Source of the DNA: Mobula hypostoma
Lineage: Eukaryota
Reading direction: 5' to 3'
Length of the DNA: 64,000 nt
Assembly: GCF_963921235.1 (NCBI RefSeq)
Contig: NC_086097.1
Location: 172,238,001-172,302,000 of the forward strand
A program made the position numbers and the translations under genes. Shown piece by piece: positions 1-64,000 of the stretch. Position 1 is the first letter of the stretch. Each line of letters starts with the position of its first letter. Under the pieces are notes generated by a model. The model searched no databases. It saw only the letters and a program-made list of their open reading frames with translations, and was not told the DNA's origin.

Positions 1-254
1 GACCTTGATGATGGATATTGCTTTTCAGTGGCAGCACTCCATGTACATACGCTCAATGGTGGGGAAGGCTTTACTTGTGACTGACTGGGCTTTCATAGAC
101 TTCTCTTTTCCTAGCATTGGTGTTTCCATTCCTGACTGTGATACAGTTAGAAAAATCTTCACTGTGCATCTACAGAAGTCTGTCAAAGTTTTTGGTGACA
201 TACCAAATCTATACAAAGTAGAAGTGCTGTTGTGCATTTTTTCTGATGGTACCA

Positions 255-705
255 GGATTTAAGGATGTTGCCAGGACTTAAGGTCCTGAGTTACAGGCAC
301 TTTATTCACTGAAGCGCAGGAGAATGAGGAGAGATTTGATTCAGAGAAAGATTTTATAATTGGATAAATAGGGTAAATGCAAGTAGGCTTTTACCACTGA
401 GGTTGGGTGAGACTAGAACTAGAGGTCATGGATTGATTGTGAAAGGCAAAATATTTAAGGGAAACCTGAGGGGGAACTTCTTCACTTCGTTGGTGGAGTT
501 AGTGTGAAATGAGCTGGCAGACGAAGTGGTGTATGTGTGTTTGAATACAACAATTTAGAGAACTTTGGATAAGTGCGTGGGTGAGAAGGGTATGGAGGTG
601 TATGTTGGGGGTTGATGGGACAAGGCAGAGTAACAGTTCAGCATGGATTAGATGAGCTGAAGAGGCTGTATCTGTGCTGTGCTGTTCCATGACTCTATGA
701 TTCTG
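255..705 (+). mobile_element. CR1 LINE 3' fragment, degenerate
   Basis: Decayed CR1 ORF2 C-terminus (gagactagaactagaggtcat = ETRTRGH; gggaacttcttcact) followed by the 3' UTR and a (ctatga) tail. Confidence 0.8.
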
Positions 706-1287
706 ACTCCTTCCCTTGATCCCAATTCCAACATGGCATCAAAGGAGAGCTATTTATCTGTAGTGCGAGGAACCTGATTCTCTTTCGAGAGAGTTCCATT
801 GTGGAAAGAGTTAATATCCTCAGAGTTTTTATCAGGATTGCATTAAACATCCAATTTAAACAGAAAGGTCAAAAATAGCAGCAAACAGTTATTTTTGAAC
901 AATCCTTTTCAAGTAAGTCACAATTCATCCTGACCACTAGCTCTGATTTGTGTAATCAACTTACCTGAGAGAGAGCGACCAGCCAGTACAAGAGGCATTT
1001 TTAGATCAACATGTGATAAACGGCTGTCAAAGCTATGTAGAATTATATAAATCAAAGCTTTCCTTTAAACTAAGCCACAAATTGTTAAATGTCACTGTTT
1101 ACAATATGTCCCCAAGAGATGAAGCAGTAATAGGTTATCTGATTGGTTTGCAAATAGGCTCCACTGTAAGAGAAAACAGATTTATTGGATATCAATGAGC
1201 CAGATTCTTTTAAACAAAATCCAACAGAATCATAGAGCCATGGAGTAACACAACACACCGTCTTCTGTGTGGAGAAGTTGCCCCTCC

Positions 1288-1882
1288 ATAAGACCATAAG
1301 ACTGTAACAGGTAGGAGCAGAATTAGGCCATTCTGTCTATTGAGTCTGCTCTATCTTTTCATCTTGCTTGATCCATTTTCCTTCTTCTCTCCATTCTCCT
1401 GCCTTCTCCCCATAGCCTTTCATGCCCTGACTGATTAAGAACCTGTCAAACACTGCCTTAAATTAACCTAATAACCTGCCCTCCACAGTTGTCTGTGGCA
1501 ACAAATACCAGAGATTTACTACCCACTGGCTAAATAAATTCCTACTCATCTCCATTCTAAGTGGGTGTCCCTCTATTCTGGGGCTGTGCCCTCTGGTCCT
1601 ATACTCTCCCACTATAGGAAATATCCTCTCCACATCCACTCTCTCTGAGCCTTTTAACATTTGATAGGTTTCAATGAGATCACACCCATTCTTCTAAATT
1701 CCAGCGAGTACAGGACCAGAGTCATCAAACACTCCTCAAGCGCTTTCATTCCCGAAATCATTGCAATGAACCTCTTCTGAACCATCTCCAATGTCAGCAC
1801 ATCCTTTATTAGATAAGAGGCCCAAAACTGCTCACAATACTCCAAGTGAGGCCTCACTAGTGCTTTATAAAGCCTCAACATT
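1288..1882 (-). mobile_element. CR1 LINE 3' fragment
   Basis: Minus ORFs LYKALVRPHLEYCEQFW and RTRGHSPRIEG; cataagac tandem tail at 1287-1303. Confidence 0.9.
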
Positions 1883-2574
1883 ACATCAAGTCTCTCAGAT
1901 CCCTTTTAAATCTTTCACCTTTTATCTTAAACTTAATGTATACCCTCTAGTTTTCAATTTCCTTTATCAAGGAAAATACTGTGTGTTCATCCTATTTATA
2001 CCCCCATCCATTATTTTATACACCTCTATAAGATCACCCTTCAGTTTCCCATACTCCACGCACTAGCCTGCTGAACCCCTACCTATAACGTAGCCTCTCA
2101 AGTCCAGCTAACATTTTCACCAGCCTCTGCATTCTTTCCAACTTAATGATGCCTTTTGATAACAGGGCAGCTAGAAGTGTACACAGGCTTTGTAATAGGG
2201 ATACAGAATCTGTCAACATGAGCGACTTGGGCCAAAGAGCATGTTCCCTTACTGTATAACAATACGAGTTATGGTCACCATTACAAGGTTATGTTTTATA
2301 ATTTACAGACTTATTTAACCATTTGAATTTCAACTCTTCAGCAGACACAATGGAATTTGAATGAAGCCGGATCAAGAGTAAGTTGCGATGAATGTTAGTT
2401 CGATAACTAAGCCATTGGGCAGCCACATGCACTTGCTTATGCTGAACATTTCTGTCCCTTTTTCATCTTATCCAGAAGTACTGTACTAGGAGAGAAACAG
2501 TCATTTGGGGTGATGTATCTCATCCAACATGGTGCATGGAGGAAACTGTGGTCAGAATCTGTGTAGGACTCCTC

Positions 2575-2845
2575 TGGGCTTACAAACCTGAAGCACCCCC
2601 TTCTGCCACAGGATCTGCTAAGACGCCGGTCAGAAGTGTGGTCACAGAGAGTGTCGTGATTCATGATGAATGGGGAAATCAGGTCTGGATCTGCCCTGGC
2701 TGCAAGGAGCCACATGATGGCAGCCCAAAGATTGGCTGTGATGACAGTGACGACGGGTACCTTTGGCCATGTGTCGGGATCAGTGTGGCACCCCTGATGA
2801 AGTGCAGTTGTTTTGCCCGAAGTGCATCGACGAGCAGGGAAAAAA
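2575..2845 (+). pseudogene. TAF3: Processed pseudogene fragment of the TAF3 C-terminus (PHD finger)
   Basis: Reads SAKTPVRSVVTESV-VIHDEWGNQVWICPGCKEPHDGSPKIGCDDSDDGYLWPCVGISVAP, then after a 1-nt frameshift at about 2794 DEVQLFCPKC. Matches recalled vertebrate TAF3 SAKAPVRSVVTETVSTYVIRDEWGNQIWICPGCNKPDDGSPMIGCDDCDDWYHWPCVGIMTAPPEEMQWFCPKC. Zinc ligands are lost (C>S, H>L). Confidence 0.93.
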
Positions 2846-4650
2846 CTGTCAATTTGCAAGCGAGGCCATTGAAACTAATAGGAAATGCCTTTATGATTTC
2901 CAAAATTTCACTTAACAGCTATTGTCAGGAATGCAGCCCTTTAGTAACTGGGGAAATACCTGTGCAATAAATGACAGGTTATTAAGTGGTGTGGAGAAAC
3001 AGAAGAACTTTTAAATATTTGTCTACAAATCCTTAAAGAAAGCAGATTGGATCAATAATGTAGTTAAAAGAGCACACAGACATTAGACTATCCTGGAAAC
3101 ATTACTTAGGCAACAGCTTGGCTATTGCATAGAGACCTGGTCTTCAAATTAGAGGAAAGATGCCATTGCACTGGAGAAGATACAGGAGAGATGTACTAAA
3201 ATATTGCCAGGACTGAATCCTTTTAGTGATGAGGAATGAATAAATAATCTGGGGTTGCTTTCTTTGGAACAGAGGAGACTGAGAGAAATTTAACTAAGGC
3301 ATTTTAAATTGCGAAGGATCTGCCTAGAGTAAACAGGAACAATCAGTTTACATTGGCAAAAAGGTCAAGACTAGAGAGCACAGATTAAATGTAATTGGAG
3401 GAAAGATTAGAAGGAGATGAAGATTTATTTTTCTAGCCAGAATGTGCTGCAGTCTGAAACTCACTCCTTGAAAGGGTGATGGAACCTGAAACCTTCATCA
3501 TATTCCCAAGAGCCATTCATGAGCTGGCCTTTTTGAAGATGCAGGGAATATCTCCTGTGCGGATCATCAATTTCGCACTCATGGTCTGCCTATTCTAATT
3601 TAATAAAGATCAAGTGTCAAGGTAATTTTGATACACTTAGATAACACAATTCTGTTAATCACCATGTTATCTGACTATATTGGCACAGTTTTAAAGGTTA
3701 TAATCCCAATTGCATTGACATGAAGATAAGACCATAAGAGATATGAGAAGATTTAGGCCACTTGGCCCATTGGGCCTGCTTCACCATTTGATCAAGGCTG
3801 ATCCATTTCCGTCTCAACCCCATTCTCTTGCCTTCTCCCCGTAACCTTTCACAACCTGATTTATCAAGAATTTATCAATCTCGCTCGATACGCTCAATGA
3901 CATGGTCTCCGCACCTGCCTGTGGCAACAAATTCCACAGATTCAAGAAATTTCTCCTGATTTCTGTGCTAAATGGGCACCTCTCTATTTTGAGTTTGTGC
4001 CCTCTGGTCCCAGAGTACCCCAGTATAGGAAACATCCTCTCCACATCCTCTCAGTAAGGTCTCACAGTATTTAATAGGTTTCAATGACCACACAGCCATC
4101 AATTCCATCATCCAAATCATTGAAATATAACATAAAAATCTGCAGTCCCAAGACAGACCCCTGTGGAACACCACTAGTCACCGGCACTCAATTAGAAGAG
4201 GCTCCTGTTACTCCCACTCTTTTCCCCCTGTCAATCAACTAATGCAATGCTCTATCCATGTTAGTATGTTTCCTGTAATACCATGGTCTCCTATTTTGCT
4301 GAGCATGGCACCTTGTCAAAGGCCTTTTGAAAATCCAAGCACACGACATTCACCAAATCTCCTTTGTCTATCCAGCTTGTTATTTCCTCAAATGATTGCA
4401 AAAGATTTGTCAGGCAAAAATTTCCTTTAAGGAAACCATGCTGATTTTGGTACATTTTATTATATGCCTCCAAGTACCCTGAAACCTCATTCTTCACAAT
4501 TGATTCTGACATCTTCCCAACCACTGAAGTCAAGCTAACTGGCCTATAATTTGGTTTCTTCTGCCTCTCTCCCTTCTTAACGAATGGAGTGAAATTTACG
4601 TTGTCCTTTCCTCTGAAACCATTCCAGGATCTCGTGATTTTTGAATGATC

Positions 4651-7515
4651 AGAATCAGGTATAATATCATTGGCATGTATCGTGAAATTTGTCATTATGC
4701 GACAGCAGTACATCGCAATACATAATAATAAGAACTATGAATTACAGTAAGGTATATATAGATAAAGTTAAATTAAATAAGCAGTACAAAAAACAGTGAG
4801 TGGTGTTCATGGGTTCAATGTCCATTCAGAAAGCTGACCTTAGAGGGGAAGAAGATGATCCTGAGTTGTTGAGTGTGTACCTTCAGGCTCCTGTACCTCA
4901 TCCCTGATGGTAGCAATGAGAAGAGGGCATGTCCTGGGTGATGAGAGTACTTAATGTCAGATGCCTCTTTTTTGAGGCATTACTCATTGAAGATGTCCAG
5001 AAATGCTGGGGAGGCTAGTGCCCACGATGGAGCTGACTGAGTTAGACAATAGACAATAGGTGCAGGAGTAGGCCATTCGGCCCTTCGAGCCAGCACCGCC
5101 ATTCACTGTGATCATGGTTGATCATTCACAATCAGTATCCAGTTCCTGCCTTATCCCCATAACCTTTGATTCCACTATCTTTAAGAGCTCTATCCATCTC
5201 TTTCTTGAAAGCATCCAAAGACTTGGCCTCCACACCTTCTGGGGTAGAGCATTCCATACATCCACCACTCTCTGGGTGAAAAAGTTTTTCCTCAACTCTG
5301 TTCTAAATGGCCTACCCTTTATTCTTAAACTGTGGCCTCTGGTTCTGGACTCACCCATCAGAGGGAACATGCTTCCTGCCTCCAGCGTGTCCAATCCCTT
5401 AATAATCTTATATGTTTCAATAAGATCCCCTCTCAACCTTCTAAATTCCAGAGTATACAAGCCCAGTCGCTCCAATCTTTCGACATATGACAGTCCCGCC
5501 ATCCCAGGAATTAACCTTGTGAACCTACGCCGCAGTCCCTCAATAGCAAGAATGTCCTTCCTCAAATTTGGAGACCAAAACTGCACACAGTACTCCAGGT
5601 GTGGTCTCACCAGGGCCCTGTACAGCTGCAGAAGGACCTCTTTGCTCTTATACTCAATTCCCCTTGTTATGAAGGCCAGCATGCCATTAGCTTTCTTCAC
5701 TGCCTGCTGTACTTGCATGCTTGCTTTCAGTGACTGATGTACAAGAACACCTAGACCTCATTGTACTTCCCCTTTTCCTAACTTGACTCCATTTAGATAA
5801 TAATCTGCCTTCCTGTTCTTACCACCAAAGTGGATAACCTCACATTTATCCACATTAAACTGCATCTGCCCACTCACCCAGCCTGTCCAAGTCACCCTGC
5901 ATTCTCATTACATTCTCCTCACATTTCACACTGCCACCCAGCTTGTGTCATCGGCAAATTTGCTAATGTTACTTTTAATTCCCTCATCTAAATCATTAAT
6001 ATATATTGTAAACAGCTGCGATCCCAGCACTGAACCCTGCGGTATCCCACTAGGCACCGCCTGCCATTCCGAAAGGGACCCATTAATCGCTACTCATTGT
6101 TTTCTGTCAGCCAGCCAATTTTCAATTCATGTCAGTACTCTGCCCCCTATACCATGTGCCCTAATTTTGCCCACTAATCTCCTATGTGGGACTTTATCAA
6201 AGGCTTTCTGAAAGTCCAGGTACGCTGCATCCACTGGCTTTCCCTTGTCCATTTTCATTGTTACATCCTCAAAAAATTCCAGAAGATTAGTCAAGCACGA
6301 TTTCCCCTTCGTAAATCCATGCTGACTCAGACCGATCCTGTTTCTGCTATCCAGATGTGTCGTAATTTCATCTTTTATAATTGACTCCAGCATCTTTCCC
6401 ACCACCAACATCAGGCTAACCGGTCTATAATTCCCAGTTTTCTCTCTTCCTCCTTCTTGAAGAGAAGGACAACATTAGCCACCCTCCAATCCACAGGAAC
6501 TGATCCTGAATCTATAGAACATTGGAAAATGATTACCAATGCGTCCACGATTTCTAAAGCCACCTCCTTAAGTATCCTGGGATGCAGACCATCAGGTCCT
6601 GGGGATTTATCAGCCTTCTGACCCAACAGTCTATCCAACACCATTTCCTGCCTAATATAAATTTCCTTCAGTTCATCCATTACCCTAGGTCCTTTGCCCA
6701 CTATTATATCTGGGAGATTGTTTGTGTCTTCCCTAGTGAAGACAGATCCAAAGCACCTGTTGAACTTGTCTGCCATTTCCTTGTTCCCCATAATAAATTC
6801 ACCCGCTTCTGTCTTCAAGGGCCCAATTTTGGTCTTAACTATTTTTTTCCTTTTCACATACCTAAAGAAGCTTTTACTATCCTCCTTTATATTCTTGGCT
6901 AGTTTACCTTCGTACCTCATTTTTTCTCCACGTATTGCCTTTTTAGTTACCTTCTGTTGCTCTTTAAACGTTTCCCAATCCTCCGGCTTCCCACCCGTCT
7001 TTGCTATGTTATACTTCTCTTTTATTTTTATACTGTCCATTACTTCCCTTGTCAGCCATGGCCTGCCCTTACTCCCCTTAGGATCTTTCTTCCTCTTTGG
7101 AATGAACTGATCCTGCACCTTCCGCATTATTCCCAGAAACACTTGCCATTGCTGTTCCACTGTCATCCCTGCTAGGGTATTGTTCCACTGAACTTTGGCC
7201 TGCTCCCCCCTCATAGCACAAAGTTTACAACTTTCTGCAGCTTATTTCATACCAGATGGTGATGAAGCCAGATAGAATGCTCTCCATGGTACATCTGTAG
7301 AAAAGTGCCAGTGTCTTTGGTGCCATATCAAATTTCTTCAGTCTCCTAATGACACATAGCCTTGTTTTAACTGCATGATATATTGGGCTCAGGATAGATT
7401 ACCCAAAATTTTGACATTGCTCACTCTTTCCACTTCGATAAGGACTGGCGTCTTACTCATTTTGGAGTCCACAATTAATTCTTTGGTCTTACTGACACTG
7501 AGTGCAAGGTTGTTG
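4651..7515 (-). mobile_element. Rex1/Babar-like LINE 3' remnant (4651-5042 plus 7220-7515) inserted in the older CR1
   Basis: agaatcagg tail; same 3' region as other copies in the window (cctgatggtagcaatgagaagagggcatgtcctggg); minus strand near 7510-7470 gives NNLALSVSKTKELIVD. Confidence 0.7.
5043..7217 (-). mobile_element. Young 5'-truncated CR1 LINE with frameshifted RT ORF2
   Basis: ORFs 6411-7214, 6127-6411 and 5122-5718 contain KSPGPDGLHP, QHGF, YLDFQKAFDKVPH and VRPHLEYCVQFWSP; FADD at about 5950; (tagacaa)n tail. Confidence 0.95.
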
Positions 7516-9076
7516 GTCATTACTAATGCCTCCACAATCTCTTCAGCTACCTGTTTCAGAACCCTGGGAGGTAGTCCATCTGGTCCAGCTTACTCATCTA
7601 CCTTTACACTTTTTAGCTTCCCAAACACCTAGTAATAGCAACTGCACTCACTCCTGCCCCCGACATTCTCAGACTTCCGGCATACTGCTCGTGTCTTCCA
7701 CAGTAAAAACTTATGCAACATACTTATTCAGTTCATCCACCATTTCTTCCATTACTATCTCTCCAACATCAATTTCCAGCAGTCCAATATCTACTCTTGC
7801 CTCTCTTTTACTCTCTATATATCTGAAAATAATTTTTGTTCCTCTTTGACATTATCTGCCTGTGTACCTTCATATTTCATCACTTCACTCCTTATGGCTT
7901 TTTTAGTTGCCTTGTGTTGGTTTTAAAAGCTTCCCAATCCCCTTTAGTTTTTGCTCCTTTGTATGGCCTTTCTTTTGCTTTTATGTTGGCTTTGACTTCC
8001 CTCGTCAGCCACAGTTGTGTCATCCTTCCTTTAGAATACTTATTCTTTCAGATGTATCTCTCCTATGCCTTCCAAACTTCTCCCAGAAACCTCATCCATT
8101 GTTGCTCTGCCATCATCCTTGCTAGTATCCTTTCCAATCAATTTCAGTCGGATTTTCTCTCATGCTTCTGTAATTCCCTTTACTCCATTGTAATACTGAT
8201 ACATTTTGCATTTGGTTCTCCCTCTCAAATTAAGGGTGAAATCTATCATATTATGATCACTGTTTACCTTTACCTTAAGTTGCCTTATCAAATCCAGTTC
8301 ATTATGCTACACCTAATCCAGAATAGCTGATCTCCTCATGAGCTCAACCACAAGCTGTTCTAAAAAGACGTTCTATAAATTCTCTCTCTTGGGATCCAAC
8401 ATCAACACCAAACTGATTTTTCCAATCTATCTGCATGTTGAAATCCTCCATGACTATCATAACATATTGTATTGTAATAAGATGTACAACACAAAAAAAT
8501 AAATTTTTCAGTGAAGAATTCTTTTTATCAACAGAATCATAGATGGAGAAGACCAACGATTTATTCCTAGCTGAATGAAACAATTCCTTCTTATCTGTGG
8601 TCTGAATATCTTCCTCCTTAGTTTCAGACTGTGTTCCCTGCTTCTAGATTCGTCAGCTGATGGAAACATTCTCACAGTATCCAACCTGCCCTACTCTAAG
8701 TTTCAATGAAATCACCTCTTGTTCTCCCAAACCTTTAAAGTTATGTCCTAGTCTGCATTCTCTTCTCATTCAGCTAACCTACTATCCGAGTAGATGGACT
8801 GAAAAATCTTCATTATATTTCCTTCTATGTTGTTACATTATTTTTGTTTACTATGTCTCACCTCTACGGTGAGTGCATCCTTTCTCAGTAAGGGAACCAG
8901 AGATATACATTGAGCTCCACACGTGGTCTCACCAAGCCCCATCTTTATTCCTGTACTCAATTCCTCTCATATTAAAGGGGAGACAGAAGAGAGCACAGAT
9001 GCTGGAACTCAGCATCAGTAGAGGAAAATGGGCAGTCAGTGCTTCAGTTCTAGCCCCTTCATCTGACTCCCCTTTA

Positions 9077-9952
9077 CAGGTTGAGTAACCCTCATCCAAA
9101 ATGCTTGTAGCTGGAAGTATTTTGGATTTTAGATTATATGAGGTAGTTTGGGATTGCCATCATTTCCGACTCAGAATTTATGTACTACTGTGCTGGTAAG
9201 CAGGCTTTGTCTTACACATGTTAATCACACTTATGTACTGAACAGTAAACCTTGTTACATACCATTAATGTAATGAAAGTGTAATGTGTGCAGGGTAACA
9301 AATGCAGCTCAGCAGGGAGAATACTCGAACCAGCTGTTGAACAACAACAAACAACAACAGCTTTCAGTCTCCACATACAATTCCATATTTTGATTAAAGG
9401 CTACTGTACACTGGATTTGTGTTTTTTTTTGAGATTTTATGTAAAGTATAAAAACAATTAGCATTGTAGACTTGTTCTGCTGTAAGAATTTCATCAGCAA
9501 CACTTTAAAAATTTAATGCCGTCACGTAAGATATTAAAGTAATCAGCATCATAGACTTGTTCTGGTACTAGATTTACATGATCAGCAGATCCTATAAAAC
9601 TGAATGTGATGCCTTTTCTTAAATTTCTGCAACCAGCCTGCTGAATATTCACAATTACTTTAACTTTGTCGTGATAGATATTTGCTTTTTATGATCAGTA
9701 TATCGTCAAGCAGCGTATGTCCACTCCAACACTAATGATACGTGATCAAGATCTTCAGTTTTCACTTTATGTGGTGTTTCTCTATTTTACATTAACTTCT
9801 GTTCATTACATAAGTGAGGTCACCTCAAAACTATCTGTGGTACGCAGAGACCTTTGCAGTGCCTTGTGGAATTTCCCATTTGTGACATCACGTCAGCCCT
9901 CAAAAGTAAATTTGGATTTCAGAGGTTTTCGGATTGTGGATTGTGGAACCTG
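9077..9952. mobile_element. Non-autonomous pogo/Tigger (Tigger4/MER46-like) DNA transposon
   Basis: TA|CAGGTT...AACCTG|TA termini; subterminal ggattt repeats; ends resemble recalled Tigger4/MER46 ends. Confidence 0.8.
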
Positions 9953-11221
9953 TATTTTGAGACTGTGATCCCTAGTTCTATACTCCTCAGCCTGGGGAAG
10001 CATTCTCCCTACATCCAACCTATAAAGTCTATTAGAATTTATTTTCTCTCATAATTGCTCTTAGTTTTTTTCTCTCTTTCTCTGTAACTATAACACTTTA
10101 TTCTGCATTCTGTTATTGCTTTTCCCTTGTGCTGTCATATGATGAAATAATCTATGGATGGCATGCAAACTAGTTTTTCACGGTACCTTGGTACATACAA
10201 CAATTTACCAATTTAATGAAGGCCAGGGGTACCATTTGTCTTCCTTGTTTCTTGTTGCTTTTGTATTAGTTTTTGGAGACGTGTGTACAAGGACAGCCTG
10301 GTCCCTTGGAACAGCAGCATTTCCCATTCTGCTGTCTTTCAATAGATGCTCTTTCTCTGTTTTGATGTCCAAAGTGGTGACATCACATTTTCCTGCCTTA
10401 TGTTCATTCTGCTATGTCCTCAACCACTCATTCAACTTGTTTCTATTGCCTTGGAGCCTCTTTATATCCTCCCATCACTCACAGTCCCACTTAGTCAGCT
10501 ATGACATTTGGAATTGGAATTGGTTTATTATTATCACATGTAACAATTTACGCTGAAAAGCTTGTTTTGTATACTGTACATACAGATCAAATCATTACAC
10601 AGTGTATTGAGGTAGAACAAGATAAAACAATGACAATGCAGAATAAAGTGTAACAGCTGCAGGTAAAGTGCAGTTCAGGTGAATAATAAGGTGCAAGATT
10701 ATAGTAAGATAGATCTAGAGGTCAGGAGTCCATCTTATTGTACCATAGAAACATTTAATTCAACAGTTAACTGAAGCATGTCCTTGAACCTGGTGGTATG
10801 TGATTTCAGGCTTTTGCATCTTCTGCCTGATGGAACAGGGGACAGAAGAGAATGTCCAGGGTGGGTAGGGTCTTTGATTATGCTGGCTACTTTACTGAGG
10901 TGGCGAGAAGTATCGAATCCATAGAGGGGAGGCTGGTTTCCATGATGTGCCAAGCTTTGTCCACAACTCTCTGCTGTTCCTTACAGAGCAGTTACCATAC
11001 CAGACTGTTACGCATCCAGTGAGCATGTGGTCCCCTCACTTAAGTCATTAGTATTAATTTTGAAGAGCTGGTGGCCAAACACCGATTCCTGCAGAATGCT
11101 ACTTATTACAATTGACCGTCTGAGAGATAACCATGTTGACCCTGTTTCACTAACCACAGGTTTTGGGGATACTTTTACATCATCCCTAGTGAACATCCCA
11201 TCATAGAACTCCAGTAGGTTA

Positions 11222-11350
11222 GGCCTGATGCAGAGTTTTGGCCTGAAATGTCAACAAATCAGTTCTTCATACAGATGCTGCTCGAACTGATGAGTTCCTC
11301 CACCAGACTCTTCATCGCTCTTAATTCCAGTCTCTGCTGTCTTCTGTGGC
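11222..11350 (+). mobile_element. Old Penelope pLTR remnant with degenerate hammerhead core
   Basis: cctgatgcagagttttggcctgaaatgtcaac...cagatgctgctcgaactgatgagttcctcca resembles the young pLTRs in this window. Confidence 0.6.
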
Positions 11351-12423
11351 TCCAATAGCTTGGCGAAACATGATTTTCCTTTTATAAATCCACACAGACT
11401 CCGCTGAAGCCTATTACTGTTGGCTAAGGTACCTTTTTTGTAAATAATATTCTGTGTGATGGATGTATGTGAATATGCATAAATGGTAAACTGCTTTATT
11501 CTTGTCACATGTCCTGAGGTACCATGCCATCCATGCAGATCTTTTCATCACATCAGTGCATAGATGTACTACAATGGAAAGGCAGAATGCAGAATATAGT
11601 GTTACAGTTACAGAGTAAGTGCAGTGCAGACAAATAATGAGATGCAAGGCCATATAGAGGTAGATTGTGTGCTGAAGACTCCATTTTATCACACTAAGGG
11701 ATAGTTCAATAGTCTTATAAGAGTAGGATAGAAGCTGTCCTTGAGCCTGGTGGTACATACTTTTAGCCTTTTGTATTTTCTGCACATATGTATGTGTTGT
11801 GACTCAATATGTTTACAAAAACTTATTTCATTAGGGTAGAATTTTCAGATTGAATTCTGTGTTGTGAAAGAATGATTGTGAGAGATTATCACCCTTGGTT
11901 TCTAAGGGTCAGAACAAATCAAGCTGGGAGATTTAATTAACTAAGATGAAAGAACCAGAGCTTCAAACTGCAAATTCAGGCAAAAGTTTAAAATCGCAGA
12001 AGAAATTTTACATCCAAATCACATCTATAAACTCAAGCTTTTCTCCCTTCATCTTCAAACAGTTAAAACATAGTCTAATAACTACTCTGAAAAACTTGCA
12101 TTCTCCTACGAAAAATCTGCTTGGGTTCTCTGAAATTGGTAATATACTTCCTGATTTTAACAGGAATGTGTAATTTGTGTATATCAAGGAATACAGTAAT
12201 GCCAGGGAATGAAACTGAGGTGGAAAGTCAGGCACAGTCTTAATAAATGGCGAACCAAGCTTGAAGGAAAATCGACATACTCCTATCCCTCATGCTTCCG
12301 AGTCTGAATCGGGTTTATTATCTTTGACATATGTCGTGAAATTTGATGTTTTGTTGCAGCAACACAGTGCAAGACATAAACGATTACTATAAATCACAGT
12401 CAATGAACGAAACAATTAATCAA

Positions 12424-13019
12424 TGTTGTAGTGTGGATGAAATCATCGGAGAGATGGAGTCACTGGTAGATACATAGAAACATAGAAACATAAAAGCTTC
12501 TTTATTCGACACAACAAGGTACAGCAGGCATCATACGGACGGAGACGCTTTCAGTAGAAAGGTCTGCTAGCCCAATGTGGGCTCAATATTTATATGCTAA
12601 ACACAAAGGCAATCACTACTTAAAAAGTCATAGACAATGCATAGACAATGCTTCCTATTGAAGCTACATACAAAATATCACACCACCTAACTCCATCCTT
12701 TTCTTCCGATGCCAACATGTCTGGGCTGGTATCCACAGCCTTTAGGAATGCAATTAAATCCACAATACATTTATTTGGCATTTTACGTGCTAACATAGAA
12801 GACAATTAATATTTATAATGTATAGATAATACTGTCTTCGAAACTACAGCATCTGGTCAAACTACGGTGCCAGAAGCATCTGGTATTCACACCTTTTTAG
12901 GAAGCGCATTGTTGTGGAATCAATCCACAGTACTTTGTCAAATAGTCTAATAGAAGTCTGGGGGCCAAAGTCATTTAAGTGTAAACCAATCATCTACCCA
13001 AAAAAAACTCTCTCTAACA
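12424..13019 (-). mobile_element. Solo LTR-like element (596 bp)
   Basis: TGTT...AACA ends; flanking direct repeat taatcaa (12417-12423 / 13020-13026); minus-strand TATAAATA at about 12590 and AATAAA at about 12503. Confidence 0.7.
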
Positions 13020-13049
13020 TAATCAATCATCAATGGGTAGATAAAGAAA

Positions 13050-13140
13050 TAAATGGATAAATTAGTGAATAAATAAATGAATTAATTAAATAGATTGATA
13101 GAGGTAGATAGACAGATACATAGATAGATAAACATAGAGT
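13050..13140. repeat. Degenerate (TAAA)n/(TAGA)n microsatellite
   Basis: aataaataaatg...gatagacagatacatagatagataaacatag. Confidence 0.7.
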
Positions 13141-14024
13141 GCAAAAGAAGAATAGAGAGGTGATGTTCATGGACGATTCAGAAATCTGATGGCAAAGGGA
13201 TGAAGCTGCTTCTAGAACATTGAATGGGTTTTGCTTTTATGTTCTCGACTTGAATGACATGACTATGTTACATTTCTGCAAAACATGACCTTTCTGTCCA
13301 AGCAGTATCACAGAGCAAACACACTCGTGAATTCAGAGAGAACAGCGTGCTCGTGGTTACAGAGACACCACTGGTCCCAGTGAAAGTGCAATAGAACTGG
13401 AGCAGTAGATGCTTACTCAGGAGGGTTCCAGTTGTAAAAGGGGAATTAGGTCTGAAATAGTTGAACTCCAGGTTTCTCATTCTACCTCATCAGGGCCTTG
13501 CACTTCATTTGTCCGCCTGCACTACACTTTCTCTGTAGCTGTAATACTTCATTCTACATTCTTTTTATATTGCACTGCCTCCAAGTTCTTATGTTTGGAA
13601 TGATTATCCTGGATGGCATGCAAAACAAGCTTTCACTCTATCTCAATTCATGTGAAAATTATCAATGACCATATGTTGCCATGTTATCACTTAATTTTTT
13701 TCTTGAACCAACAGATAATCTGTTTATTATCAAACTGATTTTATAGAGTCTCTGATTCATACAGATCAGAAACAGACCAAAAGCTTGAATCTATGTACCA
13801 CCAGGCCCAAGGACAGCTTCTATGCTGTTATCAGATACAGAAATTGACCTCTCCAAGGCTAAAGATGAATTCTTGATTTCCTCCTTAATTTAGTCCAGGT
13901 ATCATTCTGGTGGTTCTGCAGAGCAAGAATTAGCATACGGTCATTAACATTAGCATACCGTCCATGGATCAGAGAGCTGGTGACTCAGTGCCTGATCAGA
14001 TATTTTAGGGAAGGTAAATAAAAA

Positions 14025-14215
14025 AAAACTGCTGATGTGGTAATCTGAAATTAAAATGGAAAAGACTGGAAAAACTCAGCAGATCAAGCAGCATATGGAG
14101 AGAGAAGTAGCTAACATTTCAGGTCAGGGACTTTCTGATGAAGGGCCTTGGTGCTGAAGCATTGTCCCTATTTCTCTTCCTGTAGTTGCAGACTGCCACT
14201 TCTGTTCCAACAGCC
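14025..14215. mobile_element. Ancient palindromic pLTR/hammerhead mini-element
   Basis: Antisense arm (actcagcagatcaagcagcat...aacatttcaggtcagggactt) joined directly to a sense arm (ctgatgaagggccttggtgctgaagcattg...tttctcttc). Confidence 0.6.
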
Positions 14216-15204
14216 TGGTGGGCTTCTAGTAAGATGGCAGCATGTTCGAACACAGTGGTCTCTCGGGGACCAACCAAAGGTGTTTTTCTCTTTTTTAAAC
14301 ATCTCTTTTACAAATGCAAGACAATGCTGGACATTAAGAACTTTGGGTACTGCAGGTCTACCCATCAGTGAGGTCCTCGTTGGTGGAGGAGCTAATGGAG
14401 TTGGACTTGGTGCGGACTTGATACTGCCTGCTACAGGAAGTCATTGGAACCAATGCATGAAGGTGGTGTGGCCTAACCGTGAGTGGTTGGCTTGGATGTC
14501 TCTTTTGTGATCACAAGACCCTATTGCACATTGATAATGTAAAATATTGCAAGTCCGTTTGTTTATTTTGAAAGACAGATGGCGGGGCAGCTGCATGATC
14601 TCAGTTGTAGCGAGAGCCAGGCCTCAAGCTTGCCTGTGGCAGCTGTCCAGAAGAAGGGATGTTGGAGGTGGTGTAGGACGGTGTCAATGCTGGGTTGGGT
14701 GCTGGCCCCTCCTATCAGTGCTGCCCTCCAGTGTTCAAATTGTGGAATGGCAATCTGGATTGTGCGAGTGCATATGATCATCTACCTACTGCTGAGAACT
14801 GATTGTTCTTGCCGATAGTACCCATGCACCATCAATTTACAGGACATGTCACTCAGAGTCTTGGGCTATAATATAATTTTTAAGCATGACCTTTTTTTAC
14901 TGCTATCTTGTACATCCTATATATGCCTTGTGCTGTGTATGACAGTAGGTACTGTATTTTACACCTTGGCCCCAGAGGAATGCTGTTTTATTTGGCTGTA
15001 TTCATGTATGGTTGAGCAATAATTAAACTTGAACAATCTCTGACTGAATTAGCTCTATTCTGTTGTGCCGAAGTAATTTAATTAGTAATCAAATGGCCAA
15101 CTAAACTAACCCCTTCTGCTTACACAATGTCCATATCCTTCCATTTCCTGCACTTTCATGTGTCTATCTAAGAGCTTCTCAAATGCCCCTGTTGTATTTG
15201 CCTC

Positions 15205-15733
15205 AAACAAGAAGCCCAGAGACCTTGGCCTTCACCCTGCCTTGTGTTGCTGGATCCTAGACTTACTATCAGATCGCCGGCAGTTGGTAACTGTGGGCTC
15301 CCTTACCTCTGCCCCTCAACACAGGTGCCCCTCAGGGCTGTGTCCTAAGTCCCCTCCTTTACTCTTTGTTTACCCATGACTGTGTTGCCGCCCACAGCTC
15401 CGATCTGCTAATTAAATTTGCTGATGATACTACATTGATTGGCCTAATCTCAAATTATAACAAGGCAGCTGACAGAGAAGAGGTCATCACCATGACACAG
15501 TGGTGTTAAGGAAACAACCCCTCCTTCAATGTCACAAAAACAAAGGAGCTGGTTGTGGACTACAACGCTGATGTAATTGTATTTCAATGTTATATTGACT
15601 GTCCTATTGTACATACTATTTACTACAAATTACTATAAATTGCTTTTTGCACAATTAGACGGAGCCGTAATGTAAAGACTTTTACTCATGTATGTGAATG
15701 ATGTGAGTAATAAAGGCAATTCAATTCAATTCA
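15205..15733 (+). mobile_element. Rex1/Babar LINE RT remnant
   Basis: LGLHPALCCWILDLLSDRRQLV; GAPQGCVLSPLLYSL; KFADDT; (aattc)n tail. Confidence 0.8.
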
Positions 15734-16485
15734 CAGCACATTCCAGGCACCCACCACTCTCTGCCCCGCACATCTCCTCTGAACTTGTCCCTCTCACCTT
15801 ATATTCTTCATTTGCTATTGCTTTTCTCTTGTTCTATGTCAATGTACTGATGTGATAAAATGATCTGTCTGGATGGCATGCAAAACAAAGTTTTTATTGT
15901 ACCTCGGTGTATGTGACAATAACAGACCGATGCCAATTACCATTTGTAAATTAGCTGGTTTAAAATAAACAAGTTTGCTTCATTTATAAAAGCATACACC
16001 AAGAAGCCTAACTCTGGTATTATTTGAATAGCTGATTGTCAGTTGTGTCACTCGATGAGGCCGAATAGGAATAGGAATTGGAATTGGAATTGTTTTGTTA
16101 TTGGACAGGAAGGATATATATGCACATAGACAATGCATTCACTTAGAACATTAAACTTTAATTTTTGTCACATAATGTTGTGAAAAGCTTGTCTTGCACA
16201 CTGTTCATACAGGTCAAAGTGCATTAAGATTGTGCAAGATAAAACAATAATAGGATGCAGGATAAAGAGCAGTGCAGGTAAACAATAAGATGCAAGATCA
16301 TTACGAGGTAGATGGTGAGGTCAACAGCCCAATTTATTCATTCAACATTATTGTAAAAGCAGGGTAGAAACTATGCTTTGACGACACAAACAACAGGAAT
16401 TCTGCAGATGCTGGAAATTCAAGCAACACACATCAAAGTTGCTGGTGAATGCAGCAAGCCAGGCAGCATCTCTAGGAAGAGGTGC

Positions 16486-16521
16486 AGTGGACGTTTCAGG
16501 CCAAGACCCTTCGTCAGGACT
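16486..16521 (-). ncRNA. Minimal type I hammerhead ribozyme motif
   Basis: Minus strand AGUC-CUGACGA-AGGGUCUUGGCCU-GAAACGUC-CACU (one helix I mismatch). Confidence 0.75.
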
Positions 16522-17000
16522 AACTGAAGGAAGAGTGAGTAAGAGATTTGAAAGTTGGAGGGGAGGGGGAGATCCAAAATGATAGGAGAAGACAGGAGGG
16601 GGAGGGATGGAGCCAAGAGCTGGACAGGTGATTGGCAAAAGGGATACGAGAGGATCATGGGACAGGAGGTCCAGGAAGAAAGACAGTGGGGGGGAACCCA
16701 GAGGATGGGCAAGGGGTATATTCAGAGGGACAGAGGGAGAAAAAGGCGAGTGAGAGAAAGAATGTGTGTATAAAAGTAAGTAACAGATGGGGTACGAGGG
16801 GGAGGTGGGGCTTTAGCGGAAGTTAGAGAAGTCGATGTTCATGCCATCAGGTTGGAGGCTACCCAAACGGAATATAAGGTGTTGTTCCTCCAACATGAGT
16901 GTGGCTTCATCTTTATAGTAGAGGAGGCCGTGGATAGACATGTCAGAATGGGAATGGGATGTGGAATTAAAATGTGTGGCCACTGGGAGATCCTGCTTTC

Positions 17001-17693
17001 CCTGGCTTCCCTTCCTCCACTATCAACTCTGCTCTTAAACGCATCTCCCCCATTTCACGTACATCTGCTCTCGCTCTATCCTCCCGCCACCCCACTAGGA
17101 ATAGGGTTCCTCTGGTCCTCACCTACCACCCCAGCCTCCGGGTCCAACATATTATTCTCCGTAACTTCCGCCACCTCCAACGGGATCCCACCACTAAGCA
17201 CATCTTTCCCTCCCCCGCTCTCTCTGCTTTCCGCAGGGATCACTCCCTACGCGACTCCCTTGTCCATTCGTCCCCCCCATCCCTCCCCACTGATCTCCCT
17301 CCTGGCACTTATCCGTGTAAGCAGAACAAGTGCTACACAGACCCTTACACTTCCTCCCTTACCACCATTCAAGGCCCCAAACAGTCCTTCCAGGTGAAGC
17401 GACACTTCACCTGTGAGTCGGCTGGGGTGATATACTGCGTCCGGTACTCCCGATGTGGCCTTTTATATATTGGCGAGACCCAACGCAGACTGGGAGACCG
17501 CTTTGCTGAACACCTACGCTCTGTCCGCCAGAGAAAGCAGGATCTCACAGTGGCCACGCATTTTAATTCCACATCCCATTCCTATTCTGACATGTCTATC
17601 CACGGCCTCCTCTACTGTAGAGATGAAGCTACACTCAGGTTGGAGGAACAACACCTTATATTCCGTCTGGTTGCCTCCAACCTGGTGGCATGA
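17001..17693 (+). pseudogene. Penelope ORF C-terminal fragment: thumb/linker, Cys motif, GIY-YIG endonuclease
   Basis: RVPLVLTYHP, YPCKQNKCYT, HFTCESAGVIYCVRYSRCGLLYIGET, VATHFN; 5'-truncated. Confidence 0.9.
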
Positions 17694-18014
17694 ACATCGA
17701 CTTCTCTAACTTCCGCTAATGCCCCACCTCCCCCTCATACCCCATCTGTTACTTATTTTTATATACACATTCTTTCTCTCACTCTCCTTTTTCTCCCTCT
17801 GTCCCTCTGAATATACCCCTTGCCCATCCTCTGGGTTCCCCCCACCCCTTTTCTTTCTCCCCGGTCCTCCTGTCCCATGATCCTCTCGTATCCCTTTTGC
17901 CTATCACCTGTCCAGCTCTTGGCTCCATCCCTCCCCCGCCTCTCTTCTCCTATCATTTTGGATCTCCCCCTCCCCCTCCCACTTTCAAATCTCTTACTCA
18001 CTCTTCCTTCAGTT

Positions 18015-18050
18015 AGTCCTGACGAAGGGTCTCGGCCTGAAACGTTGACT
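18015..18050 (+). ncRNA. Minimal type I hammerhead ribozyme motif
   Basis: AGUC-CUGACGA-AGGGUCUCGGCCU-GAAACGUU-GACU. Confidence 0.8.
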
Positions 18051-18249
18051 GCACCTCTTCCTAGAGATGCTGCCTGGCCTGCTGCGTTCACCAGCAACTT
18101 TGATGTGTGTAGCTATGCTTTGATCCTGCTGTGTATGCTTTCAGGCTTTTGTATTCTCTGCCCGATGGAAGAGGAGAGAATACAGAATGTCCAAGGTTGG
18201 GTGGTGAGTGACACAAGGACACAACATAATGGGCTCAAGTCCCAGTCAG

Positions 18250-19975
18250 AGTCATAGAACACTTCAGCACAGAAACAGCCCATCGAATCCATGCCAAACT
18301 ATTAATCAGCTTAGTCCCATCGATTTATAACAGGACCATAGCCCTCCATACCCCTCCCAACCATGTAACTATCCAAATTTCTGTTAAATGTTGAAATCGG
18401 CCCCACATCCACCACTTGCATGGGCAGCTTGTTATGCATTCTCACCACCCTCTGAGTGAAGAAGTTCCCTTTCCTCTTCCCCTTAAATATTTCACCTTTC
18501 ACCCTTAACCCCTGACCTCTCATTGTAGTCTCACCCAAACTCAGCAAAAAAAGCCTGTTTGTATTTACCCTATCTATATTTTTCATAATGTTGTATGCCA
18601 CTAACAAATCTCCTCTCAATCTTCTATGTTCTAGGTAATAAAGTCCGAACCTTTCCCTATCACTCAGGTCCTTCAGTCCCAGCAACATCCGTGTAAATTT
18701 TTTCAGCACTATTCCAATCGTATTTACATCTTTTCAGTAAGTAGATGAACAAAACTGCACACAATATCCCGAATAGGTCTCACCAATGTCTTATACAATT
18801 TCAACATAACATCCCAACTCTTATACTCAGTAGTTGATTTATGAAGGCCAATGTGCCAAAAACTTTCTTTACGACCCTATCTATCTGTGAGGCCTTTTTC
18901 AATTACTTATGGACCTGTATTCCCAGATGGCTATGTTCTACTGCACTCCTCAGTGCCTTACCACTCACTGTGTATGACCTACACTTGTTGGTCTTCCCAA
19001 AGTGCAACACTTCACACTTATCTGCATTAAATTCCATCTGCCATTTTTCAGCCCATTTTACCAACTAGTCCAAATCCGACTACAAGCTTTGATAGTCTTC
19101 TTCACTGTCCACTATATCTTCAGTCTTGGTATCATCTGCAAATTTGCTGATCCAATTTAAAACATTATCCATATTATTGATATAGATGACAAGCAGCAAT
19201 GGACACAGCTCCAATTCCTGGAGCACACTTCAAGTCATAGACCTCCAGTCAGAGAGGCAACCATCCACTACCACTCGCTGGCTTCTTCCATGAAGATAAT
19301 GTCTAATCCAATTTACTACTTCACCTTGAATGCTAAGGGACCGAACCTTCTTGACCAACCTCCCATGCAGAGCCTTGAAGAAAGCCTTGCTAGTCCATGC
19401 AGAGAACATCCTAACCTTGCCTTCATCCATTTTCCTGATAACTTCCTCAAAAAAACTCTGTGAGATTGGTTAGACACAAACTATCATGCACATGTTCACC
19501 ACCCGTAGTCAGTCCCAGACTATCCAAATACTTAAATATCTGATCCCTTAGAATATCTTCCAATAACTTTCCCACTACTGGTGTCAGGCTCATTGGCTTA
19601 TAATTTCTGAGAGCATTTCTTAAACAATGGAGCAACTTTAGCTATTCTCCAATCCTCCGGCACCTCACCTGTGGCTACGAATGTTTTAAATATCTCTGCC
19701 CCTGCTGTTTCTGCACTAGCTTCCAACAGAGTCCAAGGGAACACTTTGTCAGGCCCTGGGAATTTATCCACCCTAATTTTTCTCAAGACAACAAACACCT
19801 CCTCCTTTGTAATCTGTATAGGATCCATGACCTCATTGTTGCATTACCTTGCATCGATAAATTCTGTGTCCAACTCCCAAGTAAATACACATGTAAAAAA
19901 ATCCACTTAATATCTCCCCCATTTCTTTTGGCTCCATGCATAGATTACCATTTGGATCTTTAGAAAACCAATTTT
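18250..19975 (-). mobile_element. CR1 LINE, degenerate RT to 3' end
   Basis: Minus ORFs DKFPGPDKV, NYKPMSLTPVVGKLLE, SQRVVVDG, NFFTQRVV. Confidence 0.9.
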
Positions 19976-20144
19976 GTCTTCTGAATTGTTCTCTGAGTCC
20001 TGAGAATTCTATGTTAGTTGTTCCATGGTAGTGTGGGGAGGGAGAGAGAGGTACTGCTTTTTGCATAGGCCTTTAAAACAGGACAAATGATGGACAGAAA
20101 GTATCCCATAGGCACTATAGTCAAAAAATTCTGGTGTGCTCTCC

Positions 20145-20255
20145 CCAGAGTCCTCCATTATGTTTATCCCTCAGTTAATGCCAGCATGAATAGTATATCT
20201 GATCATTGTAACTTTGCTGCTTATGGGAGCTTTCTGTGCCTGATGCTGGTTGTGA
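20145..20255 (+). mobile_element. DeuSINE (SacSINE1/AmnSINE1-like) Deu-domain remnant
   Basis: tgtttatccctcagttaatgcc...tatctgatcattgtaactttgctgcttatgggagctttctgtgc resembles the recalled Deu domain. Confidence 0.55.
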
Positions 20256-21897
20256 ATGGAGTTTAAAAGTAGGCCATAAAAACATGTTTTTCTTTCCTTA
20301 CAGTTAATCTTGTTAAATTGCAATGTCAAATGATTTGATTTCCCCGACACCCAGCAACTAAGTCTCCAGTTACTTTTCCAAGATCAACTGGCCAGCTACT
20401 CTGTAAATTCAAAGAAAAAAGGCACATGACTGGCTTTCAACTAAAAAATACGGTTTTTCATCACCACATGAATTCTGCAATAGCCCCAGCAGGATTCTGC
20501 TGTTCTTAATATTTCAAACTTGTATTAATATTTATCACTGTAGTGCAACATAGATCAAGACTGTCCACCATTGCTCTATAAATTAATGTAATAAATTTCT
20601 AACCTGACCTATTAGCTGTTTGGACATGAAGCATTCACGTTAAAGCTAATTTGTTTTTTTTTTCCCCTCCTGTGTCTCTTCAGATCAAGATTTACAGCTG
20701 TCTTCCTAAAATAGTACAAATAAGCTTCCAAAGTGTTTGCTATGATCAGATGATATTGCTTACCAACTCTAGCTTGTCTCTTTTTATAGATGAAACATAA
20801 AAATTCTACAAGACTATGAGTGCAACAGTGTTAGGCCCAGTCAGTAAATTTATTTAGTAAGATTAGGGTTGAGCTTCCAGTTTAACTGTGTTTGCCTCCT
20901 TGATCCCCAGATCACTTGATTCTCTGAGCATATAAAAAATCTCTTGATCTCTGGATTGAATAAGCTCAGTGACTGAACACCTGGAGCCCTCTTTGAGAGA
21001 CAGCAGTGATAGAATAATTTATTGAGTTCTACAAATTTATGGAATGCTCATGAATTGGGATAGAGGTACAATTCTATCAGCAGATGGAATTTGTTCACAC
21101 TTTACCACCACTGCACCCCAATGTTGCCCAGGTTTTGAGGATCTGAGGTATAGGGAGAGGTTGAGCAGGCTAGGACCTTATAGCCTAATAGAATATAGGA
21201 GACTCAGGGTGAAGTGTGAAAGGTGTATAAAATCATGAGGGACATAGACATATACTCTTGGTCTTTTTCCCGGAAAAAGGGAATCAAAAACTAAAGAGTA
21301 GGGGTTTAAGGTGAGAGTGGAAGGATTCAAAAGGGATCTGAGGAATAACTCATTCCATACGCTCTTTTTAATGCAGAGGGTGATGAGTATATGGAATGAG
21401 CTGCCCGAGAAAGTGGTTGAAGCAGGAACAAATACAATATTTAAATAACACATAGAAAGGTACATTGATGGAAAAAATTGAGAAGGAAAACACAAAATAA
21501 TCTGCAGATGCTGGGGTCAAAGCAACACTCACAACACGCTGGAGGAACTCAGCAGGTCGGGCAGCATCTGTGGAAAAGATCGGCCAACGTTATGGGCCAA
21601 AACCCTTCATCAGGAAGAGGGAAGAGGAAGAGGTAGAGGGAAGGGGCAGAGGCCCTATAAAGAAGGTAGGGGGAGGGTGGGAAGGAGGCTGGTAGGTTCC
21701 AGGTGAAAACCCAGTAAGGGGAAAGATAAAGGGGTGGGGGAAGGGAGACAGGGAGGTGATAGGCAGGAAAGGTGAAGAAAGAATAGGGGAAAACACAATG
21801 GGTAGTAGAAGGAGGCGGAACCATGAGGGAGGTGATAGGCAGCTGGGGGAGGGGGCAGAGTGACATATGGATAAGGGAAGGGAGGGGGAGGGAATTA

Positions 21898-23140
21898 GAC
21901 CTCACCAGTTCCCCACCACCACTACCCTCCTCCGGTTGGCGGAACTGGTTCTCACACTCAATGACTTCTCTTTTGGCTCTTTCCACTTTCTTCAGACTAA
22001 GGGTGTAGCTATGGGAACTCGCATGGGCCCTAGCTATGCCTGCCTCTTCGTTGGTTACGTGGAACAGTCTGTGCTCTAAATCTATTCTGGTACTGCTCCC
22101 CAATTTTTCCTTCGGTACATTGACGACTACATTGGTGCTGCTTCCTGCACCCATGCTGAGCTCATCAATTTCATCGACTTTACTTCTAACTTCCACCCAG
22201 CCCTCAAAATCACTTGGTCCATCTCGGACACTTCTCTCCCTTTTCTCGATCTCTCGGTCTCCATCTCTGGAGACAGACTGTCCACTGACATCTTCTACAA
22301 GCCCACTGACTCTTATAGCTACCTCAACTATACCTCTTCCCACTCCGCCACATGCAAAAATGCCATTCCCTATTCCCAGTTCCTCCGTCTCCGCCGCATC
22401 TGCTCCGAGGATGAGGTTTTCCGTTCCAGGACATCTCAAGGTTCCCCTTTCTTTACGGAATGTGGATTCCCTTCTGCTGTCATCAATGATGCCCTCACCC
22501 GCATCTCCTCTATTTCCCGAACTTCGGCCCTCACCCCATCCTCCCATCACCACAATAGGGACAGAGTTCCCCTTGTCTTCACCTACCACCCCACCAGCCT
22601 CCAGATCCAACACATTATCCTCCGCAACTTTTGCCACCTTCAAAAGGACCCCACCACTAAGCACATCTTTCCCTCTCCACCCCCTTCTGCCTTCCGCAGG
22701 GATCGGTCCCACACGTCCCTCCCCACGGATCTCCCACCAGGCAGTTATCCCTGTAAGCGCAAGTGCTACAGCTGTCCCTACACCTCCTCTCTTGCCACCA
22801 TTCAGGGCCCTAAACAGTCCTTCCAAGTGAGGCAACACTTCACTTGTGAGTCTGTTGGGGTCATCTATTGCATCCGGTGTGGCCTCCTCTACATCGGTGA
22901 AACCCGACGCAGATTGGGGGACCGCTTCGTCGAGCACCTCCACTCCATCCGCCAAAACAGACAGGATCTCCCAGTAGCCACCCACTTCAACTCCGCTTCC
23001 CAATCCCATTCAGATATGTCCATACATGGCTTCCTCTACTGCTATGATGAGGCTAAACTCAGTTTGGAGGAGCAACACTTCATATACCGTCTAGGTCCAG
23101 CCCCTTGGTATGAACATAGAATTCTCCAACTTCCGGTAAT
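21898..23140 (+). pseudogene. Penelope RT core plus GIY-YIG coding remnant with a stop and indels
   Basis: Premature TAA at 22077-22079; internal deletions at about 22710 and 22875 relative to the subfamily A copy. Confidence 0.9.
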
Positions 23141-23400
23141 TCCCTCCCCCTCCCTTCCCCTATCCCTATGTCACTCTGCCCCTCCCCCAGATGCCTATCA
23201 CATCCCTCATGGTTCCGCCTCCTACTACCCATTGTGTTTTCCCCTATTCTTTCTTCACCTTTCCTGCCTATCACCTCCCTGCTTCCCTTCCCCCACCCCT
23301 TTATCTTTCCCCGTACTGGTTTTTCACCTGGAACCTACCAGCCTTCTCCTTCCCACCCTCCCCCCACCTTCTTTATAGGGCCTCTGCCCCTTTCCCCTAC

Positions 23401-23437
23401 AGTCCTGACGAAGGGTTCCGGCCCGAAAGGTCAACCG
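23401..23437 (+). ncRNA. Hammerhead ribozyme motif, variant
   Basis: AGUC-CUGACGA-AGGGUUCCGGCCC-GAAAGGUC-AACCG; the ACGU palindrome is mutated. The inverted arm copy (about 21583-21615) has lost GAAA. Confidence 0.6.
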
Positions 23438-23975
23438 ATCTTTTCCACGGATGCTGTCCGAACTGCTGAGTTCCTCCAGCAAATTGAGAAGGATATGGGC
23501 CAAATTTATGAAAATGGGATTAGCTTAGATGGGCATCTTGGGCAACATAGATGAGTTGAGCCTATGACTCTATTACTGCAACTAAACTTAGAGGCCATGT
23601 ATTACAGGTGATGTAGGGTAATGAATTGAGACAGATGAGTCAAAAGATATAATGAAAAATATTGCAGAAATTCAGCAGATCAGCCAGTATCCATGAGAGA
23701 TATAGAGTAATGACATGGAGCAGATGTAGGCAAATTAGCTTTTATCAAGATATATATTTGTCAGGAAATGGGTTGCAATCTGCTATCATCAACCAGGGGA
23801 ACTAGCTTTATGCAGATCCAAAGTTTTCATCTCATAAGTGCCTAACAATTCCTGATGTGCTCAAACTTTTCAAGTGTTGGGGAGCATGCACTTCACAGTG
23901 ACTAAGACATTTGAATTGTCAAGGCAATGAAGGCTACTGAAAGTGAGTGCTGGTAAATGGGATAAATTTTGATGG

Positions 23976-26178
23976 ATAGAAACATAGAAACATAGAAAAT
24001 AGGTGCAGGAGTAGGCCATTCGGCCCTTCGAGCCTGCACCGCCATTTATTATGATCATGACTGATCATCCAACTCAGAACCCCGCCCCAGCCTTCCCTCC
24101 ATACGCCCTGATCCCTTTAGCCACAAGGGCCATATCTAACTCCCTCTTAAATATAGCCAATGAACTGGCCTCAACAGTTTGCTGTGGCAGAGAATTCCAC
24201 AGATTCACCACTCTCTGTGTGAAGAAGTTTTTCCTAATCTCGGTCCTAAAAGGCTTCCCCTCTATCCTCAAACTGTGACCCCTCGTTCTGGACTTCCCCA
24301 ACATCGGGAACAATCTTCCTGCATCTAGCCTGTCCAATCCCTTTGGGATCTTATACGTTACAATCAGATCCCCCCTCAATCTTCTAAATTCCAACGAGTA
24401 CAAGCCCAGTTCATCCAGTCTTTCTTCATATGAAAGTCCTGCCATCCCAGGAATCAATCTGGTGAACCTTCTTTGTACTCCCTCTATGGCAAAGATGTCT
24501 TTCCTCAGATTAGGGGACCAAAACTGCACACAATACTCCAGGTGTGGTCTCACCAAGGCCTTGTACAACTGCAGTAGTACCTCCCTGCTCCTGTACTCGA
24601 ATCCTCTCGCTATAAATGCCAGCATACCATTCGCCTTTTTCACCGCCTGCTGTACCTGCATGCCCACTTTCAATGACTGGTGTATAATGACACCCAGGTC
24701 TCGTTGCACCTCCCCTTTTCCTAATCGGCCACCATTCAGATAATAATCTGTTTTCCTATTTTTGCCACCAAAGTGGATAACTTCACATTTATCCACATTA
24801 AATTGCATCTGCCATGAGTTTGTCCACTCACCCAACCTATCCAAGTCACCCTGCATCCTCTTAGCATCCTCCTCACTGCTAACACTGCCACCCAGCTTCG
24901 TGTCATCCGCAAACTTGGAGATGCTGCATTTAATTCCCTCATCCAAGTCATTAATATATATTGTAAACAACTGGGGTCCCAGCACTGAGCCTTGCGGTAC
25001 CCCACTAGTCACCGCCTGCCATTCTGAAAAGGTCCCGTTTATTCCCACGCTTTGCTTCCTGTCTGCTAACCAATTCTCCACCCACACCAATTCCTTACCC
25101 CCAATACCGTGTGCTTTAAGTTTGCACACTAATCTCCTGTGTGGGACCTTGTCAAAAGCCTTTTGAAAATCCAAATATACCACATCCACTGGTTCTTCCC
25201 TATCCACTCTACTAGTTACACCCTCAAAAAATTCTATGAGATTCGTCAGACATGATTTTCCTTTCACAAATCCATGCTGACTTTGTCCGATCATTTCACC
25301 GCTTTCCAAATGTGCTGTTATCACATCCTTGATAACTGACTCCAGCAGTTTCCCCACCACCGACGTTAGGCTAACCGGTCTATAATTCCCCGGTTTCTCT
25401 CTCCCTCCTTTTTTAAAAAGTGGGGTTACATTGGCCACCCTCCAATCCTCAGGAACTAGTCCAGAATCTAACGAGTTTTGAAAAATTATCACTAATGCAT
25501 CCACTATTTCTTGGGCTACTTCCTTAAACACTCTAGGATGCAGACCATCTGGCCCTGGGGATTTATCTGCCTTCAATCCCTTCAATTTACCTAACACCAC
25601 TTCCCTACTAACTTGTATTTCGCTCAGTTCCTCCATCTCACTGGACCCTCTGTCCCTTACTATTTCTGGAAGATTATTTATGTCCTCCTTAGTGAAGACA
25701 GAACCAAAGTAATTATTCAATTGGTCTGCCATGTCCTTGCTCCCCATAATCAATTCACCTGTTTCTGTCTGCAGGGGACCTACATTTGTCTTTACCAGTC
25801 TTTTCCTTTTTACATATCTATAAAAGCTTTTACAGTCCGTTTTTATGTTCCCCGCCAGTTTTCTCTCATAATCTTTTTTCCCCTTCCTAATTAAGCCCTT
25901 TGTCCTCCTCTGCTGAACTCTGAATTTCTCCCAGTCCTCAGGTGAGCCACTTTCTCTGGCTAATTTGTATGCTACTTCTTTGGAATTGATACTATCCCTA
26001 ATTTCTCTTGTCAGCCACGGGTGCACTACCTTCCTTGATTTATTCTTTTGCCAAACTGGGATGAACAATTGTTGTAGTTCATCCATGCAACCTTTAAATG
26101 CTTGCCATTGCATATCCACCGTCAATCCTTTAAGTGTCATTTGCCAGTCTATCTTAGCTAATTCACGTCTCATACCTT
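23976..26178 (-). mobile_element. Young 5'-truncated CR1 LINE
   Basis: Uninterrupted ORF2 segment; 8-bp (atagaaac)n tail at 23977-23999; possible TSD ttttgatg at 23967-23974 / 26179-26186. Confidence 0.97.
24074..26173 (-). CDS. CR1 ORF2 reverse transcriptase, open for 699 aa, endonuclease domain missing
   Basis: KSPGPDG, NYRPVSLTS, QHGF, YLDFQKAFDKV, GVPQGSVLGP, FADD, DLGV, RPHLEYC all in frame. Confidence 0.9.
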   Translation of the reverse strand: MRRELAKIDWQMTLKGLTVDMQWQAFKGCMDELQQLFIPVWQKNKSRKVVHPWLTREIRDSINSKEVAYKLARESGSPEDWEKFRVQQRRTKGLIRKGKKDYERKLAGNIKTDCKSFYRYVKRKRLVKTNVGPLQTETGELIMGSKDMADQLNNYFGSVFTKEDINNLPEIVRDRGSSEMEELSEIQVSREVVLGKLKGLKADKSPGPDGLHPRVFKEVAQEIVDALVIIFQNSLDSGLVPEDWRVANVTPLFKKGGREKPGNYRPVSLTSVVGKLLESVIKDVITAHLESGEMIGQSQHGFVKGKSCLTNLIEFFEGVTSRVDREEPVDVVYLDFQKAFDKVPHRRLVCKLKAHGIGGKELVWVENWLADRKQSVGINGTFSEWQAVTSGVPQGSVLGPQLFTIYINDLDEGIKCSISKFADDTKLGGSVSSEEDAKRMQGDLDRLGEWTNSWQMQFNVDKCEVIHFGGKNRKTDYYLNGGRLGKGEVQRDLGVIIHQSLKVGMQVQQAVKKANGMLAFIARGFEYRSREVLLQLYKALVRPHLEYCVQFWSPNLRKDIFAIEGVQRRFTRLIPGMAGLSYEERLDELGLYSLEFRRLRGDLIVTYKIPKGLDRLDAGRLFPMLGKSRTRGHSLRIEGKPFRTEIRKNFFTQRVVNLWNSLPQQTVEASSLAIFKRELDMALVAKGIRAYGGKAGAGF

Positions 26179-26994
26179 TTTTGATGTTTGATGACCAGTG
26201 TGTACTTGATGGGCTGAATGGCGTGTTTCTGTGCAGTAAGGATGCTTTGTGTACCTTTGGAAGCTGTAAACTTCAATGGGGAACAATAATGAATGTTTTT
26301 CATATCTGAATCTAGTTTGTCAATTCAGCACAATGAATGCTAGCACTGCTGCTAAATATGAAAAGAGACCTAATTAGTATGTCATTTCTGACCTCAGGGT
26401 TAAATCCAGTGTGTAATGGAGTATGGTTTGTATTTGTTTTGTCATTAATGAGATCTGAAGAATAAAAAAAAGAATACCTTTGGGATCACAGTTATTGGCA
26501 TCCCACCTACTACCTTGAATATTCATTCCCTCATTACTGTGGCTACAGGGAGTTCCATCTCCAAAATGCACCAGGGTTATTTCCTGTGCTGACACAGCAG
26601 CACTTTTCTAACCCCATAACCTCTGCATTAAAAAGGACAAGGGCAGCAGATGAACAGGAACACTACCACCAGAATTTCTCTCACACACAGTTTTGACGTT
26701 GAAATACATGACAATTCCTTCATCGTTATTGTGTCTAAATGTTGGAAGTCCACTATCAAATAAGACAATTGGAGCTCCTTCCACTGAATTATTGCAATTT
26801 TTCAAAGATGAATTTCTAGTCTACCAAGAGGTGCTAGTATTGGGCAACAGCACACAACACACGTCTACTGTCCTTTTCCCTTCATACATTTATATTTACA
26901 TGAAGCACTGCCACAAGGAAGCACTTTCCATCATCAAAGACCCCCACCATCCAGGCCATGGCCCTTCTCACTAATACTATCAGGCAGCAGGAAT

Positions 26995-28696
26995 TATAGT
27001 CATAGTCATACTTTATTGATCCCAGGGGGAAATTGGTTTTCGTTACAGTTGCACCATAAATAATAAATAGTAATAAAACCATAAATAGTTAAATAGTAAT
27101 ATGTAAATTATGCCATGAAGTAAGTCCAGGACCAGCCCATTGGCTCAGGGTGTCTGACCCTCCAAGGGAGGAGTTGTAAAGTTTGATGGCCACAGGCAGG
27201 AATGACTTCCAATGACGCTCTGTGCTGCATCTCGGAGGAATGAGTCTCTGGCTGAATGTACTCCTGTGCTCAACCAGTACATTATGTAGTGGATGGGAGA
27301 CATTGTCCAAGATGGCACGCAACTTGGCCAGCATCCTCTTTTCAGACACCAGCGTCAGAGAGTCCAGTTCCATCCCCACAACATCACTGGCCTTACGAAT
27401 GAGATTGTTGATTCTGTTGGTGTCTGCTACCCTCAGCCTGCTGCCCCAGCACACAACAGCAAACACGATCGCACTGGCCACCACAGACTCGTAGAACATC
27501 CTCAGCATCGTCTGGCAGATGTTAAAGGACCTCAGTCTCCTCAGGGAATAGAGACGGCTCTGACCGTTCTTGTAGACAGCCTCAGTGTTCTTTGACCAGT
27601 CCAGTTTATTGTCAATTCGTATCCCCAGGTATTTGTAATCCTCCACCATGTCCACACTGACTCCCTGGATGGAAACAGGGGTCACCTGTACCTTAGCTCT
27701 CCTCAGGTCTACCACCAGCTCCTTAGTCTTTTTCACATTAAGCTGCAGATAATTTTGCTCACACCATGTGACAAAGCTTCCTACCATAGCCCTGTACTAG
27801 CCTCATCTCCCTTGCTGATGCATCCAACTATGGTAGAGTCATCAGAAAACTTCTGAAGATGACAAGACTCTTGTGCAGTAGTTGAAGTCCAAAGTGTAAA
27901 TGGTGAAGAGAAAGGGAGACAAGACAGTCCCCCGTGGAGCCCCAGTGCTGCTGATCACTCTGTCAGACACAGTGTTTCAAGCACATGTACTGTGGTCTGC
28001 CAGTCAGATAATCAAGAATCCATGACACCAGGAAAGCATCCACCTGCATTGCTGTCAGCTTCTCCACAAGCAGAGCAGAGCGGATAGTGTTGAACGCACT
28101 GGAGAAGTCAAAAAACATGACCCCCACAGTACTCACTGGCTTGTCCAGGTGGGCGTAGACACAGTTCAGCAGGTAGATGATGGCATCCTCAACTCCTAGT
28201 CGGGGCTGGTAGGCGAACTGGAGGGGATCTAAGTGTGGCCTGACCATGGGCCGGAGCAGTTCCAGAACAAGTCTCTCCAGGGTCTTCATGATGTGAGAGG
28301 TCAATGCCACCGGTCTGTAGTCATTGAGGCCACTGGGGCGCGGCGTCTTCAGCACAGGGACGAGGCAGGACGTCTTCCACAGCACAGGAACCCTCCGGAG
28401 CCTCAGGATCAGGCTGAATACATGGCGAAGTACTCCACATAGCTGAGGGGCACAGGCTTTGAGCACCCTGGTACTGAAACCATCCGGTCCTGCAGCCTTG
28501 CTTGGGTTGAGACGTTTCAGCTGTCTTCTCACCTGTTCAGCTGTGAAGCCCACTGTGGTAGTTTCGTGTGGGGAAGGGGTATAGTCATGAGAGCAGGGTG
28601 GGGGACTGTGAGGAGGGGTAGGAGGGGAGAGTGGAATATGTGTTGGTTGGGGGCCGACAACAGATGGCTCATGTGGGGGATTGGCAGGGGCCACAA
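26995..28696 (-). mobile_element. Young Rex1/Babar LINE, 5'-truncated
   Basis: KAAGPDG, NDYRPVALTSHIMK, LDPLQFAY, FFDFSSAFNTI, KTKELVVD, YKYLG; (actatg)n tail. Confidence 0.93.
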
Positions 28697-29489
28697 GGAA
28701 CGGAAGCTTAGGTCCCACACCAGCAGGTTCAGGAACAAATATTACTCTGCAAGCATCAGGTTCCTCAACTGATGTGGATAACTTTGTTCTACAACCTGCA
28801 GATTCATTTTCAAAGACTCTTCATAACTCATGTTTTCAGTGCTATTTTTATAGCAGTTTGTCTTCTTTTGTATATTGGTTGGTTGTTACTCTTTGTCTGT
28901 CTACGTATAGCTTTTCATAATTTTTCCCCGTAAATGCCTGCAAGAAAAGGTGGTTATAGTAACAAAACGTACCTTGATAATAAATTACTCTGATGTTCAA
29001 ACTTTGATGAAAGCTGCTTGACCCATCAAATTCCTCCAGCACCTTGTGTTTACCACATAGACCTTAAAGAGTCATGAATAAAACTTTTGACATATTGACC
29101 TTCATAAATCAGGGTATTGAGTATAGGAGTTGTGATGGTATGTTGAAATTGACATTGATGAGGCTACATTTGGAGTATTCTGTGAAGTTCTGGTCACCTA
29201 CTTACAATCAGAGTACATTCACGTCACCACATACAACCCTGAGATTCTATTTCTGCAGGCATACTTAGCAAATCTTTAGAACAGTAACTGTAAACTGTAA
29301 ACATCATGAACTGTTAACTGTAAACAAACTGCAAATTCAAATATAAATAAATAGCAATAAATAATGAGCATGAAATAACAATATAACAGAGTCCTTAAAT
29401 GTGTGTAGCTATCCCCTTTTATCCAAGAGCCTGGTGGCTGAGAGTAGTAACTGTTCTTGAACCTGGTGGTTGAGTCCTAAGGCACCTGT

Positions 29490-30800
29490 TGTCATGGTCC
29501 AGTCTGTGAAGTCCGCATTCCGGTTCATGGTCCGGTCTGTGGACTCAGGACTCCGGGTCTTTCAGCTGTCCCTTGTTTTGGTTGAGTTAATCATAGGTAC
29601 CTGATTCCCATCCTGGGGCGTGGAATATAAGTAGCTTTGGGGTTGAGTGTGGGCGGCTGGTTTGTCTTGCCAAGATCCCCTGGGAGCAACCTGCCGGTGG
29701 AAGGTTGGTGTGGCTACTTGCCATCTTTAGGCTACGTTGGAGAACCATCGCTTCATGGAGCCTTGCTGTCGGTAGTCAGAGCTGTCTTTGCAGTATGGAT
29801 TCAGCTGTTTTCTGGGCCTGCTGAGTGCCCATCAGCCACTCTGAGCTAGGTAGGGATCCAGTTGTTTCCGCAGCCAGCAGAGGTTGCTGGCTGTAACTGC
29901 GACTCAAAGCAACCCTGAAGCAGAGATGGAACTGTCTGTCATTCTTTGGTGTTTGTCTCTTCTTGTCCTCACCTCCATGGGGTAAGTTAGGCTGTTCTGC
30001 CGTTGCCCTGTGGGGGGATCTGTCTTGTCTTGTCCTCGCCTCTGTGGGATAAGTCAGGCCATTCTGCCGTTGCCCTGCGGGGGGACCTGTCTTGTCTTGT
30101 CTTTGCCTCTGTTGGGTAAGTCCGGCCGTTCTGTCGTTACCCAACAGGTGGACCTGTCCCACCTTAGTGTGGAGATAAAGTTGAGTCCCGGCTTGTCTAT
30201 GGATGAGTCCCGGCTCTTTGTTTATGTACTGTCCTGTGTCATTTTGGTGTTGTGTTAAAGATGAGTCCTAGCTTTTCGAAGGATAAGTCCCAGCTCTATG
30301 TTGATGTACAGTTCCCAGTCTGTCTCCGAGCTCCAGCCTCCGAGTTATCAGCTTCCACATTCCAAGACTCAAGACCCCAGCCTAAAGCCTCAAAACTCAA
30401 GACCCCAGACCCCAGCCTGTCTCCAAGTTCAAGACTCAAGACCCCAGCCTGTCTCCAAGTTCAAGAGCCAAGACCCCAGCCTGTCTCCAATTTCAAGAGC
30501 CAAGACCCCAGCCACATCCTGTCCTGTAGTCATGTCATGTCCTTGCCTGGTTTTGGGGCCCGAGCCCGAGGCAAGACCCAGGTTCTGGGTCCTCGTCCAG
30601 TCTCGGGCTCAGAGTCCAAGCCTTGTCTCCTAGTCCATGGTTCCTAGTCCTGGTCCCGCTTTCCCTAGCCCAAGTCTATGCTCTTGTCCCTGCTCCTTGC
30701 CTGAATTCTGTCACGTCCTTAGTCTAGTCAAGTTCTGTTCCTTGTACTTCAGTGTCTGTGTCTTGCATTTGGGTCCGTTCCCAACGCCCCCATTGTGACA
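29490..30800 (+). mobile_element. Solo LTR (Gypsy-like, 1311 bp) with internal tandem repeats
   Basis: TGTCA...TGACA termini; 5-bp TSD cctgt (29485-29489 / 30801-30805); TATAA at about 29625. Confidence 0.85.
30360..30515 (+). repeat. Approximately 31-38 bp minisatellite inside the solo LTR
   Basis: Recurring caagaccccagcctgtctccaagttcaaga units, 4-5 copies. A second approximately 58-bp three-copy array lies at about 29960-30140. Confidence 0.85.
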
Positions 30801-32479
30801 CCTGTACCTTTTACCTGATGTCAGCTTCAAGAAAGAGCATTGACCTTTGATCATTGATGCTGCTTTTCTAAGGCAACGTTTCACAGAGCTGTGCTCAACG
30901 GTTGAGAGGGGTTTTACCTGTGATGTACTGGACCAAATTCATTACTTTTTGTAGGATTTTCCACTCAAACACATTGGTGTTCCCATATCAGGCCATAACG
31001 CAGACAGCCAGCACGCTTTCCACTACATAGCTATAGAAGTTTGCTTAGGTTTTCAATAACATACCGAACCTCCACAGACTCTGTGCTGTCACGCTTTTCT
31101 CACATAATATTTAGATGATGTGTCCAGGACAGGTCCTCCGAGATAGTGACACCCAAGAAATTAAAGTGACTAACCCTCTCCATCTCTGATCCTCCAATGA
31201 GGACTGGCTCATGGACCTCTGGTTTCCTTCTCTTGAAGTCTACAATCAGTTCCTTGATCTTATTGACATTGAGCGAGATATTGTTGTTATTACACCACTC
31301 AGCCAAATTTTTTCTCCCTCCTATATGCTGATTTATCACCCCACTTTGATACAGCCCACAACAGTGGTGCCATCAGCAAACTTGTACACAGTGTTAGAGC
31401 TGTATTCAGCCACACAGTCATGGGTGTGCAGGGAGTGAGTAGAGTAGTACACATCCCTGTGGTCTTCCTATACTGATATAGGTTGTGGAGGAGATGTTTT
31501 TGCCAATCCGAAGTGACTGGAGTCTACAGGTGAGGAAATCCAGGATCCAATTGCACAAGGGGGTACTGAGACCCATGTTTTGGAGTTTACTGATTAGTTT
31601 TGAGGAGATAATGGTGTTAAATTGATAAAGAGCACCCTGATGTATGCACCTTTGCTGTCCAGATATTCCAGAATGGCTTGAGGGTGCCAAGAACCCTTTC
31701 ATTATGTGGACAGATCACAAAAACCTTCAGTACGCCAAATGACTGAATTTCAGGCAGGCCAAATGGTCTCTTTTCTTTAACCAGTTGATGGCTATTCTGC
31801 TCTGAGCTGACCTCTCATTGAATACTCCTGCCAGCTGGTTGGCACAAGTTTCCCAAGCCGTTACCAGGTACTGCATCGGGGCCAGCTGCCTTGCGAGGGT
31901 TCACCCTCCTTAAAGACAGCCTACCATCGGCCTCTGAGACAGAGATCACAGGGTCATCAGGTGCAGCAGGGATCTCCACAGCTGTAGTTATATTCTCCCT
32001 TTCAAAGCGGCCATAGAAGGCATTGAGCTTATTTGGTAGTGAAGCATGGCTGCCCCGATAATGGATTTCACTTTGTAAGAAGTTCCTGTAAACCCTGCAG
32101 AATTGATGTGCATCCGATGTTGCTTCCAACCCAGCTCAGAATTGTCTCTTCACTCTTGAAATAGCCCTCCACAAGTCATACCTTGTTTTCTTGTACAGAC
32201 CTGGGTCACCAAACTTAAATGCCATAGATTTAGCCCTCAGCAGATGATGTACCTCCTGGTTCATCCATGGCTTTTGGTTTGGCAAGATTTTGTAGGCACA
32301 CACTCATCCACACAGTTACCAATTTGGTTTACATCTTGAGAGGTGAGAAATAATTTCTTCTCTCAGAAAGCCATGGAACAGTTTATTCCACTGTACCATG
32401 AGGGATCAGGTCATTGAATGTACTCAAAGCTGGGCTAAGTAAAATTTAAGGCTACCTCTTTACAAGCTTCTTAGAGAGT

Positions 32480-32612
32480 AGACATGGCCCTCAGTTACAC
32501 CTCCTCTGCAAGACAATGCCACACTCTCTCTGTCTTTCATTGGGAGTTGCAGCCCAGATATTGTGTTTGAGTCTCAGGCCTGGGATTTGAGCTCACGATG
32601 TTCTGGACTGAC
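32480..32612 (-). mobile_element. DeuSINE 5' (tRNA-related head) remnant
   Basis: gcagcccagatattgtgtttgagtctc...tgggatttgagctcac resembles the antisense SacSINE1 head as recalled. Confidence 0.45.
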
Positions 32613-33867
32613 ACAATGATATTAAATTAGCTGAGACTGAGTGTTGAGAACAACCCTAACCGATTAATGGTTCAGTCTTCTCATAATTCGTGCATTCACA
32701 GTGATATATTTTCACCACATAATTGGAATACTTCACAACTAACAGCAACCTAATAAATAACTTAGCTCGTCTGCCAAGCTGCTCTCTAGTCGTGACTTAT
32801 TGATCTTAACTTCCTGCCCATTGTTCTTCCCAGGCCATGCCATTTTTCCTCCTTGACTCAATGCACTGAGAAAAAAACACAAAGTGATACTCATTCTGTC
32901 TTCTGATGGGTTCATCTCCAGGAGAATGTTAATTGTTAGACAAGAAGCTGAGGAGCTTTCATGTTATCAGAAATAAAGGGCAGAATGTACAATCTGTACA
33001 GAATTCAGAGCCATTTAAATTGATTGGATTGGAATTTACAATCCACGTACTTACATGTTATTCTTGATTAATGCAGTTTTTAGAAGTGCATCAAGATTCT
33101 GTTCTTTCATCTTTGAGAATCCTAGTCTGTTCTGACCATGTTGATGAGATGGGAACTTTTTCTCATTATTGAGTCTGCCGGCCCAATTCATCCATGAACA
33201 CCTACTAAGATACCTCTCTGAGCTATTCCTGATTGCCTGTGTTTGACCCATGTCTCTCTAAACCTTTTCTATCCATGTGCCTGTACAAATACCTTTCAAA
33301 TGCAGTTATAGTACTTGCTTCAACTACTTCCTTTGGCAGCTTGTTCCACATATGTAACATCTTCGATGTGCAAAAAGTGCCCCTCAGTTCTCTTTCAAAT
33401 CTTCCCCTTTCACCTTCATTCTATGCCCTCTCTGTCCCCTGGTCCTTGAATGATCTGCTACACAGCATCCCTCTATTTATCCTTTGCTCTCCTCCATCAA
33501 TCGTGCTCTCAACCTTCTTTACTACAAGGACTAACCTCACTAAAATTTCCCTGTCCCTTGAACTTTACGAGTAAATCTTTTTCCTGAACTTTCTCAAAGA
33601 CCTTCCTAAATGAGGCAACCAGAGATGGATGAGATATTCTTGTTGTGGCCTGTCCTGTATTCTGTACAATTCAACATACTCTCCCCACTTTTGTACTCAA
33701 GACTATTCTTTATGAATCCCAGGATCCTATATGTTCAATGATTTATGTCAAATGTGATAGTTACCCTCACAAAACTTAAGTTGCATCTGATGAATATTTG
33801 AATTGCCAAATTAAAGTAAGCTACAGACCAAGTTAGTGGGATTTATAGCCTCCCTCCATCAACTCCA

Positions 33868-34440
33868 TCTTCACTTCTCTTGAGGCCCTCTGTCGGTCAG
33901 GGTCAACCTTGGATGTGGTGCCCCTGCAGTCTATGTGATATGCAAGCCAGGACAGTAACCATATGCAGAGCAGGCTGTTGCCCATGTAGCAGGATCCTGC
34001 TCTCCACAAAGCTGATGAATACAAAGGAATAGCAGGGATTGATACAATTTGGCACCAGCAGTGTCGCAGGAGTTGCCAGTCAGTGTTGAACTCAACGTAG
34101 GACTGCCTTAGGGACTCCAGCTCTAAATTTTTCTCGGGATTTGCTCCCAAAGCCTTCCCATGAGTGGTTATAGCCACAAGGCAGCAGAGGTTTGAAATCA
34201 GAGTTTTCCATCTCCTAGATGAACTGCCAACTACAGCTGATGAGCCCCATATATCCAAAGCGACTTGTTTTAAGGCACCAGTAGCCCACCTTTTCCCCTT
34301 CTCCTGTCAGTAGAAATAGTTCTGCCGGGTTCAGTAGCAAAGTCACATGTGATGGCCGGGAGCTGGATTTGGTTGTCAGAGGCTAGTTGATACACATGCC
34401 ATTGGGAGCATTTAATAGGTAGTGAGAGCTTATCCCCTCT
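33868..34440 (-). mobile_element. Non-autonomous bipartite RTE-derived element (5' UTR fused to 3' end)
   Basis: Minus strand carries the RTE 5'-UTR motif catctaggagatggaaaactctgatttcaaacc and ends in a gaagtgaag-type tail; no RT coding region between them. Confidence 0.7.
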
Positions 34441-34729
34441 AGACCTCTTACTTTTTCTGCTATCGGGGAAGTTCCCTACAATCTACACTCTCTTTGATCC
34501 TCATAATTCTGTTTACAGACGCAAACTCCAAAGAAACTCAGTTGGCCAAAGAGTGCTGAGAATGAGGAAGTTGCACCCACAGGGGAGGTGTGAAGTGAAC
34601 AGAACTGAAACTTTGTCGAGAAACCTGGACAAATGTGAGAGCTGATTCCATACACAGCTGTCAGTCCTCCAGTCTAACATCTCACAGATGTGAAATCCTG
34701 TGAAAATGCCATTTCTTATTTATCCTATC

Positions 34730-35270
34730 CACTCAGTGGCTACTTTATTATGTCACCTGCTTGTCAGTGAAAATATCTAATCAGCCAATCATGTGGCAGC
34801 AACTCAATGCCCAAAGTATGCAGACATGATCAAGAGGTTCAGTTGTTGTTCAGACTAAATATCCAAATGGGGAAGAAATGTGACTTAAGCATCTTTGACC
34901 GTGGAATGATTGTTGGAGCCAGACAGGGGTGTTTGAGCATCTCAGAAACTGCTGATCTCCTGAGATTTTCATGCACTGTAGAGTTTACAGAGAATGGTGC
35001 AAAAAAAACAAAAAAAAGACATCCAGAGGGTGGCAGTGCTGTTAGTTCTGTCAGTGAGAATGCTTTGTTTATGAGAGAGGTCTGAAAAGAAAGGCCAGAC
35101 TGGTTCATGCTGACAGGAGGATTACAGTAATGTAAATAACCACGCGTTACAACAGCGGTGTGCACTAGAGCATTTCTGGATGCACAACACATTGAGGAGC
35201 CTTGAAGTGGGTAGACTACAGCAGTAAAAGACCATGAACATATACTCAGTGGCCATTTTATTAGGTACAG
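34730..35270 (+). mobile_element. Tc1/mariner transposon remnant (left end plus transposase N-terminal HTH)
   Basis: MGKKCDLSIFDRGMIVGARQGCLSISETADLL; terminal motif actcagtggcyaytttatta at 34731 and 35244. Confidence 0.85.
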
Positions 35271-35589
35271 GAAGATACCTGAGTGTAGATGAAATGTTAG
35301 GGAGGATGGCAGAGGTAGCATTTTTACATAAAGAGTGGTATATACCTGTTCCTTGATAGGCACATGGATGTATGAAGGGTTATGGGATGTGTAGGAGGGA
35401 AGTGTCAGGTTGATTGTGGAGCAGGTTTATATTGGTCAGCATAGTATCATGGGTCAAAGGGCATGTCCTGTCCTTGCAGCATAGGAAACTCTCTCCAGTG
35501 CAAGGGAGTTGACCAAAGGGCCAAGATTAGAGAAAGCGAATGAAAGCACCAACGGTAAATAGTTTTCACTTCAAAGTGTGCTCTGGAAT

Positions 35590-35680
35590 ATGATATTTTT
35601 AGTGATGTTGATTTCAGGGCAAATATAGGCCATAACACTATGGAGTAATCTCCTGCTATTCTTCAAAGGGTGCTGCAAAG
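35590..35680 (-). mobile_element. DeuSINE Deu-domain remnant
   Basis: tttagtgatgttgatttcagggcaaatataggcc...ctcctgctattcttcaaa is antisense to the recalled Deu domain and homologous to 20145-20255. Confidence 0.55.
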
Positions 35681-35911
35681 GGGTTATGGTTAAATTAATG
35701 AACTATTAATCTACAACTTTCAATAATAAGTAACACCACAGTTCAAATCCCACCACAGCAGCTGTGAAGTTTAAATTTTGTTATCGATTTTGCATTAACA
35801 AAAAATATAGCTAGTGTTCAGTTATGGTGAGCAAAACCATTGGATTACTGTAAAAACTTAAATGGTTCACTCATTTTTTCAGGAGAGGAAATTCAGTATC
35901 CTTGTCTTCAT

Positions 35912-36458
35912 TTTGTACTGGACATTGGTGAGGCTGCACCAAGAGTATTGTGTGCAGTTTTGGACACCCTATTCCAGGAAAAACATTAAGCTGGAAAAAG
36001 TGAGGAGAAGATTTGTGAGACATTGGTAGACTCCAAGGGCCCGAGTTCCAGGGTGAGGTGGACAGATTACGACTGTGTTCCTTGGAGCATAGAAGACTGA
36101 GGAGATCTTATGGACGTGTATAAAATTTTGGGGAACATAGATGAAGTGAATGCATTCAGTCTTTTTCCTAGTGAAAGGGAATCAAAAACACGAGGGCATA
36201 GGTTTCAGTTGAGAAGGGAAAGAATTAAAAGGGATCTGAGGAGCAATATTTTCACATAAAGGGTGATGTATACAGTATATATGGAGAGAGCTGCCACAAG
36301 AAGTGGTTGATGCAAGTACAATTATAACAGATGGACAGATATATGTATAGGAAAGGTTCATCAGGAAATGAGTCAAACAGGGCAAATGGGCACTTTAGTC
36401 AGCATGGAACAGTTGGGCTGAAGGGCTTGTTCTCATGTTGCTTTGTTCTATGACTCTT
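35912..36458 (+). mobile_element. CR1 3' fragment, degenerate
   Basis: LVRLHQEYCVQFWTP; ESKTRGH; CR1 3' UTR. Confidence 0.85.
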
Positions 36459-37734
36459 TGTGGCTTCAGGGAGACTCACAAATGGCCTCAAAATGGACAA
36501 GTAAATGACTTGGGAGCATTTAGAGTTGGGAAATAAATGCTGACTATTTAGAGTTGTCCAGGTTGTGAAAAATAAACTTTCTCTAAAATAATCTTTCGAG
36601 TTAGCATGTGCAGGCATATATAACCTCCTCTAAGTGCCTTGTCAGGGAGATATTGCAGCACCATTTCACTAAACTATGGGGATATCAGCATAAATTCAGT
36701 GTTCAGAACGCAGGGATGGGTCTCAACCTAATGATGGTTGGGCTCAGAAATGAGAGTTGGTCAGGAGGAGTGAGAGCCCTCAAAAACAAGCCAAGGAACA
36801 CAAGCAGAAGTCGCCTTTTGTCCACATCACACCGAGGAAGACTCAAAAGATGAAACTTCACCGCACCTGGATTGCCTCTTGCAAGTCAGTTTGACAGCTG
36901 GTGTGAGAGTTGGCAGTCTCTCTGCCTGAGTTGAAATGGAAGGTCAGATTGCAACCTGCTCTGTGTGAAACTAGCAGAGGGTGCAGACGTCAGCAAGCTG
37001 AGAGCAGGGTTGTTTGTAGGCTGCTCAAGCTGATATAAAAGATTGTTCACCAGCTCCTCTGTAGGGGGGAATGCATTGGTGAACATTCATACTCACCAGT
37101 CCAGAATCCAGGGATTTGGCAGCCTGATGATACTTATTTTATTTTATTTAATTGATTAGTTGATTTAATTTGTTTTAGTATTCCCCTTTTAACCGATTTT
37201 ACAGGTGCTGTAGATATTCTGGATGAAAGTATGTTTGTATTTTTAATTCAAAGGATGTGAGCAGCATCAGCAATAATTGTCCATCCTTAATTGCTCTGGG
37301 ATGAAGAGACAGTTAAGAGTCAATCACCTTAGTGAATTAGACTAGAAGATTTTCTTCCCTGCAGGATATTAGGGAACCTGATGGTGTTGTTGCCAGTCGA
37401 CTGGTTTCAAAATTACTGTTATCATGTTTTTAAATAATAAATCATTTTAATGATTTCAAGTTTTTAATGACTTGAAATTAAATTCTCCAGGTGAAAATCT
37501 AACAGATATCTCAGGATCAACCCTTGAGGAATTTAACCACTACACCACCGCAGTTACACTAAATCCACTGTGAAATGTGAATTGATTACTTACAAATCTG
37601 GGACATCATGTTCCAGACTCTGTAGGAGGCACAACGGCTTGGCAGCTTCATCACAGAAGGGCAAGTCTGGCATCAAGTTCAGGCAATTGCTGTTGAACAT
37701 GGGAATTGGGAATGTAACACAAATTATGGGCAGC

Positions 37735-37930
37735 ATAAAGGAGCAGCAGTGCAGTCTCACAGCTCCACAGCGAGCCAGGTTTGATCCTGACACCTGGTGT
37801 GTCTGTGTGGAATTTGCATGTTCTGTCAGACAGCGTGGGTTTCCTCTGGCTGTTCCAGTTTCTGCTCCCATTCCAAGGACGTGGTTTCCCAGGTTAATTG
37901 CCCATTGTAAACTGCCCCCACTGTGCACGT
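37735..37930 (+). mobile_element. HE1/V-SINE remnant
   Basis: V-domain gtctgtgtggaatttgcatgttct...gcgtgggtttcctctgg...cccattgtaaactgcccc. Confidence 0.75.
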
Positions 37931-38446
37931 GAGTGGAGTATTGAGAGAAGTTGTGCAGGCTAAGACTTTGTTCCCTGGAGCACAGGAGACTGAGTGGTGA
38001 CCTTGTAGAGGTATATAAAATTGTGTATACATAGTTAGGGTGAGTGCACTCAGTCCTTATCCCAGGGAAAAAGAAACAAAACCTAAGGGCCATAGGTTTA
38101 AGGTGAGAGGGGAACTGAGGGGCAACTTCTTCACATAGAGCATGTTGCATATATGGAACAAACTGCCAGAGGGAGTGATTGAGGCAGGGACAATAACAAT
38201 ATTTGTGGACAGGCGCTTGGATAGGAAAGTTTGAGGGGTATGGGCTGAACACAGGCAAATGTGATTAGTTTAGATGGGTACCTTTGTCGGAATAGACCAT
38301 TTGGGCTGTATTACTCCGTGACTCTATGAGTTGTAGAGTCTGAGAGCAGCTGATGGGAATGCGAAATTAAAACAAGACTGGTGAATCTCCGCCTTCTCTG
38401 GTGAGTGACACCCCAGTTAAATACCTCAAAACACTGCATGAAATAT

Positions 38447-39045
38447 TTTAATTCCACATTTTAATTCCACATCCCATTCCCATTCTGACATGTCTATCCA
38501 CGGCCTCCTCTACTGTAAAGATGAAGCCACACTCAGGTTGGAGGAACAACACCTTATATTCCGTCTGGGTAGCCTCCAACCTGATGGCATGAACATCGAC
38601 TTCTCTAACTTCCGCTAAGGCCCCACCTCCCCCTCGTACCCCATCCATTACTCATTTTTATGCACACATTCTTTCTCTCACTCTCCTTTTTCTCCCTCTG
38701 TCCCTCTGACTATACCTCTTGCCCATCCTCTGGGTCCCCCCACCTTGTCTTTCTTCCCGGACCTCCTGTCCCATGATCCTCTTGAATCCCCTTTTGCCTA
38801 TCACCTGTCCAGCTCTTGGCTCTATCCCTCCCCCTCCTGTCTTCTCCTATCATTTTGGATCTCCCCCTCCCCCTCCAACTTTCAAATCCCTTACTCACTC
38901 TTCCTTCAGTTAGTCCTGACGAAGGGTCTCGGCCTGAAACGTCGACTGCACCTCTTCCTACAGATGCTGCTTGGCCTGCTGCGTTCACCAGCAACTTTGA
39001 TGTGTGTTGCTTGAATTTCCAGCATCTGCAGAATTCCTGTTGTTG
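38447..39045 (+). mobile_element. Penelope subfamily A solo 3' arm (end of GIY-YIG plus pLTR)
   Basis: Near-identical to 17561-18110 plus tail; 14-bp TSD actgcatgaaatat at 38433-38446 / 39046-39059. Confidence 0.95.
38912..38947 (+). ncRNA. Intact minimal type I hammerhead ribozyme motif
   Basis: Helix I AGUC/GACU; core CUGACGA; helix II AGG/CCU; GAAA; palindromic ACGU helix III; predicted GUC cleavage after 38943. Confidence 0.85.
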
Positions 39046-39109
39046 ACTGCATGAAATATGATGTCTTTAAGTATCTCCATTTCACAAATGGTGCTGTGCA
39101 GATTGTTTC

Positions 39110-39990
39110 ATATCAAAATAAACTTTATTCACAAATACAAAAATATTGACAAGAATAAATATGCAATGCCTTTTCCATTCTTATATTCAGTCAATGCTTT
39201 CAATAATGTTCTATTAGATTCCTACACACCAATAGCACTGCGGCCTCTCATGTGGCTCCCTGGGGTGGTTGACTGTTACATTAATTTAGGGCCTTTCTCA
39301 TCCGGCCCAGCCCCTTCCTCTCCAGTAGTGAGAACCCTATACTGTGACTCGAACCCACCAAGCCCTTGCAGTGGCTGCACCAACCTTCTCAGCGTCCCTC
39401 AGTACACACTCCTGAAGCTTGGAATGTGTCAACTGGCAGCATTTCTTCACAGATTTCTCAATGTACTGGCAAACCAACAACTCGGGTGATCAGAGTTGAT
39501 TATCTGCTAGCAGTGTGTACGTGTCCCCGGGAACAGCCCATAGATCGGAGTGCCCTCTGTCACAAAGCTGCTCTGGGTGAACCGCGACACAAGCCCTTGC
39601 ATCTGTCTCCAAATCCACTTCACAAACCCATTGTCTGCAAACAGACGAGCTACCGTCTCTTCCCTACCGGAATCACGGTGGGAATGATGCTCCGGGTACC
39701 CAGGAAGGATCTGGATGGGAGGAGCCCTCTTACCGCCTGCCAGTAAGGTCTTGGTGCCTGTTGGTGAGGTCTGGCGATGAGGCATTCTGCCAGGTGGTCT
39801 GGACAGTCTGCTCAGGGAACCACCCCACTGTGTCCATTGAGTCCTTCTCCTGCAGAGTCTGCAGGGTGGGATGTCCAAGCTGACCACTGCCTGATAGACT
39901 TATGGTCAAAGGTGTTGGTCTGGAAGAACTTTTCCATGAAGGACAAGTAGTGCTATAAAATCCCGCTGACTGGGACGATGGAACAGTGGT
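39110..39990 (-). mobile_element. Tx1/L1-clade LINE 3' remnant
   Basis: GREETVARLFAD...WRQMQGLVSRF...IYGLFPGT resembles the Tx1 C-terminal zinc-knuckle region; minus-strand AATAAA at about 39124. Confidence 0.7.
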
Positions 39991-40442
39991 GCTGTGCAGA
40001 TCAGCTTGATAGAGACTGTGCAGTCATGGACGGTGTTTCAGAGTTGCGCCAGGTCTCTGTTTAATCTTTTCCCTCTCACCTTAAACCTATGTTCTCTAAT
40101 TTTAAATTCCCTTGTGATGATCCACCTTATCTGCCTCAGTAAAGCAGCCAGAATTATCAAAGCCCCCACCTTCCTGAACATTCTCTCTTCTATCCCCCCT
40201 CCCACTGAGCAGAAAATACAAAAGCCTGAAAGCACGTGCCACTTGGCTCAGAGACAGCTCCTATCCCACTGAAGAAGATTATTAATTGGTCTCCAAGTAT
40301 CAAATGATAGACTTTTAACCTTACACCTTACTCTCTACTTGCATTGCACTTTCATTGCAGCTGATATACTTTATCTGCGTTTAGTTATTGTTTTGTCTTG
40401 TACTACCTCCATGCACTGTGCTGCAATCTGATCTGTATGAAG

Positions 40443-40878
40443 ACCATAAGACCTAGGAGCCGAATGAGGCCAATCAGCCCATCAAGTCTGCTCCGCAATT
40501 CCATCATGACTGATCCCAGATCGACCACAACCCTGTACGCCTGCCGTCTCGCCATATCCTTTGACGCCCTGACCCATCTGGAAACAATTAGCTTCCGCCT
40601 TAAATATACACACAGACTTGGCCTCCACCTCAGTCTGTGACAGAGTGTTCAACAGACTTACCACTCTCTAGCTAGAAAAATTCCTCCTTACCTCTGTTCT
40701 CAATTTTGAGGCTGTTCCTTCTAGTTCTGGACACCCTCACCATAGGAAACATCCTCTCCACATCCACCCTATCTAGTCCTTCCAACATTTTGGTAGGTTT
40801 CAATGAGATCCCCCTGCATTCTTCTAAATTCCAGTGAGTACAGGACAAAAGTTGCCAAACGCTCCTCATATGTTAACA
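40443..40878 (-). mobile_element. CR1 3' fragment
   Basis: GLDRVDVERMFPMV...SRTR; gaccataa tail. Confidence 0.85.
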
Positions 40879-41079
40879 GTATGTGAACATATGTATGAGA
40901 AGTACACAAGACAAGCTTTTCGCAGTATTTCAGCATGTGATAATAATAAACAATTCTAAATGGGTCAGGCTCAGTTAGGCGTCTTGGTCAGCATGGATGG
41001 TGCCAAAGAGTGGCAACTTGGTGCAAACTGCTTCCTGCAGACCCTATAATCCCTGGTTCCATGCTGTATAACTCTATAC

Positions 41080-41590
41080 CACACCTGGAGTATTCTCTTC
41101 AGTTCTGGTTCTCTTAGGAAAGGCGTGGAAGCATTAGAAGCATCGCAGAGATTTACCAGGATGCTACATGGCAATACATGTCTAAAAAGAAAGGTCAGGG
41201 AAGCTAGGGCTTTTCTCGTTGGAGTGAAGGAGGATTAGAGGTAACTTGATAGAGATGCATAAGATAATAAAAGGGATAGATAGAGTGAAAGGTTCCCAGG
41301 TTGCCAATGGCCAATATCAGAAGATATTCCTTTCAAGGTGAGTGAATGAAAGTTTAGGGAGATGTCAGAGGTAGGTTTTTACACAGGGAGTGTTCATTGC
41401 ACTGCTAGAGGTGGTGCTAGAGGTTGAATCATTCAGGGTGTTTAAGAGACTCTTTGATGGACACAAGAATGAATGAAAATTAGAGGGTTATGGGCTATAT
41501 GGAAGGCAAAGATTGAACATGAAGTTAAAAGATTGGCACAACCACATGGGCTGAAGGGTCTGTATTGGACAACTGTTCTACATTCTCTGG
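41080..41590 (+). mobile_element. CR1 3' fragment, degenerate
   Basis: PHLEYSLQFW...RGNLIEMHKIIKGIDRV. Confidence 0.8.
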
Positions 41591-42039
41591 CTCTATGAAA
41601 ATAAATCTGAGTTGCTGGTGCTTGGGATTTCTCCCAACTTTCTCCTCCGTGTTCAATGAGGATGTAGAAGGAAATTTGTGCCTTGTGCCTACTGTCCTTA
41701 TCCTGGAAGCTGGGAGCTGTGGGTTTGGGGAGGTGTTGTTGGAGAAGTTTTCAGGATTCACGAGAGTCATTGGGAAAACACGGAATCAGGCCCCGTAGCC
41801 CAATAAATCCATGTCAACAATCAAACACTTATTCACGCTCATCCTACACTAATCCCATTGTATACCCTCCCCACTTTCCCATCCATTCTACGCAGATTCT
41901 ATACTCATTTGCGCACTACGGGCAAATTATAGCATACTATTAAACTAACCTATATCTCTGGGGAGAGTAACAGTCACATACAGATGAGAAACAGGCTCTT
42001 CAGCCTAACAAGCCTGTGCCATCCATTTAAATTAATCCT

Positions 42040-42200
42040 ACATTCATCACTTTTTTTTAAATCTTCCCACATTCCCATCAGTTCCCACCACAGGTAGTTT
42101 ACAACTGATCTATCATTCCACGTATCTTTGGGATGTGGGAGGAAGCATGAGCACTCAGTCACAGGGAGAACATGCAAACTCCACATAGACTGCAGGATTG
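42040..42200 (-). mobile_element. V-SINE remnant
   Basis: ctttgggatgtgggaggaa...gggagaacatgcaaactccacatagac is the antisense V-domain. Confidence 0.7.
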
Positions 42201-45200
42201 GATAGTCATTGCAGTGGTCGCTGGAGGTGTGACGTAGCGGCTTGGCTAGAGACACTACTGCGAGGCTTAGTGTAGGTGCATTAAAGGGAGACTGGACAAA
42301 TACATGAAGCAGAATGGATACTGACTGGTAATGAAGGCAGGAAGAGGCCTAAAAGGGGTATCAATGCTGACATGAATTGATTGGGCCAAATAACCTCTAT
42401 CCGATGAAGTGCAATGTAATCCTCTGATTTCAGATACATAACTGCACGGCTGACTCCTAACCACCCATTGCAATGACTATCCAATCAGTCATATGCAAGG
42501 GAATTGACTCACCCCACCTCCTCTTGGGCAAGCAGAAATGTATGATAAAGTCTGACTTGCCAGCGATATACCCACATATTCTGCATGAATAAAGAGTTGT
42601 TTAAAACAGACTGGTTAAAGAGCATCAGGCCACATCAATTTTTATTGCATTGATTTTGTTTGAGACATCACGATCAGAGGGCATTTTGAAACTGATTTGT
42701 ATTCTTGGAAAAAGCTGTTTATTCTCAATGGGAAAGGCATTCATTCTGCTGAGCAAAATGATCCTATGAATTATACAACATGACATTTCTGTATTCGGAG
42801 ATAGAATCACAATTCTTCTTAGTGAGATGGAGCTATTAAAATCAGAAATTTAATACAATGTATGAAAGGATCCACAAAGTTATATAAATTCGGCAACATG
42901 CTCTCGTTGGGATAATGATGCACTCCGTTATTCTCCAGGATGTCCAATTTAACAAGCTGCAACATACCATGGGAAAAGTTGATTTTAATCTTTCATTTGA
43001 TAAGGATATGGAGGATATAGGGTTTTCTAAAATTTCAATTTAATAATTAATTAAACAATCTCATTTGTAAGATTAGGGTTCAATTTCTTTCACTGTCCAT
43101 AAAGAGTCTATACATTTTCCCCCATGTATTTCCTACAGGTCTTTCAGTTTAGTTCCACATTCCAAAGATGTACAAGTTAATGTTAGTTAATTTGTGGCAC
43201 ACCACATTGGCACCGGAAGCATGGCAGCTCTCGTGGGCGGCTCCCAGCACATCTCAGACTGTGGTGAACATTGATACCAGCAACACCTTTGACCATATGT
43301 TTTGATATCTCAATATACATATGACAAATACAGCTAATCTCGTCTAATCTAGTAGTTCAGAGTAAGGGAGATATATAAAAACCACTACACACCATCTGCT
43401 AAACCACGACGTGTTGTCTGAAAGTATTTTTGTTCAGTGGGGAGGAATGCCTGTGTAATAGTCCATTCTATAGTCAGGTCATATACGCAAGTACAATGAG
43501 TCAGAACAGGAGACCTCTGGGAGACAGAAGAGAGGAAACATCCGGAACATTTGCACAATATGGGCTTGTCTGCTCTGGGTTGACCTGTCCCTTATGAGTT
43601 GATTTAGAATTGCTTTTTACTGCTGATTAAAAAAAACTGCAGGAGAACCGTGCGGTTCCTGTTGTCCTATAGATACTAGTACCCTGCTCCACGTACAGGC
43701 ACTTGATCTGCACGCTGGGATCACAGCAGTGAGAAGAGGCTATTCAATCCATTTTGCCTTTGTGGGTCGTAGAATATAGAACACCTTCAGTACACAAACA
43801 AGATACAAAATTAAACTTGTGATCGGTAATTATCTTACAGTTGAGACACCTTCTGTTGCACACTGAAAAGCTTGGTTTTACATGCTATCCATACAGATCA
43901 TTCCAAACATATGTACATCGAGGTAGTAGAAAGAACACGGAATAAATGTCACAGTTATCAAGTGAAGTGCAGGTAGACAGAACAAACTGCAAGGGCCATG
44001 ATAAGGTAGAGTAGAGATTAAGAGTTGCCTTTACCCTACAAGAGGCCTGTTCAAGAGTCTTGAAAACAGTGGTAAAGAAGCTGCCCCTGAGCCATCTGGT
44101 GCATGTTTTTAAGCTTTTATGCCTTGTGCCCAATGGGAGGGAATAGAAGAGAGAATGACAAGGGTGTAAGTTGACCTTTGATTATGTTGGCTGCTTTCCT
44201 AAGGCAACGGGCAATGTAGATGGAATCCATGGAGATGTAGCTGGTTTTCATGATGCACTGGGCTGTGTCCAAAACTCTCTGCAATTTCTTGTGGTTTCTC
44301 TATCGCCTATCAATTAAAACTGCATCAATTTGAGCTTAATGGTGGAAGGGCTTTGCGGGATCAGAAGGTGGACTACTAACTGAAGGATGCCCAGCTTCTG
44401 TTGAAATCCAGTCCAAATGAATTTCTGGTCAATGATCATAGAATCTTGGCACCATACAGCATGGCGATGGGGACTTAGTAATGGCAATGCCTCTGAACGT
44501 TAACAATAGATGCTTAAATAGAATATCAATTGAAAACTGGCATTGAACTTGTTAAAATTATATAAGTTGTTAGTGAAGCCATACCTGATGGTTTCACTCA
44601 GCTGCTCAACCTTACAGGATCTTGCCAGGCACAAACTGGCTGACTTGTCCCAACATTAGAACATACTCCATTTGCTTGGAAGCACTTTGGAACCTCCCAG
44701 AATACAACATCATGATATCTCCAGGCAATCCTAAGATGATTTTAACAGGAGAGCCTTTCTGACTGATGAATGGTCCCCTTCGGCACCCTCATCCATAAAC
44801 CCTGACAGCTTCAAACTTTTGTGAGCTGGCTTCAAGCTTGTCTTCTGAATAATAAAAAGGAAAAACTTTCTCTTACTAGCCATTTTCCATGTGGTTCCTC
44901 TTGCTGAGAATGCTTAAAGGAAGAAGTGCTATGTCTCACAGCAGAGCAAGAGTCTGAGCTCCATGAACCTGTCTGATTTCAAGGGACAAGCAAAATGTTG
45001 CCTGGTTAACACTGGTTCAGGCTTGCTGTCAAGTGCTGCAGACATTACATGGATGTGTGCTGATTGTTCCCACGTCTGGGGCACAACATAAATTTTCCAA
45101 ATTCCCGGCCTGAAGGTTGAGTTTCACAGTGTTGGAGCAAATATCAGGAATTATGGTGTCAAGATAATTAGTGCCCTGAAAGAAATTCTGGCCATTAGTT

Positions 45201-45911
45201 TCAGCAGAATTTGTGTGCTTTAATCCAGATTTCTGCTGCTGATGGACAAAGCCCAGTGCTGTCTCCCAACATTCTCCCTTTAGTAGAGCATAGAGTGTGG
45301 AACAGTTCAGGGCAGGAACAGGCCCTTTGGCTCACAATATCTGTGCTCACCAAATTAAACTAATCTGACATGTTGTCTTTCAAGTCTCTTTTAAATCTCT
45401 CCCTTCTTACCTCAAACCTGTGCCCTCTAGTTCTTGATTCCCCAACCCTGGGGAAAAGACTGAGTGAATTCACCCAATTCATACCTCTCATCATTTTATT
45501 CACTTCTATAAGGTCATCCCTCGTTCTCCTGAGTTCCAAGGAATAAGGTCCTAGCCTGCCTAATCTCTCATGGCCATAGAAGAAAGGGAAGGGGGAGGGG
45601 CACCAGAAGGAGGTGATGAGCAGGCAACCAGATGCAGTGAGAGAGGGAAATGGGAATAAGGAATGGAGAAGGAGAGGGAGAGAGAAAATTACTGGAATTT
45701 CAAGAAATCAATGTTTATGCCATCAGGTTGGAAGCTACCCTGATGGAATACAAGGTGTTGCTCGTCCAACCTGAGTGTGGCCTCATCGCAGCAGTAGAGG
45801 AGGAGAAGAACGCAAACAACAGGAATTCTGCAGATGCTGGAAATTCAAGCAACACACATAAAAGTTGCTGGTGAACACAGCAGGCCAGACAGCATCTCTA
45901 GGAAGAGGTGC

Positions 45912-45947
45912 AGTCGACGTTTCAGGCCGAGACCCTTCGTCAGGACT
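45912..45947 (-). ncRNA. Intact minimal hammerhead motif (left arm)
   Basis: Minus strand AGUC-CUGACGA-AGGGUCUCGGCCU-GAAACGUC-GACU. Confidence 0.85.
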
Positions 45948-45967
45948 AACTGAAGGAAGAGTCAGTT

Positions 45968-46003
45968 AGTCCTGATGAAGGGTCTCGGCCTGAAACGTCA
46001 ACT
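45968..46003 (+). ncRNA. Minimal hammerhead motif (right arm)
   Basis: AGUC-CUGAUGA-AGGGUCUCGGCCU-GAAACGUC-AACU (one helix I mismatch). Confidence 0.78.
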
Positions 46004-46979
46004 GTACCTCTTCCTAGAGATGCTGCCTGGCCTGCTGTGTTCACCAGCAACTTTTATGTGTGTTGCTTGAGGAGGATAAGAACTGATATTGGAATGGGTA
46101 TGGGAAGTCGAACTGAAATGGGTGGCCACCGGGAGATCCCGCATATCCTGGCAGATGGAGCATAGGTTTCAGCGAAGCGATCTCCCAGTCTCCTGTATAT
46201 CGGTCTCACCGATCTACAGGAGCCCACACCGGGAGCATCAGATACAGTGGATAACCCCAAGAGAGTCACAGGTAAAGGGTCGCCTCATCTAGAAGGACTG
46301 TTTGGGGCTCTGAATGGTAGTGACAGAAGAGGTGTAGGGGTAGTTATGGTACTTGTTCCACTTGCAAGGACAAGTGCCAGGAGGAAAATCAGTGGAGGAG
46401 GGATGGATGAATGAAGAAAACTATTATTTGTTAAATAATGCTTACTTTGCATGGTTGCACTATAAGTATCTTTCACTGCAAATGGCAGAATTAATAACTT
46501 ACAAGTGTGTTCCTGTGGGTTTAAGATAAGTTCTATTTTGTTCATGTAGTTTGTAAACAGGACAAAACAGGTCCATCAAGGCAGCAGAAACAGGGGTAAA
46601 ATAATCAGAGATATTTACAGCAAAGAAAAAAGCCAATGATACACGTTGATCAAAAATGAACTGTTGTTAAATTCCACCTTCAAGTCCTTGGCCAGTAACC
46701 CTACTAGTGATGTCTTATCCATTAACGTGATGGCTGGTTTCTGACGCCACAACCTCTTCAAGCTGTCGAGTTGCTGTAGAAACTATTGAGAGATGTACTT
46801 AGAGAATGCTCACTGTTTTCTTCATACATAAGTCATTCAGGACACAGAAAATATTGGTAAAGTTACTGAACTAAAGGCGTAAAAAATAGAAAGATATTAA
46901 ACATTTTTAAAGAATGTATGAAAAATTAAAGAATTTAGGATAAAAGATAACAAATCGCTAAATTGGTAAGTTAAGTGAA

Positions 46980-48437
46980 ATAAGACCTAAGATACAGGAG
47001 AAGAATTAGGCCATTTGGCTCACCACATCTGCTCCGCCATTTCATCATGGCTGATCCAATTTTCTTCCAAGCCCTAATCTCCTGTCTTCTCCACATATCC
47101 CTTCATGCCCTGACTAATCAAGAATCTATCAATCTCTGCCTTATATGTACATAAAGATTTGGCCTCCACAGCTACCTATGGCAAAAAATTCCATAGATTC
47201 ACTACTAAAGAAATTCTTCCTCATCTCCGTTCTAAAAGAACACCCTCCTATTCTGGGCTGTGCCCTCTGGTCTTAGACTCCCCCACCATAAGAAACATTC
47301 TCTCCACATCCACTCTATCAAGGTCTTTCGCCATTTGATAGGTTTCAATGAGGTCACCCCTTATTCTTCCGATATCCGGCGAATACAGGCCAGGAGTCAT
47401 TAATGTGACAGGAATACACATAGATTAAGATGTTAGCTGTCCTGTGGAATAAGCAGTTGGTCTGTCACCTGTCTTCAGGAGAGAGAGAGATAAGGAAAAC
47501 AATGGAGCAGCCTTTGGAGATGTGTAATGAAGGGACAGGAGAGAGAGCTGTCTAGAGCGGCTCCCCCTTTGAATCCTGAACTGTTTGAAGTGATGGACAG
47601 GCGATACCCCAGCAGGGGGATAAAAAGGGACAGGTTCGCTAAGGCAGGACACACACGACACCCGAGGTAACAAGACCCTGGAAGCGGTGCGTCTCTCACA
47701 AGTCGGTGGGAAGTATCAGGCCATAAACACACAGGGTGGAAAGGTACAATTGGCGGGAACCTGGTGTGTCTCCACCCTTGCCTGGGTGCCAGGTTCAGCG
47801 CAGGGAAACGATCATGTCTGGAAATGGAGGGGTCACGGTCGGTGACCTCAGATGACATCACAAAGGACTCGCCCGAAAGCTGACTGCGGAGGTCTGTGTG
47901 TGGAAGCCTTGAATATTCATTCGTTTTTTTGCTCTCTCTCCTCCCCCCCCACCACTGTCCATCGCCACGGCAGCGATTACTGCGAACTGAACTGAACTTT
48001 GCATTACTTTGAAACTGGTTATTTACCCCTAGACAACGATAGAGCTTGATTAATCCTGTTATCTTAATTCTGTGTACATGTGTGTTTATCATTGCTGAAC
48101 TGTTGCATTCATTATCCTTTTGATTAGAGTACTGTGTTGCTTGTTTCTTTAATAAAACTTTCTTAGTTCTAGTAATCCAGACTCCAACTGAGTGATCTAT
48201 TTCTGCTGGTTTGGCAACCCAGTTACGGGGTACGTAACATTAAACACTTTTTGTATGACAAGCCATTCAATCCTGGACTCATTTTAGTGAACCTCCTTTG
48301 AACCATCTCCAGTTTCAGCACACCCTTTCTCAGATATGGGGCCCAAAACTGCTCACAATACTCCATGTGAGGCCTCAGCAGTGCTTTATGAATTCTCAAC
48401 ATTGCATCCTTGCTTTTATATTTTAGTACTCTTGAAA
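46980..48437 (-). mobile_element. CR1 3' fragment interrupted by a solo LTR
   Basis: RPHMEYCEQFWAP; gagtcat|taaacac is colinear across the LTR. Confidence 0.88.
47404..48239 (+). mobile_element. Solo LTR (836 bp, Gypsy/ERV-like)
   Basis: TGTGAC...GTAACA termini; 4-bp TSD ttaa (47400-47403 / 48240-48243); AATAAA at 48151; many CpGs retained. Confidence 0.9.
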
Positions 48438-48711
48438 TGGATGGTTTCAAGAGGACTAGAATATCATTGGTTTATTTCTGTCACATGTATTGAGGTACAA
48501 AGAAAAACTTGCCTTACAAAACATCCATAAGGAACATTGTGCTACAACAGTGTATTGAGGTTGTGCAAGGGAAATTAATAAGAGGATGCAGATAAATGTG
48601 TTACGTTTACAGAGGAAGTACAGTGCAGGAAGACAATAAGGTGCAAGGTCATAACCATCTTACCATGCTAGGTGACTATTCAATAGCTTTATAACAGTGT
48701 GATAGAAGCTG

Positions 48712-49153
48712 TGTAATGAGATCTTCAGGCAAACAAACGCAGGTGTGGAGAAAACTTGAGACTCAGTAGAAAGTAACAATGAAGATTTATTCAAAGAACA
48801 TAACAGAGAAACAACAAATAAGTCAGAGAGTACTTATTTGAGAGGGCTAGAGTACAGAACGCTAGTTCACCCAGAACCCAAATTCAGAACTCAGTGATGA
48901 ATGCTATTCGGGACACAATTAAATAGTGCATATAGCACAGGAACCTCATGCGTATTAATATCAAAACTCCGTAAACAAGATGCATGAGGAAATGGCATTC
49001 AAAAAAAAGAACAAAAAACACAAGGAAAACTTAATGACTAAACCAGTCACTTAACAAGTTCTAGTTAAAACAAACCATTGATGTTCAGGTGCGTCAGTGG
49101 GCTGAGATCTGATGGTCTCTGACATCCCATGCTAGTCCAAAGAGTTTGTGATA
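48712..49153 (-). mobile_element. Old solo LTR-like element (442 bp) inside a Rex-type 3' remnant
   Basis: TGTAA...TGATA ends; imperfect 5-bp TSD agctg/ggctg; the host gatagaagctg|tccttcagcc is restored when it is removed; minus-strand AATAAA at about 48788. Confidence 0.65.
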
Positions 49154-50514
49154 GGCTGTCCTTCAGCCTGGCAGTACCTATTTTCAAGTTTTAGTATCTT
49201 CTGTCCAATGGAGGAGAGAATTTCCAGGGTGGTTGGGGTCTTTAATTATAAGTTCATCGATGGGGGGTTGGTTTGTATGACGTACTGAGCTGCATGCACA
49301 ATTTTCTGCAGTTTCTTGTGGTCACAGACAGGGCAGTTGCCATTCGAAGCCGTGATGCATCTGAATAAGATGCTTTCTATGGTACATCAAAAGAAGTTGT
49401 TGATTTTCTATTAGGATATGGGTAATGCTAAATTTCCTTAACCTCAAGAGAAAGTTAGCCTTGGTCAAGATAGCGTGCTGCAATAGTCTTCAAGGTCGTG
49501 GCTCAGATTTAATTGTTTTTTAGGATGCAGAGAGGATTTTTGGGGACAGTGCAGGGCGTTGGGTATCAGGTTCCAGTTTAGGGATAGAGGTAAAGGAGAG
49601 TTCAAAGTTAGGAAGTAAATGAAAAGTCAGGGGCAAGAGCTGGTACTCCGAGTCTAGGTCAGAGTTCTCTGAGGTTAAAAGTCCGCCATCCTGCAATTTG
49701 GATTGACAGTTGATGAGGAGTCCAGCCATCCACAGTTTGGTGAATCTCGGGTTGAACGTTCACACAGGAGGGAGTCATGAGGACTGGAGAAATTTTAGGT
49801 CTCCTGGTCGGAGGTCCATGCGAGTCCAAAAGTTGTGGCTGAAGGTCAAACCTACAATTGGTGAGACCTGGGGGTCAAGACAAATAGGTCAAAGTCCAGT
49901 GATCGGCAAGTCCTGAAGTGAAGTGAACCCAGTGGTTGGCGAAGTCTAGAGGGCAAAGCTAAAGGTTGAAGTCCAGAGGTCAGCGAATCCAGAGGTAGAA
50001 GTCTGAAAATCGGTCCTAGTGTCCTGAGAGGCCCAAAGGTTGAATCTTTGAGCTGGCATGCTTAACAGTCAGTAGCCTGATGTCTGTGTGTTCAGGCCAG
50101 GGAGTGGAGATTGGAGATCAATGTCTGTGAACCTGAGAGTCCAGCACCAAGGACTGGAGGCCCAGAGCGGCCTGCCCTTTGGCTGGAGACTGGTATATGT
50201 GAGTGGGTGGGTGAGTCAGAGGGTGGGAAAGGGGCTTGTTTTGCTGTTGTTATTTTGTTTTGATATGTTGTTGTTGTTCACATTGTTCTGCTGAACATTG
50301 TGGGCACGCTATGTTGGTGCTGTAATGTGTGGCGGGACTTCTTGTAGCACATCCTTGAGTATGTTGATTATTAACAAAAATGACATATTTCACTGCATAT
50401 TTTAATGTACATGTGACAAATAAAACTGAATCTGAATCTAGAGGTGTTGATGAGCTTTCTTGGCCAGAACATCTATGTGATTGGACAGGCTATTGAAAAT
50501 GTTCAGTCCTCTTC

Positions 50515-52325
50515 ATAAGACCATAAGACATAGGAGCAGAATTCAGCCATTTGGCCCATCGATTCTGCTCCACCATTCCATCATGGTCCCAATCAACCCC
50601 AATCTCCTGCCTTCTCCCAGTAACCTTTCACACACTGACGAATTAAGAACTTATTAACCTCCATCTTAAGTATATCCAATGACTTGGCCTGTACAGCCAT
50701 CTGTGGCAATTAATTCCACAGATTCACCACCCACTGGCGAAATAATATTTTCCTTATCTCTGTTCTAATTGGATATCCCTTTATTCTGAGATTGTCCCCT
50801 TTGGTCCTAGACTTCCCCCTATAGGAAACATTCTCTCCACATCCAGTTTAGGCCTTTCAATATTTGATAGGTTTCAATGAGATCTCCCCGCCCCCCCCAT
50901 TCTTCTAAATTCCAGTAAGTACAGGCACAAAGCCATCAAACACTCCTCATATGTTACCCCTTTCATTCCTGGGATCATTCTCGTGAACCTCCTCTGGACC
51001 CTCTCTAATGCCAGTACATCTTTTATTTGATAGGGGGCCAAAACTGCTCAAAAATACTCCAAGTGCAGTCTGACCAGTGCCTGATAAAGAGTCAGCATCA
51101 CATCCTTGTTTTTGTATTCTAATCCTCTCAAAACAAATGCTAACATTGTATTTTCCTTCCCTACCACCAAGTCGACCTGCAAGTTAGCCTTTAGGGAATC
51201 CTGCGCAAGGACTCCCGAGTCACTCTGCATCTCTGATTTTTGAACTTTCTCTCCACTTACAAATTCCTTCTGCCAAAGTGCATGACCAAGTACTGCCCTA
51301 CTTTATAGTCCATCTGCCCCTTCTTTGCCCATTCTCCCAATCTGTGTAAGTCCTTCTTCAGACACCCTGCTTTCTCAGCACTAACTTCCCTTCCACCTAT
51401 CTTTGTATTGTTCATAAACATGGCTACAAAGCTATCAATACCTTCAGCCAAATCATTGAAATACAATGTGAAAATGCCACACATTTTAATTCCACATCCC
51501 ATTCCCATTCTGATATGTCTATCCACGGCCTCCTCTACTGTAAAGATGAAGCCACACTCAGGTTGGAGGAACAACACCTTATATTCCATCTGGGTAGCCT
51601 CCAACCTGATGGCATGAACATTGACTTCTCAAACTTCCGCTAATGCCCCACCTCCCCCTCATACCCCATCTGTTATTTATTTATATACACACATTCTTTC
51701 TCTCTCTCCTTTTTCTCCCTCTGTCCTTATGACTATACCCCTTGCCCATCCTCTGGGTTTTCCCCGGCTCCCCCTTTTCCTTCTCCCTCGGCCTCCTGTC
51801 CCATGATCCTCTCATATCCCTTTTGCCAATCAAATGTCCAGCTCTTGGCTCCATCCCTCCCCCTCCTGTCTTCTCCTATCATTTTGGATCTCCCCCTCCC
51901 CCTCCCACTTTCAAACCTCTTGCTAGCTCTTCCTTCAGTTAGTCCTGACGAAGAGTCTCGGCCCGAAACGTCAACTGTACCTCTTCCTAGAGATGCTGCC
52001 TGGCCTGCTGCATTCACCAGCAACTTTGATGTGTGTTGCTTGAATTTCCAGCATCTGCAGAATTCCTCATGTATGTAAAAAAAAATGCTGTCCCAACACC
52101 AACCTCTGCAGCACACCACCACTCACTGGCAGCCAACCAGATAGGGCCCCTGTTTTCCCCACACTTTGCTTCCTACCAGTCAATCAATCTTCTATCCATT
52201 CTAGTTCCTTTCTCGTAATAAAATGGACTCTTATTTTGTTAAGCAGCTTCATGTATAGCACCTTTTCACAGGTTTTCTGAAAATCCAAATAAACAACATT
52301 CACTGACTCTCTTTTGTCTATCCTG
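50515..52325 (-). mobile_element. CR1 fragment interrupted by a Penelope arm
   Basis: LYQALVRLHLEY, NDLAEGIDSFVAMF..TKIGG; cataagac tail. Confidence 0.88.
51477..52067 (+). mobile_element. Penelope subfamily A solo 3' arm with a hammerhead motif at 51941-51976
   Basis: Near-identical to 38447-39045; agtcctgacgaagagtctcggcccgaaacgtcaact; TSD unclear. Confidence 0.93.
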
Positions 52326-53945
52326 TAAGACCATAAGATATAGGAGCAGAATTAGGCCATTTGGCCCATCAAGTCTGCTCTGCTATTTCTCATTGGCTGA
52401 TGTATTTTGCTCCCAACCTCAGTCTCCTGCCTTCTACCCAGATCCCTTCATACTCTGACCAATCAAGAATTTATCAACCTAAAAAATTTTGTCTCCACAG
52501 CTGCCTATAGCATCAAATTCCACAGATTCACCACACTCTGGCTAAAGAAATTCCCCCTCATCTCCATTCTCAAAGGACACCCCTCTATTCTGAGGGTTGT
52601 GTCCTCTGGTCTTATACTCTCCCACCATAGGAAACATCCTCTCCACATCCACCCTATCAAGGCTTTTCACCATTCGATAGGTTTCATTGAGGTCACCCAT
52701 CATTCTTTTGAATTCTAATGAATACAGGCCCAAACCCATCAAATCTCTTCATATGACAAGCCATTCAATCCTGGTATCATTCTTTTGAACCTCCTTTGAC
52801 CCCTCTCCAATTTCTGCACATCCTTTCTATGATAAGGGGCCCAAAACTGCTCACAATACTCCAAGTGAGGCATCACCAGTGCTTTATAAAGTCTCAACAT
52901 TTCCTCCTTGCTTTTATTTTCCAGTCCTCTTGAAATTAATGCTAACATCACATTTGCCTCCCTCACCACAGACTCAACCAGCAAATGAACCTTTAGGGAA
53001 TCCTGCACAAGCACTTCATATCCCTTTGTGCATCAATTTTTTGAATTTTCTCTCCATTAGAAAATAGTCAACCCTTTCATTTCTTCTACCGAAGTGCATG
53101 CCCATACACTTCCTGACATTGTATTCCATCTGCCACATCTTTGCCCAGTCTCTTAATCTATCTAAGTCCTTTTAACCTCTCTACTTCCTCAAAGCTACCT
53201 GCCCCTTCACCTATCTTTGTATGGTCTGCAAACTATGTAACGAAGCTATCAATTCCCTCATCCAAATCATTAACATATAACGTAAGAAGAAACAGTCCCA
53301 ACACAGACCCCTCTGGGACTAGTCACGGGTGGCCAACCAGAAAAGGTTTATTCCCTCTTTTTGCCTCCTGCCAGTCAGCCACTGCTTTATCCTGCCTGTT
53401 ATTTCCTCAAAGAATTCTAACAGATTTGTCAGGAAAGACTTTGGCCTGTTTGATCATGTGTCTCCAAGTACTCTGAAACCTCATCCTTAATAATAGACTC
53501 CAACATCTTCCCCACCACTCAAATCAGGATAACTGGCCAATTATTAGCTTTCTGCTGTCTTCCTCCCTTCCAAAAGTGTGGAGTGACATTCGCAATTTTC
53601 CAATCCTCAGGAACCATTCCAGAACCTCGTGATTCTTGAAAGATCAGTACTATTGTCTCCAGAATCTGTTCAGCTACCTCTTTCAGGATCCCGGGTGTAG
53701 TCCATATGATCTAAGTGACTTATCTACCTTCAGACTTTTCAGCTTCCCTACCTTCTCCTTAGTAATAGTAAAAACATTTACTCCACCGCCCCCCCCCCCG
53801 ATCCTCTTGCATTTCTGGCATTCTGCTAGTGAAGACTGATGCAAAATACCTATTAAGTTTGTCTGCCATTTTATTGTCCCCCATTATTATCTCTCCAAAG
53901 TCATTTTGCAGCAGTCTATTATCCACTCCAGATTCTCTTTTTATG
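52326..53945 (-). mobile_element. CR1 LINE, degenerate RT to 3' end
   Basis: LYKALVMPHLEYCEQFWAP; taagacca tail. Confidence 0.88.
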
Positions 53946-54231
53946 TATGAAGAATGTTTTTTTATGTTTATATTTAGATATAGGATCCTTTAATATCAGA
54001 GAATGGGTACATACGGTATACAACCTGAAATTCGTACTCTTCACAGACATCCATGGAACAAGAGACCCCATTGAATGAATGATTGTACATCGAAGCCCAG
54101 AAACCCCACCCCTTCCCCAACCTTCGTAGAAGCAGCAACAAAAGACTCAAACCTCCCTCCCCCGACTCACGCCAGCAAAAGCACAACATCCCTCCCGCCA
54201 GCACCCCCCCCGCCCCCACTGTACAAGCAAC

Positions 54232-54575
54232 AGAACGGATATGGAGAGGATGTTTCCTATGGTAGGGGAGTCTAAGACTAAAGAATACAGCCTCAGAATA
54301 GAGGGACATCCATTTAGAAAAGAGATGAGGGGGAATTTCTTTAGCCAGAGTGGTGATTCTGTGGAATTTGTTACCATAGACAGCTGTGGAGGCCAAGTCA
54401 TTGGGTATATTTAAAGCAGAGGTTGATAGGTTCTTGATTAGTCAGAGCATGAAGGGATAGTGGAAAGGGCATGAGATTGGGGCTGAGAGGGATATGGATT
54501 AGCCATGATGAAATGGCAGCGCAGACTAGATGAGCCAAATGGCCTAATTCTGCTCCTCTATCTTATGGTTGTATG
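54232..54575 (+). mobile_element. CR1 3' fragment
   Basis: DMERMFPMVGESKT...SLRIEGHPFRKEMRGNFF. Confidence 0.85.
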
Positions 54576-54584
54576 GATACTCAT

Positions 54585-55645
54585 TCAGCCACGTTACCTT
54601 GTTTTTCATCTGTACTGGGATGATAGTGGTCTTTTTAATACAGATTGAAAATGTCTGCAAACACCAGTGCCAGCTTATCTGCACAGGATCGAAGGACGTG
54701 GCTAAGATCACCATCTGGACTCGATGATCTCCATGGGTTCAGCACTCTGGAAGACTGATCCGATGTTCTCAAGGTTGACTGTGGGTTCAGGAACACTGGA
54801 AATTGTCAGGGTGGTTGCTGACAGACCAGTTCCCCTCTATTCAAAACACACTTAGAATATGTTTAGCTCTATCAGGAAGGGATGTATTGTGGTTGGCAAT
54901 ACTGATGACTTTATTTAGTCTGCTGTAGCATGTGAATCCTGCCACAACTGACAGCTGGTCTGGAACTCAGTTTTGAACATGTAGTCTCTGGGATATCTGA
55001 AAGCTTTATGAGGTCATATCTCAGTTTCTTGTATAGGTCAGGATCACTGAAATCCCAGACATCAACAGGGAGTTGATCTGCTGGTTTATCCTTAGTTTCT
55101 GGTCTGGGAACATCTGGCTTGTCTTCTTTGGTACACATTCCTCAACACAATTCTGATAAAATCTGTAGTAGTGGTGACATACTCATCAAAGTTGGCTGCT
55201 AAGCCTTTGAACAAGGACCACTCTACCAACTCAACACAATTGCACAGAAGCTCATCTGTTTTCTCAGACCTGCACTGTATAACTTTCTGTGTTTGATCCT
55301 CATGTTTCATTTTCTGTTTGTATTTAGGGAGAAGGAACACAGTCTGATTTACAAACTGTGGATGGGGTGGGAGAGTGGCTCAGTAAGCATCTTTAGTAGA
55401 TGTGTAGCAATGGACCGCCGGTGGACAGGAAGCTCACTGGCAATGTTGTGGTAACACAGTCTTGAAGCTGGCCTGGTTGAAGTCAAGGCTGTTGACCACA
55501 GAGTAAATTTCATCAAGTGCATGCTTCATGTCCTCACAGAGTCAGATGTAGATGGCCATCAAGATAGCTGAAGTGAACTCTTGTGGCAGATAGTATGGGT
55601 AGCACTTCACCATTTGATATTCCAAGTCAGATGAGAAGGAACTAC
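54585..55645 (-). mobile_element. Rex1/Babar internal remnant (APE endonuclease to RT start)
   Basis: Minus strand VKCYPYYLPQEFTSAILMAIYI; FLLPKYKQKMK. Confidence 0.7.
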
Positions 55646-55689
55646 CAGGAAAAAATACATTTCAATAAATATACCCCGAGTCCCAGTAA

Positions 55690-56480
55690 AGAGTGGACAT
55701 TGAGAGGATATTTCCCATTAGTTGTAAAGTCTGTGATCAAGGGCACAGCCTCAGAATAAAGGATGAACCGTTAGAACTGAAATGAGGAGTAATTTCTTCA
55801 GCCATACAGTGGTGAATCTGTAGCAAATTTTTTTTTGCAACAGAGAGCTATGGAAGACAAGACACTGAGTGTTATTTAAGACATAGATTGATAGGTTATT
55901 GATTGGTGGAGGGAGAGGGTTATGTATGGACTACAGGGGGAAGACAGGAACACAAAATAATCTGCAGATGCTGGGGTCAAAGCAACACTCACAACAAGCT
56001 GGAGGAACTCAGCAGGTCAGGCAGCATCCGTGGAAAAGATCGGTCGACGTTTCAGGCCGGAACCCTTCGTCAGGACTGTAGGGGGAAGGGACAGAGGCCC
56101 TATAAAGAAGGTGGGGGGAGGGTGGGAAGGAGAAGGCTGGTAGGCTCCAGGTGAAAAACCAGTAAGGGAAAAGATAAAGGGGTGGGGGAAGGGAGGCAGG
56201 GAGGTGATATGCAGGAAAGGTGAAGAAGGAATAGGGGAAAACACAATGGATAGTAGAAGGAGGCAGAACCAAGAGGAAGGTGGTAGGCAGCTGTGGGAGG
56301 GGGCAGAGTGACATAGGGATAGGGGAAGGGAGGGGGAGAGAATTACCAGAAGTTGGAGAATTCTACGTTCATACATAGAAGACAGGAGATTGGTGCTGAG
56401 AAAGAAAAAGTCAGCCATGATTGAATGGCACACAAAACTCGATGGGCCAAATGGACTAATTCTGCCCCTGTATCTTACAG
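55690..56480 (+). mobile_element. CR1 3' fragment interrupted by a Penelope pLTR
   Basis: RVDIERIFP...gaaatgaggagtaatttcttcagcc; the 3' UTR resumes at 56378. Confidence 0.8.
55950..56377 (-). mobile_element. Penelope subfamily B solo pLTR with a hammerhead motif at 56043-56077 (-)
   Basis: Near-identical to 21488-21897; 10-bp TSD gaagacagga at 55940-55949 / 56378-56387; minus strand GUC-CUGACGA-AGGGUUCCGGCCU-GAAACGUC-GAC. Confidence 0.93.
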
Positions 56481-57069
56481 TTTAAAGCACTAATAAATAA
56501 CTAAAATCATGAAAGTAAAGCAAGTAGGAGTAAAATTATTTGAGCACTCACCATTTTCCACAGGGTCAGTGACTTCATTCTAATTAATTAAGATGTCCTC
56601 TCCATTCTAGCCAGGAGCAGTGAGCTGACATTTTCCACTGACACTCTCTGCACTCTTAAAGCATTAGGAATTTGGTTGCATCCTGGAGCATTCACAGACA
56701 AAGTGTTGCAATGCTTTCCATTCCTTGTGTTGGAGTCTACTGAGATAAAAATTTAAACCCATCATGTCTTCACTGTGCCCAAATTCAACGTGACCCAAAT
56801 CCAAATTGCGATTCTTTCTCCCTAAACTAAACCAAACCTGAGGTGATGTGGAAAAGTGGGCAATGGCTAGGTGCAGTGCAGGGAGTATATTTAGTCATCC
56901 TAAGGTCCAGCCCCAGCCAGAATCTTAATGTTTTCAAACACAAACATCTAATCAGGAATTGGGTTGGATGGTGAGGATTATGACCCCCAACAGATCTTGG
57001 TTGATGTTGTAATACTGGTTCTATCACTTTTCGTTCTGGTGATCCTAGTTCAATCTTGACCACAGATTA

Positions 57070-57260
57070 TGTAGGTGTGTGGAGTTTGCACGTTCTTCCT
57101 TTGACCGGATACTTTTCCTTTGGGAACTCTGGTTTCCCCTGCATCTTGAAATATGTTGTGTTGTAGCTTAACTGGCTGCTGTAAATTGCTCCTGGTGAGT
57201 GCAGAATCCAGTGGCAGGGAAGCTGGTGGGAATGTGGAGACAATAAAATCAGTTCCAACA
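57070..57260 (+). mobile_element. V-SINE remnant
   Basis: tgtgtggagtttgcacgttctt...actctggtttccc...tgtaaattgctcc. Confidence 0.7.
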
Positions 57261-58179
57261 GGATTAGCATGACATACTTCTTACAATATCTGTATAGATT
57301 CAACGGGCCGAAGGGCCTTCTTCTATGCTATATCTCTCGGTGATCTTTATTTTAGGTTTCAAGTAGCTGAAGTTTTTTTTAATGTTCTGTTTAAATTCAT
57401 GCCCATCTGCAAAAATAGAAATGTAGACAATTTTATAAACATCTATAAAGGTGTCCCGTAGTCTCCTTCATTCTGAGAAGACAGTCACAGCCTATCCAAA
57501 CTCTCCTTATAACTCAAATCCTCCATTCACAACAGCATTCTTGTGAATCTTTTCTGCGTCCTCTTAGTTTAGTCACATCATTCCTGTACCAAGGAGACGG
57601 AAACTGCACACAATACTCTCTTTTCACTGATTTAGAAGACTGGAACAAGAAATCAGATTCTAGAATTTTAATCCCAGTCTTCCAGAGGAGAAATTAGGAA
57701 AAATTTAACATAGGGAGATCAACTATTAATTGTAAATATCTGAATGGTTTTGTTATTCAGAGGTAAGAAAGGAAATGGGGGAAAACAAGATACTTGCATT
57801 TGGATCATAAACATAGAGTTATAGGGTCATAGAATTGTATAGCACAGAAACAGGCCCCTTCGGGTCATTATGTGCATGCTGACCATTTTGTCCATTTACA
57901 TAAATTCCCTATGCCTACATGACAACCATCTGTGATTCCATTAACCAGTGTGACAGCTTCAAGGGTCTGAATGTTTTTTTAAAATTTTGGACACTTCAGT
58001 TACAGTAGTTCTACACAGGAATACCTGACAATTGCCTTGGGAATGGCACATGAAAAGCTGCCACTCTCCAATCCCATTGTGCTCCTTTTAAAAAAATTGT
58101 TTCAGATTTATGAACAGTCTATGAATACCATTTCACTATTCCCATTTTGAACTATTTATTTATTTATCTGTTGTAACTT

Positions 58180-58716
58180 CCTTTCTTTTTCAATCTTTTT
58201 ATTAGTTTCATAAAATATAAACATAACATAGCAATAATACAAATTGTTGGAAATACATTGTTATACTTAAAATGGGTAATTATAAAACCAAATAGTATAA
58301 ATGGACAAAACTTCCAATCGTGTAGGATAACAATGAATAATACAGGACAAAAAAAAAACTGGAGAAAAATCATGAAAAAGAAAAAAAATAGAAAAGAAAA
58401 CAAACCCCACCCCCCAAAAAAAACTAAACTAAACAGAATTAGTCAACTAAACTAAAAAGACTTGGGCAATTCAAACAACGTAAAAATGGAAGAGAAGAAA
58501 ACCTTAGTGTCGACAACTCCATTCCCCTCAACCAACAGTACAGAGAAGTAAAATAAGTTTGGAAATGGTCAAATTGCATCATATGAAAATGCTGAATAAA
58601 TGGCCTCCAAGTTTTTCCAAATTTAATGGAAGGGTCATAAACCACACTTCTAATTTTTTTCCAAATTCAAACACAACATAGTTTGTGAAAACCAGTGAAA
58701 TACAGTAGGAGAGTTA
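58180..58716 (-). mobile_element. L1-clade LINE 3' fragment
   Basis: Minus strand SPTVFHWFSQTMLCLNLEK...KFGKTWRPFIQHF; AATAAA plus A-rich tail; 14-bp TSD atctgttgtaactt at 58166-58179 / 58717-58730. Confidence 0.85.
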
Positions 58717-59384
58717 ATCTGTTGTAACTTGTAGAAATATTTATGTCCTGTACTGTACTGCTGCAACGATACAACATATTTCACAACATATCAATGATAA
58801 TAAACCTAATTCTTGTCCTGATCTGAAGACATGACAGAGGTGCCATCAGGAGTGATGTCTGATCCTGTGACCACCTGGAGTGGTGCCTCAGCATTTTCTT
58901 GTCATGGCTCTGTGTTGAAAGTCTTGACCTTTTCCTTTTCTCTATCTGCTTTCTGTTTTTTTTAAGCAGTAGACAAAATCTTTGACAAATCATTGTCAAT
59001 TCAACAAACGTGACGTCTGGATCTTCCATTATTGCAAAGGTCATTACATTTACATTGATACAAGCAAAATCTCTGTCCATCAAAGTCAGTGATGAATGGG
59101 AATTCTTTTAAGGAAGTATTGCCAAAAAGAAATGCCTGCACACGGCGAATAACCCTAGACATCTTTCCTATCCCAGTACCTGTCCAAACAACTGTTACAT
59201 ACTGTAATTGCAAATGTAATTGTCCCGGCAGCTCATCCCAAATTTCCGTCACCCTCTATGTGAGGTACTCAGGTCTCCTTTAAATTTCTGCTCTCTCACC
59301 TTAAACCTGTGTCATTTGGTTCGAGACTCTACTTCCTGGGCAAAAGATTCTGATTACCTATACTTTCTATGCCCCTCACAATTT

Positions 59385-59795
59385 TATAAGAACATAATAA
59401 ATAGGAGCAATAATAGACCATCTTGTCAGTCAAGCCTGCTTCACCATTCAATAAGATCATGGCTGATCTGACTTTGGACTCAGCTCCACCAGCCTTCCTT
59501 TTCCCCGTAACCTTTAACTCCCCTGCTATGCAAACATATTTCTGCGTCTTAAATATATTTAATGAGGTGGCCTCTATTGCTTCCCTAAGCAGAGAATTCC
59601 ACAGATGCAACACTCTCTGGGAAAAGCAGTTTCTCCACAGCTCCATCCTAAATATATTCCCCAAATTTTGAGGCTATGTCCCATAGTTCTAGTCTCACTT
59701 CCTAATGGAAATAAATGAGTTTTCTGCCTCTATCTCATCTATCCCATCCATAATTTTTTTATGTTTCTATAAGATTCCCTCTGATTCTTCTGAAT
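59385..59795 (-). mobile_element. CR1 3' fragment
   Basis: FRMELWRNCFSQRVLHLWNSL; taagaaca tail. Confidence 0.85.
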
Positions 59796-61067
59796 AAAGC
59801 TCTTTAAGGTCACAGCTCAGCTTCCTAGGTTCCAATGAGAGGAATCACAGCCTGTCCAATCTCTCGTTATAACTGCAGCTCTCCATTCTATGAAACATTA
59901 TGGCACCCTCTTCTGCAATCTCTCTACTGCCTCCATATCCGTCCTGTAATGTGTAGTGTGCCAACCACAGCTCCAAGTGTAATCTGACCAGTGTTTTACA
60001 CAGCTGCAACATAAGTTGCCAAATGACATTTTGTTCAGATGCATTGATATATCCAAACTGTTATCCTCTTGTCTGATAAGATAGACTCTTAACTTCACAA
60101 TCTAACTCATTGCACTTTATGTTTACCTGTACTGCACTTCCTCTGTAGCTGTTACACTTTGTTCTGCATTGTTATTACTTACCTTGTGCTGCCTCAAACT
60201 ACTGTTATGATTTCATCTGTATGAACAGTATGAATGTTGGGCTTTTCCAGTGATGTCCACACCACCAAATAAAAACAAATAAATAAGCAGAAGTTACTTC
60301 TATTGGCAAAAAAAGCCTGAAATGACCCAAGATTAATTTTTACGTGATGAGTTTTCATGTTTGTGAATATACTGTGCATATGGATGTTGAAAGCCAGTTC
60401 AAAGGAAAGTCTCAAAAGAGAATTAGATGAATAGTTAAAAGTATGCTTGACACAAAACACTTTAATGAAGTATGCAGATCAGTGTAATGCTGGACTTGTT
60501 CAGACTCAGAAAATCACTCTGGCACAACATATCAAGTTGATGCAGGGTCCAGATTGTGAGAATTCACAGGAACTGCAAGAGAAACATGGATATGGAAGAT
60601 ATATAGATTCAAGATTGTTGAATGTCATTTGCAGTACACTACAGTAAAGGAGAACAAAATATTTTTTACTACAGATCCAATGCAGCACAAAAAAACACAA
60701 TAAGATAAAGAACACGATTATTCTAAAAATGCACAGTAAATACAGTATAACTACATAAGATAGCTTATATACATTGATCACATGCCCATAAAGTGATCCT
60801 AGACACAGAAGTGTCAGTACATTTGGTGACTGTCAGGAAATGGTAAAGTAGTGGTGGTGCAGGAGACGAGAGGGGGGTAGGTTATTGGGTGATGGCATTG
60901 ATCAGCCTTATTATTTAGGAAAAGTATCTGTTTTTGAGTCTGGGGTAGTCCTCGCATGGATGCTATGTAGCCTCCTCCATGATGGGAGTGGGACTAACAG
61001 TCTATAAGCAGGGTGGGTGGAATCCTTTATGATGTTACTGATCCTTTTCCCGCATATTGCTATATGT

Positions 61068-61894
61068 AAGGGAGATGAGGCTGAGTACAGGGCTACGGTA
61101 GGAAACTTTGTCACATGGTGTGAGCAGAATTATCTGTAGCTTAATGTGAAAAAGACTGAGGAGCTGGTGGTAGACCTGAGGAGGGCTAAGGTACCGGTGA
61201 CCCCTGTTTCCATCCAGGGGGTCAGTGTGGACATGGTGGAGGATTACAAATACCTGGGGATACGAATTGACAATAAACTGGACTGGTCAAAGAACACTGA
61301 GACTGTCTACAAGAAGGGTCAGAGCCGTCTCTATTTCCTGAGGAGACTGAGGTCCTTTAACATCTGCCGGACGATGCTGAGGATGTTTTACGAGTCTGTG
61401 GTGGCCAGTGCGATCATGTTTGCTGTTGTGTGCTGGGGCAGCAGGCTGAGGGTAACAGATACCAACAGAATCAACAAACTCATTCGTAAGGCCAGTGATG
61501 TTGTGGGGATGGAACTGGACTCTCTGACGGTGGCGTCTGAAAAGAGGATGCTGTCTAAGTTGCATGCCATCTTGGACAATGTCTCCCATCCACTACATAA
61601 TGTACTCTTTGGGCACAGGAGTACATTCAGCCAGAGACTCATTCCACTGAGATGCAACACAGAGCGTCATAGGAGTCATTCCTGCCTATGGCCATCGAAC
61701 TTTATAACTCCTCCCTTGGAGGGTCAGACACCCTGAGCCAATAGGCTGGTCCTGGACTTATTTCATAATTTACTGGCATAATTTACATATTACTATTTAA
61801 CTACTTATGGTTTTATTACCATTTATTTTTTATGGTGCAACTGTAACGAAAACCAATTTCCCCCGGGATCATTAAAGTATGACTATGACTATGA
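61068..61894 (+). mobile_element. Young Rex1/Babar LINE 3' fragment, same family as 26995-28696
   Basis: KKTEELVVDLRR...YKYLGIRIDNKLDW...LYFLRRLRSF; (actatg)n tail; nearly identical in reverse complement to 26997-27812. Confidence 0.93.
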
Positions 61895-62249
61895 ATGTCC
61901 TTGATGAGAGGTAGATGACAGACAAAGGTTTTACTCAACAAACAACTTAGCTGTTTTGATATCATGTTCTACATTTTGTTCAGTAAAAGAGAAGAGTTCC
62001 TACAGTTAGAAAATTGCCAGGCAAACCAGTACCAGTGCACATCCAATCCAACATCCCCAACGTTGACACAGAGATTACATTCAATCATCTTCAGTGGGCA
62101 GGCTGCATGGTGCTCACTCCTGCCCTGGGACTCCAGGTGCAAGTCCAACAAGTGATATCCACTAGGTCACAGATCTGATGCAAGGGTATTCTCAAAATCG
62201 CCTTGAAAGGGTGTGAGCATCACCAGTTACCAGTCCTTGTCCATCCGTG

Positions 62250-62858
62250 TTAATGTCACAGTCAAGAAAGTTCTACTTCCTCAGGAGGCTAAAGAAGTTT
62301 AGCATGACCCTGCCCAACTCTTACCAATTTTTATCAATGCATGATAATGCAATGCAAGGATTCTGTCTCGTGCATTGGTATGGCAACTGCTCTGCACGTG
62401 CCAGCAAGAAACTGCAGAGACTAGGGGACACAGGTCAGCATATTACAAGAACCAACCTCCCCTCTGTGGACTCTGTCTAAGCTTCCCACTGCCTCACTAA
62501 AGCGGCCAGCAAAGTCCCCATCTAACCCAAACATTAACTCTTCTTTCCTCTTCATTTGAGCAGAAGATATGAAAGCCTGAAAGCTCAAGAATAGCTGCTA
62601 TCCCATCGTTATCAGACTCTTCAACAGACCTGCTGTATAATAAGATGGACTCTTGGCCTCACAGTCCACCTCGTTATGATCTTGCACTTTATTGTTTACC
62701 TGCAGGACGCTTTTTCGGTAGCTTTTACGTTTTATTCTGCACTGTTATTGTTTTACCTTATTCTAGCTCAATGAACTGTGTAATGATTTGATCTGTATAA
62801 CAGTATGCAATTCAAGCTTTTCACTCTCTCTTGGTACATGTGACAATGATAAACCAAA
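62250..62858 (+). mobile_element. Old Rex-type LINE 3' remnant
   Basis: FYFLRRLKKF...WYGNCSA...KKLQR. Confidence 0.75.
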
Positions 62859-63104
62859 GGTAAAACATTAACATCGACTCATGGGATTCACCGGAAACAA
62901 CACTCAAACTGAAGCATTGAGAGTGCTGCTGAGCATTTCATCTCACTGACAGAAGGCGACAAAGCAGAAACAGCAGAAGGAGGCAGCAGAAATTTAAAGC
63001 ATCCTCCTGAATGTTTTGTCAAGCACCACCTGCCTCATCCCTGGCACAGTTGGATACCTCACATTAGGTCTGCATACATTGCTAGACATTAGGTCTTAAA
63101 CTGC

Positions 63105-63596
63105 ATACATTTCTAGACTCTGTCAGATTTCCACAGATGTACCATGGGGAGCTTTCTAACTGATTGCATCACCATCTGGTATGGAGGGGGCCACTGCGCA
63201 GGATCAGAAAAAGCTGCAGAAAGCTGCAAACTCAGCCACCTCCATCACGGGCACTGCCTTCCTCAACATTGACAACATCTTCAAAGGAGATGCCTCAAAA
63301 AAGAAGCATCATCCAGGACATACCCTCTTCTCATTGCTATCATCAAGGAGAAGGTACAGGAGCATGAAGTCTTCACTCAATGTTTTATAAACAGCTTATT
63401 CCCCACCACCATCAGACTTCGGAATGGATAATGAACCTATGTACACTATCTCACTAATTTTTCCCTCTTTTTGCACTAATAAATATATATAACTTACTGT
63501 GACTTATAGCTTTTTTTATATTATGTATTGCACTGCCTTTGCCACAAAACAAATTTCACAACATATGCCAATGATATTAAATGTGATTCTGATTCA
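63105..63596 (+). mobile_element. Old Rex-type LINE 3' remnant
   Basis: CITIWYGG...QDQKKLQK...HPGHTLFSLLSSRRRYRS; tgattc tail. Confidence 0.75.
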
Positions 63597-64000
63597 TATT
63601 GGTCACTTTAGGACCTGCATCGCCCCACAAGTCAGCCTCATTGCTGAAGCATATATTGCCCAGATTGGACACAATACTGCAACTAGGGTCAGACCAGTGA
63701 ATCATTTTGAAAGGCTTTGCAACTTTCACCTCATTGTATACGTTTTCAAATATATGTTTGTTTATATTCATTATTTGGTCCTCACTGAGAAGATCAGTAT
63801 TACTTCCTGTCCTTATTTGTCGTTGAGACTGTAATGGCATTCTTACTGGCTTGTTGCTATTGGTTCATTATTGTCACATGCAGCAAGATCCAGTGAAGAA
63901 CTTGTTTTCTGTGCCATCCAGACAGAAAAAAAGAAAACAGAACACCGTTACAGTTGCAGAGAAAGAGCAGTGCTGTCTTGAACCTTTGTAAGAAACTCCC

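Follow-up and report, generated by a model that had tools for sequence, protein, structure and literature searches.

The 257-bp palindrome analysed here lies in a window of 64,000 nucleotides of the Mobula hypostoma genome (NC_086097.1, positions 172,238,001 to 172,302,000). It very probably represents one head-to-head insertion event, in which a young Penelope-like retrotransposon, heavily truncated at its 5' side, entered an older copy; the likely route is the priming of short cDNAs on both nicked strands of the target, followed by their joining. The evidence indicates a real and ordinary insertion of a known kind, which was likely assembled anew when it integrated, without a hairpin-shaped ribozyme element of its own serving as the source. 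It represents one point on a continuum of head-to-head insertions, its two hammerheads are passengers of the terminal repeat, and the copy was most likely dead on arrival.

We re-measured the hairpin of the original prediction, and its two inverted 109-nt arms, 8-nt loop, 33-nt left tail and 15-nt TSD with one mismatch all agree. The arms are 96% complementary across a gap of 8 nt and differ at four sites, all of them transitions. The insert between the TSD copies spans 45812-46068 (257 bp), and the end of the right arm overlaps the right TSD copy by 2 nt. The loop is not an independent spacer; it is the element's own upstream sequence and belongs to the tailed, minus-strand arm. The apex junction shows an imperfect microhomology, with 5 of 7 nt identical to the source sequence. 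The locus is of the nested type, i.e. the stretch covered by its tailed arm includes the whole tail-less arm. Only the last 109-150 nt of the element remain in both copies, and no ORF is left. The locus is an inverted pair only; a search of 45300-46600 for direct repeats of the unit yielded none. The relevant features of the window, numbered from its first letter, are the following.

16388..18114 (no strand): a longer head-to-head insertion that belongs to the subfamily of the palindrome; its arms are staggered, the tailed minus-strand arm of ~620 nt and the tail-less plus-strand arm of ~1,110 nt with a GIY-YIG fragment; 11-nt TSD
45694..45803 (minus): left part of a decayed, older copy of a Penelope-like element, covering the end of its endonuclease region and 82.7% identical to the young copy L070
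45797..45811 (plus): left TSD copy, 15 nt, sequence of the older host element and continuous with it
45812..45844 (minus): 33-nt 3' tail present on this arm only, corresponding to the optional 30-40-bp PLE extension described in the accessible parts of PMC8557442 and PMC3846280
45845..45953 (minus): tailed arm, arm positions 1-109 at the 3' end of a young Penelope-like element of the Neptune/Nematis type
45912..45947 (minus): putative minimal type-I hammerhead, its helix I intact; core at 45943-45919, cleavage predicted after 45916 (motif parse, design of PMC4209133)
45954..45961 (minus): 8-nt loop, element sequence directly upstream of the tailed arm
45962..46070 (plus): tail-less inverted arm, arm positions 1-109, last 2 nt in common with the right TSD copy
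45968..46003 (plus): putative minimal hammerhead with a broken helix I closing pair (G>A at 46000); core 45972-45996, predicted cut after 45999 (motif parse)
46069..46083 (plus): right TSD copy, one mismatch
46092..46406 (minus): right part of the same older copy, 76.6% identical to L070 and collinear with the left part

Both flanks align collinearly across the insert to one copy, in the endonuclease region of a young Penelope-like element. Thus, the hairpin inserted as one unit into an older relative, as had been proposed. The arm itself corresponds to the 3' terminus of an element with long copies in which a frame of ~800 aa matches RVT_1 and GIY-YIG. In L070, a frame of 794 aa is continuous with the arm. 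Its matches to RVT_1 (E=7.4e-5) and GIY-YIG (E=9.7e-4) are both below the curated Pfam cut-offs, which counts against our reading of the locus. A C-x4-C-x2-C linker is found upstream of the GIY-YIG motif in L069 and L070; according to the accessible part of PMC8557442, a CX2-5CxxC linker between RT and EN marks the Neptune and Nematis clades. Judging from these motifs, the parent appears to be a PLE with an RT, a C-terminal GIY-YIG domain and a Neptune/Nematis-type linker. We looked for its full-length 5' end in four long loci and the flanking copy, where it was not found. A 14-nt hammerhead anchor has 94,687 occurrences in the genome, other subfamilies included.

We also examined the surroundings of the insertion. 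Of 96 stop-to-stop frames, 41 were compared with Pfam, and four had matches, two to RVT_1 and two to ALKBH8_N. None of these matches identifies a host exon, although short exons would escape such a search. We take ALKBH8_N to be a LINE-associated match. LINE-like frames with RVT_1 and ALKBH8_N matches are located at 24077-26272, 27092-28820 and 61140-61733. The segments 26996-27813 and 61068-61892 are inverted copies that are 94% identical, and 29954-30158 and 30363-30513 are short tandem duplications with a period of ~67 nt. A second Penelope-like subfamily, ~75-80% identical and with its own hammerhead variant, is present at 21489-23480 and 55949-56374; the former looks like another head-to-head pair, with arms of ~360 nt.

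An inverted 5'-truncated copy, a one-sided tail of 30-40 bp and a TSD make up the typical PLE structure in the accessible parts of PMC8557442 and of Arkhipova et al. 2013 (PMC3846280). The locus shares with the inverted-pLTR insertions of EN+ PLEs described there (PMC3846280; Craig et al. 2021, PMC8557442) a head-to-head inverted copy, a TSD, a palindrome at the junction and a parent with RT and GIY-YIG. The tail at one end is also similar, with 33 nt at the locus and 31 bp in rotifer Pen2a. All the hallmarks of an EN+ PLE insertion appear to be present, namely a GIY-YIG RT parent, an inverted truncated copy, a tail at one end, a TSD and, according to motif parsing, a putative minimal hammerhead in the pLTR. 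In contrast with the EN+ PLE insertions in those parts of the two papers, both copies at the locus are reduced to the last 109-150 nt without an ORF, the TSD is longer (13-15 nt, as opposed to 8-10 bp in the rotifer examples), and the miniature head-to-head form is very abundant in the M. hypostoma genome.

A hammerhead had been announced in each arm. A core was indeed found on both strands, but the right one has its helix I closing pair broken by the G>A substitution at 46000, the first base past its predicted cut site. Rfam at gathering scores gave no match in the 64-kb window, a scan that is uninformative for minimal hammerheads; hence, the call rests on motif parsing and the literature. 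The motif resembles the min-HHR of PMC4209133 in its type-I minimal core, 4-bp helix I, bulged base before helix II and lack of loop 3. In that study, no cleavage was found for a single minimal motif, and dual min-HHRs on opposite strands, ~100-700 bp apart in Schistosoma, were attributed to truncated PLEs. At our locus, in contrast, the cores are 28 nt apart and inside a perfect duplex, one of them with a broken helix I pair. The 259-nt RNA is predicted to fold as one rod (-219 kcal/mol, z = -30 relative to 200 shuffles), and prefix folding predicts pairing of the sense core, as it emerges, with the antisense arm at a mean probability of 0.89-0.96. If the copy is transcribed, both ribozymes are thus predicted to be buried in a duplex, in line with the masking initially envisaged.

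We then analysed the population to which the locus belongs. Genome-wide, opposed hammerhead anchors are 0-30 nt apart at at least 1,341 loci and 31-60 nt apart at at least 798; as both counts are of exact anchor matches, they are lower bounds. We examined 75 of these hairpins, the first 50 and the first 25 listed, all from one contig and therefore not a random draw. There are 39 distinct apexes among the first 50 listed and 24 among the first 25 listed. Seventy-two of the 75 hairpins have one tailed and one tail-less arm and none has two tails, the remaining three belonging to other subfamilies. Among these 72, a TSD is present in 64 and is 13-15 nt long in 49. The tailed arm ends at arm position 131-140 in all of them, the reference used stopping at position 140, and the tail-less end is found within positions 93-113 in 62. 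At the 5' side, the tail-less arm extends further upstream in 19 of the 72, the tailed arm does so in 17, and the two are nearly equal in 36; with a threshold of 10 nt, the tailed arm is the longer in 7 and the tail-less arm in 12 (the staggered type). Their junctions comprise 19 microhomologies, 13 blunt joints and 40 insertions, and 10 of 20 longer inserts share at least 6 nt with the element, a proportion given without a chance control. These junctions look like the products of end joining.

The same plan exists at other scales. Hairpins shorter than ours include 212 that fold back inside the ribozyme and 163 that do so 3' of it. Therefore, the proposal that the locus is the shortest product of an inverted-arm integration pathway holds inasmuch as it is a short one, but it is not the shortest. 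At the other extreme, arms reach up to 2,281 bp of the RT + GIY-YIG element. When 1.024 Mb of unselected DNA and the window are taken together, 26 insertions have a 3' end and 11 of these are head-to-head; without the window, the figures are 22 and 9. The absence of TSDs in 'simple' insertions was left out of the argument, since the narrow interval searched misses TSDs that adjoin templated inserts. At two loci, the tailed arm is nearly tail-only (34-38 nt): it faces a tail-less arm of 2.2 kb in L029 (G000:C1, about 172305448-172307700) and one of 100 nt at C36:70045982-70046115. Each has a 13-nt TSD.

The original prediction also raised the possibility that the locus is a rod-like ambisense-hammerhead mini-element, non-autonomous and retrozyme-like, that would be expressed as a hairpin RNA and mobilised as one unit in trans. 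It suggested searching the genome for the apex to reveal a family, different apexes among similar hairpins being the result that would speak against one. The exact apex does occur at eight dispersed loci, seven of them with a 13-15-nt TSD, which favours such an element. However, similar hairpins show many apexes, and the same-apex loci do not form a clade. Their tail-less arms end at arm positions 109, 98, 106, 104, 102, 104, 52 and 96, and the loop sits on the tail-less arm in L003, the other seven being nested. We scored haplotypes in 18 loci, seven with the same apex and 11 others, after dropping L007, L010, L020 and L022 for their short arms and L021 as a member of another subfamily. The seven same-apex loci fall into five haplotype classes and are not more similar to one another than random subsets are (2.52 versus 1.90 differences, P(<=obs) = 0.92). 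In addition, the tail is on opposite arms in different loci in four of the eight groups with recurrent apexes. Since the exact-apex loci differ in haplotype, in short-arm length and in the arm that bears the loop, the apex arose repeatedly and independently. The arm variants had been described as lacking in the other subfamily A copies of the window; the one at position 94 is indeed absent from the other copies there, but genome-wide it is a subfamily marker, found in 9 of 72 tailed arms together with other apexes.

Two of the exact-apex loci, L001 and L002, agree in apex, orientation and haplotype class, the class that comprises 9 of the 72 tailed arms, and two other pairs share longer apexes despite unrelated flanks; these observations also favour a mini-element. 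In the first of these pairs, L182 (G000:C1:111302320-111302930) and L183 (111312535-111313145), an identical complex apex insert of 19 nt is found 10 kb apart with different flanks and TSDs. The short arm of L183 has a subfamily haplotype unlike that of its own tailed arm, which matches L182; ectopic gene conversion may be responsible, or a hairpin transcript may have served again as one of two templates. In the second pair, L204 (G000:C1:100180835-100181445) and L205 (102738350-102738960) have the same 47-nt apex and are 98.9% identical over 281 nt. They are located 2.5 Mb apart in unrelated flanks and both have the commonest haplotype; either recurrence or re-mobilisation may account for them. 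Some secondary copying of hairpin centres may thus have taken place (L001/L002, L182/L183). Nevertheless, the eight same-apex loci compare with over 2,100 similar hairpins, the locus contains no tandem array, the hairpin is predicted to bury both ribozymes, and the right ribozyme has a broken helix I pair. The idea of a trans-mobilised mini-element is thus largely refuted, and we regard it as very improbable.

The non-LTR (animal) retrozymes, as described in the accessible part of bioRxiv 10.64898/2026.07.22.740005, are likewise non-coding, PLE-derived and equipped with a type-I hammerhead, but they are head-to-tail tandem units with a fixed monomer, whereas the locus is an inverted pair with a variable apex and variable ends. 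The assignment of the locus to this class was rejected, as it has no head-to-tail units and no fixed monomer, and its same-apex loci form no clade.

How the two arms came to face each other is best considered with their haplotypes. At four diagnostic sites, the arms of a locus agree in 68 of 70, 68 of 70, 63 of 68 and 57 of 60 loci, where 35.5, 27.3, 34.6 and 43.8 are expected at random. Thus, the arms within a locus are of one haplotype and derive from a single template or source locus, which bears out the one template suggested at first; later arm-to-arm conversion could add to this agreement. We favour the following course of events. The endonuclease would nick both target strands ~13-15 nt apart. 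One 3' end would prime at a distal RT start (arm position ~140), giving rise to the tail, and the other at a proximal RT start (~95-110), giving rise to the tail-less arm. Both cDNAs would stop near the hammerhead 5' edge and would then be linked through microhomology or by templated end joining. Priming twice, at staggered nicks, would explain the nested and staggered classes, the one-tail rule and the narrow TSD range altogether. We consider this mechanism as a whole, from the nicks to the end joining, somewhat more plausible than not. It is consistent with the in vitro behaviour of the Anolis Poseidon element PAc (Frangieh et al. 2024, PMC11167929), for which the accessible part of the article reports that both strands are nicked and extended, that two RT starts bracket the tail, that a dimer is predicted and that hammerhead cleavage is dispensable for insertion; these features fit the one-tail rule. 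PAc differs in belonging to the Penelope/Poseidon clade, and that part of the article does not model head-to-head products and calls the integration steps after the first priming unvalidated.

Alternatively, a single tail-primed cDNA might snap back on a short microhomology and copy itself, with later trimming of the centre generating uneven apexes. The second arm would then be a subset of the first, as it is at the locus, at seven of the eight exact-apex loci and in 17 of the 72 sisters; the shared haplotype of the arms and the 36 of 72 hairpins with near-equal 5' ends also agree with self-priming, which the accessible part of PMC3846280 proposes and favours for such palindromes. The nested locus itself is also explained by a snap-back. 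In contrast, 19 of the 72 tail-less arms reach further upstream than their partners, 12 of them by at least 10 nt, and a 38-nt tail-only arm faces a 2.2-kb arm; hence, one arm is not simply contained in its partner. Asymmetric deletion at the palindrome centre could produce small staggers at a later stage. The long staggered cases would require deletions of 0.5-2.2 kb in the tailed arm only. Furthermore, the clustering of tail-less ends at positions 93-113 in 62 of 72 hairpins is what a second RT start would predict (PMC11167929, accessible part). We therefore regard snap-back as rather unlikely. In the literature searched, whose coverage excluded most subscription papers and Repbase, we found no match to the nested-versus-staggered argument, nothing relevant to twin priming in Penelope or to head-to-head reverse transcription, and no named palindromic hammerhead element in sharks.

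Returning to dual priming, we determined where along the arm the hairpins fold. The proportion of anchor copies found in hairpins that fold within 30 nt peaks at the ribozyme 5' edge with 2.83%, whereas values of 1.36%, 0.26% and 0.049% were obtained for the cut site, position 79 and arm position -99, respectively; the ratios are rough, as the anchors differ in mutability and subfamily range. The cut site is thus not favoured as a hot spot relative to the 5' edge, and a fold exactly at the cut is found in 1 of 50 loci listed. A pure bias towards short lengths was rejected as the only cause of the peak, since the shorter hairpins at position 79 are rarer. Independently, loose 5' ends at the first base of helix I (arm position 7) occur in 72 short-read contigs (X2). 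A branch-point-like motif, a pyrimidine tract and an AG directly precede helix I in most of 44 copies tallied (38890-38909 of the window and its equivalents). The 5' ends cluster at the predicted branch position -8/-7, where the tailed arm of the locus starts. In Penelope of D. virilis, the end of an intron maps to the 5' end of helix I (PMC4209133). We found no spliced GT..AG joint ending at the putative acceptor among 15 of 96 joints listed. The RNA 5' end, a lariat branch, RT stalling and local microhomology are candidate causes of the peak. As a tentative and rather doubtful proposal, the mini-hairpins could be twin cDNAs from both nicked strands, initiated at two RT starts and stopping at a fixed RNA landmark at the hammerhead 5' edge. 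This landmark may be the 5' end of the pLTR transcript, in a strong-stop-like manner, or the branch point or 3' splice site of an apparent intron, and a rare subset (L182/L183) may have been copied again.

An assembly artefact arising from a fold-back read is extremely improbable. It would agree with the finding that no contig piece spans the apex among the 32 listed, but the arms differ at four sites, the mismatched TSD duplicates host sequence, and the sister loci follow the same TSD rule (64 of the 72 examined). Furthermore, a short-read contig matches 46045-46139 without any difference across the right junction, with fewer than 31 letters on the arm side. A separate proposal concerns function: whatever their origin, the hairpins might give rise to dsRNA that undergoes dicing or editing and thereby silences the family of the parent element. 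The 109-bp duplex (-219 kcal/mol predicted), the existence of thousands of loci and the antisense small RNAs from rotifer Penelope copies reported in the accessible part of PMC3846280 are in its favour. Nevertheless, long head-to-head insertions would yield the same dsRNA, so that nothing singles out the locus at 45797-46083. We hold such a role to be improbable. If transcribed, hairpins of this type would be an abundant dsRNA source.

The locus itself, a dead fragment among thousands, matters little. Its value lies in the population statistics that it gives access to on PLE integration, whose steps past the first priming are called unvalidated in PMC11167929. The one-tail rule, the 13-15-nt TSD, the equal shares of nested and staggered hairpins and the apex peak are quantitative constraints that separate dual priming from self-priming. 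If the proposed landmark model is true, the genome of M. hypostoma would be a natural library of footprints left by the second, unsolved half of Penelope integration.
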